This document shows, piece by piece, positions 1 to 64,000 of a stretch of 64,000 nt of DNA. The notes under the pieces were generated by a model, which made no database searches, was not told the origin of the DNA, and was given only the letters and a program-made list of their open reading frames with translations. The position numbers and the translations under genes were made by a program. The stretch comes from Torpedo marmorata (taxonomy: Eukaryota), in contig OZ360239.1 in the NCBI GenBank assembly GCA_977017645.1, positions 61,628,001 to 61,692,000 on the forward strand, in the 5' to 3' direction. Positions within the stretch are counted from its first letter, which is position 1, and each line of letters begins with the position of its first letter.

Positions 1-49
1 AATTTTTTGTTCTAACAAAAATGAATAATGCAAGCTAAAACCTAAGGTT

Positions 50-455
50 AACAGAGCTAGAGCTTTTCTCTATGGAGCCAAGAAGGATGAGAGGTGACTT
101 CGAGGTATGCAAGATTATGAGTGGCATAGATAGGGTGCGCAACCAACACCTTTTTCCCCAGGACAAGAATAGCAAACATGAAAGGATGTCTGCATAAGGT
201 GAGGGGAGGAAAGTTTAGGGGAGATGTCAGGGGTGTTTTATTTTAAAAAAAAACAGTAGTGGGTGCCTGGAAAGCATTGCTGGAGGCTGGTAGAATAGGG
301 ACATTTAAAAGACTCTTAGACAGGCACATGGATACAAGAAAAATAGATGGTTATGTGTATGAGGTAGGAAAGGTTTAGCTTGTTGAGTAGGTTTATATAG
401 GACAGCACAACATCATGGGCCGAAGGGCCTGTACTGTGCTGTAAAGTTCTATGGT
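50..455 (+). mobile_element. CR1/HER1-type LINE 3' fragment
   Basis: Degraded LELFSME.RRMRGD..EV.KIM.GIDR end-of-ORF2 motif and the GGGCCGAAGGGCCTGTACTGTGCTG 3' tail. Confidence 0.75.
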
Positions 456-1771
456 CTCTGACAAAGTGGAAGGCTTGGCAAGCAATATAGATGTTCAATA
501 TAGCAGAATTGAATGGTTTTGCTGTCTTTCTGTAATATGTCAGTTTAAATCCAAAATATTTATCTGTACAGCAGCTACGAGGACAGATATCAAAGCTGCT
601 TCCACTGAATGAGAAAGCTAAAACCTTACTGCAGATCTGATGTATATGAAGTTAAAAGCAGGAAGCATTTCTGCAGCATCATCAGCACACACGATGGATT
701 GAATGGCAAATTGTACTATAAACTTCCATGGATTGTTGATTTGAAGAATGCTGAAAAATTGCCATCATATTACTTTGAACCCAGGTCCCAAGATTGAAGT
801 CCTGCATCTGACTCATTGCATTAGTTTATCTTCTACCACATATAGAGATGCATTTTATGCATAATTGCAAACCTAACATATTTCATTTTTTAAAAATCTG
901 ATCATGCAAAACAAAAATCAGATGGCAAAATGCCAGTTGCAATGACGACAATGAAAGATATCAGGAATCGACTAAAACTTGTGAAAATGAGTCTCTGGGG
1001 TTATTGTTTTTAAACTGTACTGTTGTCTCATCTAGTAATGCACAAATTCAAGACAGGATGGGAGTTTAACAAAAATAAAATTTCTGTCAAATTGTGCAGT
1101 GTTATGTAAAAAATTAACCTATTCCTCTCTAAGACCACTATTTTATAGATCTTTGCCTCAGCTAACTAAAAGTCAGCCACTATTGTGATATTTTGGCATT
1201 TCAGACAAAACTGTTTTTCCTCCAAAATGGCAAGTTTATTAAGGAAATATAATGTAATAACATTGTAATAATGTAACATATAATGTAACAACATTGCTAA
1301 ATTAAGCATGTGGCTTTTATCTTTAAATATCTTACAAAGCAAACAGAAATAACAGTTAAATGTAAAAATAGATGAGATTAAATCAGAATATATGGTGCAA
1401 GTGAATTGTTAACCTTGCATTGAGAACATACTTTTAGTTTCTGACAATCCTGTTTATCAAACAAAACTTAAAAATAGGCCTGGATCGTTTGAATGCCTCA
1501 GGATGTCCAGCAATGGTCAGCTTTACACAATGTAATATGCATTTTTGCTGAACAGGTTAAATCGCAATTAGCGATGTGCTTAACAGCCAATTATGTTGAA
1601 GTAGTGATTGAATTTGAGGAAATGGAAAAAAATACCAGCTAGAATAAGTTGATGTAAATCCTCACATTTCTACTCATTTATAAAAGTCCATTGAAGATGA
1701 AACTTGACAGAAAAAGACTGCCATGTAAACTGCAAGCTGGTTATACCATCTGTATTCAATTACCATATTTA

Positions 1772-1975
<204 letters not shown>

Positions 1976-3342
1976 TCAGTCCTTTTCAAACTGAAGACAG
2001 TTTTTCTCCAAGCTGGATTGCTGATTTTTAATAAAAGACACTTTAAATCATAGATATATACATGTGCCATAAACACCATTTATCCTCCCTTAGCTAATCT
2101 GCAAACATAAATCATCTCCCTCTGGTTGATTATGGGCTCCCTCTATAAATGGGCATGCTTTAAAAAAGAGAATTAATAATTCAGCAATTCACACCATACA
2201 AGTTTTAATGACATTTTTACACAAGACGTGATTACACAAAATTAGTGTTAGTGTCACATGATCCTGAAAACGGAAAATCCTGCTTCATTGCTCCCATTAC
2301 TGTATTCTTCTTTGCATTTACTTCCCCACACATTTTCTGAAGCTCTTCCTTTTAAGCAAACCAGGAACACAAGATGTAAAGCTGGTTCATATGTATAGCC
2401 ATGAAGCTATTACACCCCACTTGTTACGGCAGCAAATTTCCTAGATTACAATCAAACAGAGGAAGAAAAACGCTAGAATTTTATTTTTACCATGTGACTC
2501 ACTGTTAGATATATGAAAGAGAGCCAAGCTTAGCAAAGATATTCTCCCTAAGGTCATATTGCTTGCCAATCAATTCTCAAGTTTCATATGCATGAGGGTA
2601 CCAAAGCCCACGAAGCTATCGATCAATACAAGCCTTACTCCAAGAAAGCTGGGGGATAAAAATGAAACAAAAATGTACGCAATTTGTATTGGATTGTGAC
2701 TTTGAACTTCCAAGAATGTGTTCACATTGAAGGCTGATGTGGTGACAAGCTTTCTTATTCGAGTGGGGATTGAAAATTCAAATTTCATGAACAGCAGGAA
2801 ATGAAATACCAGAGTGCCAATTTAAATAAAAAATAGCAACATTCATTCCTTGTACATGCAAATAATGGATCATTGCAGCAAACATATTAATTTGATATAT
2901 ACATATTAATTTCATGGAGAAATCCATTTTGATCACCTCTGACCACCCCACACAGCTGATCAACTGAACGGAACTTTAGGTATATCAATCAATGGCTGTG
3001 TTGGTTAACTTGAGAGCAACATCCTCTGGTAATGTTCCAGCTTTAGTCGCTCCCATACTATAATCTGTGTATATTCTATTTAGCTGCACAAGTAATTATT
3101 CAAGAATATATATTTTTACTGGGTTTTTTTCCAGTTAAACAGTCTCATCAGATATTGGGAAAACATTTGATAACTAAAATTGACTGGAAATATTAGTTTT
3201 AAATATTTTAAATGTTGTTAATATACTAGAGCATTGGTCAGATGACTCTCTATTTTAATTCTATGTCATCAACAATATTGATACCAGTAAAATGAAGCAG
3301 CAATGTAATATTACTTTTTGCATTATCTCTAAAGAGGAATTA

Positions 3343-3492
<150 letters not shown>

Positions 3493-3634
3493 CTAAAGAA
3501 AAGTAAAAGGGTGTACATTATTTAATAATACAGCTCAATTGCTTTGAGCAGATCAAATTCTCGTACCTGAGGAAAAATAGCAGAGTTTACTTCTGGAAAC
3601 AAGGGTAACAAAAATGGCTGGGCATGCTCCATAG

Positions 3635-3862
3635 CAGCCATTCTCAACAGGGGGCCTACAACCCTCCTTGGAGGCCACAATACATTTAAGTAAAAGCCTG
3701 GTTTTCTTTTCACCTGACATAACAATTTTTTTTTTAAATGTAGTCAGTAGGAGGGAAGTGCAGAAGTAACCAAAACTTGACTGCTTCACAGGGAAGGGGG
3801 CCCATAACTTTGAGCAGAATCCTGGGGGCGGGTCATAGCTGGAAAAAGGTTGAGAATGGCTG
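3635..3862. mobile_element. hAT-like MITE
   Basis: TIRs CAGCCATTCTCAAC / GTTGAGAATGGCTG. The 8-bp flanks are only partly matched (ctccatag / ttttatag). Confidence 0.7.
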
Positions 3863-5641
3863 TTTTATAGTTTCACACAATCTATTAGCACTGACCAAAT
3901 TTACATCGCAATAATATGAATACAAGCCAATATTTGAGATGACATTATAGTATACAGCCAGTCCACAGGAAACAAGACAAACCCAATGAGATCAATTAAC
4001 ATCCCATAAAGTTTTGTAATTTAACAATGTGGTTGCACTGGAATGGATGCAGAGGAAATTCACTAGAATGTTCCTTGGGTGGAGCATTTAAGCTACGAGG
4101 ACAGACTAGTTCTGTTCACTAAAACTGAAAAATGAACGATCTCAACGAGGAAAAAAAAATCAAGCACAGCATGGAAAGATAAGCACTTAAAATTCCATTA
4201 CAGAGAAGGCTACAGGCTGAATGTGGGAAATGAGATTGGTATAGATAGATACTTGATGGCTAACATCAATACAGTGGGTTGAGGGGCCTGTTTCTGTGCT
4301 GTGCAATTCTAAAGTGTTGTCAATGGACAGGTACTTAGTAGCATTTACAAATTTATAAACTGTGCATCAGCGGCGAGAATGGGTCCAGTCAGAGCCTTGT
4401 TTCAAACAAAGATGGTCACAGCAGAATTCCGGAGACGAGCAGAGACTATTCTGAACATCACCAGTAACTTTTGATCAAATATGACAAAGAGTCATGGACA
4501 AATTTAATGGGAGTGAAGGGAAAATACTTTCCATTGCCTTGAGTCATACAGATTTGGGAGCTGGCTGTTTGACGTCCATTCACTTTAGGCCACATTAATA
4601 AATAGTTTTCCACAGCCCTCCCCCACTTCATTTATTACATGATCTGAAGTGGGAAATTTACTGGTTTTCAATGTTTGAACTGAAAAGTGGCAACTGACAC
4701 TCATCAAATGTCTGATTCAATGGCGTCTATCATTTACCAGCAAACTAAATTCTGTAGCTTTAAACTAGAGATTCTGTGATTAGATGACCCAATTCCTAAC
4801 CTTAAGTTTTTTTCACAATCTACAACACATATTCCATCTAATTTCTGACCTATGTATGCAGCTCCAATAGTACCTTAGCTAGGCAGCATCAGGATAAAGC
4901 AGCCTGCTTGTTTTGCATTCCATCCAGCACATTAAACATTCATGTGGGAGACAATGCCTGCAACACGTCTTGTCTACTAAATGCTCTACAGCACCTTCCA
5001 AGTATACAACAAACATCACCTATAAAGAGAAGTGCATGTACATGTGTAACATCTCCACTTCTAGGCTACATTTAAATTTGGAAATATATTGGCATTCCTT
5101 CATTATGCTTGGTCAAAATTCTGGAACTTAGTAACAGCACATCATACAGATCACAGTATTTCATACAGCAGCTTATCACCTTTTCCAGGACAAATGTGGA
5201 TGGGCAATAAATGCTGGCTTGCCAAAGATGTCACATCTTGCAATAAATATAAAACAACCAAAATGTCTTGACTATCTCAATTGGATCATTTGTATGTGGA
5301 CCTTGCATCATTTCACCTAAAGCAGGATTTATCTTACAATTATTCTGAGATAATACAATAAAAGACAAAAGTATTTTTTTGTTTTGCCTGCTGGAGTTTT
5401 CATACAAAGTTAGCAGAATACCACAAATTGAAGCAAACAATTAATAAATAGCAATTGATTCACAAATTGAGACATTTTAATATGTTTATAATGTGCTTTA
5501 ATAGCAACTAAACTATGGTTTCAAAAAGCTGAAACTAAAAATTATGATCAACCCACCCCACTCAAGACTTTGACTTACTGCGTGATACTGCAAGGCTTCT
5601 ACAAGGGAGGAACACAGGCTAACAGGTATGAGGTAATAGGA

Positions 5642-6424
5642 CAGGGGTAGACAAACCATGGTTTGCAATCCACATACGGCTCTGACATATAATGTGCGAC
5701 TCGCAGAAATTCGTTGGCCAAGACAGGAATCACAATGGTAGTTTTAGTAGGCGTGGCTTGCGATTGAAAATATTTGGCATGTATACTGTAAATACGCGTG
5801 TAAAAGTCGACCCCCCTATTTTTGGCCCCGGCCACCCACCCATCCGAGCTCCCGACGCCCCGACTGCCGTCTCTCACTCAGACCCCGGCCGCACGCCCTC
5901 CGGAGCTCCCAACGCCTCGACCGCAGACTCTCACCTAGGCCCCAGCCAGCCGCCCATCCAAGCTCCCAACACTCCGTCCGCTTACTTACCACCCGGTCCC
6001 GGCTGCCCGATGCTGACTTACCTCGCGGTCCTGGAAGCCCGCTCGCCCATCCAAGCTCCAGGCACATCGAACGATGCAGGTACTTACTGAGGTCAAGAGT
6101 AGTATGCGTGTCATAGTCGCCACCCCCCTCCCCCCTAAATTTTACCCTAAAAATTGGACCACAAAATTCGACTTATTCGGAACACAGATACTGTATGTGT
6201 ACTTTTTGATTATTGAAACTATTACAAATTATCAGTTTAAAAACCACATACATGACTAAATATTATTACGTACATATATTTCTTAATATTTATATAAAAT
6301 TTTTGTAACAAAATGTGCATGCAAGAGTAAAAGCATATGTAATATTTTTTCATGTCTTACGACTCTCAAAAATTTGAAGTTTATCATATGTGGCGCTTAC
6401 GTCAAGCAAGTTTGGCCACCCCTG
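5642..6424. mobile_element. Non-autonomous hAT element
   Basis: TIRs CAGGGGTAGACAAAC / GTTTGGCCACCCCTG, with a perfect 8-bp TSD TAATAGGA at 5634-5641 and 6425-6432. Confidence 0.9.
5786..6193. mobile_element. pogo/Tc1-mariner-type MITE with GC-rich repetitive interior, nested in the hAT element
   Basis: Left end TA|CTGTAAATACGCGTGTAAAAGTCGAC with internal GTCGAC-type subterminal motifs as in 62320-62666. The right end is degenerate. Confidence 0.6.
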
Positions 6425-7352
6425 TAATAGGAGGATACAGGTGGGAGGATAGAAGAGAAAGAAACTGAGAAGTGATAGGGGAGAGGGCAGAAGCCCAAGA
6501 AGGGTAGCTCTCTGATAAGTGTAGGAAGGGAAAAGGGCTGGAAGAAGGGAGACAATGGGATGAGGGAGGGAGACTGGGGGAGGGGGTTAATGGAAATTGA
6601 AGGTTGACATTGACACGGTCTGGTTGGAGACTGCCGAGACGGAATACAAAATGTTATTCCTCCAATTTGTGGGTGGTCTCAACTTGGCAGTACACAAGGC
6701 CATGGAAAGACACTGTGGTAATGGTGTAGAATTGGTGGTTGGCCACTTGGAGGTCCTTGCAGCAGAGAGAGCAAAGATGCTCAACGAAGCGATCTTCCAG
6801 CCTGCGTCCATTCTCCCTGATGTAGAGGCTGCATTGGAGCACTAAAATCCATAAATGATCCCTACAGCTGCACAAGTGTTGCTTCACTTGGAAAAAGTGT
6901 TTGGGGTCTGGAATAGTGGCAAGGGAGGCGGTGTGGGCACAGGTGTAGAATTTCTTGTGGTCACAGGGATAGGTACCAAGGGGCCAATTGGTTGTAAGTG
7001 ATGAGTGGATGTGGGAGTCAGAGGGAGTGATCCCTATGGAAAGCAGAGAGGGGAGGGAAAGATATGTCTGGTGGTAAAATCCCATTGCATGTGGCAGAAA
7101 TTGTGGAGAATACGTTGGATGCTGAGGTGGTAGGTAAAAACGAGGGGAACCCTGTCCTTATTGCATCTGGGACAGGGAAGGTGCATTGTGGTTAAAACCT
7201 CAAGTAGGTTTTTGACAGTTACAGACTTGACAACTCTGATGCATCTCTGATCTGGCTCCCATCCATTATTTGTCATAATCTGACAATAGTAATTAACCAA
7301 ACAGCTTTTCCCTGAGACATGAGTGCTTGACTATTTTTCACAGATCATGGTA

Positions 7353-7776
7353 CAGGTGCCTAACCTTTTATCCGAAATACCAAAAACCGAACATTTTTTC
7401 CAGTATATTTTTCAGGTGTTTAGCTTAGTTTGAGCCAGTTAATGTTTGAAGTTTTACTGTATGTTTTACTTAAAAATAAAAAAAAGTACGCTAGTAATTT
7501 TATGGTTTATCTTTATCTCACTTCATTTACCATCCCCCACCCGTCCAGCGCTGCCACAAACACCCCCGTCCAGCGCCACTGTGAACACCCCCGTCCAGCG
7601 CCGCCGCAACCCCCACCATCCAGCGCCGTCGTCCAGAAACCCTTCTAGTTGGAGTGTGTCTTTGTTTTGCGTGAATCTGAAGCAACGCAATTATTTTAAA
7701 GTACCGCCGTTAAAATAATTCTATAATCCGAAAAAATCCGAATTCCAAGGTTTTCGGATAAAAGGTTAGGCACCTG
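7353..7776. mobile_element. Tc1/mariner (Tigger-like) MITE
   Basis: Perfect 25-bp TIR CAGGTGCCTAACCTTTTATCCGAAA, TA TSD, and internal CCCCGTCCAGCGCC repeats. Confidence 0.92.
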
Positions 7777-8540
7777 TATTCAGTAACAATACAACATTTA
7801 AGGTTAACTTCACTAAGTGCAAATGAGCTACATTTTTAGAAAAAAAGGACTTCAATTGCCTCAGCTCCAACACAAAATTCTAAAATTTCAAACAAAATAC
7901 CAACAATGGCATTACCACTGACAAATTTGTTCTCCTTCCAAGTAACCAAATACACATTTGCAATACAGTGAACAGAGAGGCAACAAACAATCCTTTTTTA
8001 CCCTAATTTCCTTCAGATTATCTTCACTTATCTCTATTAGAGGTACAAATTCTTACTGGTGTGTGTCTGTGTAGTACATGCACACCATTGCCTTGCTCAA
8101 GTCAACTTTTAGAAGGCTTTTCAAACAAGTATGACAACCGGAGCAGATTCTCACCTCAACCTTGTAATAGTTGGAGACTTCCCAACACTATGTAAGAGAA
8201 TAAGAGTTGAAGTGCAAAAGGCAGAAGTTTCAGAAATATTGACAAGAGAGTTTCTCTGATCACCAAGTTAACATTTCAACAAACATAGCAACACTGCTTG
8301 ATCTGTTTGCAGGGAGGAAAGTTGGACAAGTAATTGCAATATTAGGATAGTTATGGAAAAGGTCAATGAACATCAAAATGAAAAGTAATCAACTAAAGAA
8401 AGGTTAACTTCGGTGGCTTGGGAAGACATCTGGTTCAAGTGGATTGGAAGTAAGGCTTTGTATTTAATAAGAAATGTGGAGACAGTTTGAGCCAAAGAGA
8501 AAAGCAACATTTTGCAAAGCTACAGCTTCCTAGATAAAGG

Positions 8541-10235
8541 CTGGTGTTGAAGCATATCAGCTTGTGACTGAGAGGTGACATGGATATGTTCCATTTCGCC
8601 TATCGTAGCAACAGGTCTACAGCGGATGCCATCTCACTGGCTCTACACAAAGCCCTGGAACACCTGATGCATTCATCAGGATGCTCTTTATCGACTACAG
8701 TTCGGCATTTAACACTATCATCCCCTCAAAACTGGTCAGCAAACTCCAAGACCTGGGACTCAACACCCCGCTGTGTAATTGGATCATGGATTTCCTCACC
8801 TCCAGACCACAATCAGTGAGGACTGGCAAGAACATCACCTCCACAATCTCCATCAGTACCGGCCCCCTAGCGCCCTGCTCTACTCACTTTACACCTACGA
8901 CTGTGTGGCTCAGTACGACAATAACATCTACAAATTTGCCGACGATACCAGGGTAGTGGGTTGTATAAAGAAAGGTGATGAGTCAGCATACAGAAGGGAG
9001 ATTGAAAACTTGGCTGAATGGTGCACCAACAACAACCTTGCACTCAATGTCACCAAAACTAAGGAGCTGATTGTTGACTTCAGGAAGGGAAAGCCAGAGG
9101 TGCACGATCCAGTGATCATTGGGGGATCAGAGGTGGAGAGGGTGAGCAAGTTTAAGTTGTTGGGAGTTACTATCTCTGAGGATCTTTCCTGGACCGAACA
9201 CACTAAAGGCATCATGAAGAAAGCACGTCAGCGCCTCTACTTCCTCAGGAGTTTGCGGAGGTTTGGTATGACACCAGAGACCCTGGCAAATTTCTACAGA
9301 TGTGTGGTGGAAAGTGTGCTGACTGGCTGCATCACGGACTGGTATGGGGACACCAATAGACCTGAGCGTAAAGTCCTGCAAAAGATAGTGGACACAGCCC
9401 AGGACATCACAGGCAAAACTCTCCCCACTACAGGGAACGCTGCTGTCGGAGAGCAGCAGCAATCATCAAGGATCCACACCACTCCACTAGAAAAAATTAC
9501 TTATAACTTGCGAAATAAATATCATTCTTTCTTGAAAATTTGGGGCCCATACATGAGGATTATGGGTTTAACAATTTAAATTCTCTAGATATCGGATCCA
9601 CTGGCGAAAATAAGCTCTAAGGTAAATTAGTATTAAGTTTGTTGTCTCCTCATCCTATTTTTCTATCTTTCCTTTTTCTTTTTTCTTTTACTATATTATA
9701 TTTTATTTTGAGAGTAGTGGGGATATAGGGGTTAGGGAGGGGAGGGTGGGAAGGGGGGAGAAAACGTATATCACATGTATTTTTGAAATATATGCAAAAT
9801 TATTTTATGTATTTTGTGATTTAAAAATTTAAATAAAATATTTTTTTTTTAAAAAGGATCCACACCACCCAGCACATGCTCTGTTTTCGCTGCTGCCATC
9901 AGGAAAGAGGTACAGGTGCCACAAGACTTGCACCACCAGGTTCAGGAACAGCTGCTATCCCTCCTCCATCAGACTCAACAAAAAACTCAATCAGGGACTC
10001 ATTTAAGGACTCTTACTTGTGCACTTTATTGACTTTTTAAATTCTCTCTGTATTGCACAGTCGGTTTGTTTACATTTGTCATCTGTTTACAGTTCTTTAT
10101 TTATTTACATGAAAACACTGTACAGTTTTGTTTTTGCACTACCAATAAGTGGTAATACTGCCTCGCCCGTAGAAAAAGAATCTCAGAGTTGTATGTGATG
10201 TCATGTATGTACTCTGACAATAAATATGAATAAAA
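8541..10235 (+). mobile_element. Rex1/Babar-clade LINE, 5'-truncated and decayed, interrupted by an L1 at 9483-9853
   Basis: RT motifs [30 protein letters not shown] and NNLALNVTKTKELIVDFR, plus KARQRLYFLRSLRRFG and a 3' UTR. Confidence 0.92.
9483..9853 (+). mobile_element. AT-rich L1-clade LINE 3' end
   Basis: PLEKITYNLRNKY..FLKIW ORF2 end, G-rich 3' UTR and AATAAA. 15-bp TSD AAGGATCCACACCAC at 9468-9482 and 9854-9868. Confidence 0.92.
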
Positions 10236-10454
10236 AAATAAAGATATAAGGAAAATGGGTAACTCCTTAATTGACAAAAAGTTGTCTATAAATTGGTACA
10301 AAGATTTGCAGATCACTTGTTTATAGCTTTACTAAACTATTGCTTTTAGGACCAGAAAACCGTTTCACACCTCCATTCTTCTGTGATCGGAAAACTAAAT
10401 TATATAAATATTACAGTTCTTTTCCATGTTTTGTCACTGAACAGAATATCCATG

Positions 10455-11485
10455 CTGGAACTCGAGACCCCTCTCTGTAACTGGATTCTGGACTTCCTAA
10501 TGGAAAGATCACAGTTTGTCCGGATTGGCAGCAGAACGTAGAGCACCATCACACTGAGCACTGGTGCACCTCAGGGCTGTGTGCTCAGCCCATTCTCGTT
10601 CACGCTACTGACCTACAACTGCAACGCCAGATCCAGTTCCAACAGTCATCAACTTTGCAGATGACACGACAGTAGTTGGCCTCATCAGCAACAACGAGTC
10701 GTACTACAGAGAAGAGGTGGAAAAATCACGTGAAGTGGTGCGAGAATAACAACCAGAGTCTCAACGTGGACAAGACGAAGGAGATGACTGTGGACTTCAG
10801 GAGGACCAGAGACAATCACCCTCCACTACACATTAATAGCTCAGTAGTAGAGAGAGTAGAAAGCACCAAGTTCCTCGGAGTCCACTTAAGAAGTGACCTA
10901 TCCTGGACACAAAACATCTCACTTGTCAGGAAGGTGCAACAGCAACTGCACTTCCTACGAAGACGGAAGTGGGCAAGGCCACCATTCTGTCAACTTTCCA
11001 CAGGAGCTTTGAGAGCATCCTGGCTGGCTGCATCACTGTGGTCGCTGTAGAGAAGTGGATCAGAGGCCAATCCACAGGGCCATAAGAGAGCACGGAGGAA
11101 CACTGGGGTCTCCCTCAACACCCCCCCCCCAATCAATGTGATTTACTGGGATTGTCGTCTTAAGAGGGCTTGCAAAATCAGTGAGGACCCCTACCACCCA
11201 GCACTTATCTTCCAGCTACTCCCGTCAGGAAAGAGATGCAGGAGTATCAAAGCCAGAACCACAAGGCTGAGAAACAGCTTCTTCTCAAGGGCAGTGAGAC
11301 TGCTGAAAGACTGATGACGCAACTATTTAACAATAATATTTATTTTAATATTTGTTTATATGTACTGTGCATATGTACCATTATGTGTGTTGTATCTGCG
11401 TTTGCAGCGTTGCACCAAGAACTGGAGAACACCGTTTCGTCGGGTTGTACTTGTACAATCGGATGATAAATAAACGTGAACTTGT
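10455..11485 (+). mobile_element. Rex1/Babar-clade LINE fragment
   Basis: LSTGAPQGCVLSP, FADDTTVVG and LNVDKTKEMTVDFRR motifs, frameshifted. Confidence 0.88.
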
Positions 11486-11757
11486 GACACCTCATTCCCA
11501 ATTCTCCAACCAATAAAGTACCAGAATGTAGTTAAATGTTCAGAATATATTCATCATGCACTACGCAAATGATGATGAAATATTGATATTTAATTAAACT
11601 AAAATTTCACATTCGTTCAACTAAAATAGGCATTTCCAAACATCTTTCTAAAACTTCAGCTCTGAAAATCCACACTGTTTAAATAAATATTAGCATTATA
11701 ATATTTATGTTACTCAAACATGTATTATAATTGCATATTTGTAAAATTTACTCTTTA

Positions 11758-12033
<276 letters not shown>

Positions 12034-12577
12034 TTACAAATTATTCACAAAAAATGCAAAATGTCATTTTATTAACAATGATTTTGTGCAAATATTATGC
12101 ACGGTGGTCATAGCAAAAGCTGATCGAGTTAATGACTGAAATAATTTTGCTTGAGACTTTTGGGTTTAAAAAGAATCAGCAGGATACAAATGCACAAAAA
12201 TGTACAAAAATACTGTACAAAATTTCATGGCAGATATTGTTTTCACATTGTACCAAAGCAATAATTTTGCTGCTCTAATAAGAATAATGCCACTAGTCTT
12301 CAGCATAGAAATGTGGATCCAATAGATATATTTGACAAAAAAAAGCATTTTTTGTATTGCACTTGTTGGAAAGTTAAAACATTGCAGAACATAATTATTG
12401 ATACGCTGTTTGCTAGAATAGAATTAATATTTATCATCAGCTAAATATGTTAAAGGCCAAAAATTTGGCATGCTTTGTTTTGTGTACACTTTTACTTATT
12501 TCCACTCTGGCAAATAAGGTAGATTTTACCCATTTGGGTAATCTCAAAATATAAATGTCAATAAATGGTTAACCCAC

Positions 12578-12621
12578 CTCTACAATTAAATTTAGTAGCA
12601 TCATAATGTCTTTCTGCACAT
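12578..12621 (-). CDS. PTEN: PTEN-family coding exon 4 (44 bp)
   Basis: cag|A TGT GCA GAA...AGA G|gtgggt, translating to (L)CAERHYDATKFNCR(V). It is 44 bp as in PTEN. Confidence 0.97.
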
Positions 12622-13777
12622 CTGCAAGGGAAAATTAAAAAGAAATGTTAGTCATTATATCTGAAATAAGGTATGAAAGAATTACCGTAGGTTAATCATA
12701 CGCATGCGATTAAACACTATTTTCAGTATTGCTTAGCAATGTTCCATACCAAACATCTCTTTTTGAGAATGTCATTGATCAATATTTGCTGAGCTCACCG
12801 GTATGTACAAAAATCAGAGCAACCCAAGACCAGAGCAAATGGTTAAACATGGAAATCATAAGTCAATGTTGGAAATACAGCACTTTTACTGGCTTCAGGA
12901 AAAACAACATCCTACTGCATGCTTTTCATTCAAAGGCATTGAGTGACATGTAATTCTTGCACTATAAAATAGGAAGTAAAGTTGCCAGAGAAAGACAGTA
13001 TCAAGTCCAAGAACTATTTAAACAATGTGATAAATAATAATTATTCTGCCCTGGCTTAACTTATGTATCGTAGTTTGTGTTTTCTTGTAAACTGCATTTA
13101 TTCTCACATTTGGCACATATTTTACAGTAGAGGCTATGGTGAGAAGCTCAGCAACTTCTCTGGACAGAACATTTCAGAAGTTTAATGTGGAAATCATACT
13201 ACTGTTGTCCAAACTACCCTCTTCTTGAGAAATTGTAATAGCCAAGAACTTCGTAGACCTTGCATTGAAATACTTGTTATGGTTCGAAGTTGGTTATGTA
13301 AAAGACATCTACTAAGCATGCCAAAGTTGTTTAAGGCTTGTGCATTCCAACCTCAATGAATTTTTAATGGTACAGTCATTATTTTATTAACAAACAAAAT
13401 TAATAAATGGGGTTTTTCATACCTTCAGATTTAAAAATGTCACTAACGAGCCTATTAAGCAATTTATGAGGAATTTCTTAGTGTTTAGAAATATGGAACT
13501 AGTTCCATCAGATGGCATAGATGAATTGAAAAGGCAAGATTAAGTACCACACCACAAAAGGCAAAACTGGTCGGATCATATGCATGCTAGGGAAATTTAT
13601 GCACAGCACAAAGCTTCAGCTGGACTAAATTGCTTGGTTTTGTACTCAAAGTACAAAGAAAATTCTCTATAGTTTGCCAGGCTTTCAATTGTACAAAATT
13701 ATTCTCAATCCTGGTCATAAATTGCAACAGCTATACTGAGGAATCTATTTGTTTGTTTCTCTATTCAGCTCTTATAA

Positions 13778-14051
13778 ATTTTTTTTTTTTTTTTTAAATT
13801 TAGACTTACAGCACTTTAACAGGCCATTTCGGCTCTACAAGTCCATGCCGCCCAATTTACACCCCATTAACCTACACCCCCGGTACATTTTGAAGGGTGG
13901 GAGGAAACCAGAGCCCCCGGAGAAATAACAAAGCAGACACTGGGAGAACATACAAACTCCTTACAGACAGCGTGGGACTCGAAACCAGGTCCGGTCCCAA
14001 TCGCTGGCGCTGTAAAGGCATTGCGCTAACCGCTACGCCAACTGTGCCGCC
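13778..14051 (-). mobile_element. tRNA-derived V-SINE (HE1-like)
   Basis: The minus strand begins GGCGGCACAGTTGGCGTAGCGGTTAGCGC (A box) followed by GTTTCGAGTCCC (B box), the V-domain GGAGTTTGTATGTTCTCCC, a CR1-like tail and an A-rich end. Confidence 0.88.
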
Positions 14052-14409
14052 TCTTCCAGTATAATATTTCTAAAAGGTTGATTCGATAAGACAGAACTGA
14101 TAACTTTACATTGGTCTAGATTTTGCCATCAGTGAGAAAGAGATGGCTCGAGCTGATGACCTTAAGGATGGTTATCCATAAAATTTTGTGATCTCTGTGG
14201 TGTTCCAACAAAATTTTTCAAATCCAGCAACAGCAATCTCAAAGGTCATTGAGCTGCCAATCATTGAAAAATTCATAAACAGGAAGTAACAACCACAACT
14301 ATGAGCTACCCTCAATCTTTGTCACGTGCTGATTTGTTACCAGTGGATTTGTGAGTTTGGCCCTTTTGAACATATCGATGCACCAGTACACATTGAGAAA
14401 CTAATTATC

Positions 14410-16390
14410 TATAGAGCTCATTTATCACATCATTCCTGGTACAACGAGAAGAGTAATTTTTTCAAGTAGTCCAACAAGTCAGCTCTAACAAGCATATAGC
14501 AGTACAAAATAGAAGAGCAAGAACACATTACAGTGTGCAGTGTTCCAGTGAAAAGGTCAATTGGTACATAGAAAGGCGAGCACAAGATTACTATTGTGAG
14601 GTTCATTCAGGAGGCATCACTGTAGGAAAGAAACTATCCTTGAACCTGTTGGTGCACAATCTCACATTCCTGAACCTTCCCCCTTATGGCATCAGTGTGT
14701 GGCAGGATGGTATAGTTCCATCAGTATGGTGGCTGCCTTTCTATGGCAGCAGGAAGTGCAGATAGAGTTGGAGGGGAGGAAGGTTTTTGCGATGTTCTGA
14801 GCTGCATTCACCATCTTATGTTCTTGGGTGGCGCAGCTGCCGCATCACGCTGTGATGTATCCAGCTTGGTTGCTTTTGATGGTGTTCCTGTGAAGTTGAG
14901 GGACATGCCGAACTTCCTTAGCCTACTAAAAAAAAGTAGACGTGTTGGTGCACTTTCTTGACCATTACGTCATTGTGGTTGGCCCAGGTCAGGTCACTGG
15001 AGAACCTGAAGTTATCTACCGTCTCCACTTCAGTACCATTCATGTTGACAAGGGAGTGGGTTCTACACCCCACCATGAAATCTGTGATCAGCTAATTTAT
15101 CTTGTATTGTATCTCATCAGGATTCAACATCCAGTCCATCACTGCAGTGTTGTCAGCCAACTTAAAGATGGAGGCATTTAGTTCTGCAGTCGTAGGTACA
15201 GAGGTTGTATCATAGAGGGCTAAGTATACATCTTTGCATGGGTATGTGACAGGAATTCAAGGATCCAGTTGCAAAGGAGGGTGCCAAGACCAACACCTTG
15301 AATTTTGGGATGAGTTTAGTGGGGACTATAATATTAAAGTTGATAAACATTAGTCCGACATTGTGTCCTTTGTGACTAGGTGGAGGGCCAAGGAGATGGT
15401 GTCCGCTGTGGACCGGTTTTAACTGTAGACAAATTGAAGTGGGTCAAGACTGGCTGGGAGGCTAGAGCTGGTGACCCACTAAGAGCCTCTTCAAAGGTGA
15501 ATATCTGAACCACTAGTCGATGGTCATTTTGGCCCATCATTATTCAGTACTGATATGAAGATGGCCTTCTTGAAGCAGGTGGGAATTACAGCCTGTTGCA
15601 GGGAGATGAAAGATACCTGTGAATACCCCTGCCAGCTGATCTGTACAGGCTCTCAGGACATATCCATGCATTCCATCTGGGCAGATGCGTTTCGTGTAGT
15701 CACTCTCTAGAAGGCCAAATCTCATCAGCTGCAGGAGTTTGGGTGCAGGAACGCATGAAGTAGTTGAGGTGGATGTCACTGGCTCATGGGCTTCCTGTTC
15801 AATGTGAACATGGAGCGTGTTAAACTTGTCGGGGAAGTGTAGTGATGTTCCATGCTATGCTGCACAGCTTTGCCATGTACTCAGTGTTAGCATGCATGTC
15901 CTGTCATAGTCACGAAGTGTACATGTTTTCATGGGACTCAAGCAGTGATATTGCCTCTTCACTTCACTAGTAGCCTTGCAAAGAGTGTATTGGAATTTTT
16001 ATAAAGGGCCAGGGCTCTCGACTTGAACATCTCCAACCTGGCCTTCAGTGGTAAGTTGACTTCACAGTTCATCCATGGTTTCCGATTGGGGAAATACTTG
16101 TATTGTGCTCTTAGTCACGCAATCTTCCATACACTTACTGATGAAGTCAGTAATGGCTAGCAGTATATTCATCGAGGTTGGTTGCTGAGTTCATGAATAT
16201 GATTCAGTCTACCAACTAAAAGCAGCCCGTAGGATGTCATCTGTTTCCTCAGATCATTGTTGAATGGCTTTCACCCTCCATCAGCTTCTTCTTGTATGCA
16301 GGCAGAAGCAACACAGCTTAGAAGCTGAAGTGCATGAAGTTCCAAGACCACTTGGTTCAAGTGGCTCTTTGCGGAGAGCAGTCTTTGTTT
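14410..16390 (-). mobile_element. Old Rex1/Babar-clade LINE
   Basis: Minus-strand degraded PDG..G.VLRACTDQLAGVFTGIF and downstream RT-like sequence with many stops. Confidence 0.75.
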
Positions 16391-16400
16391 ACACAGCTGC

Positions 16401-16755
16401 ATCTTGTGATTTTAAAAATCCCCTCCATGGACTCTATCTACATCTTCCACTGCCTAGGAAAGGCAACCAACATAATAAAAGACTCATCATACCTTACTCA
16501 TTCTCTTCTCCCTTCTCTCATTGGGGAGAAGGCTTAAGAGTGTGAAAGCAATAGGCTTAATGACATTTTCTCTGCAGCCATTAGGCTCCTGAATGAACCC
16601 CATAACAGTGCTATTATGGAGCTTTTGATCTTTTTCATTGTAATCCTATACTGTAAATAGTGCTCTTTTCATGGCTGTAAGGAACATTAGAGATAATCTA
16701 ATGTTCGCAGAAAAACCCTTCTTACTGAACTTGATATTTTGTGACAATTTCAAGT
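16401..16755 (+). mobile_element. Rex1-like LINE 3' end
   Basis: IPSMDSIYIFHCLGKATNIIKDSS..HSL resembles the C-terminus of the other Rex1 copies. Confidence 0.65.
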
Positions 16756-17118
16756 GATCACTGCTTGTGAGTTTCAATACATTACAATGGAAAAAAAACA
16801 ATATTGCTAGCTAATTTGCAAAATGTTTATTAATTCACCTTAATGGTTTTTAGAACATTACATGACATTTGTTTGTAGTATTTGCATTTCATATTATCTG
16901 TGTATCTTGTATTTTGAAAAATTTAAAATACTAGATTCTGTTTTAAACTGATTTGCATTCCAAACATCTTAAAAAATAAAAATAAAAAAAAAATTTAAAA
17001 AATCAGTACATGTTGAAATTTGAGGAAATTGCAACCATATTTCCAAAATGTATTTTGTTAAAAAAGGCTAGAGGTGTCAATTATTGGTCAGGTCACTCAC
17101 ATGGCCCCATTCAACAAA

Positions 17119-17634
17119 GATATTTTTGTTTGGAGATATTGAAGGAACCAGTGTTGGAGTGAAATTGAATATGTACCAGACGGAGTTTTTGCGTGATGCT
17201 TTGGTCGTTTCTAAGAAATGTATTGCCACTACATGGAAGTCGGATGTAGATTTGGGGTTGGAAAGATGGCACGCAGAATTGCGTTCTTGCATACCACTCG
17301 AAAAAATTACATATAATTTACGTGATAAGTATCATTTCTTTTTGGAAGTATGGAGCCCATATATAAAAATTGTTGGTTTAAGGATTTGAAGATCTCTGGT
17401 CATCGGGTCTGGCTGGCGAGCCTATCCTCCACAATAAGATCAGTTTATAGTTGTTCTTTTTAGATTGACATTCTCCTTACTCTATCCTTTTCTTCTTCTT
17501 TCTTTCTTTTCGGGAGGGTTAGGGAGGGGAGGGTGGGGGGGAGTGAAAATGTATCACATGTAATTTGAGGAATTTGCGTTTTAAAATGTGTATTGTGTGA
17601 TTTAAAAATTTTAAATAAAATATTTTTAAAAAAA
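17119..17634 (+). mobile_element. AT-rich L1-clade LINE 3' end
   Basis: IFLFGDI...SKKCIATTWKSDVDLGLERWHAELRSCIPLEKITYNL, with a G-rich 3' UTR and an A tail. Confidence 0.9.
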
Positions 17635-18098
17635 CAGACTTGCACACGTGTTACAGCAACAAAAGTTTATAAATGATTTTTTTTCTGGCTCACTGATCTT
17701 TTTTGATGTTTTGATTTTGATGGGAAAAGAAGCAAAGCAGTGCAAACTATGAAGGAGCATCAAATCATTGTCTTTCAGAGTTCAGCATTCATTTCTAATA
17801 CAATCTCAGTGATGTCAGTTTCAATGTGCAACAATGTCATGTACTGATGGTTTTGGCACCTGACAATTACAGACCTGTGCCAAAATAACCAGCATACATA
17901 TAGTGAGCAAGAATGCTTCAATGTCACACAAGAAATATTACTTCTTTTCCACCAAAAGTTAACCCATCCATGGTGTGGCAAGGATTGGAACTTCAAGACA
18001 AAAACTAAAAAGGATGCCATGTTTTTTAATATCTAACACACTATGGTTGCTTATAATAAATATTTATCACCGACTTTTCCAATTTGCCAAGAGTTAGT

Positions 18099-18914
18099 AT
18101 GTCAAGGTGAAAGGGAAGAACTGGGAATGAAGTATAAAGAACAAGTCAACATTTGCTAATTTTACCAAGAAACCTGCAGATGTCCTTTACTGTATCCAAA
18201 CTCCAATACTGAACGATGTACATAGAACATCCTGTTTTCTGTTTGGCAGAGGATTAATTGAGATCAGTTTGAAGAAAAGTTCAAGTGGCTTCAAAATAAA
18301 GTAAATGATCATTCCTTACTTATCAATCCTCGTTTCATCTTTTCTTTAATTTTTTTTGTCTCCACATCCCTTCTATTTTTTTTTTAAATCAGCTATTTCT
18401 AAAACAGCAAATACAGTTTTAATCTTGGTTGATAAAGGCAGAAGATGAAACATAACTGCACCCACTGTCAAACTTCACACTGAAAACATTTGCAGTTTGC
18501 AAAATGCTAATTTTTTTTCTCTACCAGTTGCAATTATAAATAGAATCTAAAATCTGAATTTCATGTTGGCAGTTATAGCCATGAGTATGAATTTAGGTGG
18601 AGAAATCAATCCAATTGATAAAAGCCCAAATGACCATGATCATAAAACAAAGCTTTCAGCACATTTCTTAGTTGCAAACACTGCAAGCTGCTCACTTTTT
18701 CCCCTCGCTAAATGTTTAAGCTTCTGGGGATCTGGGCATTTGCATTAGCTAACATCAACATATACTACTGCAAACATATTAACTGTTCTATGTACATCGT
18801 TCAGTACTGGAGTTTGGATACAGTAAAGGACATCTGCAGGTTTCTTGGTAAAATTAGCAAATGTTGACTTGTTCTTTATACTTCATTCCCAGTTCTTCCC
18901 TTTCACCTTGACAT
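18099..18914. repeat. Long inverted repeat: 131-bp arms at 18099-18229 and 18784-18914, 554-bp spacer
   Basis: The arms are reverse complements with a single mismatch by eye (ctccaatact vs ctccagtact). Confidence 0.93.
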
Positions 18915-19934
18915 TATATTGTACTCTAAGGAGCAGTCTTTGATGATGAATTCCATTGTTTGAAACTTTCATTAATGCAATTGGAACTGGGCTTGTTGAG
19001 CATGTACACTGGTGGAAAAGGTAGCCACATTTTCCTTGTCTGGCCATTCATTATGTGGAACATCACAAGTACTAGCCCCACTGAGAGCAATGAGCTCTTT
19101 TATCAAGACACTGCTTTGCTCCACTGAGACCTGTCATTAACCATCTTTAAATAAGATGTTTCTGAAGTCCTTCACTTGGTTTTCTTGTTTTGAGGCTGCA
19201 ATCCTGAAATACTTTCCATTCGGCTGTCAATTTGCTGCAATGGATTTGCAAAGATATAATTGAAGCAGATAATGGAAGCTTCTCCAATGCTTGGAGGAGC
19301 TGCCTTTACTGTACAAGTGACAAATTCATGGCAGTTAACTTTAGTGCTCGTGTATGCATAGCCATACTTACATGCTCACTGATAATTTGACTATGGTCAA
19401 AGTTACAAGGCAATGATTTTGGTCCACAGAGGTTTCACACACAGTGATATGCATCAAGTTGCAGAAAAATATTTCGTTTTTCCAGAAGGTGGAGACTTGT
19501 AATGGAATTTTATATTACCAAAATTGGGATTGGTGGAAAAATAATTGAGGGACCAACAATGTTTCAGAATTTTTTTTTACCAAGTTGAATGACATCCTGA
19601 TTCCAGATGCGATTATATTTTAGTCTACCAGCACTGGTACAAATGAACAATCTACTCATGACCTACAGTGAAGATAATTTTCATGGGTAAAGCTTAATAA
19701 TAACAGGGGAGGGGCAATCAATAGTCTAGAGAAGCACCTATCAAATGCTAGAGCACAAATTTTAGGATGCACCATATACATGCTTCAAAAGGATCTCCTC
19801 TTCCAAGGAAGATTGCTTGAGCAGGGATGGTATTATTTAGAAATTGATTCAACTTCTCTATCAGGAGAATAGAGTACACATTATTTTGCTATACCACTTT
19901 TCACATTCTAGATTTCAATACAAAATACTAGGAA

Positions 19935-21470
19935 ATTAAATTGTTTATTTTCACATATACAGTAAAAAGCTTGTGTTTTGCATACTAACCAGGCAAGTCA
20001 ACAGGTATAGCAATAATAATAAACAAATGTAAGCAGTAGTGGTGCAAATCAAATAGTGGAGAGTACGGAAAAAAGCATGGATGGAAATAAAACAATGCAC
20101 AAAAGTGCTGGAGAAACTCAGCAGGCCCCAAGAAAAAAATAACTGCGCAGGGTGCAGAGAAAAGTAGTTATAAACTGTGCAAGTTCATCAGCTTTTGCCA
20201 GTGAAAATCCACTTAAGAGTCCAATCACAGCAGGATAGAAACTATCCTCGAATCTGGAGGTTTGTGTTTTCAAGGATCTTTTGCATCCTTTGCTTGACAG
20301 AGTTTGGGGGGGGGGGGGTAGAAGGGATTAATTATTAATTTTGTTGACATTGAGGGAGAGGTTGTTATCCTGACACCATGCCACCTGAATCTTTCTTCTT
20401 TCTACACACTATCTTGTCATTGTTTGAGATTTGACCTATGATGGTGGTGTCATCTGAAAAGAGCAGTGTTTGGTTACAGTTATGAGTGTATGGAGGGCAT
20501 AGTATGGGGCTGAGCCACCAACACCATACCACCAATGAGCTATTCTGGTGTAACCATAATGTTACACCAAGAAAGCACAAAGATGCAGACTTGCCAGGAT
20601 GCCAGTGTTCAGGATTATCATGCAGGAGGCGCAGTCACCAACCTTCACTGCTTGTAGTCTACAGGTCAGGAAGTCAAGGATCAAGTTTAAATTTGTCATA
20701 TTATACCGAGTACACACTCACACTGCCATACAAAGAGCCAGAACATAATTTTAGAGTTACAATGAAAAAATTCAAATGGTACAAATCAAGGGCACCAGGA
20801 TAGTACTGTTGTGGGGTTCAATCAGGAGTCCAATGGCTGTATTGAAGAAACCAGCTTTAAATCTGTTGGTGCACAATTTTTGCACTGAGCCTTCTCCCTG
20901 AGGGGAGAGATGAAAGAGAGCATGTCAGGATCTGATGGGTCCTTCATTATGTTGGCTGCCTTTCCTGGGCAGTGGGAGATGTAGATAGGAGTTCTGAGAG
21001 GGGTGGGAAGTTTGCATTATTGGAGCTGCATTCACCAATTTTTTACAGCTTCTTCTGGTCTTGAGCAAAACAGCTGCCATACCATGCTGTGATGCATCAG
21101 AGAAATATGCTTACAATGATGGACATGTAGAAGTTGTTGAGGGACATGCTGAACTTAATTAGTCTCCTAAATCACAGAGGGAGTGCTGATACCTGCATCC
21201 GAGTGCTTTGGGATGAGTTTATTTGGGACTATGGTGTTGAATACAGAGCTGTAGTCAATTATTAGGAATCAGACATGGGTGTCCTTGTCCAGATGTTCCA
21301 GGGTAGAGCACAGAACCAGGGAGATGGCATCTGCTGTGAATCTATTATAATAATCGGTAAAGTGCACTGGATCGTGACTGACTAGGAGGTTGGAGTACTA
21401 GGCCATAACCAACCTTATGGAGAAGATCATAATGATGGATGTCAGAGCCACCAGGGCAATAATCATTGCA
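19935..21470 (-). mobile_element. Two old Rex1-like LINE fragments
   Basis: Minus-strand LFSDDTTIIGQISNND motif and decayed sequence homologous to the other Rex1 copies. Confidence 0.6.
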
Positions 21471-21690
21471 GGAAATTGTCTGGACTTATGTTTAAACTTA
21501 AAGAATTATGATCACTATCCCCAAAATCCTCTCCCACTGTAACTCTGATCATCTGGCTAGGCTCATTTCCCAGTATGGTCTCGTATGCCTGCTTTCATGG
21601 TTGGATTATCTACACGTTCCTTCAAGAAACCCTTCTGGACGCACCCAACAAATTCTGTCCATCAAAGACTCTGGCACTAAGAACATTCAG

Positions 21691-22372
21691 CAATCAGAGG
21701 TGGGAAGGGTGAGCAAATTTAAATTCCTGGAAGTCATTAACTCAGAGGACCGTTCCTCACATACTAATGTCATTGTGAAGAAAGCACGTTAGCACCTCAG
21801 GAGTTTGCGGAGGTTCGGTATGACATCTAAAACTTTGGTAAACTTCTACAGATGTGTAGTGGAAAGTGTGCTGACCGGCTGCACGGGGCACCAATACCTC
21901 TGAACAGAAAGTCCTGCAAAAAGTTGTGGACACAGCCCAGTATAACACAGGAAAAACTCTCCTCACCACCGAGAAAATTTACATGGAACTTTGCCGTCGG
22001 AGAGCAGCAGCAATCATCAAGGATCCACACCACCCAGGACATGCTCTATTCTCACTGCTGCCATCAGGAAAGAGGTATAGGTGCCACAAGACTTGCACCA
22101 ACAGGTTCAAGAACACTTGCTACCCCTCCACCATCAGACTCCTAAACAACAGACTCGACGACTCATTTTAGGACTCTTACTTTGCACATTTATTACTGAT
22201 TATTTTTTCTGTATTTGCACAATTTGTTTACATTTCTCTCTTTTGGAAAAGTATCTTCTTCTTGAGTATAGTTTGCACTACCGATAAGTAGAAATTCTGT
22301 TCAGCCCACAGGAAAAAAGAATCTCAGGGCTGTATGTGATGTCATGTATGTACTCTAACAATAACTTTGAAC
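21691..22372 (+). mobile_element. Rex1/Babar-clade LINE 3' fragment
   Basis: RAAAIIKDPHHPGHALFSLLPSGKRYR C-terminus and a 3' UTR shared with the 8541-10235 copy. Confidence 0.9.
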
Positions 22373-22374
22373 AT

Positions 22375-23195
22375 CCCAATCAATAGAGGGGAAATTAAAG
22401 TCTTCCACTACGACATTCCTGTTGCTTTTACATCGTTCCATAATGTACTCATAACTGCTCCTCACCTCTCTTAAGAATGGCTATTGTAAGGTCTATAATA
22501 TAGACCTAGTGGAGTGATTGCACCTGTTTTTTTATTTATGATCTCTACCAATATTGTCTCTGTGGATGAAGCCTCCAGTACATCCTGAGTGCAGCTGTGA
22601 CACAGTCCCTGATTAGTAATGCAACCCCTCCACCTCTTACCTCCTTTTCTACTCTAAAACATCAAACCCCAAGAACATTGAGCTGCCTGTCCTGCTCCGC
22701 TTGCAGCCGTCTTTGTAATGGCTGAAACATCATAATTAAATGTACTAATCCAGGATCTGTTCATCTGACTTACCTATAATACTACTTGCATTAAAATAAA
22801 CACTATCAGCCGATTATTCCCATTGTGCTCATTTAATCTCCCTTTCAGACTTGATGCCACAGCATTTACCATCCCCTCAACTTCTCCACTTGCTGCCCTG
22901 CTACTCTGGTCCCCATTCCCGTCACTCTAGTTTAAACCCTCCCGAGTAACACTCACGAACCTCCCTGTGTGGATGTTGGTTCCCCTCCAGATTAGGTGTA
23001 ACCCTTTCCATCTGCCCAGCGGCCCGAATAACTCAAGCCCTCCCTCTGGCATCAGCTCCTTTGCCCCTAATTAAACTGCACTGTCTTTCTACTTCTCGCC
23101 CCACTAGCATATGACACAGGTAGTAACCCTGAAACCACAACCCTGCAAGTCCTCCTTGATAAACTTATTATCTTGCTCCTGAAAATCATTCTGCA
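22375..23195 (-). mobile_element. CR1/HER1-type LINE fragment (end of ORF1 esterase and start of ORF2)
   Basis: The minus strand encodes GLHLIWRGTNIHTGRFVSVTREGLN*, typical of the CR1 ORF1 SGNH-esterase end. Confidence 0.65.
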
Positions 23196-23237
23196 GGGGG
23201 GACCTCAAAGATATAATTACGAGGCACATCAATAGGG

Positions 23238-24102
23238 GTGGATAATACCAATGCCATCTCCAAGTTTTCTGATGACACCACAGTTGTCGGCAGAATCACA
23301 AACGGCAATGAGGAAGCGTACAGGAGGGAGATAGATCAGCTTGTCAAATGGTGTAACGACAACAACCTTGTGCTCAACGTCAGAAAAACCAAGGACATGA
23401 TTGTGGACTTCAGGAGGAAGTCAGGGGAACATGACCCAGTCCTCATCGAGGGCTCAGTAGTGGAGAGGGTCAAGAACTTCAAATTCCTGGGTGTCAACAT
23501 CTCAGAGGATATGTCCTGGAGCCTCCACGTTGATGCAATCACAAAGAAGGCTCATCAGCGGCTATACTTTGTGAGGTGTCTGAGGAGATTTGGTATGTCA
23601 CCGAAGACTCTCGTAAACTTCTACAGTTATACCGTGGAGAGCATTCTGGCTGGTTGCATCACCGCCTGGTATGGAGCCGCCAACTCTCAGGACAAGAATA
23701 AACTCTAGAGGGTTGTTAACTCGGCCTGTGACATCACAGGCACCAGACTTCACTCCATCGAGGACATCTACATGAGGCGGTGTCTTAAAAAAGCAGCCTC
23801 TATCCTCAAAGACCCCCACCACCCAGGCCATGCCCTCTTCACTCTGCTACCATTGGGAAAAAGGTACAGGAGCCTAAAGACGAGCACTCAACGGCACAAG
23901 GACAGCTTCTTCCCTGCTGCCATCAAATTCCTAAATAATCAATGAACCAAAGACACTGCCTTACTTTTCGTGCACTATTAATTATATATATTTTTTTATC
24001 GTAATGTCGTAAGATGGTTGTAATATGAATGTTTGCACTATGATGCTGCCGCAAAACACCAAATTTCATGACTTGTTCATGACAATAAGTTCTGATTCTG
24101 AT
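23238..24102 (+). mobile_element. Rex1/Babar-clade LINE 3' fragment
   Basis: KFSDDTTVVG...LNVRKTKDMIVDFRR...KKAHQRLYFVRCLRRFG, with a (TTCTGA)n tail. Confidence 0.92.
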
Positions 24103-25381
24103 AAGCTTTTCCTCATGGCATCTGTCTTGGACCAGAGACCAGAATGCATGGGTTAAACATGAGTAAGCATTTTAGGGCTCCAAAGGAGAATTCATTGATC
24201 CAGAGGATGGTTGAAATCTGGAATGCTTTGCTTAAGGGGGTGGCGGACGCACATTTAAGCATCTGGGCGAGCACTTAAATCACCTATTTGGCAAACCAAG
24301 TGCTGGTAAAGGATTGGTATGGAGGGGTAGATGGTTTGCACAGATACATAGCCGAAGGGCCTGTTTCTTTGCTCTGCAACCCATGTATTAAACTGTGCAA
24401 CTGTAAACAGCTGTTAGTAACAATCAAATACCATTCCTCTATGAATAAGCTATTAATAGCTGAAAAACAAGGCTACATTGTACTAAATCTTCAAGGAACT
24501 AATCTACTCCACTGGTAAATGATCTATGAAACAATGCATAAAATTCATTCCATCAACCCCAATTAATTCCTTTGACTTGCAGATCTCTGCAACTACTGAG
24601 ATAATTAATTTGCTAATGAGAAAGTGAAATTTTAAGTGAAGAAGTGCCCTGTCAAGAGAGGTCACATTTGATCAAGAATAAAGTTCTCATCCTGACCACT
24701 CTCCTCATTCAACCATAACCTCAAATCTTTTTGTGCAGATAACAGAATGTTGAATGGATCTGCAGAGAGTTGTTTTAGCCATTTCACCAAGCCACAATAA
24801 ACATTGAGCCCTTCGGAACAAGACTCCTCACTATTCCAGGATCGTCCTGGAATTAAAATATGGCTTGTTTTCTCTACTCAAACCATTTTTTTTTTAATTA
24901 CTCTTCTGTTTCCACCACTCTCACTTCAATAACTGTGAACTAAGATCAAAACCAGTTTATTTCTGCCAACAACCCCTTTCCTTGAGATCGCTAGACGAGG
25001 AGATGACCCCAAGGACGGTGACCACGGTGGTGGACCAGTGAGGGGCTCTGCGGCTGACGAACCATACATGCTGCTGGCGACTTGAGGTCAAAGGACTCAC
25101 ACCAAGCTGCAGGCTGCTAGAGCTATCGGAACCAGGATTCGAGAGGGCGCTGAAGGCTTCCTCATCGTGTTGGAGGTTTGGTTCTGGGCTCGGGTTGCCG
25201 ATAATTTGAACTGAACTGGAGTCTTGTGCAGCTGCAGAGGCTGGAGGAGCACTGGAAGAGAATCCACGGACACTCAGTGATTCTGAGGAGACTCTCTTCA
25301 GCTTCTCTTTCTCTGACTGTATGGGGCACTGGGCAATGCCAAGAGTGAATCCTTGTCTGCCTTATGGCAGACTGCCTTTAG

Positions 25382-25780
25382 TTGGTGTAACATTACATTT
25401 GGTGTAACATTACATTTGGTGTAACATTACATTTGGTGTAACATTACATTTGGTGTAACATTACATTTGGTGTAACATTACATTTGGTGTAACATTACAT
25501 TTGGTGTAACATTACATTTGGTGTAACATTACATTTGGTGTAACATTACATTTGGTGTAACATTACATTTGGTGTAACATTACATTTGGTGTAACATTAC
25601 ATTTGGTGTAACATTACATTTGGTGTAACATTACATTTGGTGTAACATTACATTTGGTGTAACATTACATTTGGTGTAACATTACATTTGGTGTAACATT
25701 ACATTTGGTGTAACATTACATTTGGTGTAACATTACATTTGGTGTAACATTACATTTGGTGTAACATTACATTTGGTGTA
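25382..25780. repeat. 17-bp minisatellite (TTGGTGTAACATTACAT)n, about 23 copies
   Basis: Directly visible tandem array with no variant units seen. Confidence 0.98.
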
Positions 25781-27268
25781 AAAACTAACTTGGAATTATG
25801 AAATGGGTGGTTTACAACTTCCTAATTTTCAAAATTATTATAAAGCAGCTCAATTAAAATTTGTTAATGAATTTTTTGATTCAACTAAATCTTCTGCTTG
25901 GATTAAGATAGAATTAAATAATATAGGAGAAGACCTCAAAGAAGAAATTATTTATAAATGGGATTCTAAATTAATATCAATAAAAAAGAAGAATTCGCCC
26001 ATTTTTAAACATTTGTTAGAAATATGGAATAAGACGGATAAGGAAATAGGAGCAAAAGGATTGATTTCTTCAAAGATGCCTTTATATCAAAATGGACTTA
26101 TTCCATTTACTATTAATAATCAATTATTTAAAATTTGGTTTCAAAAAGGAGTTAAGAAGATTAGTGATTGTTTTGAAGCTGGGACATTTATTACGTTTCA
26201 AAGAATGAAAGATAAATTTAATATATTAGATAATACATTTTTGGCTTATTATCAAATTAAAGCTTTTTTGACTGAGAAATTAGGTTATGCTTTGACTTTA
26301 CCAAGACAAAATGAATTAGAATTATTAGTTACTAATGGAGATGTTAATAAATTTATTTCTCAAATGTATAAATTGTTTCAGAGGAAAATGCCTAAAATAG
26401 GATTGCATAAATCAAGATTAAAATGGGAATTAGATTTGAATGTAAATATAGATGAAAATCATTGGAAAGAATTATGTAAATTAAGTATGACGAAGATTAT
26501 CAACGTTAGATATAGACTAGTTCAATATAATTTTTTTCATCAATTATATTTAACACCTAAAAAATTAAAGAAATTTGATCCGGCATTATCAGGTTTATGT
26601 TTTAGATGTAATAAAGAGGAAGGGTCTTTTGTACATTGTACATGGTTTTGTCCAAAAGTTTATGATTTTTGGTTGAAAGTTAAAAAATTTTTAGATAAAG
26701 TATTTAAGATTACATTTCCAATAGATCCTATGATATTTTTGTTTGGAGATATTAAAAAATTTAGTATTAAGAAGAAATTAAATATGTATCAAGTAGAATT
26801 TTTGCAAATTGCTTTAGCTGTTTCAAAGAAATGCATTGCTATTACTTGGAAATCTGATTTAGATTTAGGATTAGAAAGATGGCATGCAGAACTTCGTTCG
26901 TGTATACCACTTGAAAAAATTACTTATAATTTACGTAATAAATATCATTTTTTCTTAAAAATTTGGAGCCCATATATGAAAGCTGTTGGTTTAAGGATTT
27001 GAAGATCTCTGGATATCGGATCTACTGGCACACTTGACCTCCATAATAGAATTAGTTTATAGATGGCATTCCCCTTACTCTATCTTTTTCTTTCTTTCTT
27101 TTTTCTATCTTTACTTTTTATTTTATTTTTACTAGATTAGTGGGGGTGGGGGGGTTGGGGAGGGGAGGGAGGGGGGGAGAAAATGTATCACAAATAATTT
27201 GATCATTTTATATTCTATTTTATGTATTTTGTGATTAAAAATTTTAAATAAAATATTAAAAAAAAAAA
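25781..27268 (+). mobile_element. Young AT-rich L1-clade LINE, 5'-truncated, with an open 399-aa ORF2 C-terminus
   Basis: GGLQLPNFQNYYKAAQL post-RT motif, CFRC..H..W.C zinc knuckle, G-rich 3' UTR and poly(A). Confidence 0.95.
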
Positions 27269-27370
27269 AACATTACATTTGGTGTAACATTACATTTGGT
27301 GTAACATTACATTTGGTGTAACATTACATTTGGTGTAACATTACATTTGGTGTAACATTACATTTGGTGT
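27269..27370. repeat. 17-bp minisatellite, about 6 copies
   Basis: Same unit, lying between the two L1 insertions. Confidence 0.97.
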
Positions 27371-27959
27371 GATCCTATGATATTTTTATTTGGAGATATT
27401 AAAAAAATTAGTATTAGAAATAGATTGAATATGTATCAAATAGAATTTTTACGAATTGTGTTAGCGATTTCAAAAAAATGTATCGCTATTACTTGGAAAT
27501 CAGATTTAGATTTGAATTTAGATAGATTACATGCAGAATTACGTTCTTGTATACCATTGGAAAAAATTACATATAATTTACGAGATAAATATTATTTCTT
27601 TTTGAAAATTTGGAGCCCATATATGAGAATCATGGGTATGAATTAATTCTCTAGAAGTTAGTAACGCTGACAAAAGTAACCTCCAATATATAAATAGAGT
27701 TAGCTTGTAATGGTTTTCTCCTCATACTAACTCTTAAAACTTTATTATTCATTCTATTCTTTTTTTCTTTTAACTAATATTTTCTTTTTTTTTCTCTTTT
27801 TCTTTTTCTCTTTCTTTTATTAGAGTAGTGTGGGAGGGTTGGGGAGGGGAGGGTGGGAGGGGGGGAGGTAATATATCACATGTATTTTGAATGATATACT
27901 ATTTTTGATTTATGTATTCTGTGATCTTAAAAGTTAAATAAAATTTAAAAAAAAAACAA
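27371..27959 (+). mobile_element. AT-rich L1-clade LINE 3' end (different subfamily)
   Basis: DPMIFLFGDIKK...CIPLEKITYNLRDKYYFFLKIWSPY, with a 3' UTR distinct from the neighbouring copy and poly(A). Confidence 0.92.
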
Positions 27960-28023
27960 AACATTACATTTGGTGTAACATTACATTTGGTGTAACATTA
28001 CATTTGGTGTAACATTACATTTG
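27960..28023. repeat. 17-bp minisatellite, about 4 copies
   Basis: Same unit; the array ends at ...ACATTTG. Confidence 0.95.
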
Positions 28024-29745
28024 TTTTATTACATGACAATAAATATGATCTGATTTACAGATGTATCCCTTCATTCTTTCCTTCCTGAACCACAAGCTTG
28101 AACCTATCTTAATTGGTCATTTTCCCTCATGTCCTTTTTCAGCTCTTTCCCCACCCCCCCCACCCCAGGAACCACCTCTTTCCTGTGATACCATTTCCAC
28201 CAAGCAGTTGACCAACCGAAGTTCCCTTCCTCATCCACACATTACCTTACATTTTCATCTTCCTCAGGTGATCAAATCTGCTGTCACTGTGTTCAAGGAA
28301 AAATTGCAACTTCTCTGCCCTTGCTAATTAATCACCCTAACATCAGATCTTTATGGTATTCCTCACGAGGACACCCAGAACATCACTTTCAAAGAAGTTC
28401 TATCACTTACACTGCCACTGAAATAATCTTGAGCACCTCACAAAAATAAGAATGGGGGTCACTTTACAGCATGCTCCAGATCCCATTTTCTTCTTGCCTT
28501 TTCTTCTCTTCCAAACAATTTTGAAGAAGTCTAGTCTGGTGCTCAACTGTTTCACCAGGTTTAAGTACTGCCCAACTGATGACTTTAACTAGAATTTTGA
28601 AATGTACTATGAAATTCTGAATGACTGCTTGACATGATAATATTCCCATAACTATTGTGAATCATGCAGTCAGAATCAAAACTTTATTGTTAAACAGAGA
28701 TAACACCTCTTTACAGTGTACCAAACACAATTTATAATAATTCACCTCAATAAAGAAAATAATCCAAATTCAATAACAGTATTTGAAGCAATACAAAATA
28801 GAAAAGCTTAATTTGAAATAACATAGGTACTGGAAAAGGTCAGCACGTTAGTTAATACCTGTATAGTAAAAATGAACATTTCAGACATTCTGATAAAGCT
28901 CATATACTTGACACATTTCTTGATCCACGGGCTAAGCATTTCAATATTTGATGAACATTCAGGGCTTTAACACAGGAACATCATTGACCAGTGGCTTAAT
29001 TAGATCAACCACAAATAACAAGTGCAAAACTAAGGCTGAGTACACTGCAAGAACCTACTCCATTTGCAAGGTATATAGTCTCCAGTTGTTTGGGTGAGTG
29101 CAACTCCAATAGCATTCAGAGAAATTAGCTTACTTCACTGGAACCTCGTTCATCAGCTTATACACTCCTTTGTGCATCAACTGAACACTGCTGCAATACA
29201 TTTATCTAAAAGACCCGTGCTAACGTTTTTTTTCCCATTGCACTTCCTAATCTTGCCATTTCTATCTATAACGCTTATGATAAAAGTCCTGCATGGTAGG
29301 TTAGTCCAGAATATTGAATTGGATCCAAAATTGGCTGGGTATCAGGAGGCAGTGGTAGTGGTGATTGGGTATTTTTTTCTGACTGGAAATCAGTAACAAG
29401 TGGTAGATACTGGGATATTTGTCATTATAAAAGTTACTCTGTAAGAATGTAGTATGGGTATGATTACTAAGTTTATATTGTGGCAATTTAATTTTTACTG
29501 TCGTATTTTGTGCGCCTTACCTACCTGCTTGGCTGCAGCAAATAATTTCAGAGCATCTGTACACTGTACTTATGTATAGGAGAAACTCACATTAACATAA
29601 TGACACATTGAATGAAGCATTGAAAGAAACAGACAAGGAAAGCACTGTTGCATCACATTTTTCAAAAAATGTTTTTGAGATGCAGTCCTTCATGACTTCT
29701 ACAATTAACACCTGTAACAAGAAATAATATAAAAACCATACTTAC

Positions 29746-29790
29746 AGGTTGTATATTTTGTAATGGTTTTTATGTTTTACATCCAGAAAC
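29746..29790 (-). CDS. PTEN: PTEN-family coding exon 3 (45 bp)
   Basis: tag|G TTT CTG GAT...AAC CT|gtaagt, translating to (K)FLDVKHKNHYKIYN(L). It is 45 bp as in PTEN and phase-compatible with exons 2 and 4. Confidence 0.97.
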
Positions 29791-31459
29791 CTAGGTTAAG
29801 ACAAAAAAAGAATTAGGCTTGACAAAATGATATTCCTCAAAATCCAATCTTTGGAATTTTACTCTTCAAATAACCGGTTGGAAAATTAAGCTCAGTTAAT
29901 TTTGTTTGCAATGTATCTCAACATTGTGTTTACCAATGTAGGTAATTTAGATCACATTTGCTATATTGAAGTCACTACCAGCAATGATGGGATTTTACTA
30001 CCACAAAAAATTAAACTCAATGTCAAACAATTCTATTAATCATAGAGAGATGTGCAGAAAGATAAGGTTTTACAACAATTCAATATATTTGCAAAGCGAC
30101 GTATCCTATGTATGCGTAGAAATATAGAAATCTAATTTTTATTCATGTGAGCTATTCAGCATCTTGATGCATCTAAGAATAACATTAACATCAAGGAAAA
30201 CTAGTTATTGAGATGTTGGAAATCTGAAATAAGAACTGCAATATTCACCGGGTCACGCTGCATCCATGGAGAGAAACAATATTTAACATTTCAAATATCC
30301 ATCATCTGGACTGGAAAGTATGTTAGAAATGTGATAACTTCTCAAGTATAGAGACAAAAAGTGAGACAGGGATTAGGTCAGTTGTACAGCACAGAACAGG
30401 CCCTTCTGACCAACTTGTCTGTGCTGACCAAGTTGGCATTCCAGTTTAGTCCTATTTGCCTGCATTTGGTCCCAATCCTTCTAAACCCATCCTATCCATA
30501 CATCTGTCCAAATATCTTTTTGTTGAAATTGTACCTGCTTCGATAGTTTCCTCTGGCTGCTCATTCCACAAACGAAAAAAGAAACATTTTGATGGCCTTG
30601 AGGGATTAAATAGTTAAAATTTGGTGCATGATAAAAATGAGTGGACAATAGGACAAAAAAGTTTAAAATGGAAGCAATAGAACGTTGCTTGAATGAATGA
30701 TCACAATAGTTACGATAACTATTAAATGCAGAATTCTCCAATGAAAACCTGAGATAGCACTCCAAGAGTGCCTTCATTGGAGCAGTGCAAGACGCAGATA
30801 ATATAATGTGGAAGTGATCTGGAGAATTATTAACGGTAATGTCAATCCACAATACGCATTCAACCCACATCCTGTAGTCTTGATTGACAATACTGGAGAA
30901 CCGAATCATTTGCACATCAATATCCTCAGAGATAATCAAAATACTACAAGCCAATGGCAATTTTCTTTCTGGTCTAGAACCAACAAAGCCTACAATATGC
31001 TATCCTCAAAAACTTGCTCACCAAAGCTAAACCATGTAGTATTTGTGGAAGGTGCTCCAATGGCTTAGCAAGATGTTACATTCTGGCATGCAGTTGTGAT
31101 AAATGGCCAGTAATATGATTAAGAGTGGATCCCAGATTCAACAAAGTTTAGTTTTGGAACCACCTCTTTCCATTATTTTTTATTAATACCTTTAATGTAG
31201 ATGTTAAGAAATGGTTGCAAGTTTTCACACTACATTTATGTTTGTTCAGACTACAAAACGAGCAAAGGAGATTCTGGAAAATAATGGGCCAAACTCCTGC
31301 AGTCACGAAATGCAAATTACCAAATTAAAACAGATCAACATTAAGGAACCTCAGCATTTCAGATTTTCCAAATGCTCCTGAACAAAAAAATGCATTATCC
31401 TTCACCCATAAAAAGGTGCAATGTCAGCAAACTCAAGCAAGTGCAGGTGTTGGACTTTG

Positions 31460-32170
31460 CTAGGTTAAACTAGGGCTGGTCTTGCAAGGAGAATGGTGGA
31501 GTTCTGGAGAGCGCATTATAGAACAGAGAGATCTGGGGTACAGATGCATGGTTCCATGAAAGGGCAACTCGGGTGGACAGGGTGATGAAGGCAGCGTTGG
31601 TATGCTTGCCTTCATCAGTCAGGCTACTGAATACAGGAGCAAGGACTTCGTGTTACAATGATAGAATTTGTTGATAAGATTCCACTTGGAGTATTGTTTG
31701 CAGTTCTGGTCACCCAGCAATAGGAAAGATATTATGTTGAAAAGGGTGCAGAGAAGATTCATGAGAATGGGATTGGTGGGCTTGAATTGTCAGGTGAGGC
31801 TGGTACATTTCTCCCTGGAGCATAGGAGGCTAAGGCGGGAACTTGGAGGTTTATAAAATGAGGGGCACAGAAAGGTAACTAGCTATTTTCCTAGGGTAGG
31901 GAAATCTAAATCTAGAGGGAATAGATTTAAGGTGAGAGATTTAAAAGTGAGCTGAAGGGCACCTTCATCACACAGAAGGAAGTGGATTAATGGAATGCTG
32001 AAAGAGAAAGTGGTGGAAACAGAAATAATTGTATCATTCAAAAGACATTTAGATAAGTACATGGATAGGAAAGATTTGAGAGGAATCTGAGCCGAAGAGG
32101 GGCCAATGGGATCAGCATGGGCAAGTTAGGCCAAAAGGACTGTTTCTGTGCTGTTGAACTCAACGAATCT
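31460..32170 (+). mobile_element. CR1/HER1-type LINE 3' fragment
   Basis: LIRFHLEYCLQFWSP..RKDI..KRVQRRF.RM motif and a CR1 3' tail. Confidence 0.85.
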
Positions 32171-35094
32171 AAAAAAAATTTCAGATAATTAATCTCCTGA
32201 ATCATCCAAAAGCATTCCCAGTCAAGGATATTAGCATGAGATAGCAGTTGATGCTTCTTTTAATATCTAATTTGCAGATTTCTTTCTTCATTTGTTATAC
32301 CACATATAACAAAAATCACTCAGGGAAAACTTCAGCACCTTAGTTTTGGACCTATAAATTCAATTTAAAAGATGCAATTGATCTTTCAATTTTAATCTTG
32401 GAAACGTGCTGATCCCTTCAGTTCCACTTCAGTTCATTGATACATCTTTGGCCATAAGAACATAATTGCAAATTCCCTGCATGAAGTTGTATCAGTAAAC
32501 ATTTGTCACTGTCATGCTCGGTCAAATTATTCAATGAACTTGGTGTCTCCTGATTGTGAATAACTAATTTTCTTTTGCTTTTAGAACTTGTCAACTTGCC
32601 CTAAACAAACAGACCATGACTTATCCTCTATATAAATTAATTTTAGAGGTTGGGCAATTCTCCAGCCAGCAAAGTCACAATTTAGTGCTATACTATTTGG
32701 TCATTAATTACGCCAGTGATTGAAACTATGCAGTATTTAAAGGCATACTACCCCATTTAGTTTGCACTGAATAATGTTTAGCTGAGAGAACAAATTCTCC
32801 ACCAAAATAAACAAACCAATAATCAGTTTATTTTTTTGCGGCACTTTCTCACATAGCCAGATGGAAGACACTTGGCTTCTCTTGTGGGTATGGGCATAAG
32901 GCTCAGGAGGAACATAACTTGCAGGTAGCGTGCAAACTTGCCTACAAAGATATCAACATTGCATGTTTTAGTTAGGATAGGACCACTCCAGAATGAGAAC
33001 AATACAACCCTTTAGTTCACCTGTATTTTGTAGTCATCTCTTATAGTCTTGCTGCTCCTGAGCAGAGTGGGCAGTTAATCATCAACCACAGGTATTATAA
33101 ATCTGGAGTTAGTCAAAGAGAACAGAATTCTTGCCTGAAAAGGCAATTGTGAACCAGATCGGTTTTTAACGACAACCTGCAATTGCTAATGCTACTTTTT
33201 CAAAAAATAGCCTTTTATTTAATTGACTGAATTTAAATCAATATATGGCACATTTAAATTATTAAACACAACATATACCCAGTTAAATTTCCAAGGAGAA
33301 CTCCAAGAGGCTTTTGCACAACAGGCATCCAGGATGCAAAGGTCCAATGTGGTCTGGAGACGACAGTAAGAGGAGATGAATCGATAAATTCTAGAGACAG
33401 CAGATCACATTGATATTCTGATATTATGGCTAAGAATAGTTTTGATCTGGGATACAGTTGGAAATTGTAAAATTATTTTTCCCATGGTAAAATGTTGGTG
33501 GGGAAGGGCGTTTAAGATGTGGGGATCAAGTCTTGCATAACATGGAGAGTGGCGAGTGTCTGGAATGGGCCAAGATGGGTAGTGGTGGAAGCAGATATAA
33601 TAGAAGCATTTAAGAGGCTTCCAGAGACACACAAAATATGCAGGGAATAGACATGTGTTCAGTTTTTCTTCAACCTATGCTTCATGTTCGGCACTGACAT
33701 CATGGCCGAAGAGCCTGCTCCTGTGATGCACTGTTCTATGTTGTTAACTATGAAGAATTCGTTGATCTAACCCAAGAGGGAGCGGCAAAAGTTTTGTTCT
33801 AATTCAGAGACTTTGCAATAAGGCATCAAAAAAAACAAATTTTATTGAAAGGCAAACTGACAACACTACACATGGTGATGAAATACAGGCATGAGATCAT
33901 TTACAACAGTACCCAAATATTTCTATCTACCCCCCACCCCAAAATAAATCAGGCTATACTTTTCTATTGGTGCATGAAGGACAGTTAAAAGTGTGCGACA
34001 TTTTGGATTGAGCTTTTCGTCATTTGCCATATCAAGTATCAAACTGTACTTTACATTGGATTGCTGGGGAAAACATTCTTCCACCAGTTTTCCAATAAAC
34101 TCCTGCAGCAATGCACAAGAAATATGTTGCAGAAAAAAGATATTTGCACAAACGTGGAAAAACAGCAGACATTATAGACCAGATTATGCTCATCAGCATT
34201 ATATTGATTCCAAACTGGCTAATTTACAGCATCAAGGAATATGCCTTAAAAGAACTTCAACTTGGAGGACAGTTATGTCAAGTCAACCTCACGACCACAA
34301 GCCAGGTTTGAGTCCACTAATACAACCCCACCTTATTTGTCTTAACCATGCTTTATTAATCTTTGATAATCAACTATTTCAACTCTCTTCTGGGAAAGCT
34401 CACATTTTATGTTGTCCACCATCTTCAATTCATGAAAGATACTGCTGCTGGCAATACTCAAACCCACAACTTGTTCTATTCCCCAAAGCTCTGCTCTTCT
34501 GATCCATCAACAATTCAATTTATAGTTATTCTTTCTTTCATATCCCTCCATTATTTATTTTTTCCCAAGAGCCTTCTCGACCACATAATCCGTCAAGTAC
34601 TGTTTTTTCATGACTAGTGCCTATCCCTTAGTCAATCTCGGCTCTGCATCTCAAATTTTCCCATGAATCAGTCTTCCACTCATTATGTTAAAAGCAACTT
34701 TTGTCAGTCAAGCTTTGAGTTACATATTATGTCCTATTAAGTGCCATTTAACAACACTGAAAGTATAGTGCAAATGCAATTAATTGATACACAGCTTAGA
34801 AAGCCAAGACTCAAGTCCTGATACAACACCATAGGCTTGCATAGAGATATTGTGTGCCATGTGAAAATTAAAGCACCTTATACATTTATTTGGAACAAAA
34901 TAAACACGCTGATCAATTTTAAAGATGCAATTCATGTTTCCCCCATCTCTGCCCAAAATGTGAAATTTGCAAAACTTCCAGCTTGAAACCAGTCTTGTCA
35001 ATGATTTCATCAGTTTTATAAAATATTCTAGTTTTCCTAGAGCAATTTTTGTCTGACAAGTGAGAAGTTATGAATGACAGATTTGCTATGAGAA

Positions 35095-36815
35095 GCTAAG
35101 TGGTGTCATGCCAACAACCTTGTGCTCAACGTTAGCAAAACCAAGGAGATGATTGTGGACTTCAGGAGGAAGTCAAGAGAACACGATGCAGTCCTCAATG
35201 AGGGCTCAGTAGGGGAGAGGTCAAGAACTTCAAATTCTAAATGAATTAGAATTATTAGTTACTAATGGAGATGTTAATAAATTTATTTCTCAAATGTATA
35301 AATTGTTTCAGAGGAAAATGCCTAAAGTAGGACTGCATAAATCAAGATTAAAATGGGAATTAGATTTGAATGTAAATATAGATGAAAATCATTGGAAAGA
35401 ATTATGTAAATTAAGTATGACGAAGATTATCAACGTTAGATATAGACTAGTTCAATATAATTTTTTTCATCAATTATATTTAACACCTAAAAAATTAAAG
35501 AAATTTAATCCGGCATTATCAGGTTTATGTTTTAGATGTAATAAAGAGGAAGGGTCTTTTGTACATTGTACATGGTTTTGTCCAAAAGTTTATGATTTTT
35601 GGTTGAAAGTTAAAAAATTTTTAGATAAAGTATTTAAGATTACATTTCCAATGGATCCTATGATATTTTTGTTTGGAGATATTAAAAAAATTAGTATTAA
35701 GAAGAAATTAAATATGTATCAAGTAGAATTTTTGCAAATTGCTTTAGCTGTTTCAAAGAAATGCATTGCTATTACTTGGAAATCTGATTTAGATTTAGGA
35801 TTAGAAAGATGGCATGCAGAACTTCGTTCGTGTATACCACTTGAAAAAATTACTTATAATTTACGTAATAAATATCATTTTTTCTTAAAAATTTGGAGCC
35901 CATATATGAAAGCTGTTGGTTTAAGGATTTGAAGATCTCTGGATATCGGATCTACTGGCACACTTGACCTCCATAATAGAGTTAGTTTATAGATGGCATT
36001 CCCCTTACTCTATCTTTTTCTTTCTTTCTTTTTTCTATCTTTACTTTTTATTTTATTTTTACTAGATTAGTGGGGGTGGGGGGGTTGGGGAGGGGAGGGA
36101 GGGATGGGGGGAGAAAATGTATCACAAATAATTTGATAATTTTATATTCTATTTTATGTATTTTGTGATTAAAATTTTTAAATAAAATATTTTAAAAAAA
36201 AGAACTTCAAATTCTTGGGTGTCAACATCTCCAAGGATCTGTCCTGGAGCCTCCATGTCGATGCAATCACGAAGAAGGCTCGCCAGCGGCTATACTTTGT
36301 AAGGTATTTGAGGAGATTCGGTACGTCACAGAAGACTCTCGAAAACTTCTACAGGTGTACCGTGGAGAGCATTCTGGCTGGTTGCATCACTGTCTGGTAC
36401 AGAGGTGCCAACACTCAGGACAAGAAAAAACTCGAGGGTTGTTAACTCGGCCTGCGACATCACAGGCACCAGACTTCACTCCATCGAAGACATCTACAAG
36501 AGGCTGTGTCTTAAGAAAGCAGCCTCAATCCTCAAGGACCCCCACCACCCAGGCCATGCCCTCTTCACTCTGCTACCATCGGGAAAAAAGTACAGGAGCC
36601 TAAAGACGAGCCCTCAGCGGCACAAGGTCAGCTTCTTCCCCGCTGCCATCAGATTCCTGAACGATCAATGAACTAAAGACACTGCCTTACTTTGATTTTT
36701 CGTGCACTATTTAATTTATTGTTGTATGGTAGTTTATATAAATGTTTGCACTGTGATGCTGCCGCAAAACAACAAATTTTGTGACTTGTTCATGACAATA
36801 AATTCTGATTCTGAT
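35095..36815 (+). mobile_element. Rex1/Babar-clade LINE 3' fragment interrupted by an L1
   Basis: Same subfamily as 23238-24102; the sequence is continuous across the L1 insertion. Confidence 0.9.
35239..36199 (+). mobile_element. Young AT-rich L1-clade LINE, 5'-truncated
   Basis: Nearly identical to about 26309-27268. 16-bp TSD AAGAACTTCAAATTCT at 35223-35238 and 36200-36215. Confidence 0.95.
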
Positions 36816-37547
36816 CTTTAAATTGATCTAGCCAGCAATAGTACAAAAGAGGATCAGTGATAGTGGAGAAGTATAGCATATTCTCCACTGTATAGGGTCA
36901 AGAAACACATGACTATCAATTGCAAAGTATTTGTCCATTGATGTGCTTGGTGTGAAGCAGCAGACCAGCAGTGTGAAAAGCATTGGAAGGTGTTTGAAAC
37001 TGTGGGGTGTGTATTTTAGTAAAGCGATACGATTGCACTGGACAACGAAGATTTTGCTTCCTGAATAATTTTGGGTGTATTTTATGGATTTTGGGCTGCT
37101 GATCACAAAAATCACCCTAAATTTTTCTTATCACGTACTGTTCTTTAGATATGACAGGAAATCACAAAAATAGATTATACTTTTAACATGCTTCAAGCAT
37201 ACAAAACCATGGTCCAACATGTCATTGAAAATTCATTTTCTGCATTTGCACTTCTTCCCTGCTTATCTTGCTGCAGGGAGTGACGAACATGGTGAAAGGT
37301 TTCACCAGGACATTGCAACCATGGAAAAGCAGTATCAGGGCAACTGGAATCCATCAATGTTGGCCAACGAGAGGCATCACATGCTGAGTATAAATGAAAA
37401 TCAGCAGCAAAATATTTTTAGGTCAGTTGAACTAACGCAATGTGTCAGCATCATTATGCGATTAAATTAACTTTTATTGAATTTAGTATGTTTAGTGTTT
37501 CACCAACTTCCTTCGTGATACAACAAATCTGAAATTATCTTTGTGTC

Positions 37548-40056
37548 ACAGGGTGGTTTTGCTTTACATAATTTCAGGAATTATTATTGGGCTGCTAACA
37601 TTAAATTTATTAATATTTGGATACATTTTAAGAATTATCAAGAAAGTTTTAAATGGATGAAATCAGAAATGAAGGTTATAGGTAAACATTCGTTAGTATC
37701 CATATTAGGAATGCCTTCACCCTTTAAATATTCCAAAATTTCTAATAACAAGATAGTTAAACAAATGTTAAAAATATGGTTCCAATTCAGAAAAGCAAAT
37801 AATTTCCTTAATTTCTTGCTTGATCGTACAATAAATTTCAATACCTTTTTTACCCCAGCTAGTGGGGATAGAGGGTTCCAGATTTGGCAAGATCACGGTA
37901 TATGTTCATTTAAAAACTTGTTTATAGATTCTAATTTTATTACTTTTGAACAATTGGTTAATAAGTATAACTTATCTAGAAACAATTATTTTAGATAGTT
38001 TCAAGTTAGGAATTTTATAAATTCTTTGAGATTGGAGTTTCCTTTAGATTTAAAGTTAGAAAAGGTTTTTACTATCACTCCTGATATACCAAAACCATTG
38101 TCAGTATTTCAAGATTCAAGATTCAATTTATTGTCACAGCAATAAGACAGTGTCATATACCACGAAATTTCTTTTTGCCTGCTGCAAAGCAGACAGATTC
38201 GCCACCGGCAGAAATTGCCCAAGCGCCTCTAACATTCCTTACAGTCAGAGAAAGAGAAGCAAAAGAGAGTCCCCCCAAAGTCACCGAGTGTCCATAGATT
38301 CGCCTCCAGCGCTTCCACAGCCACACAGAGTCCAGTCCAAACGATCGGCATCCTGAGCTCCAGATCTGAACCTCCAACACGGTCAGGTCGCCCTCGGCAC
38401 CCCCTCACATCCCGGGTTCCGATACCTGGTACTCCTCCAACCAGTTCGAGCCAACCTCCAGCAGTCCGCAGCCCGTCGTGAGTCCCCCGACAGCAGTCTC
38501 CAGCAGTCCACAGCCTCCGCGGGTTCCTCGCCTCGAGTCGCCAGCAGCCCACTGCATGCACTGGTCCTTCAGCCTCAGAGCCCCTCACCAGTCCGCCGCT
38601 GCGCTCACCGTCCCGTGGGTCGTCTCCTCCGCTTCTCCTTCTCAGACGGGGGTGATCTTCCCGTCCACTGGTGCCCTGCTCCAGTCCCCCGCTTCCCCGG
38701 AGTCTGCAGCCCCTCGTGGCTGCTGCCGATTAATAGGCGCTGCCATCTTGGGCGCAGACCCCGCGGTCGCGGGATCTCAAATAAAACAACCGTCGGCTCC
38801 TTTAACGGGCCGTTCAAAGCCCGTGCGGAACCTACGGCAGTCGACTGGGCGGCTGGACCCCGCGGGAGCGCTGTATCTCCACTCCCACGCTGCTCGCGGG
38901 TCCGCACCAGCAGCAGCGCTGCCGTTACAGATGCTCCGGCAGCGCCGCCATCAGTGATGTTCTTCAGCGGTTCACTGGCAGGAAGCGTCAGCTACAGGAG
39001 TCCTTGATCTGAAGTCCAAACCAGGCCAATATTCAAGTACAGGCGTTGGTGACTGGCCATATCAACCCATGAAATGCTCTATGACCTGCGAGCGCGACCG
39101 GAGAAACCGGTCACGGACGCTGCAGGTTTCCCTCGGGAAAGAAAATGAAAATGTGATACAGCATGTGGATAAAATAAAGGAGGCTTGGGAAAGAGATTTT
39201 TTAGAAGTTTTTTCACCTTCAGTGTGGTCCAATATTTTGGACCGTATCCATACCTCTTATGTGCAAGACATAATTTAATTCAATTCAAAGTAGTTCACAG
39301 AGCTCATTACTCGAAATCTTTACTGGCTAAATTTTCATCAAATATATCATCTGTGTGTGACAGATGTAATGTTCATGAAGGTACATTATTTCACATGTTT
39401 TAGTTGTGCCCTAAGTTAGTTAGATTTTGGAACTAAAGTTTTTGTACTCTTTCTTTGGTTTTAGCTACTCAATTAGATCCAAATCCACTTATTGCAATAT
39501 TTGGTATAAATGATCCTAGTAATCATGATCTTACTAATAATCAAAAACATGTGATTGCTTTTTCTTCTCTGGTTGCAATCCTCCTATATATGAAGATTGG
39601 CTATCAAGTTTAATGTCCTATTTAACATTAGAAAAGATTAGATGTTCAAATATTAAATTAAACCTAAAATGTACTAATATTTGGGGTTCCTTTATCGACT
39701 ATTATCAGAGTTTATGATTCCTCATGATTTGAAGTTATATTATTTCTACAGGTCAGTGCAATTCTGGGATGGGGGTAGGTGGTAGGCTAGTTTAGATTGC
39801 TTTAGCTTTGATTAAAAAAATGTATTATGATGAAATTACTATTTTTTTTTGTGGTTTAGTTCTTTTTATACCTATTGGTATAATACTAAATTGTAAAGAA
39901 AAAAAATTGATATATATCTGTAATGTATACTCTGTTATGGATGGATTAATGGAACATGTGATAATGCTTTTCTTTGCTTTTTTTTCTGTAAACGTATATA
40001 GTGAATGAACTGTTATATCCATGATTTTATGGAATTAATAAAGAGATTTTAAAAAA
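37548..40056 (+). mobile_element. Older L1-clade LINE 3' part, split by the 38110-39140 element
   Basis: GGFALHNFRNYYWAANI and LCARHNLIQFKVVHRAH...CDRC....GTLFHMF zinc knuckle, with stops. Confidence 0.85.
38110..39140 (-). mobile_element. GC/CpG-rich non-autonomous retroelement with a Rex1-like tail
   Basis: The minus-strand 3' end GTGACAATAAAA(TTGAATC)n resembles the Rex1 tails in this window. It has no credible ORF and is homologous to 24985-25380. Confidence 0.7.
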
Positions 40057-41109
40057 GTTGTCTATCATAATCCCCTTTTTTTCAGGAAGCAAACTTTTGG
40101 AAAAAAATTGTTGTCTAGTGTTATTACAAACTGAATTTCATACACTAAACTTGTTACCTTTGTAACAATTCTACAGCAACAATTACATTTCATGAATTTA
40201 TTAATCACACTGTCACAATGTGAGATTTTAAGTTATTGATAGGGCTGGGGATGGGGAAGAGGAAACAAGCAATGAGATGATGCTATGTTCTTTTATCAGT
40301 TCTATGACTGAATGAACATAAACTTGATTTGAAATGGAGAGGATCAAATAACCACAAATTGAAAAATGTTGATCCGTCTGTAATCTTGCAGCACAATTCA
40401 ACCATAAAAAAATAATGAATCACAATGGATAAAAATCAAATCCTACTAGAAGTGGTAAAGGCTTGTCTCTTATCTATATTTCCACTGGGGGGTTGGGGGG
40501 GGGGGTAGAGGGGAGAAAACGGGTGTGGGGTAGAAAAAGTACTACTTACCTATTGGGATTTTCATTGGACTCCACTAATTGAGAGGTAAATTGTACTCAT
40601 TGGCTAATAACCAGTTACTTTCATGGAAATGCCCACTTCCTATCCAACTTCTAATCATCTCGTTTTGCCTAAACATGGATAGCCCATGGTCAGTGCTTCA
40701 CTGTGTTGCTGCAAACCGTAGCAATTTAAATAGAATTTCAGTGGGGAAAACTAAAGTAGCAATGTGCCCAATATTTATGAAAGGCCAACACAATTCTGGT
40801 CCCCAAGACATAGCACAGTGACCAGCAAGCAACTTCTAAATGCAAAGGGGGTGGGAGGTAGCGACTGCACGAATACGAGGTCTAAGAAAAATATCATGAA
40901 TCCTTGAATGTTCAGGGTACTTTTGCTTCTTTGTCTTGTAGTGGGAATTTTAACATATTGGACCTGTACCTTCCTTGCTCAAAGTAGATTTAATTTGGTT
41001 GATTGAATTGCTGCCCTGCATTTGAAATTACCTCAAAATCAGGAAGTTGCTTCAGAGTTCAACAAACAGTTATTTTAACTACACTTCAAGATATTGCAAT
41101 TGTGTAGCT

Positions 41110-41741
41110 CAGGGGCGGGCAACCTTTTACCACGTGTGGGCCAGATGGTGTGTCAGTGGTTGAACGGCGGGCCGCACCGATGCTGCCAGTAATTAAAAAA
41201 TAGTAATTTCAATTATTTCTTGCCTGGGGTCTCTTGGCTAATGACATAACCAGGGGATGCCATCTTTAAATTCAAGATGGCGACGCACCACTGACCCTCC
41301 GCAACAATAGAAGGTAAAAAAAATACTGCTGCCAGGGCAGATTCTTTTCAACGTTCCCCCCCCCCCTCCGCTTACTTGCAGCTCAGCTTTTTCTGCTTCC
41401 CATCGTGCTTTCTCCATCTCGAAATGCGCCCACTCGTGCTGAATGAAGTGCAAAATCCCTGGCACGGTGTACGCGTCAGGCTCGCTGTGGTTATCCAAGG
41501 TGATTTTCTCCAGCGCCACCGGAGACGGGCTTGGACAGCCCGCGTTGCCGCCCGCTCGCCAAAGTCATGGCGGCCGACCGCCCGTCCATTCTACAGCTCA
41601 TCCCCCTGCCAAATAGTAGGAGCCCCGCTGCTTGGGTGCGGCGAGCTTGCACACTGATGGGCGGCGGCGCAGGGAAAGACTTTTGCATTGGGTTGCGGGC
41701 CGTATAAATTTGGATCGCGGGCCGTAGTTTGCCCATCCCTG
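41110..41741. mobile_element. Non-autonomous hAT element carrying a captured striatin exon (Pack-type element)
   Basis: TIRs CAGGGGCGGGCAACCT / AGTTTGCCCATCCCTG, perfect 8-bp TSD GTGTAGCT at 41102-41109 and 41742-41749, and GCGGGCCG subterminal motifs. Confidence 0.93.
41376..41589 (-). pseudogene. Captured striatin (STRN4-like) first coding exon with its splice donor, one frameshift
   Basis: MDGRSAAMTLAS / GGNAGCPSPSPVALEKITLDNHSEPDAYTVPGILHFIQHEWAHFEMEKARWEAEKAELQ|gtaagc matches the striatin N-terminal motif PGILHFIQHEWARFE.EKARWEAERAELQ. No further striatin exons were seen. Confidence 0.9.
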
Positions 41742-41999
41742 GTGTAGCTCCTTAAATGTAAAATTTTCTTAAGGCGAATCATTCAAATGTTTCTGAATCC
41801 AAGTCATATCGGGAGACAGCAAGGCAGATAGCCAAAGCTTGGTTAAAGGGATAGACACAAATGGTCTCTCAAAGGAAGCAGGGGAGGAAGAAGACGGGTT
41901 GAATAAGAAAATTCAAAGCAGCAGGCCTTTACAGATGAAGGCACAGTATGAGCAACCACGGAAGTTAAATTTAGGATGTCCAGGAGGTCAAAATGTAAA

Positions 42000-42268
42000 T
42001 TTTTAATTTAAAAAAAGTTAGACATACAGCACTGAAACAGGCCAATTCGGCCCTACGAGTCTGTGCCTCCCAATTTACACCCCATTAACCTACACCCCGG
42101 TACGTTTTTGAAGGGTGGGAGGAAACCAGAGCTCCCAGAGCAAACCCATGCAGACACAGGGAGAACGTACAAACTCCTTACAGACAGCGCGGGATTCGAA
42201 CCCAGGTCCGGTCCCGATTGCTGGCGCTGTAAAGGTGTTGCGCTAACCACTACGCAAACTGGGCCGCC
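42000..42268 (-). mobile_element. tRNA-derived V-SINE (HE1-like)
   Basis: Close homolog of 13778-14051, with B box GGTTCGAATCCC. Confidence 0.88.
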
Positions 42269-44764
42269 AACAGCAGACAACGTAAAAGACTGCATACCTA
42301 CAGAAAATTATGGACGTGGGATTGGTCAGAATCATGTAGGAATTTGAAAAAATGAAGCACATTTTCAAATAAGACAATGTAGGTCAAAGTTCTTGTACAT
42401 CATTAATCACCTTTCTCCTCCTTCCTCCCCGCCTCAGTAGAAATGCAGAAGTCAATTTTACTTAGTATGACTTATTTTTATCCATTAATAAATTTTTATC
42501 TTGCATTGTGGATTTGTATTGCAGTGGTGAGAAGGAAACACAATTTGTTAAAGAGTTTGGGCAGAGGCATGGTTTGACTTCACATTTACACAAGGTAGAA
42601 TGAGGAGGTCTAATCAAATGTGTATTGGAAAGCTCATATTTCAATGTACCAAAGCATGAACAAGGGTTTCAGCAGCGTATTAGACGAGGCTGAGACTGAG
42701 CCAAGGATATCAATTATGTACATAATCTAAAACAGGAGAGATCAGCAAATGCAATTAAAAACAAAATAGGTAAATTAAATGTTCCTTGTTTTTTTCTATC
42801 TTGCTACTTGGATTAAGCATACAAATTGCACATCGGAACCTGATGGATTCAAGATGAATAAAATAAGCAGCAACAGTAAATGCACTCTGGAAAATAATTT
42901 GAAATGTCAATTTATGAAGATCTTTCAACCTTAAATGAGGCAGGCAACCTAACAAATGCAAAAAGGGGGTCTTAACTACAGAGATAAATGTTTCCAATGG
43001 ACTTTTGCGATGGAAACCAACGACATTGGTCTTCAATGCCCATCAAGCAATATCTGGTCAATGAAAGAAATTGCTGTGAAGAAAAAAGGCATGGTTGAAC
43101 TGGCATGTTCCCCCCCCCCCCCCCACCGCCAACCATCTCTCTCGCTCCCTATACCTATGTCTCCTTTCCTCCAGCTCCCCACCCCTTGTCTCTCTCTTCC
43201 CCTCTCCCTCCTTTCCTCCAGTTCTGCATGCACAGAACTACCCCCGACCAATTCTCAACTTTTCTCTCCTGCCCATGTGCAAATGAAATATCTTTGCCTC
43301 CTATGGACTCTGCAGGACCTGCTGGGTTTCTCTAGCATTTGTTTATTTACTACAATCACAGCGCCTGCAGACTTTCTTGTTTCGCAACAGTTTTCTTCAA
43401 TATTGTTGCCAAAATGACCCACAAAAACTTAACAGATGAGGGATGAGGACAGATCTTCATGGCCCGCAAATAGTACAGCATGAAAGCAAGAAGAAATGCC
43501 AATGCAGATATTCCTCTGGCTGCAACTGAATAGCAGCAGTGGGAGTGTTAGGCAAGGTGTGACAAAACTGGCTAAGAGCAGAAAATTGTTGCACAAATTT
43601 CAGTTTATGCAGTCTCATTATAAGAGTTAACAACTCCAATCAAATGTATCCTTCCATAGGAAGTTCAAATTCTACCCATGAAAAGCCCATTTAGATAAAA
43701 CCAAATTTCCAGTTGATACAAGTGTGTCCCATGCGATGTCAGTTATCAGGCAAATACAAAGTAGCAACCAAAGTATTCAAAGCATACTTTAAATGGTCAA
43801 TTTTTAAAAACCAGCATCTCACACATCTTCAGTATACCCTGCTGGATATTCATTGGAATTTAATCTTGTTGGCCATTCAAATGCAAATATATATTTATTT
43901 TACTGATTAAAAGAATGGATATAAACTGCATTCATCAAATAAAATGAAGCCTGGAGACTGAATGTACATCTTCAGTTTCAATGAAACTGACCAGTTTTGA
44001 TTTAACATTGATTGTTGCCGATCCTTTGCATTGAGTATTGATCAATAATTGCTAAACTAAATATGCCCCAAAAACATTCCTTAAGATGTCCTGGAATTAT
44101 TTGTCTTCGTAATTATTAAGGACATTTTATAGGATGTGGGTACAGGAACCTCAACAAATGGATTCTCTCAAGGTTTATGGTAAAATACAGTCTAGCTGCA
44201 TCTATACATTTTGGAGATTAAATACAAATTGCACATGGAAGCTCAAGATGCAGCAAACAAAATCAATTGTACAGCAATATAAAATAGGAAGCAGTGACAG
44301 TAAATGAATCCTAGGTTATTCAAAAGATTGAGGAAGATATGTCAACCTTAGATTCTTAATGCACAAAAGGCAAGAACCACTGAAAACAGATTTTATTGAT
44401 TTATTTTGAATTTTCATGGAATCTTTTCTGTTTCAGGTTATTAATGTCCTCGATGTGCCAGATTGTATGTAACTCTGGCTTCTATCCACAAGGGGGATAC
44501 CAGTGATCTTATACAGTAAACTAAACAGGAATTGCTTTAAGGTACTTCTTGGCTTGGTTTGACATCCATGCCAGATAATGCATAGATGCAAAAAGTAATG
44601 AGAATGCACAAGGAACTTTATTAAAGATTGTTCAGCGCTAGCTTGAAAATTATAAGGCTCAGAGAAAACACTTGCATTATTTCCATTATTTTGATATTCC
44701 TTTTGTCTTCATGACCATAGTTTTCATCACACTCAAGATGAAAACTATTGTTGTGAAGACAAAA

Positions 44765-46260
44765 GTTAGATTTAGATTTCTTTATTGTCAGAGTACATGC
44801 ATGACATCACATACAACCCTGAGATTCTCTTTCCTGCTGGCGAGGCAGAATTCCCACTTATTGGTAATGCAAAAAAACTGTACACAACGTGCACATGTAA
44901 ACAAATGTAAACAAACTGACTGCGCAATCCAGAGAGAAATAAAAATCAATAAAGTGCAAAAGTAAAAGTCCTTAAATGAGTTTGTTGTTGAGGAGTCTGA
45001 TGGTGGAGGGGTAGCAGCTCTTCCTGAACTTGGTGGTGCGAGTCTTGTGGCACCTGTACCTCTTTCCTGATGGTAGCAGCGAGAACAAAGCGTGTGCTGG
45101 ATGGTGTGGATCCTTGATGATTGCTTCTGCTCTCTGAAGGCAGCATTCCCTGTAGATGTTCTCGATGGTGGGGAAGGTTTTACCTGTGATGTCCTGGACT
45201 GTGTCCACTACATTTTGGAGGGTTTTTACGCTCAGGTGTCCCCATACCAGACTGTGATGCAGCCGGTCAGCACACGTTCCACCAAACATCTGTAGAAATT
45301 TGCCAGGGTTTCTGATGTCATACCAAACCTCCGCAAACTCCTGAGGAAGTAGAGGCGCTGACATGCTTTCTTCACGATGCCATTAGTGTGTTTGGTCCAG
45401 GAAAGATCCTCCAAGATAGTGACTCCAAAGAATTTAAATTTGCTCACCCTCTCCACCTCTGATCCCCCAACGATCATACACCTCTGGTTTTCCCTTCCTG
45501 AAGTCAACAATCAGCTCCTTGGTTTTAGTGACATTGGGTGCAAGGTTGTTGTTGGTGCACCATTCAGCCAAGTTTTCAAGCTCCCTCCTGTGTGCTGACT
45601 CATCGCTTTTTTATAGAACCCACTACCGTGGTATTATTGGCAAATTTGTAGATGGTGTTATTGTTGTACTGAGCTACAGAGTCGTAGGTGTAAAGTAAGT
45701 AGAGCAGGGGGCGAAGAAAGCAGCCCTGTGGGGGGCCGGTACTAATGAAGATTGTGGAGATGTTCTTACCAATCCTCAATGATTGTGGTCTGGAGGTGAG
45801 GAAATCAAGGATTCAATTACATAGAGGGGTGTTGAGTCCCAGGTCTTGGAGTTTGCTGATCATTTGAGGGGATGATAGTGTTAAATGCCGAACTGTAATT
45901 GATAAAGAGCATCCTGATGAAAATATCTTTGCTGTCCAGGTGTTCCAGGGCTTTGTGTGGAGCCAGTGAGATGGCATGCGCTGTAGACCTGCTGCTACGA
46001 AAGGCAAATTGGATTCATGTCGCCGCTCAGACAGGAGCTGATATGCTTCAACACAAGCCCTTCAAAACACTTCATCACTGCTGATATAAGTGCTACTAGT
46101 CAATAGTCATTAAGGCAGGTTACTACGCTCTTCTTGATTGACGCCTGTTTGAAATAGGTGGGTACCTCGCCCTGCCGGAGTGAGACGTTGAAGATATCCG
46201 TGAATACATTGGTAAGTTGGTCAGCACAGATTTTTAATATTCAGCTGGGTACTCCATCCG
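44765..46260 (-). mobile_element. Rex1/Babar-clade LINE fragment
   Basis: Minus-strand KKACQRLYFLRSLRRFG...IIKDPHHPAHALFSLLPSGKRYR; same subfamily as 8541-10235. Confidence 0.92.
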
Positions 46261-49200
46261 GATCTTATCTGGAATGTGTACCCAGCCCCAAGATCTGTCA
46301 ATGGGGAGATTACAGTCCTTGAAGCTATCATGTCAAGAATAATACTTGCATTTCATGGACCAGATTCCTATTTACACCTATGTTTACCAGCTCTTGCCAC
46401 ATTAAAAGTTTTCTATTCTTCCTAACAGTTAATAGTTACATCTTTCCACAGTATTTTCCATTTGCCATCTTAAGTACCATCTACACTTGAATCTTCCCTC
46501 AACAAGCAAATTTACGGCAACTGTTTACAATTTAATCTCAATCCATTTAATGGAATCCAGTTACAGCACAAGCACTATTGTATCATTTCTTATGGCAGAT
46601 GTCCGGTTTTAAAACACAAGGAAATTACTGAGACAATGCAAATCATGGGTCAAACCAAGTTCACATAGAAATCATTCAAGCACTTCATTGTTGAATTAAA
46701 GAATGACCCAAACAAGTAACATGTAAGATCAGTATTTTACCAAATATTTGCCATGTGGTTACTTACATTTCTGACTGGCATGTAATGTTTTCATGCATCA
46801 TATTTACTTTTAATGCTTCCTACATTTTTAAAAAGCTAATCCCCAAATGGAAATTGCTCATTTTTAAAAAAAAAAATCAATATGGTAGTGAAATGACTTA
46901 TTAACATAACAAATATCTGATTCATTAACCTATGCAAGGAAAGTCCATTAATACTTGACTAAAATTTTGCAAAGTCAGCAATTTCTAATGAATAGCACTG
47001 CCACTGAAAACTTAACATTTATTACAAAGACCACAACATCTTCAAACTTGAGAGATAATAAACGAGGTATCCTTAGCATGAAGCACAAAAGAAAAATTTG
47101 ATTTGGATGGCATGGTTATTAACTGTATTTTAGTAGGAAAAATAATATGGTCAGATTTCTCTGAAAATGAGCGAGTGAATGAAATGAACAAGATCTAGAT
47201 GAACAACATTCTAAAACCACTAAAATTTAAGGTGAATTAATAATGCCACTTAAACAAAATGCACCAAGTTTCATTCTTGCAAGTAATAATTAAAAAGCAG
47301 AACTGGAATACTGTACCAGAAATTCAGTTCTCAAAACTGTAAAAAAGCTGAGTGATTATTATGCTCATCAAGAAAAAAAAGCTGCCTTGAATTCTTGCAT
47401 TTTCAATTACAAGTGTAAAGATGGTGGTGTTTTTACCAATGAGGAAGATAGAATTTGAGGCTATAAATACACAATAGGCATTAATAAATCCAAGGAAATT
47501 CACAAGAATTTTTTGTTACATAGAAAATATAGAACTTGCCAGAACAAGGAACAGCTAAAGCAACAAACATGGATGTATTTAACATGAATCAAGATAAACA
47601 GGAGAGAAAATAAGAGGGATATGTTGATAAGGTTAGATGAAAGGGGAGGAGCTCATGGAACAAACACCAACCTGGATGTTGAGCTAGATTACCTGTAAAT
47701 AGTAACTAGAAATACAAATAATGTTATCTAATTTGTTGATGGCTGTATCATGTTGCGTCCCATTTATAATTATGAAGAGCTGCCTTGTTTCTTTGTCTTT
47801 GATCTTTCAAAAAGAGCATGCCATAGTCGATTCAATATCACCAATGCACAGTTCCAGTAATACCAACGATTTTTTTTGCTCTTTCTTCAGCACTCTAAAT
47901 CCTTCAAGTTCTGAATCAGAATTGCACACAATGGCTCAAGAAAAATTCAACATTTAAAGATAAATGCAGTAAAACTTTGATAATTCAATAACTGATTGTT
48001 TAGAAATCCCAATGGTTCAATAGGTTTCATTTCCTGCATTCCCGTTGATTTCATCAGGCCCCATTTCACATACTCCCTTTCAACTGGTGGGCCGTTTCCT
48101 ATGCTCCCTTTAACTTTACTGGGACTGTTTCCCAGGCTCCTTTAAACACACCAGGGTGGTTTCCAGTGCACACTTTAAACACGCTGGGTCCTGTTTCCTG
48201 TATGCCCTTTGATCTCATGCAGTTTACTGGAAAATTTACACAGCAACTTTTGGGGAAAAAAATGAATTTAGGTGTTGAGATATTAATAGGAGTAATATGG
48301 AATTAATTCATATATTTGCTAGTCCAGCACTACCAAAATCTTAGCAATGTTGTAATAGTGTTTTACTGGTACTGTCCTATTTTCTGCTCATTTCTAATGT
48401 CTTAATCTCATATTTTATTATTTTTCTTGTATCTTTACTACTACATTTCAAAACAACCTCCATTTGGAGTAGTTCCATCTCCCTTTGTGAAGGTGGAGGG
48501 AAAATAATGAACAGAAAATTAGAAAATGATTGAAATAGTCAGCAGTTCAGACAACATCTCAGAGAGAAACAATTAACATATCAAATGAATGATTTCACAA
48601 GAACTTTAAAAAGTTGGGAAGTATTAACTAAGTTTATACTTTTTTTTCAGTTCTGATTATGGAACTGAAACATTAACCCTGATTTTCTCCACAGAATGCC
48701 CAAGCAGCTGTGTTTATGTTTAAAGATCTGATTCGCAAGTAAGATTTCCAGCATCCAAGTATTTGTTTTTTGATGAGGGAATATTTGCTGCTTGAAAATC
48801 TTTTGGCCCTTTTACTTCATTGACTCATTTTTAAAATATATTGCTACAACTCTTTTCACCTCCTTTCTCATTTAGTAAGACTTTGTCGATGCAATTCAAT
48901 GGACCCAGGTCTTGTTCCAAGTTCATTCATTTTGTCGAGTAGATAATCCTTTATATGTTAAGACATCTTCCACTGCAGTCATTTCCTTATCACCTCAGTT
49001 TTCACTGAAGAACTGACATTTCCATATCATTGTTTATAAATCGCTCATGCAATTCTTTTAATTACTTATGCACCTCTGCAATGTTTAATTTCTGTTTGTA
49101 TACTCTTAACATTTCACATTCTCATATCTGACATTTTTTAATCCTTTTCCCCAAGCTCAGTATGCTGCCCTTGGTCATTTACTCCTTTATTACTTATACA

Positions 49201-49685
49201 CAATGTGCATATACAGACAAAATTTATTTTATCCTCACTTTGTCCATGGCCCTTACTCTTGTTAAGATGAAAATATTTGTTAGGTGCAAACATCTCTGTT
49301 CATGGTTGGCAATACCTGGTTCTTAAATAGAATGGGATGGAAGGTGACATTTTATTGCTCTAATATCAGAAGTCCCAAAAAACCTAAATGTGTGATTAAA
49401 ATGTAGATAATGAAATTTAAATCCAAAACCTCTTCTGAATAAATCGACAAAATCTCAAAATTATAGTGTCTATTTTTACCAACTTACATTTTAAAATCAA
49501 TTTTACCAACGCTACTAAAGTGGATACTGCCACTCATTGCATAACTCAATGACCCTGCCCAGGAGATAAAACAAGGCCCTGCCCAGGAGATAAAACAAGG
49601 AACAAAGTTATTGTTTTCAACTGAGAAAGCAGCAGCACAGGTTATCTTCTGACTCCTTATATGGTTGATTGAAAGGAATAACAAG

Positions 49686-49879
49686 GGGTTTTGAAATTTT
49701 TATTTCCTTTTTTTTCTTTTGTGTTTTTTTTGTTGTTATTTCATTATTAAGAATGTGCTCTGGATTCTTTAATTATGATCATACTTGTAATTTTTTTCTT
49801 CTAATTTTGTAGCACATTGTATAGTTGTACCGTTCAATTGCTTATACCTTAAATACCAATAAAAACATTTAAAAAGAAA
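49686..49879 (+). mobile_element. Short retro-insertion (LINE 3' UTR-like)
   Basis: AATAAA plus an A-rich tail. 15-bp TSD GAAAGGAATAACAAG at 49671-49685 and 49880-49894. Confidence 0.75.
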
Positions 49880-49952
49880 GAAAGGAATAACAAGTCACAA
49901 TATTACAATTGAAAAGTTAACTAATGGGCTTTTTTCCCCCCATATAGCAATA

Positions 49953-51732
49953 CCGTATTTTCATTCATATAACGCGCACATGCATATACCGCGCGGGTGT
50001 AGTATTCTAAATTCCGACTGACAAAAGCAATTTGCATTTAATTGGGACATGAGACAAAACACATTCCATAGTCCCAGTATCTGCCACAGTTAATCTCCCG
50101 CTATTTACACCCATTCAACTTCCCTCAGTATTGTCAATCGCCCATTATATAGATGGTATCCTCCTGCAACACATTAACAAGCTTTGGAGAGGAATCAAAT
50201 AGATCGAAGACAGGCTTCAGATTTAAGCAGGATTTAATTCTGTCATGATTTAAAAAGCCTTTCTTTAAAAGAAACCTTATCTTGTTAAAAATAGTGTGCA
50301 ATTGAGAAATTTATGGTTTGATTTGATGTAATGAGGATGATTAAACTGATGCCATAGGGCAGAATCATCCTAATGTTGTCTCAGATCAGAGGCACTTGAT
50401 ATGTTAATCTCCTCCCTCAGGGGATGGGTCTGGGCAATTAATATTGATAAGGTGCAGTGCCCTAGCCAGAATATCCTGTTTCTTGGAATACCATGGCACT
50501 CAGGCCAAAGATATTCCCAAGATCAAAATTTTGAATTTTGCCATTTTGTATGTACCCAATTCCCTCGCTCGCTATAAATTGTACGCATTCTTTCATTGCC
50601 GCTATTGCATTCCCACGCTCGCTATAAATTGCCGGTGTGACTTTCCCACGCCCGCTATAAATTGAGCGCGTTTTTTTATTGCCGCTATTACATTCCCACG
50701 CTAGCTATAAATTGAGCGCGTTCTTTTACTGCCGCTATTACATTCCCATGCTAGTTATAAATTGAGCGCGTTCTTTTATTGCCGCTATTACATTCCCACG
50801 CTAGCTATAAATTGAGCGCGTTCTTTTATTGCCACTATTACATTCCCACGCTAGCTATAAATTGAGCGCGTTCTTTCATTGCCGCTATTACATTCCCAAG
50901 CTAGCTTTAAATTGTGCGCGTTCTTTCATGCGCAGGCTTCAGAGTTAAGCAGGATTTAATTCTGTCATGATTTAAAAAGCCTTTCTTTAAAATAAACCTT
51001 ATCTTGTTAAAAATAGTGTACAATTGAGAAATTTATGGTTTGATTTGATGTAATGAGGATGATTAAACTGATGCCATAGGGCAGAATCATCCTAATGTCG
51101 TCTCAGATCAGAGGCACTTGATATGTTAATCTCCTCCCTCAGGGGACGGGTCTAGGCAATTAACATTGATAAGGTGCAGTGCCCTAGCCAGAATATCCTG
51201 TTTCTCGGAATACCATGGCACTCAGGCAAAAGAGATATTTGCAAGATCAAAATTTTGAAATTTGCCATTTTGTATGTACCAAATTCCCACGCTCACTATA
51301 AATTGCCGGTGCGACTTTCCCACGCCCGCTATAAATTGTGCGCGTTCTTGGGACATGAGACAAAACACATTCTTGTCTCATTTACCCGGTTCTTGGGACA
51401 TGAGACAAAACACATTCCATAGTCCCACTATCTGCCACAGTTAATCTCCCGCGATTTACACCCTTTCAACTTCCCCCAAAGGTGTTAATCATCCATTATA
51501 TAGATGATATCCTCCTGCAACACATTAACAAGCTTTGGAGAGGAATTGATTAAATAGATCGAAGACAGGCTTCAGAGTTAAGCAGGATTTTAATCCTGTC
51601 ATGATTTAAATTGTGCGCGTTGTTTCAACATGTAAAAATATTCTCGTGTAGCGCGCACACGCATATAACGCGCGGGGGTACCTGGTTTGTAAAAACGCAT
51701 ATAACGCACAAGTTATATGCGTAAAAATACGG
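49953..51732. mobile_element. Non-autonomous pogo/Tc1-mariner-type element with duplicated interior
   Basis: TA|CCGTATTTTCATTCATATAAC ... GTTATATGCGTAAAAATACGG|TA termini, with repeated GCATATAACGCGC subterminal motifs. Confidence 0.85.
50578..50930. repeat. 50-bp tandem repeat (5 near-identical units at 50661-50910 plus degenerate flanking units)
   Basis: Unit ATTGAGCGCGTTCTTTTATTGCCGCTATTACATTCCCACGCTAGCTATAA. Confidence 0.93.
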
Positions 51733-52220
51733 TACATTCGCCATTTGTGTCTTTATTATTCTTTCCAGGCAAAATAATAATTGCCAATTTACTCCCATAC
51801 TTTAGACAACAGAACAAAGCAAGCCATTTGAGGATTAAAAAGCAAAGGTGAAAATGATTAACAGCTGTGGCGGCTATTATTTTACAGTAAGGTACAGGCT
51901 CCGCAACAGGAATTTAAATGAATGGAAGTATATTGCATAGTCTTGAATTTCAAGGTCATTATCACTCTTATGAAATACAGATAGCTTTCGCAAGATGCTG
52001 GAATTATTCAAATGACTTATGAATGAAGTTTTTCTAAGAGCAACAGATCAGATCCATTAACTTTCTGAATACCAATAAATATTCAAAAAGCCCAATTTTT
52101 GTACTACCAAAGCAAGTTTAGTTCACTTAATCGCTAACCACCCACAATTTCCAAAATTACATCAAACTGCCTCCAACATTTTTAACACTGGCTTCACTCC
52201 TACTTAAACAAATCCAACAA

Positions 52221-53572
52221 GTTCAATTTCAAAATTTATTGTCAGAGTACATACATGACATCATATCCACCCAGAGATTCTTTTTCCTGCAGGCCAGGCA
52301 GAATTTCTACTTGTTGGTTGTGCAAAAAAACTGTACAAGAAACGATACGCATACAGAAGAGAGAAATGTAAACAAACTGACTATGCAAATACAGAACAAA
52401 TAAATATTCAGTAATAAATAATGTGCGAAGTAAGAATCCTTAAATGAGTCTCTGATTGAGTCTGTTGTTCAAGAGTCTGATGGAAGAGGGGTAGCAACTG
52501 TTCCTGAACCTGGTGGTATGAGTCATGTGGCACCTATACCTCTTTCCTGATGCAGCAGTGAGAACAGAAATTGTCCTGGCTGATGTGGATCCTTGATGAT
52601 TGCTGCTGCTCTTCAATGGCAGCATTTGTAAACGGTGTTGTCATGGGTGTAAAGTGAGTAGAGCAGGGGTCAAAGCACGAAGCCCTGTAGTGCTCCGGTG
52701 CTGATGGAGATTGTGAAGATATTCTTGCCAATCCGCACTGATTGGGGTCTGGAGGTGAGGACAGGTCATGGAGTTTGCTATCAGTTTTGAGGTGATGGTA
52801 TTGAATGCCAAACTAATCAATAATGAGCATCCTGATGGATGCATCTTTGCTGTCCAGGTGTTCCAGGGTTTCATGTAGAGCCAGTGAGATGGCATCTGCA
52901 GTGGACCTGCTGCTGCGGTATGCAAATTGGAACAGATCCATGTTGCCACTCAGACAGGAGCTGATGTGCTTCAACACAAGCCTCTCAAAACACTTCACCA
53001 TGCATGTGAGTGCCACTGGTTGATAGTCATTTAGGCAGGTTACCACACTCTTGAGCAATGGTACGATTGAGGCCTGTTTGAGTACCACGCCCTGTCAGAG
53101 CGAGATATTGAAGTTATCCATGAAAACATTGGGCAGTTGGTCAGCACGTTTTCAGTTCTCAACTGAGAATTCCATCCAGACTGATGCTTCACTTGGATTC
53201 ACTCTCCTGCAGGAAGCCCGTACGTCATCTTTGGATACTGACAGTAGAGGATCATCAGGGGACGCAGGGGTGCGCAGTGGTTCTTCCTTGTTCTAGTGGT
53301 CAAATCGGTCATCGAGGCATTGAGCTCATCTGGGAATTACGCTTTGATGTCTCCTATTGCATCGGATTTGGTTTTGTAGCAGGTTATGTCATTTAGGTCC
53401 TGCCACAGCTGTCAGGTATCCTTTGTTTTTCCATTCTCATCTGGAATCTCCACTTCGCCCGGCAGATAGCTTTCCGTAGGTCATGCCTGCTCCTTCAGTA
53501 GCATTCTGGATCTCCGGACTTAAATGCTTGCGATCTGGCTCTCAGCAAGTTCTGGATTTCATTGTTCGTCCA
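52221..53572 (-). mobile_element. Rex1/Babar-clade LINE, internally deleted
   Basis: CLNDYQPVALT..VKCFERLVLKHI...FQFAYRSSRSTADA motif and the family 3' UTR. Confidence 0.9.
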
Positions 53573-53754
53573 GGAAAAACTGATCCAATTAACATTGACT
53601 ACTCTGAACTTTTATTTTCTTAATGAGTTTGATCCCCACGTTTCAATATCAGCAAGTCATATAGCAAAGTAAATTACTGCCTCAAATTAACCTTTCGTAT
53701 TCCACTTAATAAGTCCACATCTTCAAGTTAAAGCATGATTACTTCAAACTTGTA

Positions 53755-54451
53755 CAGATACTCCCCGACATACGATCGAGTTCCTTTCTGACCGACTGGT
53801 CGTATCTCGAAATGGACGTAAGTCGGAAATTCACTGTATCCGTTTTATCGTTCGTCCATTGGGAGCGGGGCAGTGGGATCAGTGTGGGGGCTGTCGGGAG
53901 GGAGCGGGGCAGTGGGATCGGTGTGGGGGCTGGTGGCGGGCTGTCAGGAGGGAGCGGTGCGGTGGGATCGGTGTGGGGGCTGGTGGCGGGCTGTTGATAG
54001 GGAGCGGGGTGGTGGGATCAGTGTGGGGACCGACAGCAGGCCGCAGGGAGAGTCCCCCAACAGCCCGCCACCGGCCCCCACACTGATCCCACCGCCCCCC
54101 CCCCCCCCCCCCCCCGACAGCCTGCCACCAGCCCCCAACGATAGATGGCGGTGATGCTAATTTATGATGTTAATTTATACAGTGCAGCGGCGCGCACTCG
54201 CAGGTCTCGAACCGCCATAGGGCACAACGGGGCATCCGGAACTATGCGCTCAGGGCAGGACTTCCGGAAAGGGCTCTGACGTGACTTCCGCCCCGGGAAT
54301 AGGACCTTCGTTTTGAATCCAGTAAAGACTCCATGATTGAACTTCACAGTCTCTGCGTCTTTAAGTGATAGCGCGCCAACAACAGTATTTTTTTTCGGTC
54401 GTATGAACGGATGGTCGTAAGTCGCATAGGTCGTAAGTCGGGGAGAGGCTG
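53755..54451. mobile_element. Tigger-like (Tc1/mariner) non-autonomous element with CpG-rich interior
   Basis: TA|CAGATACTCCCCGACATACGA ... TCGTAAGTCGGGGAGAGGCTG|TA, with repeated CGTAAGTCG subterminal motifs. Confidence 0.85.
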
Positions 54452-56017
54452 TATACAAAAGATGTGGAAGTACAGCAGAGATAGCATCTGCTTTACTGTA
54501 TGGCTTTCTGATGTAATGGTAACTATAGCCAATCATTATCATCACTCCCACTGATCTTTCAGCCTCTTTCATTATTGCCAACACAATTTTACAACTTAAG
54601 TTTTGCAATTTAATTACAAAACAAACTGAGGAACAGCTTAGTCTGACAAAGTTATAAGTGGTTAACACAAAGGCAAATTAAATCTCACCAGTTAAGTAAA
54701 AGGCATCAAGAAGCTGGAAGAAATAAATTTAAGTCTCACACCCATTTTAAGTGATAATTTAATCCAAACATTTGTGAAATATCTGAAAACGATAGCTCAC
54801 CAACATCAACCAAGTCAGAACTTGAAGGACTATACAAAGTGTGCAGGTTGATAACCTAACTTCCCAATGTAATAAATTGCAACATGAGGTGATCATGTTA
54901 TTGTGTTAAGATTTCAAGTCTCCTATTGGATTATGTGGCATAAGGCAACCACTCACATCTTTCAACCAGTAAGCAGAAGGGTGGTAAACTGGTCATGCGT
55001 ATCCAAGAACGGTTGGAGGCAAGAAAAAAAAAAATCAAAATTCAAATTAGGTCTTAAACGGAGGTTAATTAAAGTGTCCCTTCCCCCCCCCCTCACCACG
55101 GAGAAACAAGTGGAGTACAAAATCCTAAGAAAAATCCTGAGAAGAAGATAACTTCAGGAGATACCTTAGGCAATATCTATGGGCGATTGGGGGTGTGGGG
55201 GGGGGGGGAGAGAGAGAGAGAAGAAATCGATTCTCATACATAAGCCTTTCCCAGAAGAGACGCAACAGTTTTTCTTATATTACATGTTTAGGTGATGAAT
55301 GGAGGGTGGTCTACAGGCTCAACTTCCCAATTAAATTGCAATGTACAAATATATATTGATAAAATTAAATGTATTTAAATGCAAGAAAGTATTTCTTCAG
55401 AGTGCTCATTACTTGGAGCAATCATTAAGCAGGAAACTCCATGCAAAAAACTTTCCTTCATGGTTAAAAATAATTGCATGGCACATTTATTCTTTGGACC
55501 TGAAAATGTGTTATGTTATGAAGCTCGTAAGATGCTATAATAAATGTACACAATGATTGATCATTTCTGGTGGTCATAGAGTAGATTTAAATTTTAGATT
55601 ATGTATAGAATAACGAAGGAAGTTAGAAAAATATGCTTAGAGGATACCTGTAATACAAAATGTTATGCTGCAAGATATGGTTAAAACAAGTCCAAAAATA
55701 AAAGTTAATTGAAACACCATTTTAAAAGAGTGATTTTAAAGGTTACAGAAAACAAGTAAACCAAAGTAGGTAGGCTATCTTCTGTGGACAAATGCAGAAA
55801 TGCAGACATTTTACATCAGTGCCTGATAATTGACTTATTATTTGTTCAGATAGATAAGCATAACCTTTATTTGTTGAAGGGATAACTAGGTGCATCAGTT
55901 TGTAGCAAGTTATTCTCTTGTGTTGAACAAGAACTACACAAGAGCTTTGAGTTGGTTTGGAGACAAAAAGTAACATCTTCCATGACTATGACATTTAATA
56001 TTTCTTTAGAAAGCATA

Positions 56018-56367
56018 CAGTATGTTTCCCCGTATCCGAAAAGCTTGGGACCGGACGTTTTTCGGTTATTGGGGTTTCCGGTTATCCGAACAATGGCTTT
56101 AAGCAGCTCATTAGCATCAGCAGAATACTTGTATCAGCGGTTAAACAACAAAAAACAACGGCAGGCTTTTCGAGCATGAAATAATGTTTAATACGTACCA
56201 AAAAACAACTTGATCTCTGCTTACAAGATAAATGCAGCACCAAATACTAGAAATTCTCCTCGATGGCTTTTTCAAATGTTTCCTCCAGTGTCATCTGCCT
56301 CATTGTTAAAAGTTCGGTTTTTGGATCTTTTCGGTATTCAGAACTTCGGATACGGGGAAATGTACTG
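56018..56367. mobile_element. Tc1/mariner MITE
   Basis: TA|CAGTATGTTTCCCCGTATCCGAA ... TTCGGATACGGGGAAATGTACTG|TA. Confidence 0.9.
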
Positions 56368-57144
56368 TATTACAAATTTTGAAACTCTAGTGGTGCACAA
56401 ATTTTTATAATTTAGTGCATGGCAATGTTTTCATGCCACAACCACAAAGCAATATCTTCTGGTCATATGCAGCAGTGCTCCAGAATTCAGCAAGAACAAC
56501 CCATGCCATCACGTAGATTTCAAAGACAATGATCAAATTGTCCATCGTGAAGGTAGAAGTTAAATCACTTCCCAACAACAAAATATTTACAAAACTTTAC
56601 ATATGCCATAACTTCAAGTTTTGCTTCAACTACATTGAAGGTACACTTTGATAGAACAATTTAAGGCTTTGGAAAGCAAAAGCATAACCAAGAGAAATAG
56701 TTATCAAATTTAAAAGTGGTTTAGTAAAACTACTGAAGAAACGTATCTAGAAATATAAATGGCAAAAGTACTTTGCTTTAAGCAAAGGATAGAACAAAAT
56801 AGTCTTGAGTGGAATTGATACTCAAGTATTCTATTCAGAAATAAAAGTGATGCTATTTAAAGTTAAATTGCAACAGTAGTCAGTAACTTTATAATTTTAA
56901 GAATAAAAACAACAATAAACAAAAATCAAATTAAATTCAATTCTACATTACAAGTTATAAAATTTTCATCCTCCAGTTTTTGTTTAGTGGAGTTGTTGAT
57001 TCATAAGAGATGCGACTTATAAATGCTAACTGCATAAAAGCAACATTTTGGCTGAAGCTGTATCTCAATAATTCATGGTCAATAAATCTAAAGCAACTTT
57101 CAGAAGAAATGAATCTGAAGTGGTCAGTGTGCTGATACTAAAAA

Positions 57145-57280
57145 AGGTAAAGGTTCCATTATTGTCACGTAATACTACATTTAGAATGTAACATACATGA
57201 AATTCTTTAATTTTTGTCTACCGTAAGGCAGACAGAGGGTCGCTACTTTGTCCAGCGCCCCTCATAGAAACCTACAGCCG
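57145..57280 (-). mobile_element. 3' tail of a Rex1-tailed non-autonomous retroelement
   Basis: Minus-strand TGTCTGCCTTACGGTAGAC...GTGACAATAATGGAACCTTTACCTT, related to the tails near 25350 and 38120. Confidence 0.55.
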
Positions 57281-57301
57281 CAAACTATTCAATTACCCTT
57301 C

Positions 57302-57387
57302 TTTCTCAATCTTTTTATTAATCATATTATAGGTAAACAATACATGAGGAGAGTAAGAGTACATAATCACACCACAGCATTACACCA
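57302..57387 (-). mobile_element. Very short retro-insertion
   Basis: Flanked by the direct repeat CAATTACCCTTC (57290-57301 and 57388-57399), with a minus-strand AATAAA and A-rich tail. Confidence 0.55.
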
Positions 57388-57845
57388 CAATTACCCTTCA
57401 ATGCAGCGTTAAAACAGAATTCAAGATCTCCAGAGTGCTTTTTTATTTCTATTTATTTATTCATGCATTTATTTATTTATTTATTTATTTTAAAGGTACA
57501 ATTTCAAATCCTTCTCGCATATGTAAAAAATTTACTATTTAAAATTTAGATATGAAAGGTAGTGGTAAAACACATTAACCAACCCATTTAATCACACAAT
57601 TTCTCACTTTTCTCCCCAAGTGGAAATGAAATGGAAATTACAGATAGTACAAGTAAAAACACAATGCTGGAGAAACTTGGCAGGTCAAACAGCGTACAAG
57701 TCCATTAAAAACGAAAGTTTTACATTAACATATATTCACATGTAATCAGAATTTTAAATTAACACAACTCCCCATCTTAAATTTTGAGAATTTTTTTAAA
57801 TCCAAAAATAAAAATGACAAGTGATTTTGGACTTTTAAGTACTTA

Positions 57846-57950
<105 letters not shown>

Positions 57951-59199
57951 ATAACATTGTGGCAGACACTTACAAGGACGACAAAATAAAAAAATTAGAA
58001 TAATCAAAATGCAAATGGTCATATTTTGCCTCTTTCTATACATTTGCCTCCATTTTATTTGGAAGCTCAATAATTGCTATTGGACAAGATAACCGAGTTA
58101 ATACCACAACTAGCTATACATGTGTATAATAAAATTGTTTGTAATTGAAAGGCATAAAATGTCACAGGTAAACAAGATACAACCTGAGGAACACAATATT
58201 TTAAGACCCTTCTTCACTTGCTCCTGCACCAGAAATACACAATTTTACCATACGCTAAAAAGTTTTAACCTATTCAGTGTCAACCATATAAATATCTTAA
58301 TCTGAGCTAAATGAACTAAATAAACAGCAACAATTAAAAATGTATATACCATTCTGATTAGATTAAAATCACTGGTCAAACCTCTAGGGGGATGGTGGCA
58401 AACAGCAGATAGTGAGAGACTGAGGGAGAGATGTGAAAGTGAAGGAAAGAAAAATTGAATAATACAAAAACTATTTTCACACTTTTGCTACATAAATCAG
58501 TTAGTATTTGTGATTATCCCATCCTCAACTGGTGTGCAGAGCACAGCATCATTTTAAAGGGCAAGGTTTAACTGCTTCCAGACATCTGCAGCCAGAACGC
58601 CAAGTACGTGATCCATCATGCCCTTATCATTAAGCCCTTATCATTAAGCATGTCAGGAACAGCAAAAGCAATGGTTGCAGCAATGACTAGCTATAGTCCA
58701 GAACCAGCAGCAACATGCTTACATCCTGCACACAAAAATTAGTTGTCCAATCAAGACAATTACCACTCAACCACTCTCAAAGTGATGGAGAATATTGTCG
58801 AAAGTATCATTAAGTGTGATGAAGGCTCCCTAAACTGATTCCTGGGATGGCCAAGATGATGGATGGGACGAAATTATGTCCATAAGTATATATTCAAGAG
58901 ATTTTAGAGAAATAAAAGGGGATCTGAAGAAGACATCAAACTCTTTTATGGGCAGATGCTCCAAATGACAGGCAAGTCCAGATACAGAGGTCAGTGGAAA
59001 TCTCTTTACTCAAAGGGTATGTCTCAATATTGCTGGTCTGCTTGTATTCAGCGTGAGATGATCAGTGTAGGCATGGTGGGCTGAGGGACTCATTTTCATG
59101 CGAGATGGCTCCAAACTAACCACGCAACACTTCCACTGCATAAAAGTATAATACCTATTAAATAAAATAGACACACACACAATCTACAGAACCTTCTCT

Positions 59200-59675
59200 T
59201 TGTCAACATCTACCCTTGATATTCAGTGGTATTGCCATTATAGAGTCCCACACCAAGTTAGAGGTTATCATCTCAACTAGCCAAGTAGATACTGTGGCCA
59301 CAAAAGCAACAAAGAGTCTGGCTATCTTACAACAAGTGCCTTGACCCCCAACATCCCAAAGCCTTTCCATCACCAAGGCACAAGTCAGGAGCATGATGGA
59401 ATACACTCCACTTTCCTGAAAAGGTAAAGCTTCAATAAAAGCAATATTACAACATCCAGGACAATGTCACTCAAACATTCATTCTATCCATCACTGTGGT
59501 TGCAGTCTGTATGATCTACATATTGCACCACGATTACTCCCAAAGCATTTCCCTAAACCATGACCTCTATCACCTTGCACAAAGAATGTATGATTTAATA
59601 TGGTGATACACAACCATCTTCTGAAGGTTAATTACAAATGGGAAATAAAATACTGGCTTTGCCACCAACATCCAC
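59200..59675 (+). mobile_element. Ancient LINE 3' fragment (CR1/L2-group-like)
   Basis: KAQVRSMMEYTPLS motif. The tail (GGGAAATAAAATACTGGCTTTGCC) resembles the one at 5200-5225. Confidence 0.5.
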
Positions 59676-60402
59676 TTTCAAAAGAACAAAATTGAGGATA
59701 TGCAAACAACCAGAATTGTATTACAACATACATTGTTATATCCCATAGTTATGGTAAATTTACATGGCACAAAAAGATAATCTAATTCGGATGTATAATC
59801 TGAAATGCACTGTATAATCGTCACCCTGAGATCCACTTTGCATAGAGATGCCAAATTTTGGCACTATTTTAATTTTGGAAATTAAAACTTAGCAAAATAA
59901 AACAGGCGCACAGAGCAATAATTAAACTTTGCTTAGTAAAAATGAAAACTGTTATTGATAATTTAAAAGGTACAAACAATGTCTTGAATAAGACTGCCAC
60001 TAGTACAGAATTTCATGTATTGTTTTTGTTTTTCTAGTGCAGTGTAACCTGTTAAAAAGATCAACAATCATAAACTTTAGTCTCTACCAGTATTTATACA
60101 TGTTAACTAGGTATAATCATTTCCAGTATTTTCAGGTGGTCACAAAAAAGGTGGGATTTTCGTACTCATTGAATGCAATCACTTGCCAAAAATCTAGTTC
60201 AGATAATAGGTTTACCCAACATTCATTGTTTCACAACTCACTTCATAATGTGCATATGTAGCCAACTATTCATTCTTGATAGCCACATTGCACAATACCA
60301 ACAAACTTAACCATCTGTTGCAGGTTGAGATGACAACAGCTACGGGCTAGTAGGTGACAAATGTGGCCGTGTCGCCGTGCCTCCATCAAGAGTGTGTTAC
60401 GT

Positions 60403-60743
60403 AATTACTTATAATTTACGTAACAAATATCATTTCTTTTTGAAAATATGGAGCCCATATATAAAAACTATGGGTCTAAGGATTTGAAGATCTCTGGATA
60501 TCAGATCTGACTGGCGAACCTGTACTCCACAATAAAATTAGCTTATAGTTGTTCTTTTTAGATTGTCATTCTCCATACTTTTTCTTTCTTTCTTTTCTTT
60601 CTATATTATTAGAATAGTAAGGGTGGGAGGGTTAGGGAGGGGGGGTGAAAATATATCACATGTATTTTGATAATTTTGCATTTTATAAATATGTATTATC
60701 GAGTGATTTAAATTTTTAAATAAAATATTTTAAAAATTAAAAA
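60403..60743 (+). mobile_element. AT-rich L1-clade LINE 3' end
   Basis: ITYNLRNKYHFFLKIWSPY..GLRI* and the family 3' UTR, with a degenerate TSD AAGAGTGTGTT / AAGAATGTGTT. Confidence 0.88.
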
Positions 60744-60959
60744 AAGAATGTGTTCTGTCCCGTCAGCAGCCATTATCAGGACAACGACCCACTGCAATAG
60801 TGAAGTAACAGAAGGTAAATGTATTTTCATCCCGACTTCAAGCAAATCTCTACTAACTTGCATGCTGGCATTTGGTGAAGCATGCATCTTTCCCCTCAAC
60901 ACAACTCCAACCTTGCAACCTTTTAAATTTTGATGTTACAAACACCAAAATTCCTCAAT

Positions 60960-61265
60960 CCCGATGAACCAAGGGTCACAGTTTAAGGATAAAGGGGAAG
61001 TCTTTTAGGACTGAGATGAGAAAAAAAAATTTCACTCAGAGGGTGGTGAATTTGTAGAATTCTCTGCCACAGGAAGTAGTTGAGGCCAGTTCCTTAGCTA
61101 TATTTAAGAGGGAGTTAGATTCGGCACTTGTGACTAAGGGGATCAGGGGGTATGGAGAGAGAGCTGGTACTGGGTACTGAGTGGATGATCAGCCATGATC
61201 AAAACGAATGGCGGTGTAGGCTTGAAGGGCCAAATGGCCTACTCCTACATCTATTTTCTATGTTT
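60960..61265 (+). mobile_element. CR1/HER1-type LINE 3' end
   Basis: RGHSLRIKG..FRTEMRK.FTQRVVNL motif and the GAAGGGCCAAATGGCCTACTCCT tail. Confidence 0.85.
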
Positions 61266-62319
61266 AAGAGTTTCAGCTCTTTTTCTCCCACTGAGGCTGC
61301 TTGACCCAGAGTTCCTTCAGCAGATGATGTAATCAATGGCACGTTATGCCATTGAAAATCCTGTAATCCTCTCAAAATCATGCATTAATTCAAGTTTTCT
61401 GCTCTCTAATGGAGAAATATGTCAATTTTATTTAAATAAAACCATTGATATCCTTCATACAATACTGTGATGTCAAGTATTTTCAGCTCCAACCAGGTCC
61501 TTGTTTGTGGTTGAACACCGAGCCCTTCAAAGCATCTTCTGTGGCATTCCTTGCAGATTTTAACAAATTGAAACTGCAGGCAACACCAAACCCATGAGAA
61601 ACCATAGCAGTATATTCAATCAACAGCTGATTAATGACATCTGTAGGTGGTGTGGGCCTCCCCCTTGCTACTCAATGAATGCTCAGTTATGATTAGGAGA
61701 GGGAGTCAGCTAGACCAAGGAACTCAAACTATCAACAACTTGATGCTATAATCTTCCTACCCCCAAGGGCATTGTTTGACTCTGCAGACACCAGCATCCT
61801 CAAAATGATTATGTTCAAGAGTCCATGCCACAATTCTGCTCATGCACTAGAAAAGCAACTGTAGCATTATCCAACACACAAAACTAGACTATGCCATTCA
61901 TCAGCATCATGTTTGCGAACTGAACCAATAGCCAACTCAGTGCTCAAAGCCATCCAACTGTAGAGTCTTGAAAAATATGACCGCAGATGTAATACAATAA
62001 TGCCCTTCCAGATACAAGTGAAAGTAGAGATCAGTAGTACTTGAAAATTTTAGTTCAAAATCGAATACAATTTTGATAACTGCAGAAACCATGAGAGGAA
62101 GGTAAGTTTTACAAACGTAGAGTTAGGAGGGAAAGTCAAGGCCTATAAGCTTCAGCCTACATGGTCACAGATTTAGAAGAGTGCAAGATGATGCTATTGA
62201 AACATTCAAGATTCTGAGGGGAAGCAACAGAACAAGCGGTGCGAGAACATTTTTCCTCCAACAAAGGAACAAGTCGGAGCACCTAGTTAGTTGAACAGAA
62301 ATCAGACAGAAGGAAATTA

Positions 62320-62666
62320 CCGTATATTTCGGCGTATAAGTCGAGTCTTGAAACCCTCAAAAATCTCTCAAAAAACGGGGTTGACTTATACGCCGGATAT
62401 ACTTTTGAGACCTTAAAATCAGCTCAAAAACTACTCCACGCCGATTCGGCATATAAGTCGACCCATGAAAAACCAATTCGGCGTATAGGTCAACCCTGGA
62501 AGCACCTCCCCACCGCCGCCATAAACCACCCAGACATTCTACAATTGTAGAGCCCGAAAATTGGGGGTCGACTTATACGCCGGATATACAATAAAACCAT
62601 TAAAATGAGGCTGAAAAAGGGGGGGTCGACTTATCCGCGAGCCGACTTATACGCCGAAATATACGG
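62320..62666. mobile_element. pogo/Tc1-mariner-type MITE
   Basis: Perfect 24-bp TIR CCGTATATTTCGGCGTATAAGTCG, TA TSD, and several internal GACTTATACGCCG motifs. Confidence 0.93.
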
Positions 62667-63090
62667 TACTTCCTTTCCTTAAGAAAGTTGTGAATTTTTG
62701 CAATTCCCTTCTTGAGAAAGCCATGGATACGGACTCATTTGGTATATTCTAAGTGAGAATAAATTAATTTTTGAACTGCAGGAGAGCGATTTTGGAAATT
62801 TGTAGGAAAATTGGCAGCTGGGTTCAATCATTTGAACAGTTGAGTAGGCTCAATGAACTACATTGTCAACTCTAGCGTCTCTCACATTGTCTACTCTAGC
62901 ATCTCTTAAATTAACACTAATTAATAATCCAATTTTTAACCTCAAACTAAAGTAGATGCTTCCTTAATTAAGGCTATCATGACCCCAAAAACAGCAAAGA
63001 AAGATTTCCAAGGACATGTTGTCCCTTTGAGAAATTCACACTAGACAGACCAGCGACCTTCTTTTGTTTTCTAGGATGCACCCTTAGTTA

Positions 63091-63160
63091 ATTGGCCAAG
63101 GCTTTTATTGACACTCCAAGCAAGTTCATTGGCCAAGGCTTTTATTGACACTCCAAGCAA
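63091..63160. repeat. Local direct duplication of about 33 bp
   Basis: ATTGGCCAAGGCTTTTATTGACACTCCAAGCAA occurs twice, separated by GTTC. Confidence 0.85.
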
Positions 63161-64000
63161 CTGCTCGAGCATTAAGCATAACAGTAAACAATAAACATCT
63201 CAAAGCAGAGACTAGTGAGGGAAAAAAGGCTGGTCAAAGATTTTTTGTATGAAAGGTTGTTTTGTCCCTCTGAAACAATGGCAAAAGCTAATTGTTCTAA
63301 AGGAAATGTATTAACTTTCATATATAAATATTGAACAACAAGCCTGAACATGACTTTATCTGCTCTCCACAACCTCTCTCAAACTTCTTCCAGCCATTGA
63401 AATCTTCTGTGTCACTTTGCCCTCCAAATCTGGCCTCTTTTGACCTATCTTAGTTATTTTATTACTGGCATGATGCCCTCAGTTTTCCTTCGCCCCTCTG
63501 CCTCTTTATGCTTATCTAAGGTGCTTCTTAAAGCCAGATAATTTGACCAAGCCTTTGGTTATCTGACAGTTTTATTGTTTGGTATCAAATTGGATTTCAA
63601 CGCTGTCCTTGTGGTGGGCTTTTATAACAGGAATGTTATTTATTTGAAAGTTTTTGCTGCTGGTTGATCATCCTGGGTCATCAATAAATGGACTGGAGGA
63701 ATTTAAGTTCCAAGATGAAAATGTCCAAATATCTATTTCAGAAATCTACAAGCAGTTCTCTGGTTTCGATGTGGAATTCCAGAGGCCCCTCCCTATAACA
63801 CAGTTACAAGTTTATAATCTATTCGTTACCAATAGAACTGACAAATTTCAAATGAAGGGTTCCCTTCAGACTTCAGGTTGAGCACTAAGCCACACAGAAT
63901 TTTGAGGAGTAAAAAAAAGTTCTTTGTACAATTGAGGAAGTTTCACAATACACAAACCTATTGATATGCATTTTATGGACTGCAATCGATCACCTTGTAC

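Follow-up and report, generated by a model that had tools for sequence, protein, structure and literature searches.

High-copy gene capture by cut-and-paste transposons has rarely been documented in vertebrates. A survey of 100 animal genomes reports only four multicopy Pack-TIR cases (1.4%) and, for the elephant shark, no multicopy case (PMC8277862). The pipeline described there required 90% identity and a unique best match, so it may miss high-copy families. Within that account, Pack-hAT-N8_XT of Xenopus tropicalis has three copies, and it resembles the element of Torpedo marmorata that we describe here in that both enclose host 5' sequence, copied as DNA, between hAT ends (the 5' UTR of CAPSL in Xenopus), with distinct target site duplications (TSDs), positions far from the donor and microhomology at the junctions (PMC8277862). 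Plant Pack-MULE and Pack-TYPE elements (Pack-hAT) share with the ray family a non-autonomous structure with terminal inverted repeats (TIRs), heterogeneous GC-rich cargo and a source in open-chromatin genes; the ray family differs in belonging to a cartilaginous fish and in that each traced element carries cargo from one gene only (PMC5861414, PMC8903248). A further study compared alongside Pack-MULEs concerns a plant (PMC6839031).

A hAT element carrying a striatin first exon in PTEN

The window analysed here is the whole stretch of 64,000 nt. Inside it, a non-autonomous hAT element of 632 nt occupies positions 41110-41741 and carries its cargo on the minus strand. Its host gene is PTEN, also on the minus strand and recognised by matches to PTEN chains in the PDB (E 2e-36 and 3e-12). 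The PTEN exon upstream of the insertion lies at 57847-57931 and ends in phase 2, and the downstream exon lies at 29746-29790; by the usual exon numbering, the insertion falls in intron 2. A perfect 8-bp TSD, GTGTAGCT, is read directly at 41102-41109 and 41742-41749 on the plus strand, and the TIR arms at 41110-41125 and 41726-41741 are complementary at 13 of 16 positions. A 1.9-kb stretch of the window holds 137 pairs of 16-nt imperfect inverted repeats, and the TIR alone is not above chance; we take it as real because TSDs accompany the family, being perfect in 20 and within one mismatch in 27 of 40 two-ended striatin copies. Direct reading and these family TSDs together bear out the element as the preliminary description had drawn it, with imperfect 16-nt TIRs and a perfect TSD.

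Read along the minus strand, the element opens with 59 nt of hAT 5' end (41683-41741), followed by a captured CpG-rich leader 5' of the ATG (41590-41682; 5' UTR or proximal promoter), whose first four letters (41679-41682) are a word common to transposon and donor at the left junction. The captured STRN4-like coding exon 1 follows at 41376-41589 (214 nt here, 210 in most copies), and then the start of striatin intron 1 at 41195-41375, with an intact GT donor. A short filler at the right junction (41189-41194), which repeats cargo letters about 10 nt upstream and is present in 19 of 22 copies, leads into 79 nt of hAT 3' end (41110-41188), corresponding to nt 2954-3032 of a 3.0-kb parent element (L141).

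The coding stretch begins with an ATG at 41589 and ends at a GTAAGC donor (41375-41370), and the peptide between them, which had been called striatin from the letters alone, matches Pfam Striatin (PF08232) at E 3.7e-11 and human striatin-3 chain 7k36_B at E 4e-14. Its best matches are shark and ray proteins named 'striatin-3-like', at 80% over the whole query, and these put the genome with the cartilaginous fishes. The reading frame of this copy is broken, as first described; the cause is a 4-nt insertion at about 41557-41560 and not an indel near 41553, and the ATG frame runs through it to an early stop at 41493-41491. The copy also lacks 84 nt of its intron piece at 41332/41333 relative to another copy (L004). 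Further striatin exons, which the preliminary description thought might mark a real nested gene, are absent from the 64-kb window, where the full-length protein P0001 matches only 41555-41376. Rfam gave no matches within 40500-42400. Very high-copy repeats flank the element at 40000-40190 and 42000-42270, the latter probably a SINE.

Since PTEN is also encoded on the minus strand, the striatin cargo lies sense to it. The PTEN intron is in phase 2 and the striatin exon ends in phase 0; therefore an in-frame fusion is not expected. We take this copy to be a passenger within PTEN intron 2.

The donor gene and its relation to the cargo

A Pfam family search of the genome (G000) found three native striatin genes having both exon 1 and exon 2, on contigs C40, C25 and C74. 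The C74 gene alone matches the cargo end to end, at 88% over 600 nt for copy L004 and, for the window copy, at 85% over 365 nt and 93% over 142 nt; the two other striatin first exons reach merely 72-74% over 100 nt. The match crosses the native junction of exon 1 and intron 1, which upholds the earlier proposal of capture at the DNA level as opposed to a retrocopy. The donor stretch (G000:C74:26260592-26261183, 592 nt) has no TIRs, and exons 2 and 3 of its gene lie about 30 kb downstream of exon 1, with 97% and 84% identity to P0001. So delimited, the cargo starts with 94 nt of leader, takes in all of coding exon 1 and its GT donor, and runs about 275 nt into intron 1. The CpG observed/expected ratio is 1.13 in the donor island and 0.39 in the window copy. 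The 60 kb read about this donor contain no family end, a result that neither supports nor excludes a local origin.

The cargo peptide had been called closest to STRN4, and STRN4 as the identity of the donor now appears likely on sequence comparison, because the C40 exon 1 carries the human STRN3 motif and the C74 type has a segment, shared by its shark orthologue and coelacanth STRN4, that is absent from human STRN3. The databases do not follow this naming and call C74-type proteins 'striatin-3-like'. We also observed that the native C74 exon 1 (L061:4824-5090) shows an insertion of 12 nt and a change from Trp to Phe, neither of which occurs in the transposon copies or in other sharks and rays. 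The copies keep older donor states, with residues as in other sharks and rays at places where the ray's own gene has changed.

A subfamily of dispersed and decayed copies

A DNA search with the element returned 1,731 candidates, the best 40 of which were scored, all spanning the exon-bearing half. A protein search gave 77 matches among 88 candidates, at 74 places, three of them the native exons, and a 26-nt exon pattern with at most one mismatch gave 53 matches, one being the native gene (control 0). We checked 49 distinct striatin copies, 40 with both TIRs; they lie on many contigs in unrelated flanks, and among the 27 TSDs with at most one mismatch, 26 are distinct, the fourth letter is T in 26 and the fifth is A in all 27. 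This is a mobile family and not a one-off capture, as had been suspected. Striatin cargo accounts for 5 of 72 sampled family ends (about 7%), the sample being the first exact matches on contigs C1 and C2, positional and not random, with 30 ends read only 1.5 kb inward; applied to 1,041 end matches in the genome, this share gives an estimate of about 70 striatin copies.

The tree of the copies (46 of 50 rows, those below 450 nt being left out) is star-like and has no starred branch. Because the right junction is common to 19 of 22 copies and the tree has this shape, the alignments suggest one capture and one burst for the striatin subfamily. Across 48 copies, differences from the column majority amount to 3.0% outside CpG and 14.7% at CpG. 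The preliminary description had proposed that the family may be spreading; the many mobile copies agree with this, and the present tense does not hold, since the star-like tree and the 3% non-CpG divergence place the spreading in the past. The donor differs from the same majority at 26 of 479 non-CpG sites (5.4%) and at 1 of 94 CpG sites. Being further from the majority than the copies are outside CpG, it leaves room for a capture that may predate the burst.

The ratio pN/pS outside CpG is 1.12 (172 non-synonymous and 28 synonymous changes, 49 copies pooled) and 0.93 in the conserved half; pooling in this way would hide selection on one or two copies. Over all sites it is 0.54, which we put down to the decay of CpG in synonymous positions. 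CpG loss is heavy in every copy, the minimum being 7.5%. Given a CpG loss of 14.7% set against 1/94 in the donor, and the non-CpG pN/pS of 1.12, the copies appear to have decayed neutrally, with no selection detected in the pooled set. An intact ATG, frame and GT are found in 17 of the 49 copies, and the GT donor is kept in 45. Three copies (L017, L047 and L069) are broken by later insertions of at least 1 kb, and L017 retains a perfect TSD around 1,743 nt.

In DNA contigs of a related organism (X2), the flanks of the window element are about 95-96% alike and 15 contigs cover the cargo at 41595; on account of these 15 contigs the subfamily is probably shared with that organism. Similarity in one X2 contig starts at precisely 41742, and 94 more letters of that contig do not continue into the element end, at most a hint of an empty site; among the matches listed, none gave a joint across the insertion site. 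A contig set presumed to be RNA (X1) has one 449-nt contig over 41398-41724, in which no splicing or transcription is evident.

The parent transposon

The 1,041 matches mentioned above were obtained with a 24-nt pattern from the hAT 3' end (control 0). End-sharing copies with a transposase C-terminus pointed to twenty loci, seven of which have both ends. Two of them are full-length elements, L141 (3032 nt) and L130 (3004 nt), whose ends are those of the striatin element and which have 8-bp TSDs. They answer the search, proposed at the outset, for an autonomous hAT with the same TIRs in so far as they are of autonomous length; as the longest copies examined, both have broken open reading frames. 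Of the parent, the striatin element retains 59 nt at the 5' side and 79 nt at the 3' side, and the other 95% or so has been replaced. At the left junction four letters are held in common with the donor, and at the right the short filler repeats nearby cargo.

Transposase pieces of the parent match the DUF4371, FAM200-GTF2IRD2-like and hAT dimerisation families, and the transposase is 81% identical to a GTF2IRD2-like protein of Narcine (best match) and 64-65% to those of skate. By sequence similarity, the parent is a GTF2IRD2-like hAT, presumably of the Charlie/Buster type. Like TcBuster among the GTF2IRD2/SPIN-like (Charlie/Buster-type) hATs, the ray family has an 8-bp TSD of the form nnnTAnnn, which matches the consensus given for TcBuster in PMC3499496.

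Two further features were observed. In L141:1324-4355 the transposase ATG seems to be preceded by a non-coding first exon and an intron (GT/AG by eye), and the host cassettes take the place of this region. A Narcine protein of 1,261 aa (P0022) joins a GTF2I repeat and HTH/CENP-B domains to a region 81% identical to the ray transposase, an architecture reflecting either a fusion or an annotation artefact.

Other cargos of the same family

In the same positional sample of 72 ends, the cargo classes were A (16), B (12), G (5), striatin (5), C (4), F (4), D (3), E (3) and Tigger-like (1), with 19 ends of no class. Class D is a PRKAG2-like exon 1 with its donor (27 candidates at 26 places, 25 copies, among them L123 and L188-L206); PRKAG2 is an AMPK subunit gene. 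The native locus (L203:1128-2193; G000:C5, minus strand) has no family ends, and exons 2 and 3 of the native gene follow downstream after about 205 and 280 kb (L385, L392). The cargo comprises about 300 nt of upstream sequence, an 84-nt exon that is 93% identical to a named PRKAG2-like N-terminus, and its donor, followed by some 680 nt of intron. The exon is intact in 7 of 21 long copies, and CpG change is 12.5% in 21 copies as against 2/108 in the donor. At one residue the donor gene has Thr, and most copies have Met, as does Pristis. A PDB search with the 28-aa exon gave no matches, and an assignment of class D as a kinase piece was rejected, the exon being the PRKAG2-like N-terminus.

Class E (53 candidates, about 50 copies, including L125, L126 and L152) has a TIR-less locus (L303:1077-1611; G000:C44, minus strand) with a CpG island, an ATG, a 13-codon exon behind a long GC-rich tandem repeat, and a GT. 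This native locus is rearranged relative to the cargo, and no downstream exon was recognisable by eye in 120 kb of it. From these features class E is probably a third captured CpG-island gene start.

The remaining classes are mixed. Class C is a deletion derivative and class A is rich in simple repeats, while class G and the Tigger-like class hold pieces of other transposons. Class B (L161, L160, L101; 12/72) is the largest CpG-rich class and has a possible exon and GT donor in antisense. Class F (L103, L105, L329-L367) is CpG-rich, with CCAAT- and GC-box-like motifs and GT donors, and in some copies it is joined to the transposase 3' part. A class F donor was not found, all 39 places fetched (from the best 40 of 89 candidates scored) carrying family sequence. 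Class H was rejected as a captured promoter or gene start: 5 of 40 places lack family ends, and the three end-less places viewed are a different short TIR repeat with 3,402 candidates. That second repeat (L311:885-1211, L312, L315) has a GT donor on the reverse strand and is in part nested in class H; it bears YY1-like and TCTCGCGAGA motifs, and it may itself carry a captured promoter, at far higher copy number.

Two named genes and one candidate support 5'-end capture by this family, and the repeat-piece classes speak against a general rule. A bolder reading would make the hAT a systematic first-exon snatcher that prefers sense CpG-island gene starts (STRN4-like, PRKAG2, the third gene and perhaps classes B and F), leaving more than 100 cassettes of leader, ATG, exon and donor, some giving chimeric transcripts or N-terminal fusions; we consider this doubtful.

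Origin of the striatin element

We favour, at a probability of roughly 80%, a history in which the striatin cargo was captured once by template switching during gap repair, was then mobilised in trans to about 70 sites and afterwards decayed without detected selection. This reading builds on the element's boundaries, the donor locus, the junctions, the parent, the many insertions with their own TSDs, the CpG loss and a pN/pS near 1. At a family member, a strand that was under repair or had stalled would have switched to the open striatin CpG island at the 4-nt shared word, copied some 590 nt of the striatin locus and returned onto the transposon 3' end via the short templated filler; the capture could also have hit an already shortened derivative. 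The 59 and 79 nt of ends would have been enough for mobilisation, and the family transposase likely moved the element in trans in a single burst that was then silenced. The decay of CpG suggests germ-line methylation of the copies. PRKAG2 exon 1, and probably the third CpG-island start too, would have been captured independently by this hAT family. Near-terminal breakpoints are expected from excision-induced gap repair, according to PMC8277862, and we favour gap repair because about 95% of the parent was replaced and both breakpoints lie near the termini. The 4-nt microhomology at the left junction is weak evidence for such a switch.

The intact exon in 17/49 and the GT donor in 45/49 copies would also be compatible with exaptation, in which some copies act as portable alternative first exons or promoters that splice into neighbouring genes. 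The window copy is sense to PTEN, and at least 30% of animal Pack-TIRs are reported as transcribed chimeras in PMC8277862. We regard such a role as improbable, given the pooled pN/pS near 1, the heavy CpG depletion of every copy and a captured sequence of only 94 nt 5' of the ATG. In the window copy, moreover, the frame is shifted and stopped, and the phase-0 exon would meet the PTEN exon out of frame.

The junctions bear on a second alternative, the tandem insertion proposed for plant Pack-TYPE elements including hATs in PMC8903248. Two members would have flanked striatin exon 1, and their outer ends would have been excised together, with internal deletions following. TcBuster, a related transposon, inserts near transcription start sites (PMC3499496), and the donor allele could since have been lost. 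Neither junction, however, shows a remnant of an inner TIR or TSD, and both lie inside parent sequence, so two exact extra deletions would be needed. Family ends are likewise absent from the 60 kb at the striatin donor and from the regions read at the PRKAG2 and third donors, and we hold tandem insertion to be quite unlikely. A processed retrocopy, a segmental duplicate between hAT ends or a nested real gene has protein likeness in its favour and nothing more, and is practically negligible in view of the kept intron 1 start, the missing exon 2 and the lack of poly(A) (retrocopy), the 26 distinct TSDs on many contigs in unrelated flanks (duplicate) and a window free of other striatin exons (nested gene).

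Comparison with known systems

The striatin element has the hAT features that we tested, namely an 8-bp TSD and TIRs common to the transposase-bearing L141 and L130, and also the tested features of a multicopy Pack-TIR: cargo above 100 bp, a donor without family transposons, a kept intron and recurrent transposition. A search of literature listings, mostly outside subscription journals, found no paper on this ray hAT family or on striatin capture. With parent, donors and junctions in one genome, gap repair versus tandem insertion and a bias to open chromatin are directly testable. The copies will also confuse gene annotation and read mapping at STRN4 and PRKAG2.

The ray family stands apart from the cases of PMC8277862 in its numbers, with 49 striatin copies checked and a total put at about 70, and in carrying a coding first exon entire with its splice donor, which it has done for two named genes or more. 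Its 5'-end capture resembles that of the bat Helitrons HelibatN3-NUBPL and kin (PMC4224331). Those Helitrons move by rolling circle and number about a thousand in the NUBPL case; the ray hAT, with its TIRs and 8-bp TSDs, moves by cut and paste and has tens of copies for each cargo. In this ray, a single hAT family has multiplied the entire first exons of two or more conserved signalling genes, each to tens of copies. It is a vertebrate Pack-hAT of high copy number that resembles the bat Helitrons in capturing 5' ends, and it extends to a vertebrate hAT a kind of capture known from them and from plant Pack-MULEs.
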